A stretch of DNA of 63,094 bases, filler included, from Phoronis australis (lineage: Eukaryota; Animalia; Phoronida), in the NCBI GenBank assembly GCA_002633005.1. It is 8 parts of 8 records of this genome, joined end to end, with 100 filler letters (N's around TTAATTAATTAA, not from the genome) between each part and the next. Parts side by side here need not be neighbours in the genome. Positions count along the whole stretch, not along the records: positions 39,329 to 46,059 come from NMRA01002125.1; 7 more parts are not named here. One strand, 5' to 3'. Both the position numbers and the translations under genes were made by a program. Of the stretch, positions 1 through 63,094 are shown one piece after another (the first letter of the stretch is position 1; each line of letters begins with the position of its first letter). A model generated the notes under the pieces. The model made no database searches, was not told the DNA's origin, and saw only the letters and a list, made by a program, of their open reading frames with translations.

Positions 1-1689
1 CTGTCTCCACGCCACCGCCTCGCCTCCACATTAATCCGCACCCCCATGGCAAGGGGGTGCGCAATTGGCGACAACCCGAGGGGTCTTATGAGTGGTGGCG
101 ATAGGGAGGAACCTGGCTCAGGGGCCAAGAGTGCAATATTTTGACGAGATTTCAGCGAAAAGTGCCCAACTTCTCTTTCAAAAAAAATTCTGGTTTGCAC
201 GCTGTTCATGGTCCCTCTTCCTTGGGTATCTCTATCGCAAACCTCCAATAGTGAGGCCGTGTTTGAGTGACCAGGATTGTGGATCGACCGTGGGATGTTA
301 AACAACTAGAAGAAAACGAATTAAGTCGTTTCGTTAAACCTACATTAAACCATCTTCTGGTGTCAGAAACATTAACTTACTTCACATCCGTATTTCAGTT
401 ACCCTTTCAAAACAACTGCAAACCACCGACTCCACACAAAGAAGCGAATTGTCGATTGAGAATCCTTATCACTATTGGTCTCAACCTGTTCTAATTACTC
501 AGACGAGAATTACTTTGTTCCTTATTTCTCTCCAGGCCAAGCTCGGCTCGACACACGGTGACTGACAAGCACCATTTATAGCCTGGTGTCAAGCACTATC
601 CAACCGTCAGCACTTAGATTAAGGAAGAATTTGAGAAAAAGATATAAAGGTTAACCGAAAGTGTTCATTGCATATCAAATAGTCGTCCTGACAACATAGT
701 AGGCCTTAAAGAGCGGTACACACGAGCGGCGGCGAACAGATCTTCGAAGCTCGAGACACGATGTTTGCGTGCCAAAATTCACACAAGAAACAAGCTTTTC
801 AACAGTGCCTAAAACCTTTGAGATAGACGATAGTTGTTTGTCGAAAAAATGGACAACGCCGCGACAATGGGCCCGGTACAGCACACGAATTAAAGTTCCG
901 TAAGTGAGTGGGGGAGGCATTTGTCAAGCTGTACGTCTAACACCAGAGATAACCTGAAACACGAGGTCGATGACGTATTTTTTCTTCTTTGAATGGATAT
1001 TTAAACTAGTCAAGGTAAATACTGCCCAGGTGAGTTATAATGGTGCGTTTGCTGTAGATTAACATATGAATTTCTATAGTAATATACACGCACTACTACT
1101 AAACAAAAACAAATGCACGATTTCCATTGCTTACTAGACAGAAAGATGTGGTTATCCATGTATCACTGGGGATTCTTAAGCCAGTTTCTTCGAAAATGAA
1201 CCTCGGACAGCGCACTCTGCCACGAGTCTTGACTGTTCTTCATTAATTTTCACCTTGCACCATCCACTGGAGTAGAATTCTAGTTCCCCCATGCTCAGTG
1301 AATACAATGAGACCTCACAAGTCAAATTGAAGAGTCTCATCATCAGAAACACCGAACTATCCATTCCATGACAAGAAATCACATAATTTGTATAAAGAAC
1401 AAACTCCCAACTGCAAGTGGTCTAAATCAGAAGTTAACTTTTGTGACGAAAGGCGGATTTATAGACGATGATCTTCGATGTTACGTGCTTTTATGCTCAG
1501 TGATAATACTAAGAAAGACGAAGGTTTGGCGGGAAACTCGTAGCGCAAGCTGGCCTTTTTATATTTTAGTGATGTACACTACAAAGTTCTAAATGGAATG
1601 AACTTGGGCGGTGACGTCACTTCCTTCACAGAAACTTATACCTCAAACTTTGAGGAACTTGTCAGAAACTGAAGAATAAGGAAAGAAAA

Positions 1690-1990
1690 ATCTAAGTTGC
1701 CACTATAGGAGGCGACACTGGTGCCTCATCAACATCAACTGTGATCTCCTGAGAACCAAATTTCATTAAAGTCCATCAAGGAACGTCCATGGTAGATAAA
1801 AGCACAGGCAAGACACAAATGGCCACTAAGGGGCACCACTGCAGTTGGACCAATCCAAAAATCAACCACCTTTGTGATGTCCCCAATAGGAACATATGCA
1901 CCAAATTCCATGAAGATACACTACGAAACTTGGTAGATATTGATGAGTATACGAAGAAATGATACCAGGGGTTTCAGAGATATAGCAACC
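1690..1990. repeat. Dispersed copy of the ~150-bp subunit satellite seen at 10.6-11.3 kb
   Basis: Shares the ccaaattt/ccatgaa and gccacta..ggc motifs with 10583-11320. Confidence 0.6.
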
Positions 1991-3790
1991 AAAACAGAGA
2001 CTAGAGATGTTCAGTTGCAATATAAACCTACACAAGAACACGTGAACACATCAAAACAAGAATGTTTATTTGCCCATAGTTTAGTTTCACTTACGCTGTT
2101 TCCCACAAAAGCAGTCCTACCCAAATATCCCTGTCTTCAGTTTTGAAAGACTCTAAACTGCAACCAATGTCAATGACAAAGTAGAATTTTGTATTCAGAA
2201 ATTTCACAAATCCCAATTTCACTGTGTCATACAGTGTACTTAGTGAAACATTAGTCAACTTTAGGCAATTCTCCTACTCCAGTTCAGAGGGGCAGGAAGC
2301 TGCAAGCCTCAATTTGAGGCCCACACAACCAAACTTTACTGCGGACATAACTGGATGAATAGAGTGAGAGTAACTATTACAAATTCATACACTGTGCATT
2401 GGTCAACTTCCTAGTTGAGTTTTGGGAAATAGTTGGGAAGTCACGGTGCCAGATATATTGTATATCATGAACTTCAAATTGACGATACATCAGTTTACAC
2501 ATAGGGGGAGCTGTGGCTCTTAGTTATAACTACTATCATCACATTCTAGTACACCATCATACACAAAGAGGGAGCTGTCGACCTTGGTTCCAGCACTACG
2601 ATCGAGGATCACATCCTACTCCAGCAGACATCCAAACTAAGACACAAGGACTAATGTGCATCTTGGTCCGAACTCTATGACAAAGATGTCAGCCATTTCA
2701 AATCTCCTATGAGAGAGATATAAGTTTCAGAAATAACCAGTTCAACCCCACAAAAGTTGAGTTGTGGAGCTTGGTTTTAACTCTCCTGAGACATCACAAT
2801 ACACACAGCGATAGAGAGCATAGATCTTTGTTCAAAATCAGGTCCTACTTGTATAAAGCACGAAATTTGGAAAATTGTCATTAACCGAAGGAGACCTAAC
2901 CAACACCAAGTGCTATTCTCAATACAGTAAAATTTCACCACTTTAAGACAAAAATAATTGTAAAATCAAACACTTTCCAAAGGTTTCTCACATTGTTAGT
3001 AATACGCACATTTTCAAAATGGAGTACGGTGGACAGTTGGAAACTATGACAAAAAACTTGGAAACCATAAAGGATTAGCTTCGCGACATTAATCTTTTAT
3101 GAAAAAAGAAAACAAAATTACGGCAGTCTACCATGCATGGTGACAACATAGCCAAACAAGATAAACCCATAAGACCGGAGATCCCGCTACAAGCAGTAAA
3201 CATCATCCCATCGAAAGACGAGAAATCTCCTGGGATCAAGGACTAGGTAAATACAGTCTAGCAGACCAAGTTGAAATAGTAACATTGTAACCTAAATGCC
3301 GAGACTTTACCACAAGTGAAATTTGTTAGCAAAAGCTACGAGAAAACATTCAATAAGACCTCCTTTGTATAAAAGTCGACAAGTTTATTCAATTAATTTG
3401 AAACAACATACAGAACCTCTACAATGGCAGAACAAAAATAAATGGGGGCATTCGCTTTACAAAAAGTTCACAAGAACAAGCGTGCGATGTAAGGAGTCGT
3501 CTATTAACTGCCTTCAAATTGACGCATCACGTTCATGATTTGACACGCGCACAATTCTTCTCCTGAGACTGGCACTCCATTGTCAAAACACAGTGCTACT
3601 ATTCATAATGGGGCACTATCCCTGCAGCGTTGGGATGTCCACGTAATTGATATACATAGTAAACTTCCTGCTTGATTAGCGTCCACTGTACACTATGTAA
3701 TGCATGCTTAAAATTGCTGTATGCGTCCCTGCACAACGTACGATGAGTTAAACAGAGTCCAATCAAACACAGACTGAAGCGGCGCCACGA

Positions 3791-3805
3791 TTAGAAACCA
3801 TGAAC
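3791..3805 (-). CDS. EIF1: eIF1/SUI1 terminal coding exon (VHGF-stop)
   Basis: Minus strand ttccag|GTT CAT GGT TTC TAA. VHGF* is the canonical eIF1 C-terminus and is in phase with the upstream exon. Confidence 0.9.
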   Translation of the reverse strand, partial: VHGF

Positions 3806-3973
3806 CTGGAACAGACAAACAAACACATAAATAAACAAACAACCAAGATGTACATTTCCACGTTAATTAACACTCCAGAACAAACAAGATTTTCACTCAG
3901 CAAACTGAAATCAACCTTAATATCCAGCATTAAGTGAACGAGTTGTACACACAGAGTTTCAAAATTGACTGAC

Positions 3974-5455
3974 AGGAGAACGCAACCTTTTGTCATGCCA
4001 TTTTTAGTAAAAATATGGTTTGTTGATTATCCCAGACATATTTTTCAGTTAGTAATGGCTTCCTGTAATTTTGTTAATTAGTTGTGCCTTACTCCGGAAG
4101 TGACGTTTAGTGGGTTAAGAATTTCCCGCCATTTTATTTACATAGAGGCCGACTGAGTGAGCTGTCCAGAGTCATTGTTTTACTCCGGTTGCGGTAAGTT
4201 CCGCAGTCGTCGTTAGCGTTTACGAATCAGTGAACATGCTAGTAATACTGAATAGGCTCACGCTAGCCGCTCGCCATTGGTGAATTCCGAGTGGCACTGG
4301 CCATGGTAGAGCTAAGTCAGAACGATGACACACACCGATGTACTTGGCTCTTTTGTGTGAAGAACACAGCGTTAACCGTTGACGAAATGTACAAATCAGA
4401 GGAGAATTACCGAGTACCTAACGAGCGTTTTCTGGCGTCAGTTTACAAAAGAGAGATGAATGTGGAATTGATGCTGGTTCCTGCAAAACAACGACTGAAA
4501 AAGGGTGTCATACTGTCGTTGTTGATTCAGGGCAGTGCCTTGTCGCCACCCCATGAGAAGTGCATTTCTGAAGCTTGAAGCTTTGCGAGTTGTGGCCACT
4601 ACAGTGACTGGAGGCAGTGCCTCCGAACGTACCCCAGAGCATGCAATTCCGGGAACTAGCAATGATTTGCCATGTACTGGCATTGTGTCCAGCCCAGAGC
4701 CTGTAAGCAGCCCTGCAGCGATGTTGAGTAGTGGGAATGAATACAGGCCCAGTTCGACACCCAGTGAGAAAAACTTTGATAAAATCATTGTGGACTTCAC
4801 TAAAGAACGGAAGGTATTCAGAAGGTGCCAGGTGCATGGCGAAAGAGTCACACGGCAGGATGTAACCAGTTTGGGTGCTCAGGTCACCATCCAGTTAGAA
4901 CAGCATAGGCATTCCATTGAGTTTGGAATAACAGTTCATACCGTGCACATTCCCCAATACATCCCACCACGTCTATCCTCTCTCTGCCTCATCCCTCTCA
5001 TAGCTGTCTGTGTGTAGTCTACCTCACTACTGAGGCTTAAACATGTATCCACCCACTGACTGTTCGCGAAAAAAAAATCCACCACTTCTATGAACAATAT
5101 CTCCATCGCTGTGCCTGTGATATGGGTCCCCGACTCCAGTCATTTCCAGCCTCTTACAAACTAAACAATCCCCAAGTCCAAGGTAATTGAGTTGTTTAAC
5201 AACCTAGCTCGTCGCACAATACGAGAGTTTTAGGAAACCAGCACAAAAACAACAGTGGAACAGAACTTCACACTAAACTCGAGCACAGGAACAAAACGAC
5301 GGGAAATTCTTAACCCCCTAAACGTTACTTCGAGAGTTGGGCACGAGTAATCAATAAAATTACGGGAAGCTGTAATTAACTGAAACATACGTCAGGGATA
5401 ATCAACAAACCGCATTTGTTACTAAAAATAACGTGCAAAAAGGTTGCCTTCTCCT
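3974..5455 (+). mobile_element. Kolobok-type DNA transposon derivative with a decayed THAP-like ORF, in an eIF1 intron
   Basis: ~110-bp TIRs (aggagaacgcaaccttttg... at 3974; ...caaaaaggttgccttctcct at 5455, followed by TTAA). The left TTAA is absent. Internal 4291-4600 reads as a degenerate THAP (R..WL..VK...RLKKGVI, RSAFLKLE). Confidence 0.7.
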
Positions 5456-6063
5456 TTAACACGATACAATGTTAACGGAGATGGAGAAATGACCGTTTTT
5501 AGTTACTCATGGATACCATTGCCAATAGGAATCCTCTCAGAAACGTTCTAGTGTGATGTAGAGTATGTATTCCTTGCACACTGGTCCCAGCAGCAGCGCT
5601 GAGCCTGCTGCGGCTTACAGAACCAGGTACTGTAAACTCAAAAGGTGATTAACGTCTATGAATTTAATCACACACAGTAACAACAGTCTACAAGAACACA
5701 AAGCCATGACGCTTTCAGTTGCCCAGCCTCTCCACATCCTGCCAAATTGAAAGCAAAAACCATGCCTTAATGCTATCATACTGGGAGCATAGTTGTCTGA
5801 TTTATATATTTATAAATGGATGTTCTTCATGTCAACAGAAAAAGAGGGTTAATATCATTTTGTTCCAAAGGTGGCCTAGTTTTGAGTTTCAAGCCATCGG
5901 ACTCAAATCTTAGTCCAAGACAGGATTTGCGCTCTAAACAAGCAGTGGAGTTTCTTCTCGTTACTAAATGCAATCTTCACAGAAGAGCCCAGTCATTTTA
6001 TGGGTTTTCTGTGACGAATGGACCGAGTTTCAGAAGGGTTCGGCAGCAAGCAGGTGCACTAAC

Positions 6064-6195
6064 CTTGACGTTATCTACACTGGCGAGCTCGTGCTCAATC
6101 AGAAAGTCCCTTGTTTTCAGCCTCCAGTCACCTTGCAGCTGTATGACCTCGCCGTACTCAACATGCTCTACCACAGTACCATTGCAGTTGAAGTC
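6064..6195 (-). CDS. EIF1: eIF1/SUI1 internal exon (DFNCNGTVVEHVEYGEVIQLQGDWRLKTRDFLIEHELASVDNVK)
   Basis: 132 nt, ccctttag| ... |gttagt, phase 0-0. Matches the SUI1 signature FxCNGTV..H.EYGEVIQLQGD. Confidence 0.95.
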
Positions 6196-6376
6196 CTAAA
6201 GGGAGAGACAGAGTACAGGGCATGATGGGAGTGGAAGTCCTAAAGGGAGAGACAGAGTACAGGGCATGATGGGAGTGGAAGTCCTAAAGGGAGAGACAGA
6301 GTACAGGGCATGATGGGAGTGGAAGTCCTAAAGGGAGAGACAGAGTACAGGGCATGACGGGAGTGGAAGTCGTAAA
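6190..6376. repeat. 44-bp minisatellite (~4.3 copies) overlapping the eIF1 exon acceptor
   Basis: Unit gaagtcctaaagggagagacagagtacagggcatgatgggagtg at 6190, 6234, 6278 and 6322, with a partial copy at 6366. Confidence 0.95.
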
Positions 6377-7408
6377 GGCATTACCAGATTGGTGAAAAGG
6401 GGGAAATAACATACTGATTGAAACATCAACTCTCACTGGCAATTTTTAGAACTGAATAACTCAGTGCCAAATAAATTTTGAGGATACATAGAACGTAGGT
6501 TGCAACCCATTGAAAACGCTAAAAATTATTTGTTGATCGACCCTTGCAAAACTTTCAGGATAACACGAACACAGTTTTAAAGTATTTTAAAACGATGACA
6601 TCACACGTTTGAATAGTTTGCCTTGGAGAGTATTCCGGATTTCAGATGAAAAACACCATCAAAGGTTAATGAAGATTTTGGGCAGAAATACACACTCCAC
6701 TGGCCGCGGTACACCTCAGCTCATGTCTGACATTTCAAACTCGAATCTTGAATCAGAATCCTTTTAAAATTGAGTCAATTAAACCTCAATAATTGATAGT
6801 TTAGAGGCCAAAGCACCAATAGCAGTAAAAACTGCATTTTGTTTGGCCTTTAGCAACACTGTCACCTTGTCGTCAGCCAGTGTTGTCAAAATGTAGTTTA
6901 CTTCCATGGAATTTAGGACCAACCAAGTCAAACATAGGAACTGGCCAATCGATGTATTGGGCAGTGAACGTGCCGAAAGGTGCTCTTGGCAGTGAAAGAG
7001 CAAATGAACAAATTTCACACACATAGCTTGTAAGTAGGAACAAATAAAGGTTAAAAGTGTATTTTTAAGTGCAAATATGTACGGCTCTGCCAGGGAATTA
7101 AACAAAAACANAAATGAAATCAACATAATGAGACAAACCAGATGAAAAAAGACAGAGCTTGAAATCGTGTAAAAGGAAATTGAAATAAAAAAAGAGGAAA
7201 TCCTCTTAAAATAGGTAAATTAGAAGCTGTGCTTGCTTCATTACCTGCTTCAGAACATCTTTTTCTACGACAGACTATAATGAGCAGCAGTTAAGTGAAG
7301 TGAATACACGCAATACGTGTAAGGGATCAGGCAAAGCAAACAACTCTTGGTAAACGTATGCAACACCCTCGGTAGAATGACAGTGACAGCTAGAGTGCAC
7401 GAACATAC

Positions 7409-7566
7409 CTTTTTACATTGTCTCACAATTTTCTTCAAGTCGAACTTCGTAGGTATGCCTTGCACTGTCGTTAGCGTCTTACGACCATTCCGTTGCTGGA
7501 CACGGATGTGTATGAGGTTCTGACTGGTTGAGCCCTCATCATGTCCTGAGGCATCCGCAAAGGGAT
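7409..7566 (-). CDS. EIF1: eIF1/SUI1 exon 2 (PFADASGHDEGSTSQNLIHIRVQQRNGRKTLTTVQGIPTKFDLKKIVRQCKK)
   Basis: 158 nt, ttgtag|AT...AAG|gtatgt. IHIRxQQRNGRKTLTTVQGI is the eIF1 hallmark. Exon 1 was not securely located. Confidence 0.95.
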
Positions 7567-7616
7567 CTACAACAAGTCAGTCGGGAGTGAGAAACGAAAA
7601 CGCTCGGTCTCAGTGG

Positions 7617-8284
7617 CAGGGCTCAACATTAACAAGTAGTTGAAATTTCCACTTGCCCGAACAATTAATTCAATTGCCCCAAGTACAATCCCAAATAGCA
7701 CCGTGCATGTGCACACCTAGGTAATGTGTTACTGTAGGGCTGCCTGTGCTGAGCCACCTCTTGTGTCGTGCATGCTATTTTCCAGAGTTGCTATTTTTTA
7801 ACGATTCTTCTTATAGAACATTTAATACAAGGTACCGATGACCAGAACTGTGCAAGATTTTCATGGATAGCAAAAATTCAAATTCAGGTTAAACAACAAC
7901 TCAAGTTTAGGCCTAATGCATGAGGCTGTATAAACTAATGAATACACAGAAGTGTCTAGAGTTCATGTCCTAGCTCATTTCGGTGCCTGTGAACATGAGA
8001 CAATGGTTCAAATACCATAGTTACTCTTCTAATTTGTCTCTGTAGTGTTTTGACACACCTTATAAATAGATGTTCTATAAGAAGAATCGTTAAAAAAATA
8101 GCAACTCTGGAAAATAGCATGTACGACACAAGACGAGGCTCAGCACAGGCAGCCCTACGGTAACACATTGCCTAGGTGTGCACATGCACGGTGCTATTTA
8201 AGATTGTACTTGGGGCAAGTGAATTTGTTGTTCGGGCAACTAAAAATTTCAACTACTGGCTTAAAAAGTTAATGTTGAGCCCTG
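7617..8284. mobile_element. Foldback MITE with ~210-bp TIRs and hAT-like CAGGG ends
   Basis: cagggctcaacattaac... / ...gttaatgttgagccctg. The arms 7617-7830 and ~8065-8284 are reverse complements. No clean TSD. Confidence 0.85.
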
Positions 8285-8474
8285 GACAAGTGGGAACGAT
8301 GCACCGCAACATAGCAGCATTCACTGTGCAGACAAATCACTGACGTCGCTGCCTCATTTCACACCTTCCTCACAGGTTAACGCGACACCTCTCTCCAAGG
8401 TAGGGTCGACTGTATAAGTGGCGATGTGGATATAGACGGTAAAAAAGACTAATTAAATTGGGTGGCATTCTCCT
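8285..8474 (-). mobile_element. Terminal fragment of the Kolobok family seen at 44436-46059
   Basis: 8290-8415 is homologous to 45930-46059. It ends ...gggtggcattctcct|TTAA, the inverse of TTAA|aggagcatgccaccc at 44436. Confidence 0.7.
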
Positions 8475-9099
8475 TTAACTGCCTCTTAGTAAAGTGAACC
8501 ATGTTTACTGTTGGTAAAATCAGGCTCTGATTACCGTTGACGCTGAGTACCAAGCCAGCCAAGGTTTTAAACCTGGAGCGTCAATTTTTAAACTTGACGC
8601 ACTTTTTCCAAACTAGACGCGGCAAAATCCAAATTCGTTAACCCGTCGAGTCAAAACAGGGCGTGGAGAACAATGGGCAGTGCTGTCGTGTTAGTTCAAG
8701 GCATACAAATTGATTGGCCGATGTCTTGTAACGACCAATTACCCACTACGCAAACACAGGCACCTTTAGCAGACGCTTGACATTATACAGAGAAAAGTGA
8801 ACAACTGGTATCCACTGAAGTCAAGGCTATCAGGATGCAACGTGCTCACTGTATCTGCAGCTTACGTTCACCAGTTACATTTGTTGACATAGGCAACAAT
8901 AAATACTAGTGGTACCTCCAAATTTTCTTTATGTGATCCAAAACATTCACCGTTGATACGTCCTCGCCAATTCTTGTGGCCTAAAGTACATCAACGCCCA
9001 TGTTACATCAACTAAAAGCAGCAACCCTAGTACCAGACAAGGCTCGTGGCCGTAACTCACGACCTTTGGGAGCTCACTTTACAACAACCAACTAACATA

Positions 9100-10030
9100 T
9101 ATTCGCCCTAATAACCACTCATGGCGCTTATTGTAACCCAAAGCGGTTGAAACCCGGTCTCCGAAACGAGTGAAATCGGAAGCTAAGATTCATCATATTT
9201 AAGCTCTGTGACGTAGCTGTAACAGACTTACTATAAAATTGTAGTGCATTGCTATCAAACTTTGCTGTTAAATTGTGATCCTTTTACAGAAAATTATGCT
9301 GAAATCCCAGGGAGAAAACTTGCTGACTGACTGCCTCGCAATCGTCCATCAGGGCTTGGAATGACCAACGCGGAAACTTTTACGGTCCAAATCATGCGCG
9401 CTACCCAGCCTTGAAATGGTCGATGTGAACCTTTCCCGACAAAAATCGGGAGGACTAAAAATAAAAAAAGTTACCACCATCAGAAGCATGCGTCTGCGTC
9501 CTTTTAGGTCATCCGTCCACTCCCAACCCACACATTTTTGGCTGCAGAGCCGTAGTATTTGTCGCCGCGGTTTACAATAACAAGAGACGCTTTTGAAAAT
9601 TCCACCACGCTATCCCAGATGCCCTGGCAATGTTGACAATTTACGTTCCTCCGGGACATAAAGAGCAACTTCCGCTTTTCGAGGTGAACGTCATCTGCAA
9701 CGCCGCGGTAAGAAAGGAATTTGCCGCGGAATTTTTAAATCAAATCCAATTTTTTATGCGGAAATATAATAAAATGCGTAGACAGAACATTTGAAAAAAG
9801 CGGAAATCCTCGTTTCCGCGGAAAATTCCAAGCCCTGGTCCATATGGCGACTTGAATGCTTGAATAAAATACAGTTTCGACTCGAGCAAATTACCTGAAA
9901 TCCTCCTTAAGCTTCCAAATAACGTCCCTAGGATTTTAAGTTCTGTGGAGTCCGGATTAACGGCAGGATAAGTACAAATCTGTGCTACGTCGTGTCATCC
10001 ATGATCGGCAACACAAGAAAAATCTCTGGA
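9100..10030 (-). mobile_element. Non-autonomous DNA element (pogo/Tc1-like end), homologous to 61310-61785 and interrupted by a MITE
   Basis: Its reverse complement aligns by eye with 61310-61760 once 9350-9837 is removed. Confidence 0.7.
9350..9837. mobile_element. MITE with CAGGGCTTGGAAT TIRs, GTCCAT direct repeat and repeated ccgcggaa subterminal motifs
   Basis: gtccat|cagggcttggaat...attccaagccctg|gtccat. The empty site is visible near 61495. Confidence 0.85.
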
Positions 10031-10482
10031 CAGCAGGTGGTATGATGTCATATCCCCTGGTGCGCACAGAGTTAAAAATGGTGAATTAAAGATTTTGGGA
10101 ACTGAACAAGGGACTGCTTGAAGAAAAAGTTTTGATAACAAGAGTATTTGTTCGAGTTAAAAGGAATTAAATACATAGACGGCTAAGGTGTCCCTCTACT
10201 CTAAAGCGCCAAAAGGTATTTATAACAATGTAACATTGACGTTTTAGCATATATAATTCATTGAAAAATCTTCCGGCCTATGAAGCACCTATAGTATAGG
10301 AGCTTCACAGTCTCTACTGTCTATCACCGCTGTGCCTGTGACTGTGTGAGTTACATATCATTGATTCGAAGGGAATTTTTCAATCTCTCAGCCTTTCAGG
10401 GTAATATTGAGGCCTCGTGAGGGGAATTTTGCGTGATTTTTCAATATTTTTTGGAGGGTGGTAAATCCGGAGAGAATTATTG

Positions 10483-10582
10483 NNNNNNNNNNNNNNNNNN
10501 NNNNNNNNNNNNNNNNNNNNNNNNNNTTAATTAATTAANNNNNNNNNNNNNNNNNNNNNNNNNNNNNNNNNNNNNNNNNNNN
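10483..10582. other. Artificial contig spacer (N-run, TTAATTAATTAA, N-run); others start at ~20775, 24493, 39228, 46060, 51425 and 60944
   Basis: The same ~100-bp layout occurs seven times. The 12-mer gives stops in all six frames. Confidence 0.97.
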
Positions 10583-11320
10583 GTTTGGTTGATAGAGGGG
10601 TGGACGCCAAAAAACAGACTCAAAAACAGTAAAAATGGCCACTGGGTGTCACAAACTAAGTCGAATCCATCCAAAACGAAAGAATAGCGTCATCGCACTA
10701 ATAGGTGCCTGCATACCAAATTTCATGAAAATCCGTTTAGAACTTGTGAAGATACAGAGGTAAACGTAAAAAAATAAAATTGCCACTAGGGGGCACACTG
10801 GTAGGTGGATCCGTCCAAAAGTCGTCATGGTCTGTTGGTAACATCATATAATTACACTTATTAAATTTCGTAAAGATTCTGCGAACGGTTTAGGAGATAC
10901 AGCCATAAGCGCAAAAAAAACAAAACTGCCACTAGGAGGCTCCACAGTAATCCAAATCATCTGAAAATCATTGTCAGCTGTCTTCTTTATAGTAAGTACA
11001 TACATGCCAATTTTCACAACCATCCTTTGAGCGGTTTGGTTGATAGAGGGGTGGATGCAAAAATACAGACTCGAAAACAGTAAAAATGGCCACTAGGTGG
11101 CGCAAACTATGTCGAATCCATCTGAAAACGAGGATAGTGTCATCCTACTAATAGGTGCTTACATACCAAATTTCATGAAAATCCGTTCATTACTTTTGAA
11201 GATACAAAGGCAAGTGTAAAAAACTAAAATTGCCACTAGGGGGCACACTGGTAGTCGGATCCGTCCAAAAGTCGTCATGTTCTGTTGCTAACATCATATA
11301 AATATACTTACACAATTTCG
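10583..11320. repeat. Higher-order tandem repeat: ~451-bp unit of three ~150-bp subunits
   Basis: gtttggttgatagaggggtgga at 10583 and 11034. Each subunit has gccactrggnkgc and ccaaatttcatgaa-type motifs. Confidence 0.85.
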
Positions 11321-12170
11321 NCCCCCCCCCACCACATAGCAGTTGATCCATCACCTGCACCATTAATGCTCCTAACTGCATTTCTTCAGTTAGCATGATT
11401 CCTTACTGGCAATCGAGTAATACGCCTAAAACTTGTTATTCTACCAACAATCGTAAAACATCTCTTTTGGTTCTGATTTCTAGCTACATGCAAACTGGTT
11501 AATACTGTTTGACTGACTTTCCACTGCATTGTTTTGAATTTTAAACAACAATATTTTACAACGTTGACTCGCACACAAATGAACGCTTTTAAGTATTTTT
11601 GCAATCCTGTGGCATGTAGTGCAGACCTTCGAAGCACAATGTGATGTAGTGTTTCGTTGTCACAATTTTGTGCCTTGTAGGATTCCATAAACAGTCGTAA
11701 CCCTCAACTATGACTAGCACATTTTTTGACGCTAGGATCACCAAGAGCATGGGTGTTTCCGGTCGCCATTTCCCTCTGTATTCTCTGCCGTGGGCAGTGA
11801 TTGCTCGTGGCTGGATTATCACAAATTACAGATCGATATGTTAAGGACAGTTATCCAAACCTAATGTATGAACAATGACTTTCTCAGCCTTAGGCATGCG
11901 CGTTATGCAAACTATTCACGTTCTGATAAGGACTTGTTTACCGTACTTTTTTGGCCATCGGCCAGGGGGAGAGTATTTTTGTAAGACTCTCTGGGTGAAA
12001 TCTGAAGCCAATGAAGCATCAGGTTATGCTATGTCCTGTATTGTGTACCTACTGTAAAATTGGTGTTCAGTTCTTGCCATTACTTTATACGGGGTCGTAC
12101 TACAAGTCTGTTTTACTGTCATGCTCGTCGCTTGTCGTGAAGCCGGTACTTTCCATTAGGTCGTCCGTTT

Positions 12171-12171
<1 letters not shown>

Positions 12172-12217
<46 letters not shown>

Positions 12218-12231
12218 CACACACACACACA
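12172..12231. repeat. (CA)n microsatellite
   Basis: Directly visible. Confidence 0.98.
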
Positions 12232-15200
12232 AGCGCGCGCGCTGATTTTGTTTGGTGCATATTTTTAAAGTCGCGTCCAGAATGACACGTTCTGAGTCCG
12301 AATGCTGCTCAGTGGAGTTAGACTTATTGGACGGTCGTGGCTCCGGCCACTGGGCTGCGAGTTTGGGAGAATTGTATATTCCACTCGCCGTATCGACGAA
12401 GACAATTTCCATTTAGGGAAAATCTATCCTCTGTTTAAGGTAACTGTGAACTTCGTTTACGAGGTTGTACTTATGTACAAATATCTTAACTTCTGTTAGC
12501 TCTAACCCCTACAAAGCATATATTTTCTGAAAGGTGAATAAATTTCCCAAAAAATTAATATTCCTATTTACCTGTCTTCATTTTTACGGGATATTCATTT
12601 TTAAATATTTTTTTACTTTAAACAGAGATTTTAAATATATTGTTCCTCAAATCATATTGATCATTTGTTAATATGTTGACAATGGCATTTTCGAGGGAAC
12701 CGTGTCTCAAATTTTTGAAATAGGTACATTGTATGAGCTTTTTTAAAACTTTGTAAATGGGCCACAGCGGGGGTGAAATATATCGGTTATCATTTTTCAT
12801 TCGCGAAATAACTTTTCGTTTTCAGTGTTGGTGTCTTTTTTAAAGAATTGGTGGTAAATATATGAAATGTGTAAGATTTTTTTTTCGTTCGGAAGCATTT
12901 GATGTGAACGTCCACAATGATTCTTTAATTTTTACCGAGGTTATTTACGCGCGATTGTTTACATCTGGCTACGCACTGTGAATGTCGCTTGGTGTGTTTC
13001 AAAGCGCTACGCACGACGATAAACAACACGGACACGAACCAACAACTAAAGCAAAATCAAATTCATAAACTACCTGTTAGTACACTTTTAGTAATAAATC
13101 TTACTTCGTAACGTCATGGTCCCACACTGTATGGCTCGCAGCTTTGTAACACTGACTCTCAGTTACATTTCAATTTACGGCATTAACTGTATTTACCTGG
13201 GGTACACGGTCGCACTTATTTCCGTTGTTGGTGTCCGTTGTCCACAGCTAGAAGGTGTAATCCATGTCCGGTTTCCTTCCGATGTGCTCCGATATTCAGG
13301 TTGTAAGACCTGCAGCGATGGATCAGTACACAATACAGTTACGATAATCATGAAAGAACATTTCAACCAGAGCCACTTGGGTTTAGAAGTCACCTACAAC
13401 GAATTAGCTATGCAATTAGTACTAGTGGGTTAGTTATACAAATTGTCCAAATTAACAGTATCCACGTTTGCCTTAAATGCCCCACTTTTCATTCAGCGTT
13501 ACAACACCGTATCGGTTAGTGGCAATTGAAAACGCTTATAATCGCCAGTCCACTCAGTGGACTCAAAAAGAAATTATCGCTGTTTTATACAGGTATATAA
13601 CGGTCATTTGATTTCGCAACTGGCGACATAATCAATACATCGACCAATATCACCAATACTGAATGTCACGTTTCTCCAATCATTTTAACTGTTAATTTTT
13701 TGACTGCTGAAACCATATTATATTCACGCATAATGTGCATAGCAGTATCCCTCATCGATTATAGATACGCTGTACACAACCGGGCTTCCTTTTAAAATCA
13801 AGTTTTTTAAGCGACATCAAAATGTCTACTGATGTGAAGTTAAAAACATAAAACTTGAAACTCTGATGTTTTGCTGAGCTACACAAGTGTGTCCCTGTCT
13901 ATTTCTCATACAGCACGTTGTTTTTGTTGTCGAAATTATGACTTCTTAACAATCTTCGGGGATATTCTAATTTAGTCTGGTCACTGCGTATTGCACAACC
14001 AATCTATTTTTGCTTAGTGGAGTTGCCAACTTTCTCACCAGCTGCCTCACTATACCGAAGTTCAGTGTAATCGTGTGTCTCCATTAGGACTATCACGATT
14101 TTAAAATAATTATCTGCGCGTGAGTGTGTGCGGTGTCTGTACATATACTCACATGGCATAATGGCACGAACTACTGATCGGACTTGGAAAAGGTCACCTG
14201 CAAGGGTAAAGCGAAGTGCAAGTCATGGGAAAGACTTGTGCAGGACCCCAGAAAAATGTCCCAATGTAGTAGCTGAAAATGAAACTTTATAATACCATGC
14301 TTTATGCACTGTTGCAATGAAAAATGCTGTCGGGAATTGTGTGATCCAACTTTGCATGAGGGCGGACTATTACTTTTATGATTTTCACGGAAAGATAAAA
14401 AGGTTCATTACACGAAAACGAAATGACACTTCAGAAATTTGTAACATGGTTTTTGAAATCTCATTTCGAACCTTTATATCAAACTAACTTTGGATATGTT
14501 AGGGATACCGTTGGTTTGCAATCAATACCCTTTTCTTTTTTGCTGTTTTTTCTAGTAAAACATGGTCACGTGACCCAATGAATGGTAGACCAATAAAAAA
14601 TCACAAATCGAATTATACAGGCTTTCTACTTTCGGAAAATACACACTTTTTCTGAGTTAAAATCTATAGTGTCCAAGATGTTGGGCTAAATACATAGAAT
14701 TGTCGATAAGCACCTGCTTGACAAGAAACAACTTGTTTTAGTTCCAGCGTGCGAACAAATTTACTTTTGTAACAGAGACTAATCGAACGGTTGTAACGTT
14801 GGCTATCACAATAAACATTTCCGATTTGGAACCGTATCGCATTTTTTCAATTTCCCTCTCACGCACATGCTCGAACAAGCAGGGTGAAGCACGTATTGTG
14901 ATAGAACACGTTGTTATTGAGTTCACTTTGAATTGGTGGGCTTAAACAATTGGCTTCTTCAGTCATTTCTCAGGGTGTCGTGTACATGCAGTCAGTCGGT
15001 AATTTGACGGAAGTGGAAAACACTGACTAATTGTTAATAATGACTTGAAGCTTCGTGAACAATCGCAATTTCGGATTTGATCAATGCTGAACGGTACTGT
15101 GGCACTCTGCTGGCGCTTGAAGCACAACGACATAAAATATTTTTGAACACTTGAGTAGTAGCGTGTCAAGTGAGCGGGCCACGTATGGGCACGTTTCATG

Positions 15201-15619
15201 AATAGAACGTTGGAGAAATGCAAACTACGCGAAGTGACATATTGTGGGCGACACTCATGTTCACATGAGATCAGTTCCAAGACGAATATGAATAGTCGGT
15301 CTTGTCAGCGGTCTTAGTCCGACGCTTAAAAGCCAGACTGCACGGCCACTAAAAGCGAGTGATTAGCGCATAACTTTAGTCCATCCTGTATGGTACACGG
15401 GCCCAGAAATGCGTGTCGATGCACGTCAAACTTTACTCTCAAAAATACATACTATATGTCCAACACGTATGGGCAGAGGTAGTTTAACATACATTTTGAA
15501 GTCTTAACGTTGCTTGCTAATATATTTACGTCAGACCTATAATTGAGCTTTGTACATGTACAAGTGATTATTGGAAGAACTGCGATAGCTATAGGTACAA
15601 ATGTATTCACAGTGGGAGA

Positions 15620-15990
15620 CCATGAGAGCTTAATTTGTTCTTTTTAGACATACTTATGGTATACATCATTAATGAACAAAGGAGTAATGCGTACGTCATA
15701 ACACAGACAAATAGATCTGATGCGCCGGAAGTTGGGTGAGGTTTGCAATCTCGCTAAGTAATAGGTAAAAACGCGTGATGAATGTTCACGCGCTAAAGAA
15801 TCAATTGCCACTCCAGACAAAACAAATTTTCGTCCAAACAATTGATGAACTACCATTACCGTTGAAATATCGTTCAAGAACTCGCACAATCACTCCCACT
15901 CAATGAGAAAAATTGCCGCAGAAGGTTTTCTACAGTGTATTTCTTCAAAGTTTATAATTTGCAACTGCTCCAAGTTCAGCGGCTCCGTGT
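15620..15990 (-). mobile_element. Very degraded non-LTR reverse transcriptase remnant
   Basis: FLND...V.V......V.SGVAIDS...F.YY...L......CYD resembles the FLxDR..V..SGVPQGS..LF.IY..FADD block. Weak match. Confidence 0.3.
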
Positions 15991-17049
15991 CACCCCGATT
16001 ATTTTGGGAACAAACTCGTAAGAAACGGACTTTACTTTATGGTTCGCCATAACTTAACTTAGATCTGATTTTTTCAAATAGATTTAGTATCCATTTTCAT
16101 TTATAGCAGGGACCTTAAATTTTAATTGCATAACAGCTTTTCTGTGTTTTTTGTTCATGCCTGTTTCTGTATTTGTAAACAGATCGTTTAATAATCAAAT
16201 TATCATGTTGCTATACCACAGAATTTGTCTCTTGTAATTTTGATATCTATCAGTAAGTAATCCTTTTTATATTTAATGTTCTTATAATTGTTAATCTGTT
16301 AATAACGTTTCCGACATGCGGGCAGTGATCGTATCAATTCTTGTATAATTCTTAAAATGAAATAAAAATCTGTCTAGTAGCAGGTGACTAGTTAAGGGAT
16401 AACGACTTGGAAAAGAGCGACATCGGCCGGGACTCCGCAAAAGCTTTCTTGAGAGCCCAATATAATGGTTATACATGTAATTCCCCATTCCGAAGCGCTG
16501 CGTTCCTTTCCTGAGTTGGTCTGAGTAAGAGTCCTGAACACAGGTAATTTAATTATAAATCACAAAACGTTTATATGATAACAACAATATGAATGATAAT
16601 AATAACAAAAAGAGCAGTGACGAGTAAAAATAACAGTGATATACATGTAGTATGTAGCAAAAACCTAAAGCGGCTCTGAACGATGTCGTCGTGCCAAAAA
16701 CAGATTTGTTTTCGCACGCATACATACGCTTCCATAACGACATCTATCACGGTGTTATATATTAGAAGTGAAATTGGTAACAATATTTCGTCTAGAAAAT
16801 TCCATCGTGCCAATATCTTGAACTTTCGGTGTCTGAACTGTACGTTCATTCCGTGACTTCGGTGCTATTGAGCTTTGTCTGATGCAAGAACTGTCTAGGA
16901 ACTGACAGTTCATCTGGAACCCAAAGATTATTTCTAAACTGATTAAGGAACAAGATGTAACTACAGAGGTGACGTAGGAATTATTCTCTGGTAACGGACA
17001 TTAAACCAATACGCGGTAAGGAGTTCTATGATTCCGATTATATTACATT

Positions 17050-18300
17050 AAGCGGCTTAAATTTATTCTTTTTGGCAGTTAAACAGGCCCAAATGCAGCA
17101 TTAACGCAGGTTCAGAACAAAAACATGGCTTCTGATTTTGACAGAATGATAGAAATTCAAGTCATGAGAGTTAGTGTTTGTACTCTTCAAACACAAGACT
17201 GTGCAGCTTTAAAGTTTCGGTTCAGTATTTTTTGAAAACACCCTGACGACTTTGTCCAAGTTGACTTCTTCTCCATGGTGAATATGCGGAACAACCAAAG
17301 TTGTTCATGGGCGGCGCACCATACGGGCTGGGGAGCTATAGCCCAGACTTATTTCAGTGCTGCGCCGCTCATGGTGACAGCGAATTTGGAATTGTTGAAA
17401 CCCACACACGTAAACCCTAATTTCAATACCCAGGCACATTAATTTATACTTATCTTGAGTTCTCACTAAAGTAGAACGGAAATTGCTAAAAATAATTACG
17501 TGTTCAATTTCGAGTACAAAAAAGTAAAATCCTGGCCCCTGAATGGATAGCTTACATAGTCAAACAGTTTTTGAGAGTTTGTAGTAGAAACACCAAATCT
17601 AAGTGGCACCTCATTTCTTGCTCGAATCGTGAATGGTATTGCAAAGCTAACAGAAAAGATGTTTTGTAATAATCCAATCAGACTTGGGAAATATCTCATC
17701 TAGACATCCTTGTGCTGTGTTACTGAGAGGCTTTTGTTTAAAACATGATAATGACTACATGTTTATGGTTGAGCAAGGGTCAGGAAGTCGACGAAAATAA
17801 TAATTTTCAATTAAGGTTCTGTGACATCACTTTCTTATTTTGAAAGTTTGGGTCAGATCCGTGGCCGATTATTTCACTTAATTTGTGGAAACGGCATCGA
17901 CAATCGAACTCGAAACGCTGAATGCTGAGATCGAATCATTGATCCAAAGCCGTTGGTGATGAACCAATTAGTCGACCTCCCCTCTGTGAGACGGTCGGCT
18001 TATAAGAGGCACATTGAATAAAGGCTGCTGTCGACAAAACTCATTTAATTTTGATAAGTCCATTTGCAGCGATGGCATTGACCTCGACCTGATGATCAGA
18101 TGACAAGTGATTTTTGGTCTTGCAAAGATTAGGGTTCGTTACTCGCCGTGACTACTTGCCTAATGTTACATTAAAGAGACATGTGACGCGAAAGCTCGTC
18201 CAAATATCTTTCAAACAATTGCTGAGGACAGTGCCATCTCACAACGTCTTCTACAGAGTTATTCACATTCTTCTGAGAGGGAATTTCCACAAAAAAATCA
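17050..18300 (-). mobile_element. Very degraded BEL/Pao pol remnant
   Basis: RYFPSLIGLLQNIF...PFTIRAR and WTKSSGCFQKILNRNFK...RVQ loosely follow Pao RT/RNase H motifs in the expected order. Confidence 0.35.
17306..17373. mobile_element. Tiny MITE-like inverted repeat
   Basis: catgggcggcgca...tgcgccgctcatg. Confidence 0.55.
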
Positions 18301-19259
18301 CAAAATTTAAGATTTTTGAAATACGTGAGAAGAAAAACTCTGTAGTCACCACAGAGTTTCTAATCTCCCCCCCCCCCCCCCCCCCCCCCCCCCCNTGATA
18401 GATGTACGCATGTGCTCACAGTCCTGTGACAAACAGCTTGTCTCTCAAGATGGATATCAAGGGCATACATGTAGTAACGTGTGATTGCACTCTCAGTCTG
18501 AGGTCGGCAGCAGCCAGAATATGAGGCAAACCACTGAAGCAAGCGATTTTCCAAAAAGAATTCCAAGTGCATTTTAGAATACATCTGAACACAACGCTAC
18601 CTTTATAACTACTTTAAACATTTAGGCCATACACCAATTCCCGCTTATTCGCACTGGCTGCTGCTTGTCGCCATTGTTTTGTTTACATCTCAAAGGCCAA
18701 AGGTCACATTTTCAATGTGAGGGGAAATGTGCTACATGCCTATGGATGCCTTGCCATTCCAAATAAGGAGACGTGCTTAGCCTTGTGGGAGAAAAATTGA
18801 CGAATTGACGACCTGTTGATATATCTTTTTGAAATTTGGAACTAAACGAGAAATATTCTGAACAGAAATTCAAAACCTTTACGAACAAGGCGTAAAAATA
18901 CCTGGTAAAGAGGTTTTGAATTTGGCGGAAAATTACTTTGCATGATTCAATTTAGTCGGTTTTTCGTGTTTCAGGCCTATTTAAACATTGTTCAGTTCTT
19001 TCTAAGCGCATAACTACCCCCATCAGGTTCAGCGTGCCGAATTTGCTGCTTTGATCATCACCAGAAATTCGTGAACTAGGCTCCGCAAGGTTGTGATCGT
19101 CGTGTGAGTGTCACGCTTGTTCCCTGATTATCGCTAGGTGGTAGAGAACCCACAGGTATCACTTAATTTTCCTCGGGGAATTTTTTATACAGACGTTGGG
19201 GTTGGTCGAATTTTCCACAGGTAGCGCTTTACGCAAACAAACTGGCATTACTGATGGAG

Positions 19260-19720
19260 GGAGTGTAAATGTGGTCTGTTGTACAGACAAAACGGTGCTT
19301 TACCGGCTATAGTTGCATTGGTCTGTGCGGGCTTGTGGCCGCGAGGATTTAACGTTGAAAAACAGCACTAAGCATATCAAGGTTTGTAGATGCCACTTCA
19401 CCACGGGAAAACCGAACCGGAGAAACAACAATCATGTGGAGTTTTATCCTACGTTAAATCTACTTATTAGCTCCACGACAGGTAACTCTGAACATTCCTC
19501 CATTCAGAGATTCTGTGCAGATTCAGCCAACTGCGAAGCAGGCTGAAAACACTCGGCGTATTGCTGCCGTGAGAATCCATGTAGACCGAATGATTCAAAA
19601 GGTAAAGACTTTTCATTTGATTGATGGTGTTTTACCGCTATCACTTCACAATCTTGCAAATAATGTTTTTAAAGTTTGTACTGTACCTACCTTCCAAAGT
19701 TCTAAACACCGAATCTGTAT
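19260..19720 (+). mobile_element. ISL2EU/PIF-Harbinger remnant: THAP domain joined by deletion to the DDE_Tnp_4 C-terminus
   Basis: WSVRACGREDL...KVCRCHFTTGKP...YPTL (THAP), followed by ENTRRIAAVRIHVDRMIQKVKTFHLIDGVLPLSL...VFKVC (Harbinger-type transposase tail). Confidence 0.8.
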
Positions 19721-19864
19721 TTTTGTCGAATAAACAGTTAAAACTCCATGGTTTTGGATCAGTGGTTGAATCTCAGGGCTTGCCAACTGTCTTGTAAACG
19801 TGTGTTGGATATGTGTACTTCAAGTGAGCGACCGTGCAATTTGAACGCATTTTGTTTTTTATCT

Positions 19865-20204
19865 CATACGCGTTGAACCAGTCGAGTGCAATACGGCCAC
19901 GTGATATAATTGTTTTCCGTACTCATCTCCCGCGCTACTTCAAGAGTGCCCTCTGACTTGGAAAGCTCAAAAGGTAGGCCCGAACGAGCCCCCCCCCCAT
20001 TGCGCGAAGTGGGCAAAAATTCAGCCTCAGAGAAGCAAAAACCCCGAGAAAACGACACGGAAATCCAATAAGTACATTGTACATGTAGGTAGGAATTTGG
20101 CGAATGCACCATTCATAGCTCTGAATGTACCCCGTTTTTTTTCATTAAAGGTCCACATTCTCAAAAATTCGAGCCCCGTATATTTTAGGCTGGGTGCGCG
20201 TATG
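19865..20204. mobile_element. MITE; related copy at 55074-55306
   Basis: catacgcg... / ...gctgggtgcgcgtatg. Shares the aaaaattcgagcc...ttttaggctgggtgcgc end with 55263-55306. Confidence 0.65.
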
Positions 20205-21139
20205 GATAACATTCGGCGCGCAATCAGGTCATAAACGTAACATCTGGTAGATAAATGTTAATAATATCACACTTCAGTCTCAGTTTTCAGTTGTTAAATA
20301 TTGTATCGTCTGCAACTCAGGCGCCAATTCCTCGGTAACTACAATATCAAATATTGTTGTCATTTAACTAATTTCAGAAAATGTAACAAGTTCAATTGAC
20401 AATTACAGTTATTTTCATCTTTGTTATTTCTTTTTAAGTAAGAAATTTTTAATATTTAAAATTGTTTCTTTTACTGGAGAAAACTTGTAACCTAAAAACA
20501 TATAGAATGTGATCCGCCACGTACACAGTCTGGGTGAAGTATTTAAGTACTAGTCCACGAGAGCACCAACCATGAGCGGCAAGGTGGGGGTCAGCCGATT
20601 TTCACCAAATTTGGCACATATGTAGTCATGTGGAATCTATAAACAGCGGTAAAATATTTCCTCAAAATATTTTGTTTTTCTAAAGTTATAGGTTCAAATA
20701 CATTTTACGGTTTCGCAGCCATGTTTTCACGGTATAAAAACTGTCCAGTTTTAACTGTTCATATTTTTCCTTGAANNNNNNNNNNNNNNNNNNNNNNNNN
20801 NNNNNNNNNNNNNNNNNNNTTAATTAATTAANNNNNNNNNNNNNNNNNNNNNNNNNNNNNNNNNNNNNNNNNNNNTAGAGGACCCTAATCAGTACATTTT
20901 TGTTAGACACCATTTTTTAATTTTGCAGTATGGATAGTCTATTCTCACTTGAAACGCGTTTGTACTTAACAAAAAGGTCGATCGAGAAAACTTCTTTTAT
21001 GATCGACATATGTCCCGAATAATAGATAATAAATTATACGTGCGTCACAAGCTCGTTACCAAACTGAAAACGAGACGGAGTTGGGCGATGAGGTCATTTA
21101 TTATGACTAGTACAATTACAATATAATGAATACAGGTAA

Positions 21140-21750
21140 ATAACGTAAGAATGGTAATCTCTTATGCACAGATGTTTCGGTAGACATGTCAGTCACAAGC
21201 TTCAAGTGGACAGCTCTAGTAACGCCACGCAGTTGAACAGGCAAAAGTAACATTTGTTTTTTCGCGATTGCGCATTTTTGTAGTAAAGTACCCCGGTGAA
21301 CTCCAGTAAAACTAAATGGTGGCGCTTCATCCAGTCGGAATTTACATGTAGGTAATGACAGCTTCACAAGTACACAGTAAGATGTCCTACTATATATGAC
21401 TTTCAAGCAGGTAACACACTTCCGAAGGACCTTGGCGTACGCTCGGTACTGATCCAGTATGTCTGATGGATGTACAGGTACGCTGCTGTAGTTGACAGAA
21501 CTCCTCCATGTAATACTGCATGGTGTGCTGATCGTACAATCAGCTTCGCAAGCTCGCAATGAGCTAGTAAAAGTACTAATGGGATGTATAGCTTCAAATG
21601 GGATCTGCCCTATTTGAATTCTGCAACTCAAACATTCGAGAGAGTTGGACTATATGTAAACATTGGTTTGACAACTTTCTCTCTGCAATCACTGTCAAAC
21701 TCACAACGCGGCTGTATCCCGGGTGCGCAAGAATAATTCAAGATCGGACA
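21140..21750 (-). mobile_element. BEL/Pao LTR-retrotransposon integrase fragment
   Basis: LAHPG...; KVLRKCVTCLK...LP...RLDEAPPFSFTGV...VTRAVHLKLVTDMSTE, the characteristic Pao integrase Zn-finger and core start. Confidence 0.85.
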
Positions 21751-21924
21751 AGCGACAGAGGCACTGTAATTTTTTAACCCCAAAAATTACTTCGATTTAA
21801 AAATTCAACAATACCCCGACTACGTAACTGCATTCGTGCCTCTAGGCAAGCCTTATCTATTTACCTCTCAGTCAGGCTCGGAGTCAGCCAGGCTCAGCCC
21901 ACGAAGCAGTCCCAGCACCTAACG

Positions 21925-22094
21925 CAGTGGCGGATTTAGAGGGGGGGCCAAGGGGGCCATGCCCCTCCCACCCTAAAATTCTCCCAGATTCCATTAGGCA
22001 GTTCGGAGGTGAGAATGTCTGACGGGAAAATTCCTGGCTAATATGCTGCCCTGCCCTTCCCCCCACCCCTAACTCAAAATGCTGGATCCGCCCC
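21925..22094. mobile_element. Small hAT-like MITE in the first GST intron; related left end at 23705
   Basis: cagtggcggatttagaggggggg...ctggatccgcccc termini. Confidence 0.65.
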
Positions 22095-22144
22095 CCAATA
22101 GTCAAACAGTGCATTGAAATGTAACATTTTATGTTAATACTCAC

Positions 22145-22180
22145 CCCTCGAGTATCCCAGTATGCTAGAGTAATCGGCAT
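22145..22180 (-). CDS. GSTM: Glutathione S-transferase mu-class, exon 1 (MPITLAYWDTRG)
   Basis: ATG...GGG|gtgagt. The sequence and the 36-nt first exon match mu-class GST (MPMILGYWDIRG|). Later exons were not found in this contig. Confidence 0.85.
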
Positions 22181-22264
22181 TGCAATTGACAATTCAAACC
22201 CGAGCTACGGTTAGCACCAGGACAGTAGACACCTTTTTCTAATAAAGAGCCTTGCAATGCCCCG

Positions 22265-22340
22265 TCATTACCACGTGACGCACGGTCAAATTGGTTGGGT
22301 TCCGGAGGTTTCCAGATAAGCGCCGATGCGCCTGCGCACT
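22265..22340. promoter_or_regulatory. Putative promoter upstream of GSTM: E-box and NRF1-like site
   Basis: CACGTG at 22272-22277 (GTCACGTGG on minus) and TGCGCCTGCGCA at 22327-22338, 90-160 bp upstream of the GST ATG. Confidence 0.45.
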
Positions 22341-23256
22341 GAAAAGATGTTACCGTTCATTCCCGATAAACATTGTCCATTGCTGCCTCAGTATTTGAGG
22401 TCAACTATTATATTATTTTCAATATCCAAATGCATCAGCTCTGATTCCTAGTCCGGACGGCAACTTATGATACCAACGGTTCGGACGGGACACTCGAATC
22501 AGCGAACCTCCCTCGATCGCTATGGCAGCGCCGTCTGGCGACACTGTGAAGCATTTCTGTATAGAATATCTGTTGCAAATGATCCTTTCGCTACGCAGTT
22601 AAAAAGGACTCTGGTCAGCTCCAATTATCAATTTATATATTAATTGTTTGTCTTTGTCTGAAAGAGTTTGGTGCTCTGTACCGTGTGTGCGCTGATGATA
22701 GCTCATCAAGGTGTAGGCCAATTTCTAGCAGTTTTTGAATGCAGTTTCTACCCGAGAGCTAGGATTCATGCTTCATGTGCTGGGGCTTTCATTGCTGACT
22801 ATTAAGTTTACGGTGACACACAGTCACGTCATGTCACAACTTAGAAGCAAGTTCTTACTCATTTTTACAGTTTGGTGGTTTGTTGATCATATATTCTCTC
22901 ATTACCGGTACATATATCATGTTATGTTTTAGTTAAAATGAAGCAGTAGCGTTCTCTTGAGACCAGATGTAATCACCTCTTATTGCAGAATCTCCATGTC
23001 TCAGCAGTTATGTTTTTTCTGCATTTAGTGAATGGACCAACTGTTTCCGTCACAATTGTGTTACTTGCACCATCTACCAACTTTTTTATTCTTGTTACAA
23101 GAATTAGAAAGAGTTACAACTCTGGTTCGCCCAGTGGCGGTGAAATTCTCGCTGATTACATTAAAAAATTGTCACTGTATTGAAAATTTACTCAAATTTT
23201 AGCATTGCATAAGTACCTCACGTTCATTTCTGTGTTTCACGTGTCTGTCACTACAG

Positions 23257-23395
23257 CAAGCGTGTCCCCGGTGATGTGCACAACCAGGTCAAGAAGACGC
23301 TGCAGGATATGATGAAGAGGCACAGTAACTTTCGGAGCATTCTCGCCAGCAGGAATGTCAGCTACGTCCCCGTTGGCCCCAGTTTTATTGACCAG
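23257..23395 (+). CDS. Probable internal exon of an unidentified gene (KRVPGDVHNQVKKTLQDMMKRHSNFRSILASRNVSYVPVGPSFIDQ)
   Basis: Pyrimidine-rich tract and ctacag| acceptor, CAG|gtact donor, 139-nt open frame with GC-rich third positions. Protein not recognised. Confidence 0.55.
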
Positions 23396-23949
23396 GTACT
23401 TTAAGCAGACAAGAGTAGTGGACTTGTATGCAAAGTGGTTACAGGCAAATGTCCTTATTAACAGCTCTAAAATCATTTTAGTTAACTATGCTAAAAAAAC
23501 TTACAACCTTTTCCATGGCAGAAAAATATATTCCTCATCAGGATTTTCAGGCTAAAACCATAGATAGGAAGGAAATGTTTTATCAACTGATCTAAGATGT
23601 AGGGTTGTGGCAGGGCTTACTGACTTGGATTTTGCCAAAAGAAGAACCTGGGAACACAAAGTAATTTGACTGAACGTCTCTTATAGGATTCGTTTTATTG
23701 ACTACAGTGGCGGATCTAGGATATCACAAGGGGGGGGGGCAACTTTTTGTCCGGCTGTNAACATTTGCGCAAACTGAACCACGATTGTAGACGCGCATAG
23801 CACCGAATGGGGGGAGGTCGGGAGGGTGGTTTTGCTCAGGAAATTTTTCTGTTTTTACCTCTAAAAATCAAGCATTTTCCTTGATTTCTGAAGTATTATC
23901 CAAGAAAAAAGGCAAAAAAGGAGAACGTGTCAAACAGGAAAAACTGCAT

Positions 23950-24015
23950 GTACCAAAGACTCGAACTCACGACCTTGCGCATAGTGCGCGCTTGCGTTAC
24001 CACTGCACCACCGCG
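23950..24015 (-). repeat. tRNA-derived (SINE-head-like) sequence
   Basis: Minus strand A-box TGGTGCAGTGG and B-box-like GAGTTCGAGTC. No intact cloverleaf. Confidence 0.5.
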
Positions 24016-25334
24016 ATTTATCTTCTAATCTCATTCTAAAAGACCTACTTGTTTATGGTCCACAGCGTTTGCTTCTTTTTGTAATGCTTATTACACGTTT
24101 TGTGCCTTCGAATCTTAACAAATTTGTCGTATTTAAAATAGTCATCAAATGCCCAAAAGACCAAATCCGTTTTTCGTGTTGGCAATAATGACGTGATTGC
24201 TTTGGAAATCGTCTTAACTACATGTAAGGTTTGACAAAGAGAGTATTGCGAGTTTCTGAGTGATTCACTAAGGCTTCGATTAAAATTCACATCTTACCAG
24301 CAGCTTCTGGTTTTTCATCGTCACTCAGGTTCCATTTTCTTTAAAAAATGAAGTAAATTTTCTTCATTGCACAGTGGAGCAGACGACGGAAACTGAGTCG
24401 TAGTGCGCAGCGTCACTGCCGGTCGCCTGGGATATAGCGGGAGAGCCTATACTTAGCCATAGTTCCGGTACGAATGCGCCGTCTTCCGAATTNNNNNNNN
24501 NNNNNNNNNNNNNNNNNNNNNNNNNNNNNNNNNNNNTTAATTAATTAANNNNNNNNNNNNNNNNNNNNNNNNNNNNNNNNNNNNNNNNNNNNAATTTTTT
24601 TATCAAAATGTTTCGTTAAAAGATTAGAAAAGCGTAAACAGTGCTATCAAGTCGACCTAGTCAGAGACCATAGTGCATGTGTTGTCTGTAATCTATGACC
24701 TACTTTACTCCAGGAGTCCCACCAGTTGTGACCTACTTTTCATTTGGCGAAATTTAGCAGACGACAGAATAAAAATATCGGCGAATCTTCACTGAATTTA
24801 TTCGAAAGATCATGAAATCTATGGAATCGTACAGATAATTCGACTTTAAGGTACATGCCCAGCTTTACATGAACGTATCGTATCAGTGGCCTTGTCATTT
24901 GTCAGGTGAAGGTGACCCCGAGGCCGAGGGGTTCTTCGGATTTTCGCTGCCTCCTCGAGCACTTATTTTTTCATCGTCACCTTTAGAAGTTTCCATATCA
25001 TGAACGTACAATTCTCTGATGAAAAGCATTCTCTCTTGTCTCTGTCGAAGCGTTTTCAAATAGTGCAAAAACACTCATCGATTCCAAGGCACCAGGAACG
25101 TCGTTTAGGGACAGTGTATTTGCTTCTGACATCTCGTTGATTGTCGGGTATCACGTGACTTTTCGCATAGGGTCGGAGCTTGCGATAGGTCAATTGTAGG
25201 CTTACTAACTACAGCAAGAGAGGCTTTTCTACCTTGCGACAGCTCCAACATTTAGCAAATCAAAATAACACTGATCGTAGGAGGATAATGGAATCCATCT
25301 GTATCAGAAAAAATGAGCAGGCAATGAACTTTGA

Positions 25335-25755
25335 GCACGGTTGCATGAAACAGTCCCAAATTCAATGTAGGGATTCAAGTAAGTTCCCTTAATATTTTCG
25401 TGTTTAGGCATAGATGTAATATTTGTCATTTTATCTTTATTACGAACTGTTTTTGACTAATGGCGTTTTCTAATTATATCACTAAAAACTAAGCCCTTCA
25501 TTCAGTCAAAACAATTAGGAACTTATTTCTTAAATTAGGAAAGTTGCATGAAAAGATCTCTACTTGTTTTTCAACAATATTGAGACTTCAACGTAGAATT
25601 CACTCTCGATTTGTATCAAAGCCAAAAAATGACTTAGTAATGAGACTCAAACAGCATAAAACAGAACAATTAGTGTTTCCAAAGACCCACAAGTACGCAG
25701 AAAATTTAGGGAACTTAGATGAATCCCTATTTGGGACTGTTTCATGCAACCGGGC
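25335..25755. mobile_element. MITE with ~60-bp TIRs (PIF/Harbinger-like ends)
   Basis: gcacggttgcatgaaacagtcccaaat... / ...atttgggactgtttcatgcaaccgggc. Confidence 0.75.
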
Positions 25756-26549
25756 ACAGGAGGTTACGAGCTTTCCCGCGTTTATGACGTAGTACTTTAT
25801 ACAGCGCAACCTACACCGAAGAAAATGGCAGAGTCAAAACTAAGGCCGACAAAAAGCTCTACCGATTTTTAAGGTGAACTCTTGGACGTGCATTTTAGAA
25901 TTGAGCAGTATAAATCCAAAATCATTTCTTATGTGAGTAAGAAAAAGTTACAACGACAAGCGGTTCGAATCAAATGTGTGAAGATATGTCGGTGGCATCA
26001 TATGTGACTTACGGAAACTCAACAATCATTGATCACCAACAAAGCTTTTCGAATGTTTTATCATAGTCGCCGTTTGTGTTGTAGAAGAGCTCACTAGTAC
26101 CCCTTAACCGTGTCGCTGAAATCTGAATATAGTGCAAAACTACTTTCGAGTTTTGACGTAGTATTGAAATCCAAAATGGCGGCTGTTTAGATGAGAGAAC
26201 CGATTGGTTGTAATTCAAATATGTGGAACATGCGTCATTTAATATTGTGATTCAACTTAGAAGTTTCTCGCCTAGACGGTATCACAAAATAGGCTTTATA
26301 TTATGTAACGGGCTTCCAGACAACACTAAAAAGATACGATACACATAGAGCTCAGGCTATTTTAGCCAGAATTAATTTTTATCAAGGGCTAATTTCGACT
26401 TTTCTCAGTCTTAAGTGAGTATTCTGCATTTTTAAAGGCATTTAAATCGTGGATCTGTGGAAAATTCCCGAGTTTTATTTGGTAAGTCTTATCGAATCTA
26501 GGCAAAAGTTGCGCTTACTTACTTGTGAACACTTCTGTTGCTGCTGATT

Positions 26550-28520
26550 GTCGCTCGTGACTTCAGCTAGTGAGGTCATGTCATCAGTCGCTTCAATCCC
26601 ATTCCAGAGTACGACCTCAGATGCTCAGGTCCTCTGAGGTGAACTCTGTCCTCAGCACTTGTGACGGTCGTTTTACCAAGTGTCACGTCTATGCAACAAC
26701 TTTTGGCTTCATGTTCTTCTGTTGGTCTTCTTCTCCAATTTCTTTTCGGTATCCATTTTGTGTGCCAAAGCGTTCAGCATTTAGCTTAATCGTGTCTCCA
26801 CGTGTACATTTACGTGTCCTGCGTTAATGCCGCTTAACACACTGACACTAATTGCTGCAGAGTTCCAGGTTCACCGCAGCTTGCACAGGTGTCTTCAAAT
26901 TTCTCCACACTTAAATTCCAAGGAATGTGAATGTAAATTTACATTTTTAAGCACGTTTTCCATTCTCCCTGATTCTTTAAGTCGACTAATACAATTGCTC
27001 TTTTCTGTGCTTCGGTGACGCATATTCCTTCTTACAACATACCTCTTCTTTCTTTCTCCTTGTCGCTTGCGTCATTTGCCCTTGTCTTCCCACACAGACT
27101 GTTCCAAGTATATCATTCTGTCGAAATCTGCTCTTTGTTTCGGCCATTGTCACTTTCCACTTTGTGCCTGACGTAATCATCACCTTTACACCTCTCACCG
27201 AGATATCATTAGAGTCCCTCAGAGTCATCTAGGCTCTAGATTTTCCCATTCCAAACCCAACAATCGTTTGACATTTATAACCCATTAACACTTATTTTAC
27301 AATCCATTTCATATGGTACACTGTAGCATACTGTGTAGGGATGGTTTGGCATTTAACCATTGACCAGTAGTCACTTTGCAAACCTCTCCTCTCACTGCTT
27401 GAGACATGGTGCAATAAAAGTCACAGTATTTATTGTGCCATACTGCAATGTCTTTTGTAAGATGAAGTCCAGAAATCTCAGACCCATCCAAACATAATCG
27501 GTAACATTTTTCGAGTCAGACACTTTAACCCTATTTGAACAGGACAGTATGACTGCACTCCGAAATCGGTTGAACTGTTGCACCAAATATTTTTCATTTG
27601 CCATATCTTCTCAAATATCCCCATTTTCGGAAGACTATCAGTTTTGCTTTAGAACATTTTCAAATGAAGCATCCATTAGTGCTCACAGTCATCAAGTAAT
27701 TAAGTAATTGGTCTTTGCCTAGCAATAACAATATTGGCAATGAGAACCAAGTTATTTGTAAACAGAAATATATAACAATTAAATCTACAGGACCTAATTA
27801 ACTTACAAATCACTTGCAATACAAGCAAAGGGAATTGATTACAGTTTTAATGGACACTCCTTCCAACTCAATCCTCCAAAGAGAAGCAATAATTTAGATT
27901 CCCAGGAGATACTAAGCCATCCAAGCGCTCGACGAACTTGTAGAGCGGCGTGTTGACGTTTTTGCCACTATAGCCAACCTAAATACTCCAATTCAAGAGA
28001 GTATACATAAAACTTGTAAGGTGGTTTAAAGATTGACCTTGTTTTATTTCGACTTAGAACTGGTCTGAAAATGATGTTCATTTCATGAAGGTAGTTTAAA
28101 AGAATACTAAGCAATGTTTTGGCGATTTCAGCCAATCCTCGTTCTGTCACCTAATGCATTATTGGCATTGGCATCAACCTGGAAAGTTAAAAGGAGGAAT
28201 CAACTAAAAACTAATATTCCCTATGCTGCAGGTTGGATATTTTAGTTCTTATTGGGTAGTCTTTCCCCATAGTTGCCTTGTAATTCTCTAAAAACGTAGG
28301 TCACGTTTTCCCGTTTAGCAGACTTCTAATAGAGTTTTCAAACTTTCCTCCAATCTTTTGAGGGTTGTCGAGGGCTGTAGAGCGTTATTTTGTTTCAATG
28401 AATTGGGAGGGAAAGTCCTTGGTATCCTCTTAGCTTTTAGACCAATAGTTTAGTAAAACCTTGTTGAACTCCAGTTCAAACCTGGTCCAATCCGGTTTTC
28501 ATTTCACCACCAAGGTCAAA
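26550..28520 (-). mobile_element. Degraded HERO-like (R2 superfamily) non-LTR retrotransposon
   Basis: MTLRDSND..VR...ITSGTKWKV...AETKSRFRQNDILGTVCVGRQG, QWLNAKPSL, and the CASCGEPGTL...C.AALTQ...YTWRHD zinc-knuckle block in the expected order. The part above 27600 is weak. Confidence 0.65.
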
Positions 28521-29379
28521 ATTTCCTTCACCTGTATTGGGATTTTAATCCAGGTTTAATTATAGACCTACTCAGACCCAGGTTTAACACTGTCAAAGAT
28601 GGATGACATAGGGTTGCGTCCTGTTTGTGTTCGCCTGATTTTACTATTAAAATTGAAAAGTTTTTACAAGTGGGCGGTGCTTCCGCGGAAAACTCATTAC
28701 ATATGGCGGCAGTGAGTACTCATAAATGATGCATGAGTCAGCTTTCACACTCTACGGCGGCCATTTTAGGTCGTAACACACTACTAACAATAAAAATAAG
28801 CTAAACAATTCATATTAAATTCAGTTAAGTTTGAAAATATGTGTTGAATGAGCACTAAGTCGTCTTAAGTTTGGAATTAACTAACCTCCGGTATAATTCG
28901 TTTTATGATTTGTTTAACTAAAAGGAAGTAGAAAGTGTAACGGTACGTTTGTACCTGCGTTTTTCTGAACTGTGCAGCCAATCTGGACCCACTTTACCTC
29001 CAAGCCTACAACTTACGTTGACTTGATTTGTCGTCATTTTTCTTGTTTTCTACAACATTGGCTATTTCTCTAATCAGCAAACGGACCAATCACGTCGGGT
29101 GAAATTGAAAAAGTACTCGAAGCAAGCCACGCGATTCTTCAGTTTTCGATTCGAGTGCCGAGTAACTGTTTGTGGTCACGGGCACTGAATAAACCTTGGA
29201 GTTAAGAAGTAAGGTTTACTTTTTATCCACTTCACTTGGCGTCATGGTGCTAACCTCTTGCCACACAGTAGGAAGTCGTGTGAGGTTCATGAGATCTCAT
29301 GCTGATTTTTTCACGACGTGCAGAGTTCTAGACCATTATATTATGCAATCTGACTCAAAACCATAATTACTGTTAACAA

Positions 29380-30230
29380 TTAGGATGTCAAAATTATAAT
29401 TACAGAATGCCTTAGCCACCCAACTAACTTTCTTAATGGTCAATTCTCCGTCATTCTTGGTTATAAGAGAAAAGTACTGTGACAAATTGAACTATAAATA
29501 GAATTTATAAGTACATGGACAAATTGATTCACCCCGATCAGACGTCATTACCTAAAAGGTGTATTAGCCAAAATATTCGATTAGTTAAAGATTTGATGAA
29601 ATATTACAAACAAAATAAACTTGATGGCCAAATTATATTCCTGGATTTCAAGAAAGCATACGACACCTTAAATTTGGATTTATTGTTCAAAACTTTAAAA
29701 GCCCTCAATTTTGGACAAGGGGTAATAAGTAAAATAAAAATTTTGTATAACAAAATCTCATCCTGTGTGTTAAATAACGGATTCACCACTCGGTACTTAC
29801 GAGGCTTACGACAAGGTGATCCCCTGTAAAGTCCCCTTTTTGTGTTATGTGCAGAACTTATGTCACATTTCATTAGAAAGAATTATTTTCATGGTTTAAA
29901 AATGTACAATAATGAAATCAAAATAACCCAGTACGCGGAAGACACCATTTTGTTCATTCAAGACGAGAATTCCGGAAAAGAATGCTTTAAATTTTTAAAA
30001 CTATTTGGAAATAATTCTGGCTTACATTTAATTCCTGAAAAGTGCGAAGGTTTATATATTTCTGCCCGAGGTTGTGCCCATTGTCTTCAAAAAATGTACA
30101 ATATCTCTTGGCCACGGAAACCTATAAAAAGTCAAGGACTATATTTCGGTCAAATTGGCAAAGCAGTGGAACAGCTAAATTACGGTAATAAAATTCAGAA
30201 ATTAAAAGATCACCACGGGGAGGATTGATG
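29380..30230 (+). mobile_element. L1/Tx1-clade LINE reverse transcriptase pseudo-ORF
   Basis: LIHPDQT, LDFKKAYD, SSCVLNNG, RGLRQGDPL*, ITQYAEDT, with an in-frame stop and deletions. Confidence 0.9.
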
Positions 30231-30289
30231 TTGTAAAAACTTAAGCTTTGTCAAGGTTGGTTCACGTTTTAGCCCATATCGAAGTTACA

Positions 30290-30642
30290 AAAAATAGGAT
30301 TATAGAAACCCTTTGTCTCTGGCCCATGACATAATTTCGTTTTCCGAGTCTATACTCCAGTCTTACCCTTCTGTGCAGTCGGTCATCATCGGCATGGTGT
30401 TCCTCCGTTTCCATGATGACGGCACTTTTAATACGCGTTGCCAATCCCTTAACTTTCACCTCCTCGCCGACCATCCCACAGTCTTTCTTTGGACCCATAG
30501 GGGTGGGTTCTGGCAAGACCCCGCTTTACACCTTTACCGCCCCGACCTCATTCACCTTAACCCTTCAGGCATCCGTAAGCAAGCTCTCAGCGTCCGCTTC
30601 GCTTTCGGACATCGCTTCCGCCGCCTGGGTCTCATCTCGTAA
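30290..30642 (+). mobile_element. SGNH/GDSL hydrolase-like ORF fragment typical of Ngaro (DIRS-like) retrotransposons
   Basis: VFLWTHRGGFW...RPDLIHLNPSGIRK..SVRFA resembles SGNH block V (DxxHLN..G). A LINE ORF1 esterase origin is not excluded. Confidence 0.6.
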
Positions 30643-30820
30643 TTGTCCCTTATCTCATACCCCCAGTTAATTTCTTGTATATTTTCAGTATTCACGTTAT
30701 TATCTTACTGTCCCATTCCTCGGTCCCCTTTCACATCTTCTTCTTTCATTACTACTTTCAGGTACGACCGTTCGGTAACCCACTGGTAGTAGTTTAGTAT
30801 GTCATAATATATGTGACCTT

Positions 30821-31469
30821 TTATACCACAATATTAGCCTCGAATGAGTGAGATAACATTTTGGCGGGAAACCGAGGCCGGATTCAAACCCGGACCTCAA
30901 GAGTTGCGAGTCGCCGACTTTACCACTACACCACTCAGCGGCTGACGTCATCGAACGTGAAAATAGAATACTTAAATGAGCATGCGCAACAATCGCATGT
31001 TCAGCAAAGGGCACTGCACCGAGATTTATACGCTATGAAAAATAAGACGCATAATTTCCATAAAAACGATATTTTAATTCTGTGAAATTTTTCTCTCGTG
31101 TTCTCTCCCTTGTAAATCACCGATCTCCAAATTGAATGCGGTTATCGTGTCGTCGGGATCCTTTGACTTGAGCACTATAGTCAGTTACTAGTGGTGACCT
31201 ACTTTAGCAGACCATATTTTCCCGGTCGAAGCTTAGCGTGATAAAATGTGTAGTAAGCTATAAACCTTAATTTATAGATTCACTTTATTTCTATTTTGAT
31301 TAAATTTTCAATTGGTTTTGACTATAAGCATTATTTGACAAAAATAGCTCGGCTTTTTCACGAACTCCGACCCCGGGCCTCTGACATAGAAAGTAGTTAC
31401 AAAGCCGAGGCGAGTCGAGAAAGGTAGATCGATTCATTGCAATGTTTCTCGTTCAGTATGTGGTATAAA
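30821..31469. mobile_element. MITE (TTATACCACA...TGTGGTATAA) containing a tRNA-derived segment; copy at 32795-33484
   Basis: Terminal inverted repeats are visible. An uninterrupted version of the flank occurs at 35160-35180 and 35668-35690. Confidence 0.7.
30872..30942 (-). repeat. tRNA-like/SINE-head sequence inside the MITE (copies ~32885-32950 and ~34905-34960)
   Basis: Minus strand TGGTGTAGTGG (A-box) and CCGGGTTTGAATCCGG (T-arm/B-box). Stems are imperfect and the other copies are degraded. Confidence 0.6.
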
Positions 31470-31627
31470 TAGATTATTACATGTTCGCAGTCGTTATTCC
31501 CCTAGAGCCCTCGTGGATTTTGGAGAATTATCACCCTCGGGGCTAACGTCCCTCGGGCGATAACTCTCCAAAATCCACTCGGGCTCTAGATAACGGGGGA
31601 TAACGACTTCGCCATGTAATAATCTAT
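31469..31627. mobile_element. ~160-bp palindromic hairpin MITE (ATAGATTATTACATG...CATGTAATAATCTAT); copies at 33486-33648 and partial 35053-35123
   Basis: The left and right halves are reverse complements around ccctcggggctaacgtccctcggg. Confidence 0.85.
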
Positions 31628-31884
31628 ATTTATCTCATCTACATGTGTTGTTTCACTGCAAACTAGCTTCGGTATCGCTTCGCAGTTAGCGCATATAAAA
31701 ATCATTTAAGTATTAAATTATTTTATGTAAGCTATACTGCATCGTCCTCATTATCTTGTCTCATCTACATGTGTTGTTTAACTGTAAACTAGCTTCGGTA
31801 TCGCTTCGCAGTTAGCGCACATAGAAATTTAATGACTACCGCCTCAACGGAATGCGAGCAGGTCAAGCTCTATTTAACACGTGA

Positions 31885-32100
31885 TACTCTTACTGGATTG
31901 CACAGAAAATTATTTTCGGACAACTTAAAGTCAAAGTTTCCAGACATTGAAATTGCACTCAAAGTATGAAGGTGACAACTGTCCATCTTCGCAGCAAAAT
32001 GGGGAAACAGCGTTTAAACTGGCTGTCGCTCATCTGTATGGAAAATGAAATTCTGGACTCTGTTAACTTTGATTCCTTAGCAATTCTCCTAAAAGAAAGT
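31885..32100 (+). mobile_element. hAT transposase C-terminal dimerisation-domain fragment (copy 1)
   Basis: NLKSKFPDIEIALKV..., then HLRSKMGKQRLNWLSLICMENEILDSVNFD (hATC-like). Confidence 0.8.
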
Positions 32101-33905
32101 TCGCAAATGCTTGCCTTGAATTCCCGGGCCCTACATTGGCGGTTCAAAAATGGCCAAATTCAAAGTATGATAAAATGAGAATCAAGCCGTTTAGTAAGTC
32201 AAAAATAGGACATACCGGTATGAATTCCATTTCGATCACAAAATAAATCAGAAAACCAGAACACGTTTCAAAATTAAATCAAAACAATCGATTTCGCAAT
32301 TCAGTGAAACGGATGCTCCAAGTCATTAGACATAATTACCAAAGTACCGGCGATATAAGTCTCAATATGCCTTAAAAAGCAATTTAGTTAACAATTAATA
32401 TCTCGCTGTTCCGTTTCCGCATGCGTGGTTCGTAGTCCTACCGTCTGATTGTCATGTATCTTGAAAAGCACTTCATGAATTAATACTGTTAAAAATTTAA
32501 CCTTGCTCGTTAATTATTGACGTGCACTACTTTCAGCATATCGGTAAGTCTATTGATAAATACACGTGTACTTGTTGATGCACAATTTACGTTTTTATTG
32601 CTATGAACATTTGGTTAATATAAAAGTGGCCCCACTAAACTGCTGTGCCGGAAGCCTTGTATTGTCAAAGAGACCCTGGAGTTTTTGTTCATTTTCAGAG
32701 GATATTAAATTTTCTTCAAAGGGGAAAATCCCAACCCGAGGATTGCTTACCCACCTTTACAGTTCAACATGTTATATAACTTTTGTAATTACTGTTATAC
32801 CACAATATTAGCGTCAAATGGCAGATACAACCGTGTAATAACCCATAAAGTTATCTCACTAGTGAGATAACATTTTGGCGGGAAACCGAGGCCGGATTCA
32901 AACCCGGACCTCGCGAGTCGCCGACTTTACCACTACACCACTCAGCAGCTGACGTCATCGAACGTGAAAATAGAATACTTAAATGAGCATGCGCAACAAT
33001 CGCATGTTCAGCAAAGGGCATTGCACCGAGATTTATACGCTATGAAAAATAAGACGCATAATTTCCATAAAAACGATATTTTAATTCAGTGAAATTTTTC
33101 TCTCGTGTTCTCTCACTTGTAAATCACCGATCTCCAAATTGAATGCGGGTATCGTGTCGTCGGGATCCTTTGACTTGAGCATTATAGTCAGTTACTAGTG
33201 GTGACCTACTTTAGCAGACGATATTTTCCCGGTCGAAGCTTAGCGTGATAAAATGTGTAGTAAGCTATAAACCTTAATTTATAGATTCACTTTATTTCTA
33301 TTTCGATTAAATTTTCAATTGGTTTTGACTATAAGCATTATTTTACAAAAATAGCTCGACTTTTCTTAAAAGGTCACGAACTCCGACCCCGGGCCTCTGA
33401 CATAGAAAGTAGTTACAAAGCCGAGGCGAGTAGAGAAAGGTAGATCGATTCATTGCAATGTTTCTCGTTCAGTATGTGGTATAAATAGATTATTACATGT
33501 TCTCAGTCGTTATTCCCCTTATCTAGAGCCCTCGTGGATTTTGGAGAATTATCACCCTCGGGGCTAACGTCCCTCGGGCGATAATTCTCCAAAATCCACT
33601 CGGGCTCTAGATAACGAGGGATAACGACTTCGCCATGTAATAATCTATATTTATCTCATCTACATGTGTTGTTTCACTGCAAACTAGCTTCGGTATCGCT
33701 TCGCAGTTAGCGCATATAAAAATCATTTAAGTATTAAATTATTTTATGTAAGCTATACTGCTTCGTCCTCATTATCTTGTCTCATCTACATGTGTTGTTT
33801 AACTGTAAACTAGCTTCGGTATCGCTTCGCAGTTAGGGCACATAGAAATTTAATGACTACCGCCTCAACGGAATGCGAGCAGGTCAAGCTCTATTTAACA
33901 CGTGA

Positions 33906-34121
33906 TACTCTTACTGGATTGCACAGAAAATTATTTTCGGACAACTTAAAGTCAACGTTTCCAGACTTTGAAATTGCACTCAAAGTATGAAGGTGACAAC
34001 TGTCCACCTTCGCAGCAAAATGGGGAAACAGCGTTTAAACTGGCTGTCGCTCATCTGTATGGAAAATGAAATTCTGGACTCTGTTAACTTTGATTCTTTA
34101 GCAATTCTCCTACAAGAAAGT
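33906..34121 (+). mobile_element. hAT transposase dimerisation-domain fragment (copy 2)
   Basis: Duplicate of 31885-32100. Confidence 0.8.
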
Positions 34122-37100
34122 TCGCAAATGCTTGCCTTGAATTCCCGGGCCCTACATTGGCGGTTCAAAAATGGCCAAATTCAAAGTATGATAAAATGAG
34201 AATCAAGCCGTTTAGTAAGTCAAAAATAGAACATACCGGTATGAATTCCATTTCGATCACAAAATAAATCAGAAAACCAGAACACGTCTCAAAATTAAAT
34301 CAAAACAATCGATTTCGCAATTCAGTGAAACGGATGCTCCAAGTCATTAGACATAATTACCAAAGTACCGGCGATATAAGTCTCAATATGCCTTAAAAAG
34401 CAATTTAGTTAACAATTAATATCTCGCTGTTCCGTTTCCGCATGCGTGGTTCGTAGTCCTACCGTCTGATTGTCATGTATCTTGAAAAGCACTTCATGAA
34501 TTAATACTGTTAAAAATTTAACCTTGCTCGTTAATTATTGACGTGCACTACTTTCAGCATATCGGTAAGTCTATTGATAAATACACGTGTACTTGTTGAT
34601 GCACAATTTGCGTTTTTATTGCTATGAACATTTGGTTAATATAAAAGTGGCCCCACTAAACTGCTGTGCCGGAAGCCTTGTATTGTCAAAGAGACCCTGG
34701 AGTTTTTGTTCATTTTCAGAGGATATTAAATTTTCTTCAAAGGGGAAAATCCCAACCCGAGGATTGCTTACCCACCTTTACAGTTCAACATGTTATATAA
34801 CTTTTGTAATTACTGTTATACCACAATATTAGCGTCAAATGGCAGATACAACCGTGTAATAACCCATAAAGTTATCTCACTAGTGAGATAACGATTTGGC
34901 GGGAAACCGGGACCTTGAGTTAGCTGGTCGCCGACCTTAACCACTGCACCACGCAGCGGCTGACGTCATCAAGAGTGAAAATAGAATACTTAAATGAGCA
35001 CGCGCAATAATCGCACGTTCAACAAACCGCATAGTACTGTACTTATACGCTANCGATAATTCTCCAAAATCCACTCGGGCTCTAGATAACGGGGGATAAC
35101 GACTTCGCCATGTAATAATCTATATATATCTGTAGTAGTTTAGTTTGTCATAATATATATGACCTTTTATCTCAACTACACGTGTTGTTTCACTGTAAAC
35201 TAGCTTCGGTATCGCTTCGCAGTTAGCGCATATAAATACTATTTAAGTATTAAATTATTTTATGTAAGCTATACTGCCTCGTCCTCATTATCATATTGTT
35301 TGGATTCTCAGGTCAGTGACCCTCTTTGTTATACGATTATTGGTTCAATTGTACCACGTGATCTCTTTGTCTTGTCGCAACACTGGGCCATCGTCCACAA
35401 TTCTCTCCAACTTTCATTTTTCACTCAATTTCTCTTTCCCTCCCTCCCTCAAACCAATTTTCTTTCTTTCTCTGTTATTCTCAAATTTCACATGTCGCTG
35501 TTCCAGTGTTGCTGTTATGCTTCTGCATATTGTTTCTTAACTTACTATTCACCACTTGTGTATACCTTCATTGGAGGCAGATTGTCACCCACCTTTACAG
35601 TTCAACATGTTATATAACTTTTGTAATTACTGATATCTGTAGTAGTTTAGTTTGTCATAATATATATGACCTTTTATCTCAACTACACGTGTTGTTTCAC
35701 TGTAAACTAGCTTCGGTATCGCTTCGCAGTTAGCGCATATAAATCTATTAATCCCAGGCACTAGCGAAAACCATAAGGCCAAAGAAAAATTCCGCAGACA
35801 AATGCAATACGCTGGGTGCTTAACAGTTTCAGCCCACTTATTGGCCATCCAAATGTTGACCAATTGTTTTTTTAATGCAAAACAGTGCTGGATCAATGTT
35901 AATGCTGAAATTTTTGGTTCAGGCATTTTGGATATATTTGAAGAAAATTAAATTACTTGAATTGATAGAGAGTGGTCAACAATAACATAAAATATTGAAT
36001 TTATTTCCCTATATTGCATTGTTACATAGCATGGCACAATTAAAAACAAAAACAAGATACCGATCAATTAAACGCAAACGTAGCTTGGGTATTTATTTGT
36101 TTATCAATGGTTACAGAAGCCTGTTAAAAGTGAGAAAAAAGTTGAAATAATATGACATTGGGTAATTTATTAGAACAAGTGTATTGAGGTCTAATGATCA
36201 ATTGTCAAATCAAACGTTGGATTTTATTCAGAAAAAGACGAGGTTTGCAGCCACTTTAAAATTTGTGTAAGACAGCCTCTACGAATTTATCAGATGACAC
36301 TTGTTTTCTATCTTATACAACACGATTTACATAATTTCCTAAATGTTTTGAAGCTTATCAAAGGGAAAAGTTATGATTAGGGTAAAGGGGATCGAAAGTG
36401 TCTGCTCTGTAGACAGATTTAGATGTTGCATAAGTTTTCACTTGGTATCAACAATCTCTTTTATCATGAAACAAGTTCATTTGAGTGGCGGATACATAAT
36501 ATTGAAAGTTTTTTCATGCACAGTCAATGAGTTACGCACCAATTAATGTTTTCGGCTATGGGTTGTACAGCCTTTGTTAAACTAACGATGTTGTGAATGG
36601 GTTGGACGCGCGACGTCATCCTTATCGGCCGTCTGACCCACTCGTAACATCAATAGTTTGGTAAAGGCCGTAGCCGAAAATGTTTTAACATTTTACGTAC
36701 CAGTTAAAACTGATACGTAAATAAGAGACTGTGTATGAAGAACCTTCCCATATTAGTCTCTCACCTAACTTGTTTTCGTTTGTAGCGTTTATGCTCAGCC
36801 CAATGTTCGTAAAAGCATGTAATGAATTCACTTTTTCTAAAATAAGTTTGTCGGACTAAAACACCAATTGTCTCACCCCACTATATAAGGGAGTTTGCGG
36901 CGTAATTGTGGACTCCTAAACCCTTAATGCTCAGAGTCGAGTTTGTTGTCACTGTAAATATCTGGAAAATCTCCACAGCTCTACACTAATACTGGTTTGG
37001 GGAGGAAAAAAGAAAATGAAACGAAATTTATCTTGACCCATCTAATGACACCGAACGGTGCAAGAAAATAATTAAACAAAATACACATGGAACAGTGGTT

Positions 37101-38649
37101 TTGTTTTGCCAGCTAATGGCAAAAAATTCAAATTCTAATAGTGGAAACAAATACATCACGACAGACACTTAAAAAGCAGATTCACGTTGGGCATTTATGT
37201 ACTCGCAGCTAATCACTTGTTGCAATAAACCTTGCCACAGCCAGTGGTCCAATTTACCCGACTGAAGCAAGTTTCAGAATTTATGATGTTGAGAATTTGT
37301 CCATGGCGGAGATGTGTTAATGTTAATTAAGTTATGTCATGTGTTCAGTAAATTCGATATTTAAGCAAAACATATTGAACGGCCGTTGTCATTTTCACAA
37401 TTAAAACTTTCGGTAACCCTGTGTATATGGCCTGTTTTGGGGGGGTTCGCTGTAAATAAATAGCCTAGGAATAAGTCGTAAAAGTATGGTGATAAGTTAA
37501 GTTATTTTACTTGACAATTTTGTAGTTTGAGTGTTGTTGTTGGAGCAATTGCAAGTCACAAAGACATTTTTCAATTTCTAACAAATCGAATTGTTTGAGT
37601 GATCCTTCGTTTTGTTAATCAACGAGAAACCAAGGGCATAATCCTCCAAAAGTGCTCCTCACTGTAGCTCTGGAAAGGAGTGTATCGGATTCTGGACACT
37701 GTTTCGGTACGCCAGCGTAATTTGTTTTTTAAATTTACGCTAATCAAGGTGTGACGGGACGTTCGTAACTTTATTGTTATTCTTATTTAGTTGCAAATGT
37801 TCAGTTATTCTTATGCTAATGTCTTTGTTGCGTCTCAGTGCGCCTNGTCTCTGTTCGCCTTTGTTACGGGGGCATGTGGGCGCGACTGTATGTGTCGGGC
37901 ACTTCGCTAGCGACAGGCTTAGAAGAAGGGTGTTTCCTTCCTTTGCTATCATGGAAATTGATCGTTGTCATATGAAATTGAACTGAAACGTATGCTGATG
38001 AGAGGAAATACATATTTCTTATGTTCAGTGGAGACTTGCTCTGTTACATAAAATTTTCAGATACTATACCATATGCACCGTTCATCAACAGGTTGTTAGG
38101 AATTGTTACGAGAAGCTATCCAAATGATAAAAATCTAAATTTGCATGAAGTGAAAACGAATATAAAAAACTTTTAGAGAGTTTTTGAGATTTCAGCTCGA
38201 ACATTTATATGAAAGAAAATTCGGTCAATAAATTGTTGATGACGTTGTTTCGTTATCGATGTACCTTCCTTTTTTTGCTAAATATTACTAAAACCACATG
38301 GTCATATAATCCAAATCATGGCAGATCGATTAAAATTCAAAAAACAAATTCTACAGGTTTTTACTTGCACAAAATATCTAAACTTTTACTGAGTTAGAAT
38401 CTATAATTTTGAATATTTGGCTAAATACTCTGACCTGTTAATAAATCTACATCAATTGTATCCTTTGTGATACAAGGATTTAGTAATCATTAAGACGCTT
38501 CCAGGTACAGTTCACCAGATAACATTTAAAACCAATTACGCAGCACAACAAAATAGATGATGTTGATGACAATTTGCCCCAAAACAGACACAGTTCTTCA
38601 AAGAGAAGAGTTCAGCATGCCTGAGACTGAAACGTAAAACCCAACTTGC

Positions 38650-38791
38650 CCTTCTAGGTGGCGCTTGCTTCCCATGCACCATTTGTGATGGCATCTGTTC
38701 TGACTCTCCAAGTCGGAAGCCTGACCCTATGAATGCTGGTGAAAAATTGTCTTCGTTGGCGCCACCAGATGGCACTTCCTCCGCACCATGA
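38650..38791 (-). CDS. NSFL1C: NSFL1 cofactor p47 internal exon (HGAEEVPSGGANEDNFSPAFIGSGFRLGESEQMPSQMVHGKQAPPRR)
   Basis: ttccattccag| acceptor. HGA...FxGxGxRLG (SHP-box-like) precedes the SEP domain in p47/UBXN2 proteins. The exon ends at AGG|gcaagt. No other exons were found. Confidence 0.75.
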
Positions 38792-39147
38792 CTGGAATGG
38801 AAGCAAGTTTGTCTACATTGTGAGAAACGAGAATAATGTCTTCATAATGAAAAAGTTGTCTAATATAACACATATCTGCCAAATATCAACTCATAATTAT
38901 GGCAATGGCACAATGCGACGATTAGTAATAATTCCCTCCGTGGAATCAGAACGCAGTAAAACAATGGCAAAAATGAACTGAGCTGAATTTACAAACGAAA
39001 CTTTCAAAGCTTAGTTTCTCTTTTGCAGTTAAGGCTCCCAATTGAAATGCAACCAATTAACTTTATGTGAATGAAAAGCAAAGCTTTGTACATGAGATCA
39101 GCACAATATCTCATCTGTTACGGATGTTACCTTCAAGTACAGTAGGC

Positions 39148-39227
39148 GGGGCTTGCAATGACCAAGTACAGGGCTTGCAATGACCAAGTACAGGGCTTGC
39201 AATGACCAAGTACAGGGCTTGCAATGA
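39148..39227. repeat. 22-bp minisatellite (gggcttgcaatgaccaagtaca) at a contig end
   Basis: Directly visible. Confidence 0.9.
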
Positions 39228-39328
39228 CNNNNNNNNNNNNNNNNNNNNNNNNNNNNNNNNNNNNNNNNNNNNTTAATTAATTAANNNNNNNNNNNNNNNN
39301 NNNNNNNNNNNNNNNNNNNNNNNNNNNN

Positions 39329-39420
39329 GACACATGGGCACAGTGCTGTTGGATGTAAATAAATGACACATAGGCACAGTGCTGTTGGATGTAAATGACA
39401 CATGGGCACAGTGCTGTTGC
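39329..39420. repeat. Short ~33-37-bp tandem repeat (gacacatgggcacagtgctgttggatgtaaat)
   Basis: Three copies visible. Confidence 0.85.
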
Positions 39421-39952
39421 AGTTTTACTAGCTATTGTCTAGTTTGTATTGTTGACTATCCTGGATCACAATTCTGCTTGAATGTCATTCTTATGCCAAC
39501 ACAACATAACACGGAATTTAAGATGTTCACAAAACTATAGTTTGTGGTCAGGTGACATGACTGACTCTTCGAAGCAAATCCACTGTGTTCAAACACATAA
39601 AGTAAGATCTATTCATAGTTTGACTTTGAAATGCGTGTCATTTTGCCCTGTCCTGTCCACTGCAAAGTAGAGCACCTCCGTGTCAGTTCCAGTTATGGCC
39701 ACCAGGGGGTACTGTAGGATCATTTGGTGCTTGTTGATCTGTAAGGTTATGTGGAGGATTTTTTATAATTAGACATGGGTCTACCTAGTTTATGTCTCAA
39801 GTAATGCAAAAATAAATGGTGAACATTCTTTAAACGACAGATATTTGCAAATATAATTTTTTTGTTGACGGCCATTTCCTGTTCTTACCTTGCAACTTCC
39901 TGGGCTAGGGAAGACTCTTTGTGAATTACTTTAGTGGCTGTCGTATTTTCAG

Positions 39953-40105
39953 GGGTGGGATGTGCAGTGTGCGGTCACCTTCGGCTGTGTATGTCAAGTA
40001 ATGGCCTCTATTATGGTGTTCCCAGTTGTGACAGTTGTCGCAAGTTTTACCGCAAGTACTTGTCCACCTATGGCGACACCAAGACAGAATGTGTCAACGG
40101 GGATG
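39953..40105 (+). CDS. KMT2A: Trithorax/KMT2A exon: first half of a nuclear-receptor-type C4 zinc finger (CAVCG...YYGVPSCDSCRKFYRK...ECVNGD)
   Basis: ttttcag| ... G|gtgagt, 153 nt, phase 1-1, in frame with the following exons. Confidence 0.88.
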
Positions 40106-40540
40106 GTGAGTACACCTTCATTGGGTAATTAGAAGCTAAGTGAAATGATTTACGGTAAGTGAATCATTCTCACAGGCTTCTTACCACTCTGTAAATAAAG
40201 TCCGGACTTTACAACCTGTCCAAGAGTTTGTCATGTGTCACCTCATGTAGAGTGAACAGTGTCGGGTCCAAATTATCACAATAGAGCTTTATTTTCATAG
40301 TCATGTTTCGTTTTCTTGATACGTTAAAAGCAGTAAGTTTGTCAATGTTATTGTGCCTACGTTTGCCTCAAGTGTCTGTGTGGAAGTCTAATTTTAGCTC
40401 ACATTCTGTAACGATGTGTGCTAATGAAGACATATGTTTTTAGGCAACTGCAATTGTTATATGGGTGGATGTAGCCAGCTTCGTGTTCACCACCATCATT
40501 ACATTTGTTTGTGTGCTGGTTTCGTCTCAGTCAACTTGCA

Positions 40541-40845
40541 GTGTCTTGTTATAGTTGGACACTCAGGAATATTGTGGGGTTGTGTCTTGTTATAGTTGGA
40601 CACTCAGGAATATTGTGGGGTTGGGTCTTGTTATAGTTGGACACTCAGGAATATTGTGGGGTTGTGTCTTAATATAGCTGGATACTAATAGTTGGACACT
40701 CAGGAATATTGTGGGGTTGTGTCTTGTTATAGTTGGACACTCAGGAATATTGTGGGGTTGTGTCTTGATATAACTTGATACTCAGGAATATTGTGGGGTT
40801 GTGTCTTGATGTAGCTTGATACTCAGGAATATTGTGGGGTTGTGC
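40541..40845. repeat. 41-bp intronic minisatellite (~7 copies)
   Basis: gtgtcttgttatagttggacactcaggaatattgtggggtt repeated. Confidence 0.95.
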
Positions 40846-41489
40846 TGCTAACACTTGTCGATTTTCATGCATATTCAATGCACAGCATCCCACGGCCATT
40901 TCTTTTTTGACTGATATTTGTACATTGTTTGTATTGCCAAAACGACTTGACTTATTTTGTGGATTTTTTGCTGAAAGTGAAAGTTATGTTGGAAGTGCAG
41001 CTGCATGAGGGAGTATTCAGACATATGGGACTAACATATCACTCCTTACTGACAAGGGATTGTGCTTGCAGTAGATTTTTTCAAGTGATTCGAATACTGC
41101 AGCACCTTCGGTTAAGCTTTTCAGTTTTCATGGAAATATTTTTGGCTTGCCAATTACTGGTTAAATCTTTTGACAGGTTTCCATGAAACTTGAACCTAGG
41201 GTACTACATGCAGGAGATATCCTAGCATCAGATGATATTAGGATGTATTGGACTTTTCTGTAGCTCCCCCTGTTGGCCATTATTTTCAGTGCCTCAATAA
41301 TCCAAACATGTATGTATGGCTGGTCTGTTAAGTGTTTTTACTATTAACGTAAACTATTGCAAGTCGTAACAGTAATTTAGTGTACAATCTTAAATGTGCT
41401 GTACGTGTAGAATAGATAAGTGAGATAAAACCATTTCAAACTTGATAAACTCCATGCAGTTGAACAGGCTGTGTTTTCCTGTGTTACAG

Positions 41490-41783
41490 GCAAGTGTAGT
41501 GTTGTAGAGGGAGGTGGCTTTGTCTGTTCATCTTGTCGCTTTAACAAGTGTCGGATAGTCTTCCCAAGTCCAGACAAACTGAAGCCGGCCAAGTCGGAGG
41601 ATAAGCGTCACGTGAAGGAATGGTGGAATGTGTCAAGAACAGAGGCGAATCTCGGCGATGGCAGTGAACATGGTGGCACTTCGCCACAGCTGCCCAGCAC
41701 CCCTGTTTCACAGGGAAAGTCAAAAGGGGGCGCACAGACCTCGCCTGACTCACCTGCCAGTAGTGTGGCATCTGCCTCCTCAG
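41490..41783 (+). CDS. KMT2A: Trithorax/KMT2A exon: second half of the C4 finger (KCSV...CSSCRFNKC) plus Ser/Pro-rich linker
   Basis: ttacag| ... G|gtattg, 294 nt, phase 1-1, open frame. Confidence 0.88.
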
Positions 41784-42362
41784 GTATTGAATTAACAATA
41801 CTTGTCATTTCATTAGAAGTACACAAAACATACTGTGAGTGGCCTAAATGAAATAATATCATGATCCCACTCGACCTTATTCTACTTATCGACTGAGAAC
41901 GAAGGCATTCATCCCTTATACTTCAATACTTCAAGCTCTTAGTTTCTTTGATTATTTGGTACATTTTTTAAATTCTTCCCCCAGACTTTATGTGGCGTAT
42001 CACAACCTGTAGTGTATGTACTTGCGCGTGATGCTATAAGTTTACTTTAGTAAAAAACAGTATTAAATGTAATGATTTATGACTTGAAAAGAGATAACAA
42101 AGATGACAACAACAGTAATTGTGCACTGAACTATTTACATTTTTTTGAAAATAATTACCATCTATATTCAACATTTTAGTTACCATCTATATTCAACATT
42201 TTGTAATTCATGTCCCAAAGCCATGTGTAAAACAATGCGGACTAGGAAATTGTACTGGAGCCGTCTTGCTTTCTAGATAATGTTGTTTTGTGACCCATCG
42301 TCTTCGTTATATTCATTGTATATTTTAGTGTTACCACTTGTCTATTCTCCATTTTCGTTTAG

Positions 42363-42512
42363 GTCGAGGACCACGGATCAAACATGTGTGTCGTAAGAAA
42401 GCCATAGCTCTGGGCTCACCAGCTGTGTTTGATTCTAAACCCGAGTTCCATCTAAGTGCACTACCAGACACGTACAAGCATAAAATTATAGAAAAGGATG
42501 CCAGAGAAAAGG
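42363..42512 (+). CDS. KMT2A: Trithorax/KMT2A exon with the RGPRIKHVCR motif
   Basis: tttag| ... G|gtgagc, 150 nt. RGPRIKHVCR..A.ALG..AVF......LSALP is diagnostic of MLL1/MLL2/trx. Confidence 0.95.
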
Positions 42513-43033
42513 GTGAGCAATTACCCTCTTTCACTCCACCATTGACTTTTTTACGCTTGCCTCCTTGTTTTTGGATTTCTCTTTGGATTTCTTTGGTGAA
42601 TTTTGAAATTCATGAAATGTGGAGCCATCAATGCAGTCTTATTTTTATGTGCCCACATATTTATATTTGTATTGCAGTCTTGAGCCTAATATCAAGACTT
42701 TGTCTTGCTAATGTTAATAGTATGTCTTACTGAGTATTGTCAACATGTAGCATTGTTAAAGAAAAAGTCAAGTTGCACTTGCAATATAGTTTATGAGTTG
42801 GTTCCCTGGTTTTACTGAAGTGTTTTACATGTAGACCCGTGTCTAGTTACTGATCTAGGCACATCTTTACGTACATATAGACTCATAGATCTAAATGATC
42901 CAAGCACATCTTTATATATTGAGACTCATAGATTTAAATGTGCACATGTTTCGTAGTTGTGCTGTGCACTGCTTTCAAGCAATGCGCATGTTTGTGAAGG
43001 TCGCTGTATTTTGTTGAGCATACTGTGTTACAG

Positions 43034-43214
43034 AAGACAACATGGACGAGGTGCCTATCTGTGAACAAGCAGGTCAAGATGTGAAGGTCAAGGTCGGGCT
43101 GTCTGCTGATGAAAATGCACCCAGGTTACCAAATGGCAGGCGCAAGCGACGAATGCGTTGTAACCAGTGTAAAGGATGTAACACACCAGATTGTGGCACC
43201 TGCAGAAATTGTCT
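43034..43214 (+). CDS. KMT2A: Trithorax/KMT2A exon: N-terminal part of the CXXC domain (RRKRRMRCNQCKGCNTPDCGTCRNCL)
   Basis: ttacag| ... CT|gtaagt, 181 nt, phase 1-2, CxxCxxC-x4-CGxCxxC pattern. Confidence 0.95.
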
Positions 43215-43476
43215 GTAAGTAAACAAGTGATGAGATTGAATGGAATCAATGGCACTCTGGCATATTCCTTCAAATGAAAGTAGCATATCGTTACTATGAT
43301 TATTGAGTTTTTATTTCAATTGTTTACCTCTCTCAAGTCCGTCGTTATACTTCCCTTTAGTGCCCATACCAGTTGTTCTCTGCAGTTTTACTTGTCTATT
43401 TTTGAATATGATCTTTTAACGCAATGTCAGTGAACCTAGTGCAGGCTCTGCTTCTTGACTGTGCTAATCATTTCAG

Positions 43477-43524
43477 AGATAAACCAAAGTTTGGCGGACC
43501 AGGAACCATGAAACAAGCCTGCGT
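43477..43524 (+). CDS. KMT2A: Trithorax/KMT2A CXXC alternative exon A (DKPKFGGPGTMKQAC)
   Basis: gctaat branch-like site, tttcag| ... |gtaagt, 48 nt, phase 2-2. Confidence 0.9.
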
Positions 43525-43573
43525 GTAAGTTGAGGTTGAATGTCATGCTAAAATATCGTGCTGAATTTTTCAG

Positions 43574-43621
43574 AGATATGCCAAAATTTGGCGGACGGGG
43601 TGTGTTAAAACAGTCGTGCAA
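43574..43621 (+). CDS. KMT2A: Trithorax/KMT2A CXXC alternative exon B (DMPKFGGRGVLKQSC)
   Basis: tttttcag| ... |gtaagt, 48 nt, phase 2-2, paralogous to exon A. Confidence 0.9.
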
Positions 43622-43875
43622 GTAAGTTGGAGTTTGGATAGCTTAGGTTGTAGCTTTTTGTCTTGGTTCTTTTGATGCTTGGTTTTGGTCATAACTCGCT
43701 TTCACAGGTGTGTGTGTGTGTTTGTGTGTGTGTGCTATAGTTTTAGTGCATATTTCTGAACATGTTGAATAGTGACTCAATCTGTCGTCGTTTAGTCACT
43801 GTCACCCACTTGCCTGTTTTCTTGTCATGGAACCCTCTTTATCTGAGTGATGCAATCAAGAGAGACACCCACGTG

Positions 43876-43983
43876 CCAATCACCCAATCACAAAGCCTCC
43901 CATTTGTCACATATCCAATCACAAAGCCTCCCATTTGTCACATATCCAATCACAAAGCCTCCCATTTGTCACATATCCAATCA
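43876..43983. repeat. 31-bp minisatellite (ccaatcacaaagcctcccatttgtcacatat)
   Basis: Just over three copies visible. Confidence 0.9.
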
Positions 43984-44435
43984 TGGAGCCAATCATTTGT
44001 GAGTATCCACAGAGCCTCCTGCCTGCACACAAGACTTCCCTGCTTTTAACTTACTGAGAACTGTTAAACTGACGAATCTTATTACTTATGTGGTGTTTCA
44101 AAAATTTAACCATACCTCAATATTGTGGATTTCAGAAATTCTAAATGAGCTTTTTTGATTTAACCACTTATTATTTTCAATTGAAACTCATGAAGTCAAA
44201 ATATTTGACTTATTACTGGCATACAAGTTTGTTTTATTGCAACAGTAACTGTTACATTTGGCGTATAGTGTCATTTTTAAAACCAATCTTTGTTTATAAT
44301 ACATTGCACAGTATTTTAGTCTGATTACTTGTGATTGTTAATTTAGTACAATTTCATCACAGAGCATGTCAGGCTAATTGGACTGGTGACCTGGATTTGA
44401 CCTAATTACAGTGCCTGACATACCTATTGTTTTAA

Positions 44436-46059
44436 AGGAGCATGCCACCCAAAAACAAAATAATTTTTATCAATTTAGGTCGAGTAGTTCTGCTCCATAC
44501 CAGCACGTACGGTTGCGTTACCTGACACCTGACGGCAGACGGAGGTGTTGAAATTATCCAATGATGTAATTGGTTTCACACGCAATCTGTTCAGCAGTTC
44601 ACAACACGGGTAACTGGTGTCAGCTTATCGCTTGAATTCATCGTTTAACACCAATAAATCATCAAACTTCGATGTAAAACCCTTAAAAATACACCGAGTT
44701 CTTATAAAAACGTGTTGTTTTATTTAGCTGTTTCGGATTTATTGGTATTTGGACACACCGTAGCCTCCAAAGTTCGGCAGGACAATAAGGTCCGTAGAAG
44801 GAGTTTGGGGTCTGTTCGGAGATAATTTCAAAGTATTTTCCGTGAGATATGGACAGGATAACCCAGATCTGTGTTGTTTAGACTTGTGATTTTTTGAGTT
44901 CTAAACACAAAATGCTTGTTATCCTGGCCAGTGGCTCAGAGCCCGATCAGGCCCGTCACGGCCGGCCGGATTGACTCGTTATCCCGGCCAGTGGCTCGCA
45001 AACTGATCAGACATCACGAACATAAACCAGCCATAGTTGGAAACTAAACTTCCAGTCAAGAAAATACTATACTAGTGAGCCAAAGTGTTGTGCACGTGAT
45101 TATGTTGGTGAATTACCCACGAAACTGCAAATCTACTTTCTCGTCGGGAGCCGCGAATTTAGGTTCCGCTTTAGCCACAGCACCGTCAGGGCAGAAGTTG
45201 TACATTGACAATCATTATTTTTATAATGTAAATGTAAATAAAGACTCCCCTTACACCAGGCCTTGGGGTGGAAATCAACTGAGTTGTTTCACAACAGTTT
45301 CTGCCAGCAAACACTAAATTAGCATGAGCTCACACGGCCTTGGTGTCCCGTCAATTAGTTTTACTGCACCTAAAGCCGGTAACGCAGTGATTTATTCATT
45401 GCTGGCTTCTTAAATCATTTGCACTCACGAACACTCCAAAGGCATTACAAATTGCATCTAATGAGGCAGACTTCGTTTCAGTTTTATATAAGTATTGGTT
45501 AGGGTGAGAATAATTCATTTTGAAACAGAAAGCTCAGTAATAAACATCAACATGGCAACTCGCAATCCCGACTTAGACGAGAGATCATCAGTCGATCCCT
45601 ACGAAGACTTAGCAGGTGGATCATTAAGTTTCACAGGCTATCAATTCGAACAGGAATACAGTGATGAAGAAATACTAGAGAGGCGCGTGAACAAGCTCAG
45701 ACAACGGAACGTATGGATTAGATAGTTATTTGGTAAGCCGGCATTCGCCAGGCACTGTCGACGACTGCAGGCCACAGACACGGAGATGTTTCACGGCCTC
45801 ATACTTGCTTTTTATAGGGTACTTTTCATTCTTCACTACCGCGAGCCACTTCCTAAGCATTTCGGTCTCTCGAGGAAGTGGAAAAAAAAACGATATACCC
45901 GCTTTTCTCGCAGCTGCATAGTTCGGACAAGCGGGAACGATGCACCGTAACATAGCGGCATTCACTCTGCAGATGACCCACTGACGTCGCTAGCGTCGTT
46001 TCTCACCTTCCTCACAGGTTAACGCGACACCTCTTGGCAAGGTAAGGTCGACCGTATGC
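44436..46059. mobile_element. Internally deleted Kolobok element in a trithorax intron, with convergent KolX-like (+) and THAP (-) ORF stubs
   Basis: TTAA|aggagcatgccaccc left end. Plus-strand stub 45552-45725 has ...GYQFEQEYSDEEILERR. Minus-strand stub 45726-45965 has MLRCIVPACPN...ISFF.PLPRE..LRKWL....LRVC (THAP). The right end is cut by the contig break. Confidence 0.75.
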
Positions 46060-47298
46060 NNNNNNNNNNNNNNNNNNNNNNNNNNNNNNNNNNNNNNNNN
46101 NNNTTAATTAATTAANNNNNNNNNNNNNNNNNNNNNNNNNNNNNNNNNNNNNNNNNNNNGCTTGGGAACAGGCATAATCGAAATCAGCACACCATAATTA
46201 TGCTAAAAAGATAGATTCTCCACTTTTACTAAAAATGCCTCTAACATGCACATTTTCCAGAAAAGCGTCTAGACTGGCCAGACCACTGTCTCGTCGTTTC
46301 AAGTCTCATTAAGCCTACAACAGAGCAATTGGCTGTTTGGATTTGTATCGAAATGGAAACTATATAATTTATTGATTTACAGGGATCTTGATCAGAAAAA
46401 GGTAAATGTGTTTCAACATGTGTTAAATTTGTAGTGTTAATACCGTGGCTGTGATCCTAATCATTATTGCACCCACGGCAAGACGAATCATTGCCCAACC
46501 GATTTTCTCCTGACATACTTTGATATTCCATTCTGATATATTAACCCTGTACTGATGTTCTCTCATCTCTCTATTCCAGTTTGTTCCTGAGATTCGTTAG
46601 AAATTATTTTGGATCTCGGAAAAAAGTGGCATAAATTTCCAGTTGCTTGAGACTGGACGTCATAAGCTGGTTTGACCATGGTTTTCAATTTATGCACCCG
46701 GCATGGATTGGTCTTGGATAGATTTACTGATAAAAACAGGTTTAATCGATATAATCGCATCTTTCATGTATAGCCTACACAGTACATGTACTGAGCATAT
46801 GGCTTCAACAAAGTCGCTTATTACCTCATGTTATTGCCCAATATGATTTTTTGACAAACGTGCATTTCGTACTGTTTAGCAGGCTAAAATCCAAAATTGA
46901 ACTAAACCTTTTTCTCTTATGAAATCGTCCTCGTAAAGTTGATTCTTAAGTGTGATTATCAAGGTCACGTTTTCGTCAATAACAGTCAGCTGGCTACAAC
47001 CAGTCGTCCGGACTTTGATAAAAGTGTTCATATTATAAAAGAACATGCTGCGTCTTAACTCTGAGAATTACTATTGACATTAACAAACGTACTACGAGAG
47101 CGACGTAACCTCGTTCTTTAAAAATGATGATCTATTCCAACCACGTCTGTTATATTACATGTACCTCTTAAACAGGGAGTAAAACTGGTAATTTCATTTG
47201 CAAATGTGTTATTTAAAAGTTTCGGTGATGAGTAATTAAGATGCACGGTGAAGTTAGTGATTGTGAACCTTGTTATAACTTGTTCATTGTTTCTGCAG

Positions 47299-47394
47299 GA
47301 CCGCACCCCACTACACCAAGCAGCATGGCAGGGCAGCACAGAGTTGGCGAGGGTATTGTTACAGGGTGGGGCCGATGTAGACATGACAGACAAG
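47299..47394 (+). CDS. Ankyrin-repeat exon 1 (DRTPLHQAAWQGSTELARVLLQGGADVDMTDK)
   Basis: ttctgcag| ... AAG|gtaaca, 96 nt, TPLH.AA..G...LL..GADV consensus. Confidence 0.9.
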
Positions 47395-47951
47395 GTAACA
47401 GAAACTATTTGATACAATTTTGATATTAAGACCATGTTATCTTTATCACAAAAGCTGTAGGGTATATGAACTAATTATGTTGTGTGTAAATACACATTTT
47501 ATTTCTTTTGATTTTGACATGTATTTTTCAATCTGTACCCGGTACATGCATGTTAAGAAACAGTGAGGTTTGAATCGTGTCAACAATATATATGTCAACT
47601 TAACGTTGATACTTTTTTATTCTTCATGGCAATCGTTCATTCAACATTACAACTTTACATTAAACAGGAAGCCTTTAAACCGGTGTATCAACACAACACT
47701 GAGAGGTCACAGTAAAGTTATGGAGGCGCTCAGTAATTTCTGGCAGTCCACGTCTGCACCATGTTATTATTGCAACGTTTTAAAATCACCTGTAAAACTT
47801 GACTGTTGAAATCGTTGCAAGTATTATAGCCTTCTTAGAGGAGTCAGTAATGTTGCATTATGTCACCTTACAAGTTCACTTTCTCCCGTGTATGTTAATT
47901 TTCTCAAAACGTTGATCGTCCCTTCACACATCTCCATTATATATTACATAG

Positions 47952-48050
47952 TCGGGCATGACACCGCTGCACTGTGCAGCACTGGAGGGTCATACACAGA
48001 CAATGAAGTGCCTAGTTGAACACAGCGCCACAGTGAATGTCACTACTAAG
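47952..48050 (+). CDS. Ankyrin-repeat exon 2 (SGMTPLHCAALEGHTQTMKCLVEHSATVNVTTK)
   Basis: catag| 99 nt |gtaatt, phase 0-0. Confidence 0.92.
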
Positions 48051-48436
48051 GTAATTAATGACACACAGGTTGTTTGGTTGATGTAGTTGTTCGCACAAAC
48101 GATGTTTAAAACTGAGGACGACAAACTACGTGAACTTAATATTTTCACAATTTAATGTCCCTAAACAATGTCAAATTAAATGTCGTCTGCTTTCCGTTCA
48201 TGAACCACCAAAGCTGTGTAGACTGGTAGAGACAATGCATGACTTACCTGTGTTACCTGTTGTTTGGTTGCAAAACTTAGCATTTTCCAGTTGATAACAT
48301 TACAAGTATTATAACATCTTAGAGGGGTCAGCAATATTTCATTTATGTCACCTTACAAGTTCACTTTCCTCCGTGTATGTTAATTAGCTCTAAACGTTGA
48401 TCGTCCATTCACACATCTCCATTATATATTACATAG

Positions 48437-48535
48437 GAGGGCTGGACACCGCTGCACTGGGCAGCACTGGGTGGTCATACACATATAGTGAAGTGCCTAG
48501 TTGAACACAGCGCCACAGTGAATGTCACTACTAAG
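48437..48535 (+). CDS. Ankyrin-repeat exon 3 (EGWTPLHWAALGGHTHIVKCLVEHSATVNVTTK)
   Basis: catag| 99 nt |gtaatc, phase 0-0. Confidence 0.92.
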
Positions 48536-48914
48536 GTAATCAATGACACACAGGTTGTTTGGTTGATGTAGTTGTTTGCACAAACGATGTTTAAAACTGA
48601 TGACGACAAATTTTGTTGATGATTTCACAATCTAATATCCCTAAACAATGTCAAATTAAATGTCGTCTGCTTTCCATTCATGAACCACCAAAACTGCGTA
48701 GACTGGTAGAGACAATGCATGACTTACCTGTGTTACCTGTTTGGTTGAAAAACTTGGCATTTTCCAGTTGATATCATTATAAGTATTTATAACATGTTAG
48801 ACGGGTCAGCAGTGTTTCATTTATGTCACCTTATAAGTTCACTTTCCTCCGTGTATGTTAATTAGCTCTAAACGTTGATCGTCCATTCATACATCTCCAT
48901 TTTATATTACATAG

Positions 48915-49013
48915 GAGGGCCGGACACCGCTGCACTGTGCAGCAGGGTATGGTCGTACACAGATAGTGGAGTGTCTACTTGAACACAGCGCCACAGTGGA
49001 TGTCCGTGATGAG
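48915..49013 (+). CDS. Ankyrin-repeat exon 4 (EGRTPLHCAAGYGRTQIVECLLEHSATVDVRDE)
   Basis: catag| 99 nt |gtaatt, phase 0-0. Confidence 0.92.
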
Positions 49014-49549
49014 GTAATTAATGACACACAGCTTATTTGGTTGATCTAGTTATTTACACAAACGAAGTTTAAAACTGATGACGACATATTTTGTTGATTT
49101 TTTTCACAATTTAATGCCCCTAAACAATGTCAAATTAAATGTCGTCTGCTTGTCATTCGAGATTTGATTGAGAATCGCCAAAGTTGCGTAGACTGGTAGA
49201 GACAATGCAGTGTGACTTACCTGTACAGGTAAATGATATGTAAGGTAATTAAAGTACACCTAATTCGTTAGAACTAAACATACATTACACTGTGGTTATC
49301 CAACAGGTTACAGCGCATAATTACTACCGGTGTTACCGCCCAGTAAGGAGAAACGAAACACTAACCAGGCTCTGTTGTTTTGTTCTTAAACGTAACATTT
49401 CCCTAATGACATCGTTACAAGTATTAGCACCTTGGAGGAGTCAGTAATGTTTCATTCATGTCACATTGCAAGTTCACTTTCCCCCGTGTATGTTAACTTG
49501 CTCTAAACGTTGACCGTCCATTCACACATCTCCATTATATATTACATAG

Positions 49550-49648
49550 GATGGCCGGACACCGCTGCACAGTGCAGCACTGTGTGGTCATACAGCCGTC
49601 GTAGAGTGTCTCCTCCAACACGGGGCCAACGTGCATGTCCGGAATAAG
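49550..49648 (+). CDS. Ankyrin-repeat exon 5 (DGRTPLHSAALCGHTAVVECLLQHGANVHVRNK)
   Basis: catag| 99 nt |gtaatt, phase 0-0. Confidence 0.92.
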
Positions 49649-50159
49649 GTAATTAATGACACACAGGGTGTTTGGTTGAACTAGTTGTTTACACAACGAT
49701 GACTAAGCTGAATCATTCGGTGATTTAATTAATCAATCACCATTTATGATTTCATTGAAAATTGGATATTTCTCCTTGCACGTGAAGTAACGTTCACGCG
49801 ATTTTAAGTAATTAGAAACAGTTTTCAGGTCACATGGAGGTGTACAATGAGTTTGTTATTTACTTGCATTTTCATAGCACTTACTAACTGAATGTTGCTC
49901 TGTTGTTATATATAACATCAAGTTGTCATATTTAAAATTCTCTTTTCAATGCACGACTACAACACATCAGACAAACATTTAAGAAATTTTGCTCAAGTTG
50001 TGTGCGAGTTTAAATGTCAGGTTGTGGTCACCCTTTGTTGATCCACCCACGTCATGAATATGCAACTGATGGTGAAGTTTTGAATTTGAAAAGTATAAAA
50101 CGTGACGCCCTGTTGAGCCACCCATTTCGCTATATATAATGCTGACCAACTTGCTGTAG

Positions 50160-50264
50160 TGGGGTGACACACTGCTACACACGGCGTCAGAGGTAGGACA
50201 CGCAGCGGTGGTGAAGCTTCTAATCATTAAAGGCTGCTGTGACGTGATTGCCGTAAAGAGAGTT
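50160..50264 (+). CDS. Divergent ankyrin-repeat exon 6 (WGDTLLHTASEVGHAAVVKLLIIKGCCDVIAVKRV)
   Basis: ctgtag| acceptor and ankyrin consensus. The donor position is uncertain. Confidence 0.7.
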
Positions 50265-51244
50265 GTACTCCGTGTTTGATTCATACTGCAATAAATGTGT
50301 TTCATATGAACGACGAGTTCTAGGAATTATTCATTGAACATAAATATCTCATCAAAATGGTCTACCTCTTAGGTGAACCTATACAGGAAGTTGTTTCTTT
50401 ACTGCAGGTACCTTTCCAGAATTCTCGGTAATTTAAAAAGTCACTGGCCTGATCCTAAAATTGCGACGCCAACTAAAAACAGACCAAGAACGCCATAAGT
50501 TGCCTACACTGGGCACAAATTTAGATTTTCTCATCATATCAATTATAAAATATTCAGGTTTTAATCAGTACTGTGCAAGGAATTAGAGGTGCATTTAGGA
50601 AATCGCCCTAAAGATTTTTAGTCCTGTTTTCTTTAACACAGCGGTTATTTAACAATTCATTTTGAAAGTTTTGTAACCCATTTAATCCGACTGTATAACT
50701 ATGTATGTTCCTGCCATGGGTTGATTAATATATTCTTTGATGGGGGTAATCTATGGCTAATTTGGTCAAAGTTCAACCCTTTGAAAGTAAAAGTCGTCTT
50801 TTCACAATACCAGAAGCCTGTGCGTATTAAACCCTTAGAAAAGCAAAGCGTTGTAAAACTAATTTACGAGTGGTAATCTTCTTTTCTGGTTCACTGCAAA
50901 TCCAAGATATGTGTGTAGGTTCTTTTAAAAGGTGTTTAGAAGCTAATTTGTTAATGATTATTGCGTGAATTTAGTTGCAAGAAACATTACCATGTTTTCG
51001 ACTTTCGTTTGCTTCACTTAGCTCAAACTATCGTGTCGTACTTTTATTTTCTTTGATGTCACATCTTTTTGTAATGTGAACCAGTGTGATCCGTTAATTG
51101 TGAACACTTCTAGAGTAATGATATTGTATTCCACCTGTTTGATTGAAAACAAAGACCCTCGATGCCCTTTTGTCGTACAAGGTGCCTTTTTGGTAAATCT
51201 TGATTATGTCTGGACTAAATGTGTGTGGGCGGCCACGTTCTCAG

Positions 51245-51424
51245 AAATTATCTGTGTCGAACATATCACTCCAAATTACCTGTATCGAACATATCACTCC
51301 AAATTACCTGTGTCGAACAGATCACTCCAAATTACCTGTGTCGAACACATCACTCCAAATTACCTGTGTCGAACACATCACTCCAAATTACCTGTGTCGA
51401 ACACATCACTCCAAATTACCTGTG
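51245..51424. repeat. 28-bp minisatellite (ctccaaattacctgtgtcgaacacatca)
   Basis: About 6 copies running into the contig end. Confidence 0.95.
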
Positions 51425-53264
51425 NNNNNNNNNNNNNNNNNNNNNNNNNNNNNNNNNNNNNNNNNNNNTTAATTAATTAANNNNNNNNNNNNNNNNNNNN
51501 NNNNNNNNNNNNNNNNNNNNNNNNATATTTTTCATGTTATGCACAGGTCCTTTCATAAAATGTACTATAAGAAAAGACATCTGCCTTAGCAAAAAAAAAA
51601 ACCCAACAAATTATCAACATTCCAAGATCATAAAGCAACCTATTAAGTTGGAGGGGATATCAGCCAACATGGGTGTTATTACGATATAAAAAGTTTGGAC
51701 ATGGCTCCCCCTATACCAGAGTTACTGCGTGTGTTCGCCGGTCACATGGTCATTGAAATGATGTTGACCTAAAAAAAAATAGCAAGGCACCTTTCCTCTT
51801 GGATAATTGAGGGCTCTGATTTTACACTTGTGACATTTAGCGAGCTGATTAGATATGACAGGTTGCGTATTTTGATTTGAAAAAACTACCAGTGTCTAAT
51901 CTCGATTAATATTTGACCCCACAAATTGTGAGCTGAAACTGGTAAAGTTACTTAAAGAATAAGGAGAGATTCATGTAATATGAAAATAGTAAATTTAAAG
52001 GTTGAGTTCACATTGCATGTTTGAGATATCTCAAATCAGGTCAGTTTTATGCCCTGGGTACTTTTCAACGGTATTAAAATACTTGAGACTCGCTCACACT
52101 ACGTTGTGAGTGTAAAAAGTTATTGAGAGACTGGATTGCGTTTGCTGCTGAAAAACAGTCTTCTGTTCATCGCACGACTTGATTCGAACTAACAGTGAGT
52201 CGACACACAAGGTTTTCCCGAAATTAATTTACATGGTTAAGCTGCAAAATCATTCGCCAAGTTGGAGAATGGACTTAGCTATACCGTCGCCAGTGCCAGT
52301 CAGAACTCGCCAATGGTGGCAAATGGCTTGCATGAGCCTAGACTGTCCATATTAGAATGACCTAATTATTCTAATGCAGGCAAATCCCGATCCGGTCTAG
52401 AGTATCACCATCAGATATCACAACTTAATTTCAGGACACTGAACACATGAGAATGTGCAACTCATTATCATGAATAAGTTTTCCGTACAAACCCCCAGTG
52501 CCGCAGATTATACCATACCGAATTGAAGCCATGCAGCAAGACAAGCTTTTGGCATCATGTTATACGACTGCAGAGTCTCAGCCAGCGGCTAATGAGGTAG
52601 AACAGCAACAGCATACACACCACAACTACAAGAGAAATTTCGCGAAGCAATGTTATGAACTTTTGCTAAACTCAAAGAAAGTCATTACAACTAAATGCGT
52701 ACTAAATGGCACAAAATTCATTAATTCACAACAGTATATGAATGCTGAATAATACTGTGCAATATTCTCTATGAGAACTAGTAACAACCAACTTAAGTGT
52801 TTACTTTAGTAAGAGCTTAAACACTGCAGGGCTTGCCTGTTAGTTTTTACTCAAATTGTTTGTTCTAATCCAGATAATTTAGAAAACTGGTAACAGGTTT
52901 TTGTGATTTTACCTTTATTTAAATCAAACAATACATGGTCGCATTACTCAGCTAATTAATACCACACAGAAAATATACAGACTACAATCAAACTCTATTG
53001 ACTTTCAACAATTAGAACATATATCATTCCAAGACTGTCTACTACTACTAGGTTGGAGTAATCTGTAAATATTTTGGCTAAATGCAGACTAGTACAGTAC
53101 TACAGCTACACTACAGGGTTTGACTTACGAATGACATGATAACCTTGCTTAACAACAACAAACATACTTCAGTTTTATTATAGCAAATGTAGGCTCAACA
53201 GATTTCACTTAATTTTTTTAAACCAGAGTCAATAATAATTGCAGTAGGCCTATCACGTTACTCG

Positions 53265-53696
53265 ACTTACCTGACCGAAACGGCGAAAGTCCTTGGCACA
53301 ACTTCGTAAAGCCTTGCGCTGACTCTTCGTCAAAGTCAACGGATGGAATCCATCCTCCAAAAACTTCTTCACGTCACTCTCATTGTACTTGATATCATGC
53401 ATCTTTGCCAAAAACGTCTGGAATATTCGTGTTCGGAGCAGATAACGACTCAACTGTCTCACAGTAGCATACAGAAGTGCCCTGGGAAGATATTTCACGC
53501 TCTCAAGACTGGATGCCAACCTGGCCAATCTGCGCATGCGCAAAGTCGGATTGGGAAGAAAATTCACGGGGAAGAAATTTCACGCGCCGGCGGTCCTGTT
53601 TTGTGGTGGGGCGGTCATGTTTTTAGGTGTGACAGTCCTGTTTTGGGCGAGTCGGTCCGATTTAGAGGACTGGCGGTCATGTTGTTTCTCACCCGT
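53265..53696 (-). mobile_element. One end of the CACGGGTGAG-TIR DNA transposon family followed by a Ginger/GIN1-like N-terminal coding stub
   Basis: 53592-53696 is the inverse of the 57057-57205 end. It is followed by TGCGCATGCGCA (53531) and MHDIKYNESDVKKFLEDGFHPLTLTKSQRKALRSCAKDF, ending at a cag|gtaagt donor. Confidence 0.55.
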
Positions 53697-55073
53697 GATT
53701 TAAAAGACTGGAAGAGTAGTGATCGAGAGCGGCGTGTGACTGAGTTGTGTTAGAGGCACAGAATGCAAAAATAACTATAACTCTCCCTCGGCACAAGGCA
53801 CCTATTGTATTTTGGACAAAGTACAGTAGTTTGCATTCCAGATAGACGTTTCGAACGTGTTTTGCATAAACAGCACCCCGTCACAGCTTGCTTATAAATT
53901 TCGACTTGGGTAATGTCTTCCGTTCTATAAAAGTTTTAAATACAGGTCAATGACGAGTAGAAAATGACGCGTGCTGTAAATTAAAAGTTTCTTAATTGTA
54001 TCACGGGCTATCCGGCGCAAGATACATTGGAGGCGCAGCTCAAAGTTTTCTTTTCAATTTTGATATTTTCTTTTTAGAAATATCGTGACCCTACAATAAA
54101 TAGGGAGGGGTGCGTGTAGAGAACTGCTCGAATATTATAAAGACGTCCTCCACATCGTGTAGCAACAGAAATCGGGCAAGGTTATATACTCGCTGGTTCC
54201 CTGCGTACTTCGCCCAGCCAGCACGCAGGTATCACGCAGTGGCACGCGCTTTGGCATTGGNTTTAAATAAAAATAAAAACACTTCATTTTTGCAAATTAT
54301 AAAGTCACTCGTAATTTCAGTACTGGCGGTTTTAACCACTAATAGTGATTTGTGCCTTAATGTGCACTCGATCTAGGAACCAATCCTAGACTCGATTTAC
54401 TAAGTGTGCGTTCTAACTGAAACCTTTACTTTCAAGACCAATCAAAACACCCAGTGTCAAAACTAGTTGTTTGACCTATGAAAAGCTGGCTTAATGCTTG
54501 TAGGAATGTCTTCAAATGTACATGTTCAGTTTTAAAGTTATCTAGTATTGAAATGGAGCCAACACTCTGCACTCATAGTTCTTACTTCATTACATTCGTT
54601 TATGTCTTGTGTAAATGTTCAATTATGAAATTGCGATCAGCCCCTGGATCAGGAAAGGTACATCGTCAGCGATACTGGCTGCATTTCACATTAAACGTAA
54701 CGAATTAGTAACATTACATCACATATCCCACAGGTACATCTATAAGCCCGACCAAAATCTGATAGTGACATGTTGTAGGCCTACGTGTGCCATCGTACAT
54801 GTAATTATTTCGTCATTGGCTTACTTAACCCCCCGGTATTTCCACTGACAGGTACTAGCTTTGGGGGTGAAATATATCCAAAGCCAAGGCATAGTACGGA
54901 CGCGACTTCACTTCGTATCAACCGCGGTCAGACGAAGTCCGGATTGGGGCTAGTCTCAGTCAAACCGCGTTTTGGAACCCGCATCCAGACGCGGTCTAGC
55001 CGCGTTCGATAGGAAGAGACATTCGTTCAGTACTTGTTTACACGATACATCTCAGTGATTTTTATCACTCATA

Positions 55074-55306
55074 AATGCGCGCACCCAGCAGTGGGGGGCT
55101 CAGGGTGCTCCATTTGGCGTTGTGGGTAAAACGTTCCACCTCAGGGAAACAAAAACTCCGAAAAAAGTAGAAAACGAGACAAAAGTCCACTAAAATGCAG
55201 GAAGTACAAACATTCTGCGAATGCACAATGCATAGCTCTTAACGTACCCCATGGATCTTAGTAAAAATTCGAGCCTTCCCCCAATTTTAGGCTGGGTGCG
55301 CACATG
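55074..55306. mobile_element. MITE, same family as 19865-20204
   Basis: atgcgcgcacccagc...gctgggtgcgcacat TIRs. Confidence 0.7.
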
Positions 55307-55363
55307 TCATATTGTAGGAATTTGCTGGGGTTAAATACAAATTAAGAAGTATACACGTTGCAC

Positions 55364-56636
55364 CTAATTACACGTTATTGTTCCCGGCAAGCACCAGTCC
55401 TTGTCTACTGCAGGTATGCTGAATCGAGCACAGAACTTAGAATATCTATCCATATCCTTCGCAGTTATGCGAACGACATACTGATTGAATTCTTTTTTGT
55501 TCAAGTAACTTCTTGCTTGCGAGTCCACGCAGAGTGCAGAGGGCCCCTTGTCACAAAATGAATCAGGCAGACGAAAATGTCTCGCAACGGCTATGCACGC
55601 GCTGTCCGTGTTCTCCACTAAGTCTTCATATCTTATTGCAGCAACGCCGAGCACTGACTGCCATTGCATGTATTCCTCGCAAAGACGATGTAATTTCAGC
55701 AGTAGTAGTTCATCGAGAGGCAAATTGTATTTCAATTTTTCTTCTTCGCTCACCCAGAAATACATCTGACTTGTTCGCTCTAGGAAATCACACACGCGTT
55801 TGCTAAGACTCAGACTTAGTGCTTGCCTAATTTTGGACCTTTTGAGTTTATAAACGAATTGATTACAACGCAAATACATTTTCATCTGGGACGTTAGATT
55901 GTTAGTGACCTTCCCGCGATACACAAACCCCAGCATTATATTGGGAACCGCAGCGGAAACGTATTCATACAAGTTCGTACCGGAGCTAAATTTCATAACG
56001 TAAACTGCCGGCTTTATTTTACGTGGTTTGCACAGTATTCTAATTGAAGATCTCACAAGTTGTTTTGCTTCGGATTTCCTTGATGTTGACTAACGCATGC
56101 GGCTCACTGATTGCCAATGCTTTTGGAATTTTCTTCATCATTTGAATCAGCAGAGTTGAGCCACACCGCCCTAAACTTTCCAACGCAACAACAGAAGACT
56201 CCGGGTCACCGAGAACGTCAGCAAGGTGATTGAAATGCACCAGCGGCATGATGATCATTTGTTTTGCAGAGGCAAATTGTGCCAGGAAAAGGAAAGGGCT
56301 TACTCGAGAGTTGAACACATCGATTCCTGGCAGAGTGCGAACGAAAATCGCTTCCCCATCAGCTGTAACGGTGTACAAAGACACGTTGTCTGCAAGGACA
56401 CATTCCGGGTGTTCAAAATGGCTGTGTGAAGTAATGAACTGTCGCCTGCTGGGCACACAGTGTGCTTCGTTAAAGCATCGAAAATGGATGTTGAAGACTT
56501 GAGCAGATATTTCATACTTTAGACGATTACTTTCCAGATGTGTTTGTAGTCCAGATAACATCCAAAAGAGGCGCTGAAAAACAGTGTACAACTGCTGAAG
56601 GGCAAGAAAACACAACCACGCCCAGACTTGCGACAT
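55364..56636 (-). pseudogene. Intronless P-loop sulfotransferase-like gene (~420 aa) with one frameshift near 56050-56070
   Basis: ORF 56040-56636 has SLGRCGSTLL..M..IP.A.AISEP (PSB-loop-like). ORF 55364-56056 continues LVRSSIRILCKP...IRYEDLV...DSQ. Either a pseudogene or an assembly indel. Confidence 0.7.
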
Positions 56637-57056
56637 ACTCCAATTAACCAGTACATGTACGTCTTCAAATCACTTGATCACCTTTTGCTGGACTGACGCG
56701 CAGAAACACAATTCCGAGAATGCTGTCGGCACGTGTTTACAAAAACTTGCCCGTTAATAGTGACACGAACGGTAATACATTCCCCGGCGGTTTGGTCTAG
56801 TCAAATACTTGTGTCCTTACGCCAGAAATTGCTGTTCAAGTCCGGGCGCGGTACTCGCTGACAAGTGTGTCTTTTGTCCTATCCGAAAATGAATATACCA
56901 TAATGCAGGTTCGGGGATCCGTCATTGAGACTCCGCGACATCATTTGTTTTCAAGTAGCGCCCTCTGTTCCTTTGCCATTCTTGCCTCATTAGCGTGACT
57001 AGCCTGTTCGACCGTGACAGTTGACTTAATAATTTGAAAGTTGAGCCTCCCAGGTT

Positions 57057-57425
57057 CACGGGTGAGAAACAACAGGACCGCCAGTCCTCTAAATTAGACT
57101 GAATCACCCAAAACAGGACCTCCGGAGATCAAATGGGACCGCCGCAACAGAAAATGGGACTGACGCAACTAAAAACATGACCGCGCCACCACAAAACAGG
57201 ACACCGGGGTTTGCACGTGACCGCCGGACAATATATAGCTATCAATGTCTTTGTATGATACTGCTTGCGATTACGTAACCGGTCACCTAGCTGCGTAAAG
57301 ACTCGCTAAACAAAGCTTGGTAGCACTGCGTTATTGAGCTCCGTTACATTTGATCCCCGGAGGTCCTGTTTTGGGTGAGTCAGTCCAATTTAGACGACTG
57401 GCGGTCATGTTGTTTCTCACCCGTG
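57057..57425. mobile_element. MITE with ~75-bp TIRs (CACGGGTGAGAAACAAC) flanked by an AGGTT direct repeat
   Basis: aggtt|cacgggtgagaaacaac...gttgtttctcacccgtg|aggtt, with repeated aaaacaggaccgcc subterminal motifs. Confidence 0.88.
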
Positions 57426-57669
57426 AGGTTACCTGATTGTTTGGTAGATTTGTTTATCACTTGTTAACTAACTTGTTGTTCAACAGCAGGCACTTGTTTA
57501 TCCAACAGAAGTGTATAGTTGTCTTGTCTGTTTATAAAACCATGAATCATGAATGCATTGAAGTATTAACTACCCACCACGTACTAAGCCAAGGATGTCT
57601 ATTCATTCTTTTGTGTGAGTAACAAATGTAAATACACTTAAGCCAGTGTCAGCTCTGCTACAGTGTCAC

Positions 57670-58440
57670 AGTCTGTGTATAGCTATCAACGTGTGGTACG
57701 TCCAGAAAATGTGATCAAAGTCATCAGAAAGTTTCATGCATAGGTGAACCGAGCAGCATTTTTTATCATACACGGTCTCGACACAGGAGTTTGTGTTTTC
57801 TCTCAGTCTCATAAGTTGTACTCCATCCTGCTGGTGGGCAACAGCCTCACAATGTCTCGTGAACTTGGCGTCATTAACTTTTGGTATATCCATCGGTAAA
57901 ACAACCGGAATTCTTGCAGAAAGTGCATTAAATACGAGTCCACGGTTTCGTCCAAGCCACCACCTAGAACGTAACGCAAACAAACCAATTCACGTACGTT
58001 TGTGCTTCCTTGGACGGGAGAGCAACTATAAAGGCCTGTTGAAACCAATATTTCTAGAAAGATGTCGACTAGATTGTCAAAAGTTTGCAAGTATGCCATA
58101 TCTAATATTTTCAGGCTTGTCAAAAACTCATTCTTGTATGCATGTTGAGAAGTATCAATTAATCTTTTGCTTCGATCGAATTTTAAAAATGCCAATGTCC
58201 TATTTCATCAGCAGAAAACCCGGCCCTAGGCTTCTAAACGTCCACCGATGGATGCGTATTGGTTTTTCGTTATCACCTCCATCTGGAAATGGAACTGGAA
58301 TACCTGCCGTATCAGAAACAAAGGCTGAGTCGAATCCTGTATATGGAACATCTCTCGATTTGTAAAATGATACTTAGTAAACTGCCTTTGCGTGGAAGAC
58401 GACGTGACAAAAACCAGGCACGACCACTGGCTGTGTAAAA
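57670..58440 (-). mobile_element. Degraded P-element/THAP9-like transposase remnant
   Basis: Across frames: IQE*VFDK (cf. DEMKIQExLVFDK), ...QQDG..., FLDVPH-LIAIHR (cf. FSDxPHLxKTxRN), in the expected order. Confidence 0.5.
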
Positions 58441-58899
58441 CCCGGACTCACTNCCCCCCCCCCCCCCGAAACCGTCTACATCGCGCATTGCCGCCAAATT
58501 TTTCACAGCATGTAACCACAAATATTGGATCAGCCAAGGAAACGCCTTGGAAGAAAATGAGATGAGCTTAATATTGATTGACCAATGCCATTGAGAAATG
58601 AACCAAAAATAACCAAAAGTATTCGTCTAAGTAAAAACTGCACAAGGAACAACCAATAAAAGTTGTCAAACGCGTTTCCATTCAAAGACTTGTTTTTCTT
58701 CTTCCCATATACAACAAACGATCGTGATTTCGATTCTTACTTGTTGGCGCATTGTTAGTATAAAACTGAGGTGCACGTACGTAACTGTGAAAAATGTCGA
58801 TAAAACGAAGTGCTGGTTAGTGCTAAGATAAAACAGGTCTTAATGATTACTGTATTAGATTGATGTTCAGGATGTGACCTTTGAATATTTCCATTGTTT

Positions 58900-60900
58900 C
58901 TAACGAGTTGACAAGTTGTAGGAGTCTATTCCACAGTAAAATGGTAGATGGAAAGAAAGAGTCTGCGTATTATGCAATGGGGATAAATTATCTTTCAAGG
59001 GTATGAGAGCTAGTGGGAGTTACGTGATTCGGAGGTATGTAGGAGTGGAAGGTATGAGTGAGGAATAGCAACCAGGTTATGGACGGTCTTGTACTGAAGG
59101 GACAGTTTGTTTTGAGCTCGTCTTTCCTGGAGGGTGGGCCATTTGAGAGTGTTGAGCATAGGTGAAACGGAAGAGTACCTTAGGTGGTACGAACCTGGCT
59201 GCTATACGCTGTATTTTTCTATTTTCTCAGTGTTTGTACGAGTGGATGGACGGCTTAGGAGTATTCGAGTTTCGGTCTAACAAGTGACGTGTAGGCAAGG
59301 GCTTTTGGTTTTTGAGGAGCATACTTGAGATTTCGTTTAATTAAGCCAAGAGTTTTGTTTGCCTTTGAGGTGATTGTGTCCATGATAAATTATTGGTGAG
59401 AGTGACCCCGAGGTATGGGGCTTCATTAATGCCATTTGAGTGAAGCGTTATGTATTAGGGGAACGTTTTCTGTGGATACGAAGAATATTGCATTTGGAGA
59501 TATTAAAGTTCATTTTCCAGGAATTTACCCAAGAGGCTAGATCTTCTCCAAGAGCCTTAGATGGGATACTTTATCAAAGGCTTTGGAGAAGTCCAGCACC
59601 ACAGCGTCGGTTTGAGTTCCAGCTTCCATAGTTTGGAGGAGGTCATCTACGAATATGACAAGTAGAAGTTGTGTTTCGCATGATCTATGGCTACGAAAAC
59701 CATGCTGCCAGGTGCAAAGTATATTATTTGTGTCGAGATGAGGCATAATGTTACTATGTGCTCCATAAGTTTGGAACATATGCAGGTGAGTGATATTGGG
59801 CGGTAGTTTGAAGCCAAAGTTTTATCATCTTTTTTGAAGATGGGTGCTACGTTTGCATTTCGACATTCTGTCGGAACTGCAGATGTTTCATATGATTTGG
59901 TAAAAAGTTTTGGCGGACAGGTGCAATTCCTTCTGATGTTACTTTAAGAATGTGAGGAGATATTTTGTCTGGTCCAGCGGCTTTGTGAAGATTTAGGTTT
60001 TGCAACATTTTGAATATACCGTCGGTAGAGAAGGTTATATCATGCTTGGAGTTGTTACAGTAGCGGCTTGTGCCCATGTCGGGTGTATCTGTACCATCGT
60101 CTTTTGTGAAGACCGAGAAAAAGTGTGTGTTTAATATTTCTGGTTTTGTTTTTGAGTCAGTGTGTAGGAAGCCATCTTTTTTAAAGGAGCAATGTTTGGT
60201 GATTCTTTGTTGAGACTTTTGATGAAAGAGTAAAATCTTTTTGGCTTATTACTTTGGGAATGTGTTATGATGTTGTTGATTTAATTCCAGTAGGCTTTGC
60301 GGGTTTCTTGTTGGACTAGTTTCCTAAGTTTAGGAAGTTTTCTCTGTCGGTTTCATTTCCAGTATGTTTTGAACGGCGAAAGAGTTTGTCTCTTTTTCTG
60401 AGGAGTTTTTTTAATTTTGGGATTTATCCAAGGAATTCGATTTTTTGGTCTTGTAGTTTTGTGGGGGATGAAGCGTTCAGTAGCATCAATGAAATGTGTT
60501 GCAAAGACGGACTACATATCATTTACGGAGGAGGAATTGTGATCTTGTTTCAGGAATTTATCTTTGAAAGTAGCTAAGTAAGTCTTTAGCTCATCGTAAT
60601 TTCCTTTATTGAATAGGTAGATTTTCTAGGTTTTTGTTTTTGTGTGGCAGAGTTTCCTTTGATTTCTGTAAAGACGATGTCGTGGTCGCCAAGGCCAGGG
60701 ATGACCTCAGTTTCAACTATGCCACTGGGATTGTTTGTTAGGAGGAGATCTTAGACTAGTATATTGTTATCACGTGTAGGTTTTGTTACTGTTTGTTCAA
60801 GAAAGTTGTAATGAATAATGTCAAGAAGTTTGTTACAGAGGTTTATGTTTGGTGTGTTTGGAAGGGTTGAGTAGGTATTCTAGTCAATGTGAGGGCAGTT
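58900..60900 (-). mobile_element. Degenerate CR1/L2-group LINE: end of APE endonuclease, RT and 3' region
   Basis: KAAGPDKISPHILK, PIFKK...NYRPISLTCICSKLMEHI, QHGFRSHRSCETQL, LDFSKAFDKVSH, YLGVT, with multiple frameshifts. Confidence 0.92.
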
Positions 60901-61043
60901 GATATATTCCTAACCCTCCTGCCGCAGTCTATTTCTTATTTCTNNNNNNNNNNNNNNNNNNNNNNNNNNNNNNNNNNNNNNNNNNNNTTAATTAATTAAN
61001 NNNNNNNNNNNNNNNNNNNNNNNNNNNNNNNNNNNNNNNNNNN

Positions 61044-61200
61044 TCACTAGATACAATGCACATCTAGCTCACTAGATACAATGCACATCTAGCTAACTAG
61101 ATACAATGCACATCTAGCTCACTAGATACAATGCACATCTAGCTCACTAGATACAATGCACATCTAGCTCAATAGATACAATGCACATCTAGCTCAATAG
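61044..61200. repeat. 25-bp minisatellite (tcactagatacaatgcacatctagc)
   Basis: About 6 copies, each with an internal ctagat...atctag inverted repeat. Confidence 0.95.
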
Positions 61201-61309
61201 ATTGAGTTTGCTCCGGCAAATGAACTCTGGTGACACGCACGCATTCGCTTACTCACACGCACTGAACTTCAAAATAAACATCATGTGACAACAACATGTC
61301 TGTTCATCC

Positions 61310-61785
61310 AGACATTTTTCTTGTGTTGGTGATCATAGATGGCACGATGTAGCACAAATTTGTACTTAACCTGCCGTTAAACCCGATGCCACAGGAACTT
61401 AAAAATCATAGGGACGTTATCTGGAAAACTTAAGGAGGATTTCATGTAATTTGCTTGAGTCGAAACTGTATTTTTATTCAAGCATTCAAGTCACCATATC
61501 GACGATTGCGTGGCAGTCAGTCAGCGAGTTTTCGCCCTGGGATTTCAGCATAGTTTTCTGTAAAATGATCGTAAATTAACAGCAAAGTTTGATAGCAATG
61601 CACCACAATTTTGTAGAAAGTCTGCCATAGGTTACAGATACGTCACTGTGCGTAAATATGATGAATCTTAGCTTCCAATTTTACCCGTTCGGAGACCGGG
61701 TTTCAACCGCCTTGGGTTACAATAAGCACCTCCCTGAAATGAACTTTTCTAAGCGCCCTGGGTGGTTATTAGGGCAAATGCGGTA
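61310..61785 (+). mobile_element. Uninterrupted copy of the element at 9100-10030
   Basis: Homologous by eye. It ends ggttattagggcaaatgcggta (inverse taccgcattt..., pogo/Tigger-like). Confidence 0.7.
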
Positions 61786-62842
61786 CTCATTTCAACATGT
61801 CTTGCAATACTATAACATTTGTATTCAACGTACTGTCTATTGAGTCATTTCTCTATGTTGTTTTACAAATTCATAAATGAAGAACNTTCTCATTTTGTGA
61901 TTTGTCTGTCATTAAAATGTTGCAGACATGATAAACATGTTGAAGCTGAGTTATGTCCCTTCATGCTGTTGCTGGATCTACTCACCAGGTGATGCTGTAT
62001 CTGCTGTGGCAGTGTAAGTATACAAGTATACTGACTATTGGGCAACACATAGCCCCTCGGTTGGCCATTTAGGGGCTACAATTCTTTCCATCACTTTCTG
62101 TACGCATTTCGTCCCATGTATTTTAAACGGGCGGTTGGCCAAATCCAGCCACCGATTTTGAGTTTTCACCTCATCAAAAATACATTCTACACTTAAAACT
62201 ATCACTTAAAAAGTGCTTACGTTCTTCAGTGATCCTTTCTACTTCTACACATATCTTCGATGAAGCATATCTACTAGAATTAAGGTGACTTTGGAGAAGA
62301 ATTCCAACTTCACTTTTTTGGTCACATTAACTTTTTCACCACGCACACGTTAACCACAAAGTATGTCAACTGAGTCATGTGAGTTAGGCAAAGTGCTAGC
62401 GCAAGACTGAGCAAAGCGTGTGACACTAGTGCGTGACACGTGCAAAATAGCATGAGAAGGTATCAGGTTAAATTTGTAAGATTTGTGTCCCTTGGACTTT
62501 TTATTCGATTTGTTCAAATTATCTTGACTGAATCGTTTTCATACTTATGGTATGAGTTGTTTGTAACTCCATGTGCATATATGCATGTTTCATTTGATTT
62601 TATTTCCTTATTTTGAAATGAGTAACTTCTTGTGGGGATGTACTATTGCGCCTGTTTGTCTGTGGCATCCAGGGCGATGTAATTGACTAACTGACTATAT
62701 GCCACCTCTTCCTTTATAGAGTTGCTGTATTGGCAAACAAAGTCGAAATAGAGGTTTAAAAACAGGTTAATTGTTGAAGGTGGTCTGTTGATTTTCAGTC
62801 TTGTCCAACTACTGTGGTGCCCCGTGGTTGCATTTTTTTGAC

Positions 62843-63094
62843 TACTCACTATATTTATCTGAGTATGGGTGACTGTACTCACTATATGTATCTGAGTATG
62901 AGTGACTGTCCTCTCTATGTATCTGAGTGTGAGTGACTGTACTCACTATATGTATCTGAGTGTGAGTGACTGTACTCACTATATGTATCTGAGTATGAGT
63001 GACTGTACTCACTATATGTATCTGAGTATGAGTGACTGTACTCACTATATGTATCTGAGTGTGAGTGACTGTACTCACTATATGTATCTGAGTA
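62843..63094. repeat. 33-bp minisatellite (tactcactatatgtatctgagtatgagtgactg)
   Basis: About 7 copies running to the window end. Confidence 0.95.

Follow-up and report, generated by a model that had tools for sequence, protein, structure and literature searches.

The trithorax/MLL gene of the phoronid Phoronis australis carries two adjacent 48-nt exons, here called A and B; both are intact, and either would complete the CXXC zinc finger of the protein in frame. Judged from sequence, the best explanation is an old tandem duplication of the micro-exon for the DNA-contacting tip of the finger, whose copies would be spliced in one at a time to give fingers that differ in their hold on DNA or in a protein contact. 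As a joint figure for this whole explanation, we estimate a probability of about 0.55. The pair itself is real and conserved, and apparently no one has described it in this major chromatin regulator. Developmental genes are kept active by trithorax/MLL, a protein linked to unmethylated DNA through its CXXC finger.

The window, the whole stretch of 63,094 nt analysed here, consists of contigs strung together with N spacers, and includes this gene on a contig at positions 39329-46059, which ends before the next exon is reached. By sequence comparison, the upstream exons identify the gene as trithorax/MLL (Table 1); the tip peptides alone are insufficient. The nuclear-receptor-type (C4) finger, the RGPRIKHVC exon, and the N-terminal half of the CXXC finger all match a bivalve MLL protein (P0122) by tblastn, in the same order. 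This ordered match, with the C4 finger and the RGPRIKHVC motif upstream of the CXXC finger, bears out the earlier note, which had assigned the gene to trithorax/MLL. The nuclear-receptor-type finger is present in the window (Pfam zf-C4; P0122 match), as in the invertebrate orthologues of trithorax, KMT2A, and KMT2B. C4 and CXXC fingers in one gene (window 39935-41783) occur likewise in some mollusc MLL proteins (PF00105 on P0122, P0143, and P0145). The zf-CXXC score of exon 43034-43214 falls below the Pfam cut-off because the exon encodes half a domain. With the RGPRIKHVC exon as query, there was one match among nine candidates. The HMMER search found no close relative (best identity, 67%; best named match, a bivalve), and the protein atlas gave generic zf-CXXC clusters only, all below 0.9. 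PHD fingers, FYRN/FYRC, and SET had no tblastn match in the window; the contig stops at 46059.

Table 1. Trithorax/MLL exons and the spacer intron, by position in the window.
Feature	Position	Strand	Evidence and remarks
trx/MLL exon, first part of nuclear-receptor-type (C4) zinc finger	39935..40105	+	5' boundary uncertain; Pfam zf-C4 E 8.9e-05, above cut-off; tblastn vs bivalve MLL P0122 E 1.2e-07
trx/MLL exon, remaining C4 finger and Ser/Pro-rich stretch	41490..41783	+	phase 1-1, 3' end read from sequence; tblastn vs P0122 E 1.6e-04; splice sites
Exon with MLL1/MLL2/trx RGPRIKHVC motif	42363..42512	+	tblastn vs P0122 E 8e-10; named KMT2A-like proteins among HMMER matches
Common exon, CXXC finger N-terminal half, six cysteines, phase 2 end after CGTCRNC	43034..43214	+	Pfam zf-CXXC E 8.6e-04; best PDB match KMT2A 4nw3
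Tip exon A, DKPKFGGPGTMKQAC(V)	43477..43524	+	KFGG, K-Q, seventh zinc cysteine; best PDB match KMT2B 4pzi E 2.1e-04
Spacer intron, 49 nt	43525..43573	+	candidate branch adenosine at 43551, +27 from donor; branch use putative
Tip exon B, DMPKFGGRGVLKQSC(K/N)	43574..43621	+	14/15 identical to sole tip exon of loci L010/L018/L031

Elsewhere in the window, positions 47960-49650 are occupied by tandem units of ~480 nt, each with a short exon; we take these short exons to resemble an ankyrin repeat. Positions 29491-30228 hold a broken reverse-transcriptase fragment (RVT_1, E 1.6e-06, below the cut-off). A block at 31686-34882 is duplicated with a period of ~2020 nt, and identical candidate exons recur at that offset. 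Positions 55364-56669 contain two open frames on the minus strand, 241 and 209 aa long, that overlap and match nothing in Pfam.

Exons A and B are homologous exons in the usual sense: adjacent, equal in length and phase (2-2), and encoding the same protein segment. Each is flanked by ttcag on its 5' side and gtaagt on its 3' side, and exon A begins 262 nt after exon 43034-43214. The earlier note had described two paralogous 48-nt, phase 2-2 exons with canonical sites and 49-nt spacing, and its coordinates, sites, and peptides proved exact. The copies are identical at 32 of 48 nt (67%), with 16 nucleotide differences. Merged haplotypes were rejected as the source of the pair, given the 67% identity between copies and the presence of such pairs in other assemblies. 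When both splice sites and the CXXC-tip residues are demanded, a pattern search has two matches in the window, exons A and B, and none in 100 shuffles. Each exon has the type-1 ZF-CXXC signature (KFGG, then K-Q or R-Q). None of the six amino-acid changes between A and B falls at the eight family-defining positions (p ~0.003, a value biased by the exons having been noticed for those residues). The top PDB matches of exon B are FBXL19, KDM2A, and KDM2B, not KMT2A. Seven zinc cysteines are visible in the window; the eighth is expected in the next exon, which one metagenome locus (L003) has. No x-R-x-C exon was found within the 2438 nt that follow exon B, up to the contig end at 46059.

Metagenome contigs were scanned with a pattern for the 48-nt tip micro-exon, which gave 32 loci, many of them redundant. 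Three contain a tandem pair: L003, L020, and L027, with spacers of 55, 56, and 70 nt, respectively. L003 and L020 are 98% identical and so represent one organism or close kin; the first copy in L027 was found by a looser scan. In L003 the two tips lie between an upstream and a downstream exon, with phases that agree throughout, and these flanking exons match the MLL protein of Mya arenaria (E 9e-24 and 1e-15). The L027 contig has no flanking exon, so a trithorax/MLL identity for that locus is only putative. Of the 12 codons shared by the two L003 copies, 6 show synonymous differences; the second L003 copy is identical to the second copy of L027 at 42 of 48 positions, versus 33 of 48 for its own neighbour. 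The divergence of the L003 and L027 copies points to age and purifying selection. The first L027 copy (L027:392-439) has K-K in place of the conserved K-Q and looks similar to KDM2-type tips; decay is one possibility, a weak-binding form another.

The remaining 29 loci have a single tip copy, with no second copy even when the splice-site requirement is dropped: the tip is A-like (PGTS) in 10, has Met-2 in 18 (most of these B-like), and is of another type in 1. Eleven of these loci contain both flanking exons and are thus truly single; many animals therefore need no second tip. A tree was built from 20 distinct 48-nt exons, after removal of L020 and 15 redundant single-copy loci as identical rows; it is poorly resolved for the most part, with a star on 1 of its 17 branches. 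None of five groupings was rejected by AU tests (p 0.087-0.27), which thus do not distinguish one ancient duplication from several. Sequence shared by the flanks of the two copies exceeds chance in L003 alone (13 nt; none of 2000 shuffles); the values are p 0.26 for the window and p 0.05 for L027.

Annotated proteins provide a further example. The KMT2A-like RefSeq isoforms X1-X4 of Ptychodera flava (XP_070548619-623) form equal-length pairs, X1/X3 and X2/X4, whose differences comprise three residues only, at tip positions 3, 10, and 12, the last being K or R. Equal length and differences confined to the segment encoded by the window exons would be the protein signature of either-or exons, an exon structure read back from proteins. 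However, the two Ptychodera tips are 13/16 alike, are unlike exon A or B, come from automatic annotation, and may reflect a separate duplication. One tip each is found in the isoform sets of Branchiostoma, scallop, abalone, spiders, and vertebrates (for the large clusters, among the 15 members listed of 21, 26, and 236). Mollusc entries include both P-type and R-type tips. The conservation in other animals supposed at the outset therefore holds in part of the sample: tandem pairs in 3 of 32 metagenome loci (two of them near-identical) and the Ptychodera isoforms, the pair not being universal.

Exons A and B are, with good probability, used mutually exclusively, such that each mRNA would take one of them and encode a whole CXXC finger. 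The earlier note had proposed as much, and we grade it likely in view of the tandem pairs elsewhere, the Ptychodera isoforms, and the database proteins: among 237 with the N-terminal half of the CXXC finger, none is without the tip and none has two adjacent tips. (In P0152 and P0153 the whole domain is repeated, 96-104 residues apart; these were set aside as unrelated to tip doubling.) Double inclusion and double skipping both keep the reading frame, so mRNA decay cannot enforce the choice.

The 49-nt spacer is likely too short for removal, which would cause the exons to be spliced in one at a time. GCTAA occupies spacer positions 23-27, placing a candidate branch adenosine at +27 from the exon A donor and -23 from exon B, although the match to the YTNAY consensus is not full. 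Candidates in the other pairs lie at +30 and +31 (L003 and L020, in a good CTGAC, the L003 adenosine being at +30) and at +18 to +49 (L027); all candidate branch points in the four loci are thus less than 50 nt from the donor. The steric threshold applied to this distance is ~50 nt (PMC5740500, PMC7969005), so the very short donor-to-branch distance that had been claimed holds for the candidate at +27. The spacers stay at 49-70 nt; flanking introns range from 262 to >2400 nt. A steric cause, resting on candidate branch points, is plausible. It is less than certain because Caenorhabditis elegans excises introns down to ~40 nt (PMC4165533) and because the candidate branch site at +27 departs from the consensus. 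The nematode introns also favour a different reading, in which the spacer is excisable, and mRNAs sometimes include both exons (in frame, with 16 extra residues) or skip both to give a non-DNA-binding regulatory isoform; because 48 nt keeps the frame, the decay pathway would not remove such mRNAs. Against this stand the 237 proteins, none with a skipped or doubled tip, and the shortest downstream intron among the single-copy loci, 108 nt; we consider the reading very improbable. RNA folding of 43400-43720 gave nothing above shuffles (z 0.68), and so indicates no competing-structure mechanism there.

RNA reads from three raw-read runs (X1-X3) and one contig set, all under the same species label, were placed on 42300-46050. 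Mean depth in run X2 was 2.47 in the 126-nt bin of exon A and 1.07 in that of exon B, with zero in the bins on either side, and the exon-bin reads are on the strand expected for a plus-strand transcript. Runs X1 and X3 had no depth over exon A; in the exon B bin they gave 0.33 and 0.38, about one read each. These exon-bin depths (0-2.5) are no higher than those of some intronic bins (42552-42677 in all three runs; 44064-44189, at 4.29, in run X1). They are compatible with expression of both exons, at low coverage. Conceivably only one exon is used at this locus and the other is silent or decaying, as the empty exon A bins of runs X1 and X3 might suggest and as the loss of the conserved Gln from the first L027 copy, perhaps by decay, might illustrate. 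We find this improbable in the face of run X2, with depth in both exon bins and none beside them, and of splice sites and all eight defining residues that are intact in both exons despite 16 nucleotide differences. The 15 splice joints listed of 30 all lie within a repeat at ~44430-46050, which swamped read placement, and none of those listed is at exon A or B. This highly transcribed repeat family (window 44430-46059), in the intron after exon B, has depth in the hundreds on both strands, with reads mostly 90-95% alike. Plus-strand depth of up to 4.3 at 43812-44315, in run X1 alone, could reflect pre-mRNA, repeat, or an unrecognised exon.

What would the swap change? Within the tip, KFGG supplies rigidity; CpG is read by the x-K-Q tripeptide, in which x makes its contact through the backbone (PMC3685328). 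The earlier note's attribution of CpG contact to KFGG is thus not supported; that motif is structural, and x-K-Q is the reader (PMC3685328). With KFGG aligned to K1178-G1181 of human MLL1, A and B differ at positions 1176 (K/M), 1182 (P/R), 1184, 1185, 1188, and 1190. Tip position 2 (1176) is Lys in A and Met in B; tip position 16 (1190) is V in A and K or N in B, as set by the first base of the next exon. (A supposed intron within the human K1190 codon found no confirmation; the tabulated human coordinates continue with no jump.) K1176, K1178, and K1190 make electrostatic DNA contacts, and K1176A compromises binding, according to supplements of PMC9249231. Human R1182P, from gnomAD, is entered as 'no effect' in supplement file 9 of the same source, which undercuts PGTM versus RGVL as the likely switch put forward in the note (PMC9249231). 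Tip positions 2 and 16 appear to be better candidates.

Because K-Q is identical in A and B, both predicted forms would bind the same dinucleotide; because the differing lysines grip the DNA backbone, the swap is likely to act on affinity or chromatin residence and not on CpG specificity. It would alter affinity for or residence time on CpG-rich linker DNA, or a protein contact, and thereby the placement of H3K4 methylation. On the residues involved, we lean slightly towards a functional difference of this kind between the A and B forms. The effect on affinity may be slight: Met at position 2 is compatible with function, being the sole form in 18 single-copy loci and occurring also in the KDM2A, KDM2B, and FBXL19 fingers. 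Nor are the differing residues constant across lineages; both L003 copies keep Lys at position 2.

Such variation gives some weight to a reading in which each mRNA takes one exon and the fingers are nonetheless functionally equivalent, the duplication being easy, rendered harmless by the short spacer, and kept under selection by part-time translation. One tip suffices in 29 of 32 loci, A-like and B-like tips are each the sole tip elsewhere (10 and 18 loci), the A/B-type differences are lineage-specific, and tandem exon duplication affects 7-17% of metazoan genes, often near neutrally (PMC3342872). Yet at least two lineages have kept their pairs despite deep synonymous divergence, and position 2 is Lys in all 22 distinct named MLL tips but Met in exon B. 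Equivalent fingers are a possibility to be kept in mind, if the lesser one.

The earlier note had suggested that the switch could tune CpG or flank specificity, or affinity. A change of base specificity would concern CpG flank preference or tolerance of methylation. The exons do hold the whole major-groove loop; the K/R difference at position 12 in Ptychodera alters a direct base reader; and swaps of the MLL1 and MLL2 CXXC fingers change genomic binding (PMC8401916). But K-Q is the same in A and B, the preceding residue binds by its backbone (PMC3685328), and the flank preference of CFP1 arises from R213, outside the tip segment (PMC3072069). A change of base specificity between the A and B forms is unlikely. 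In view of the same R213 result, R-Q versus K-Q was given up as a determinant of flank preference (PMC3072069).

A close comparison is with vertebrates, whose KMT2A (MLL1) and KMT2B (MLL2) have the same domain and tip (PDB 4nw3, 4pzi). Exon A shares P at tip position 8, T at 10, and V at 16 with KMT2B; the residues common to exon B and KMT2A are R at 8 and possibly K at 16. In vertebrates each tip has a gene of its own, and all isoform sets examined show a single tip per gene, whereas the window has two tips in one gene. The P/R split at position 8 between the vertebrate paralogues is not strict. Two catshark KMT2B-like proteins (P0119, P0120) have R at 8 like KMT2A, with T at 10 and V at 16 like KMT2B. 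A bolder proposal is that, where invertebrates have one trithorax/MLL gene, splicing has repeatedly produced the two kinds of tip that vertebrates obtained when the gene split into MLL1 and MLL2 (A MLL2-like, B partly MLL1-like), and that a regulated switch retargets H3K4 methylation in development. The effect of MLL1/MLL2 finger swaps (PMC8401916) gives this proposal an opening, and we regard it as doubtful.

Splicing of this kind is known already, both in FOXP1 (PMC11701043) and as recurrent tandem exon duplication (PMC3342872); its case in this host gene is apparently undescribed. The mutually exclusive FOXP1 exons 18 and 18b likewise swap part of a DNA-binding domain in frame (PMC11701043). 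FOXP1 differs in being a transcription factor, in changing motif preference, and in having a switch shown to be cell-type regulated (PMC11701043); the window pair resides in an H3K4 methyltransferase, leaves the base readers unchanged, and is known here from sequence. OGDH exons 4a/4b and alpha-tropomyosin (PMC7969005, PMC4165533) resemble the window pair in a branch point within ~50 nt of the upstream donor (a candidate one here) and in exons of 3n length, so that decay cannot police double inclusion. OGDH has a distant branch point in a longer intron (PMC7969005), whereas the window, L003, L020, and L027 pairs have a whole spacer of 49-70 nt. Literature searches at title and abstract level, mainly of open-access papers, found no description of a trithorax/MLL CXXC tip exon pair, in keeping with the earlier note, which knew of none; the main text of PMC5740500 has no mention of KMT2 or CXXC.

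With the splice choice limited to a 16-residue tip, exons A and B would provide natural, otherwise identical protein pairs for testing the role of the loop residues in affinity and targeting. Such tip pairs bear on why the MLL1 and MLL2 fingers are not interchangeable. They bear also on how H3K4 methylation may be steered in invertebrates with patchy DNA methylation.
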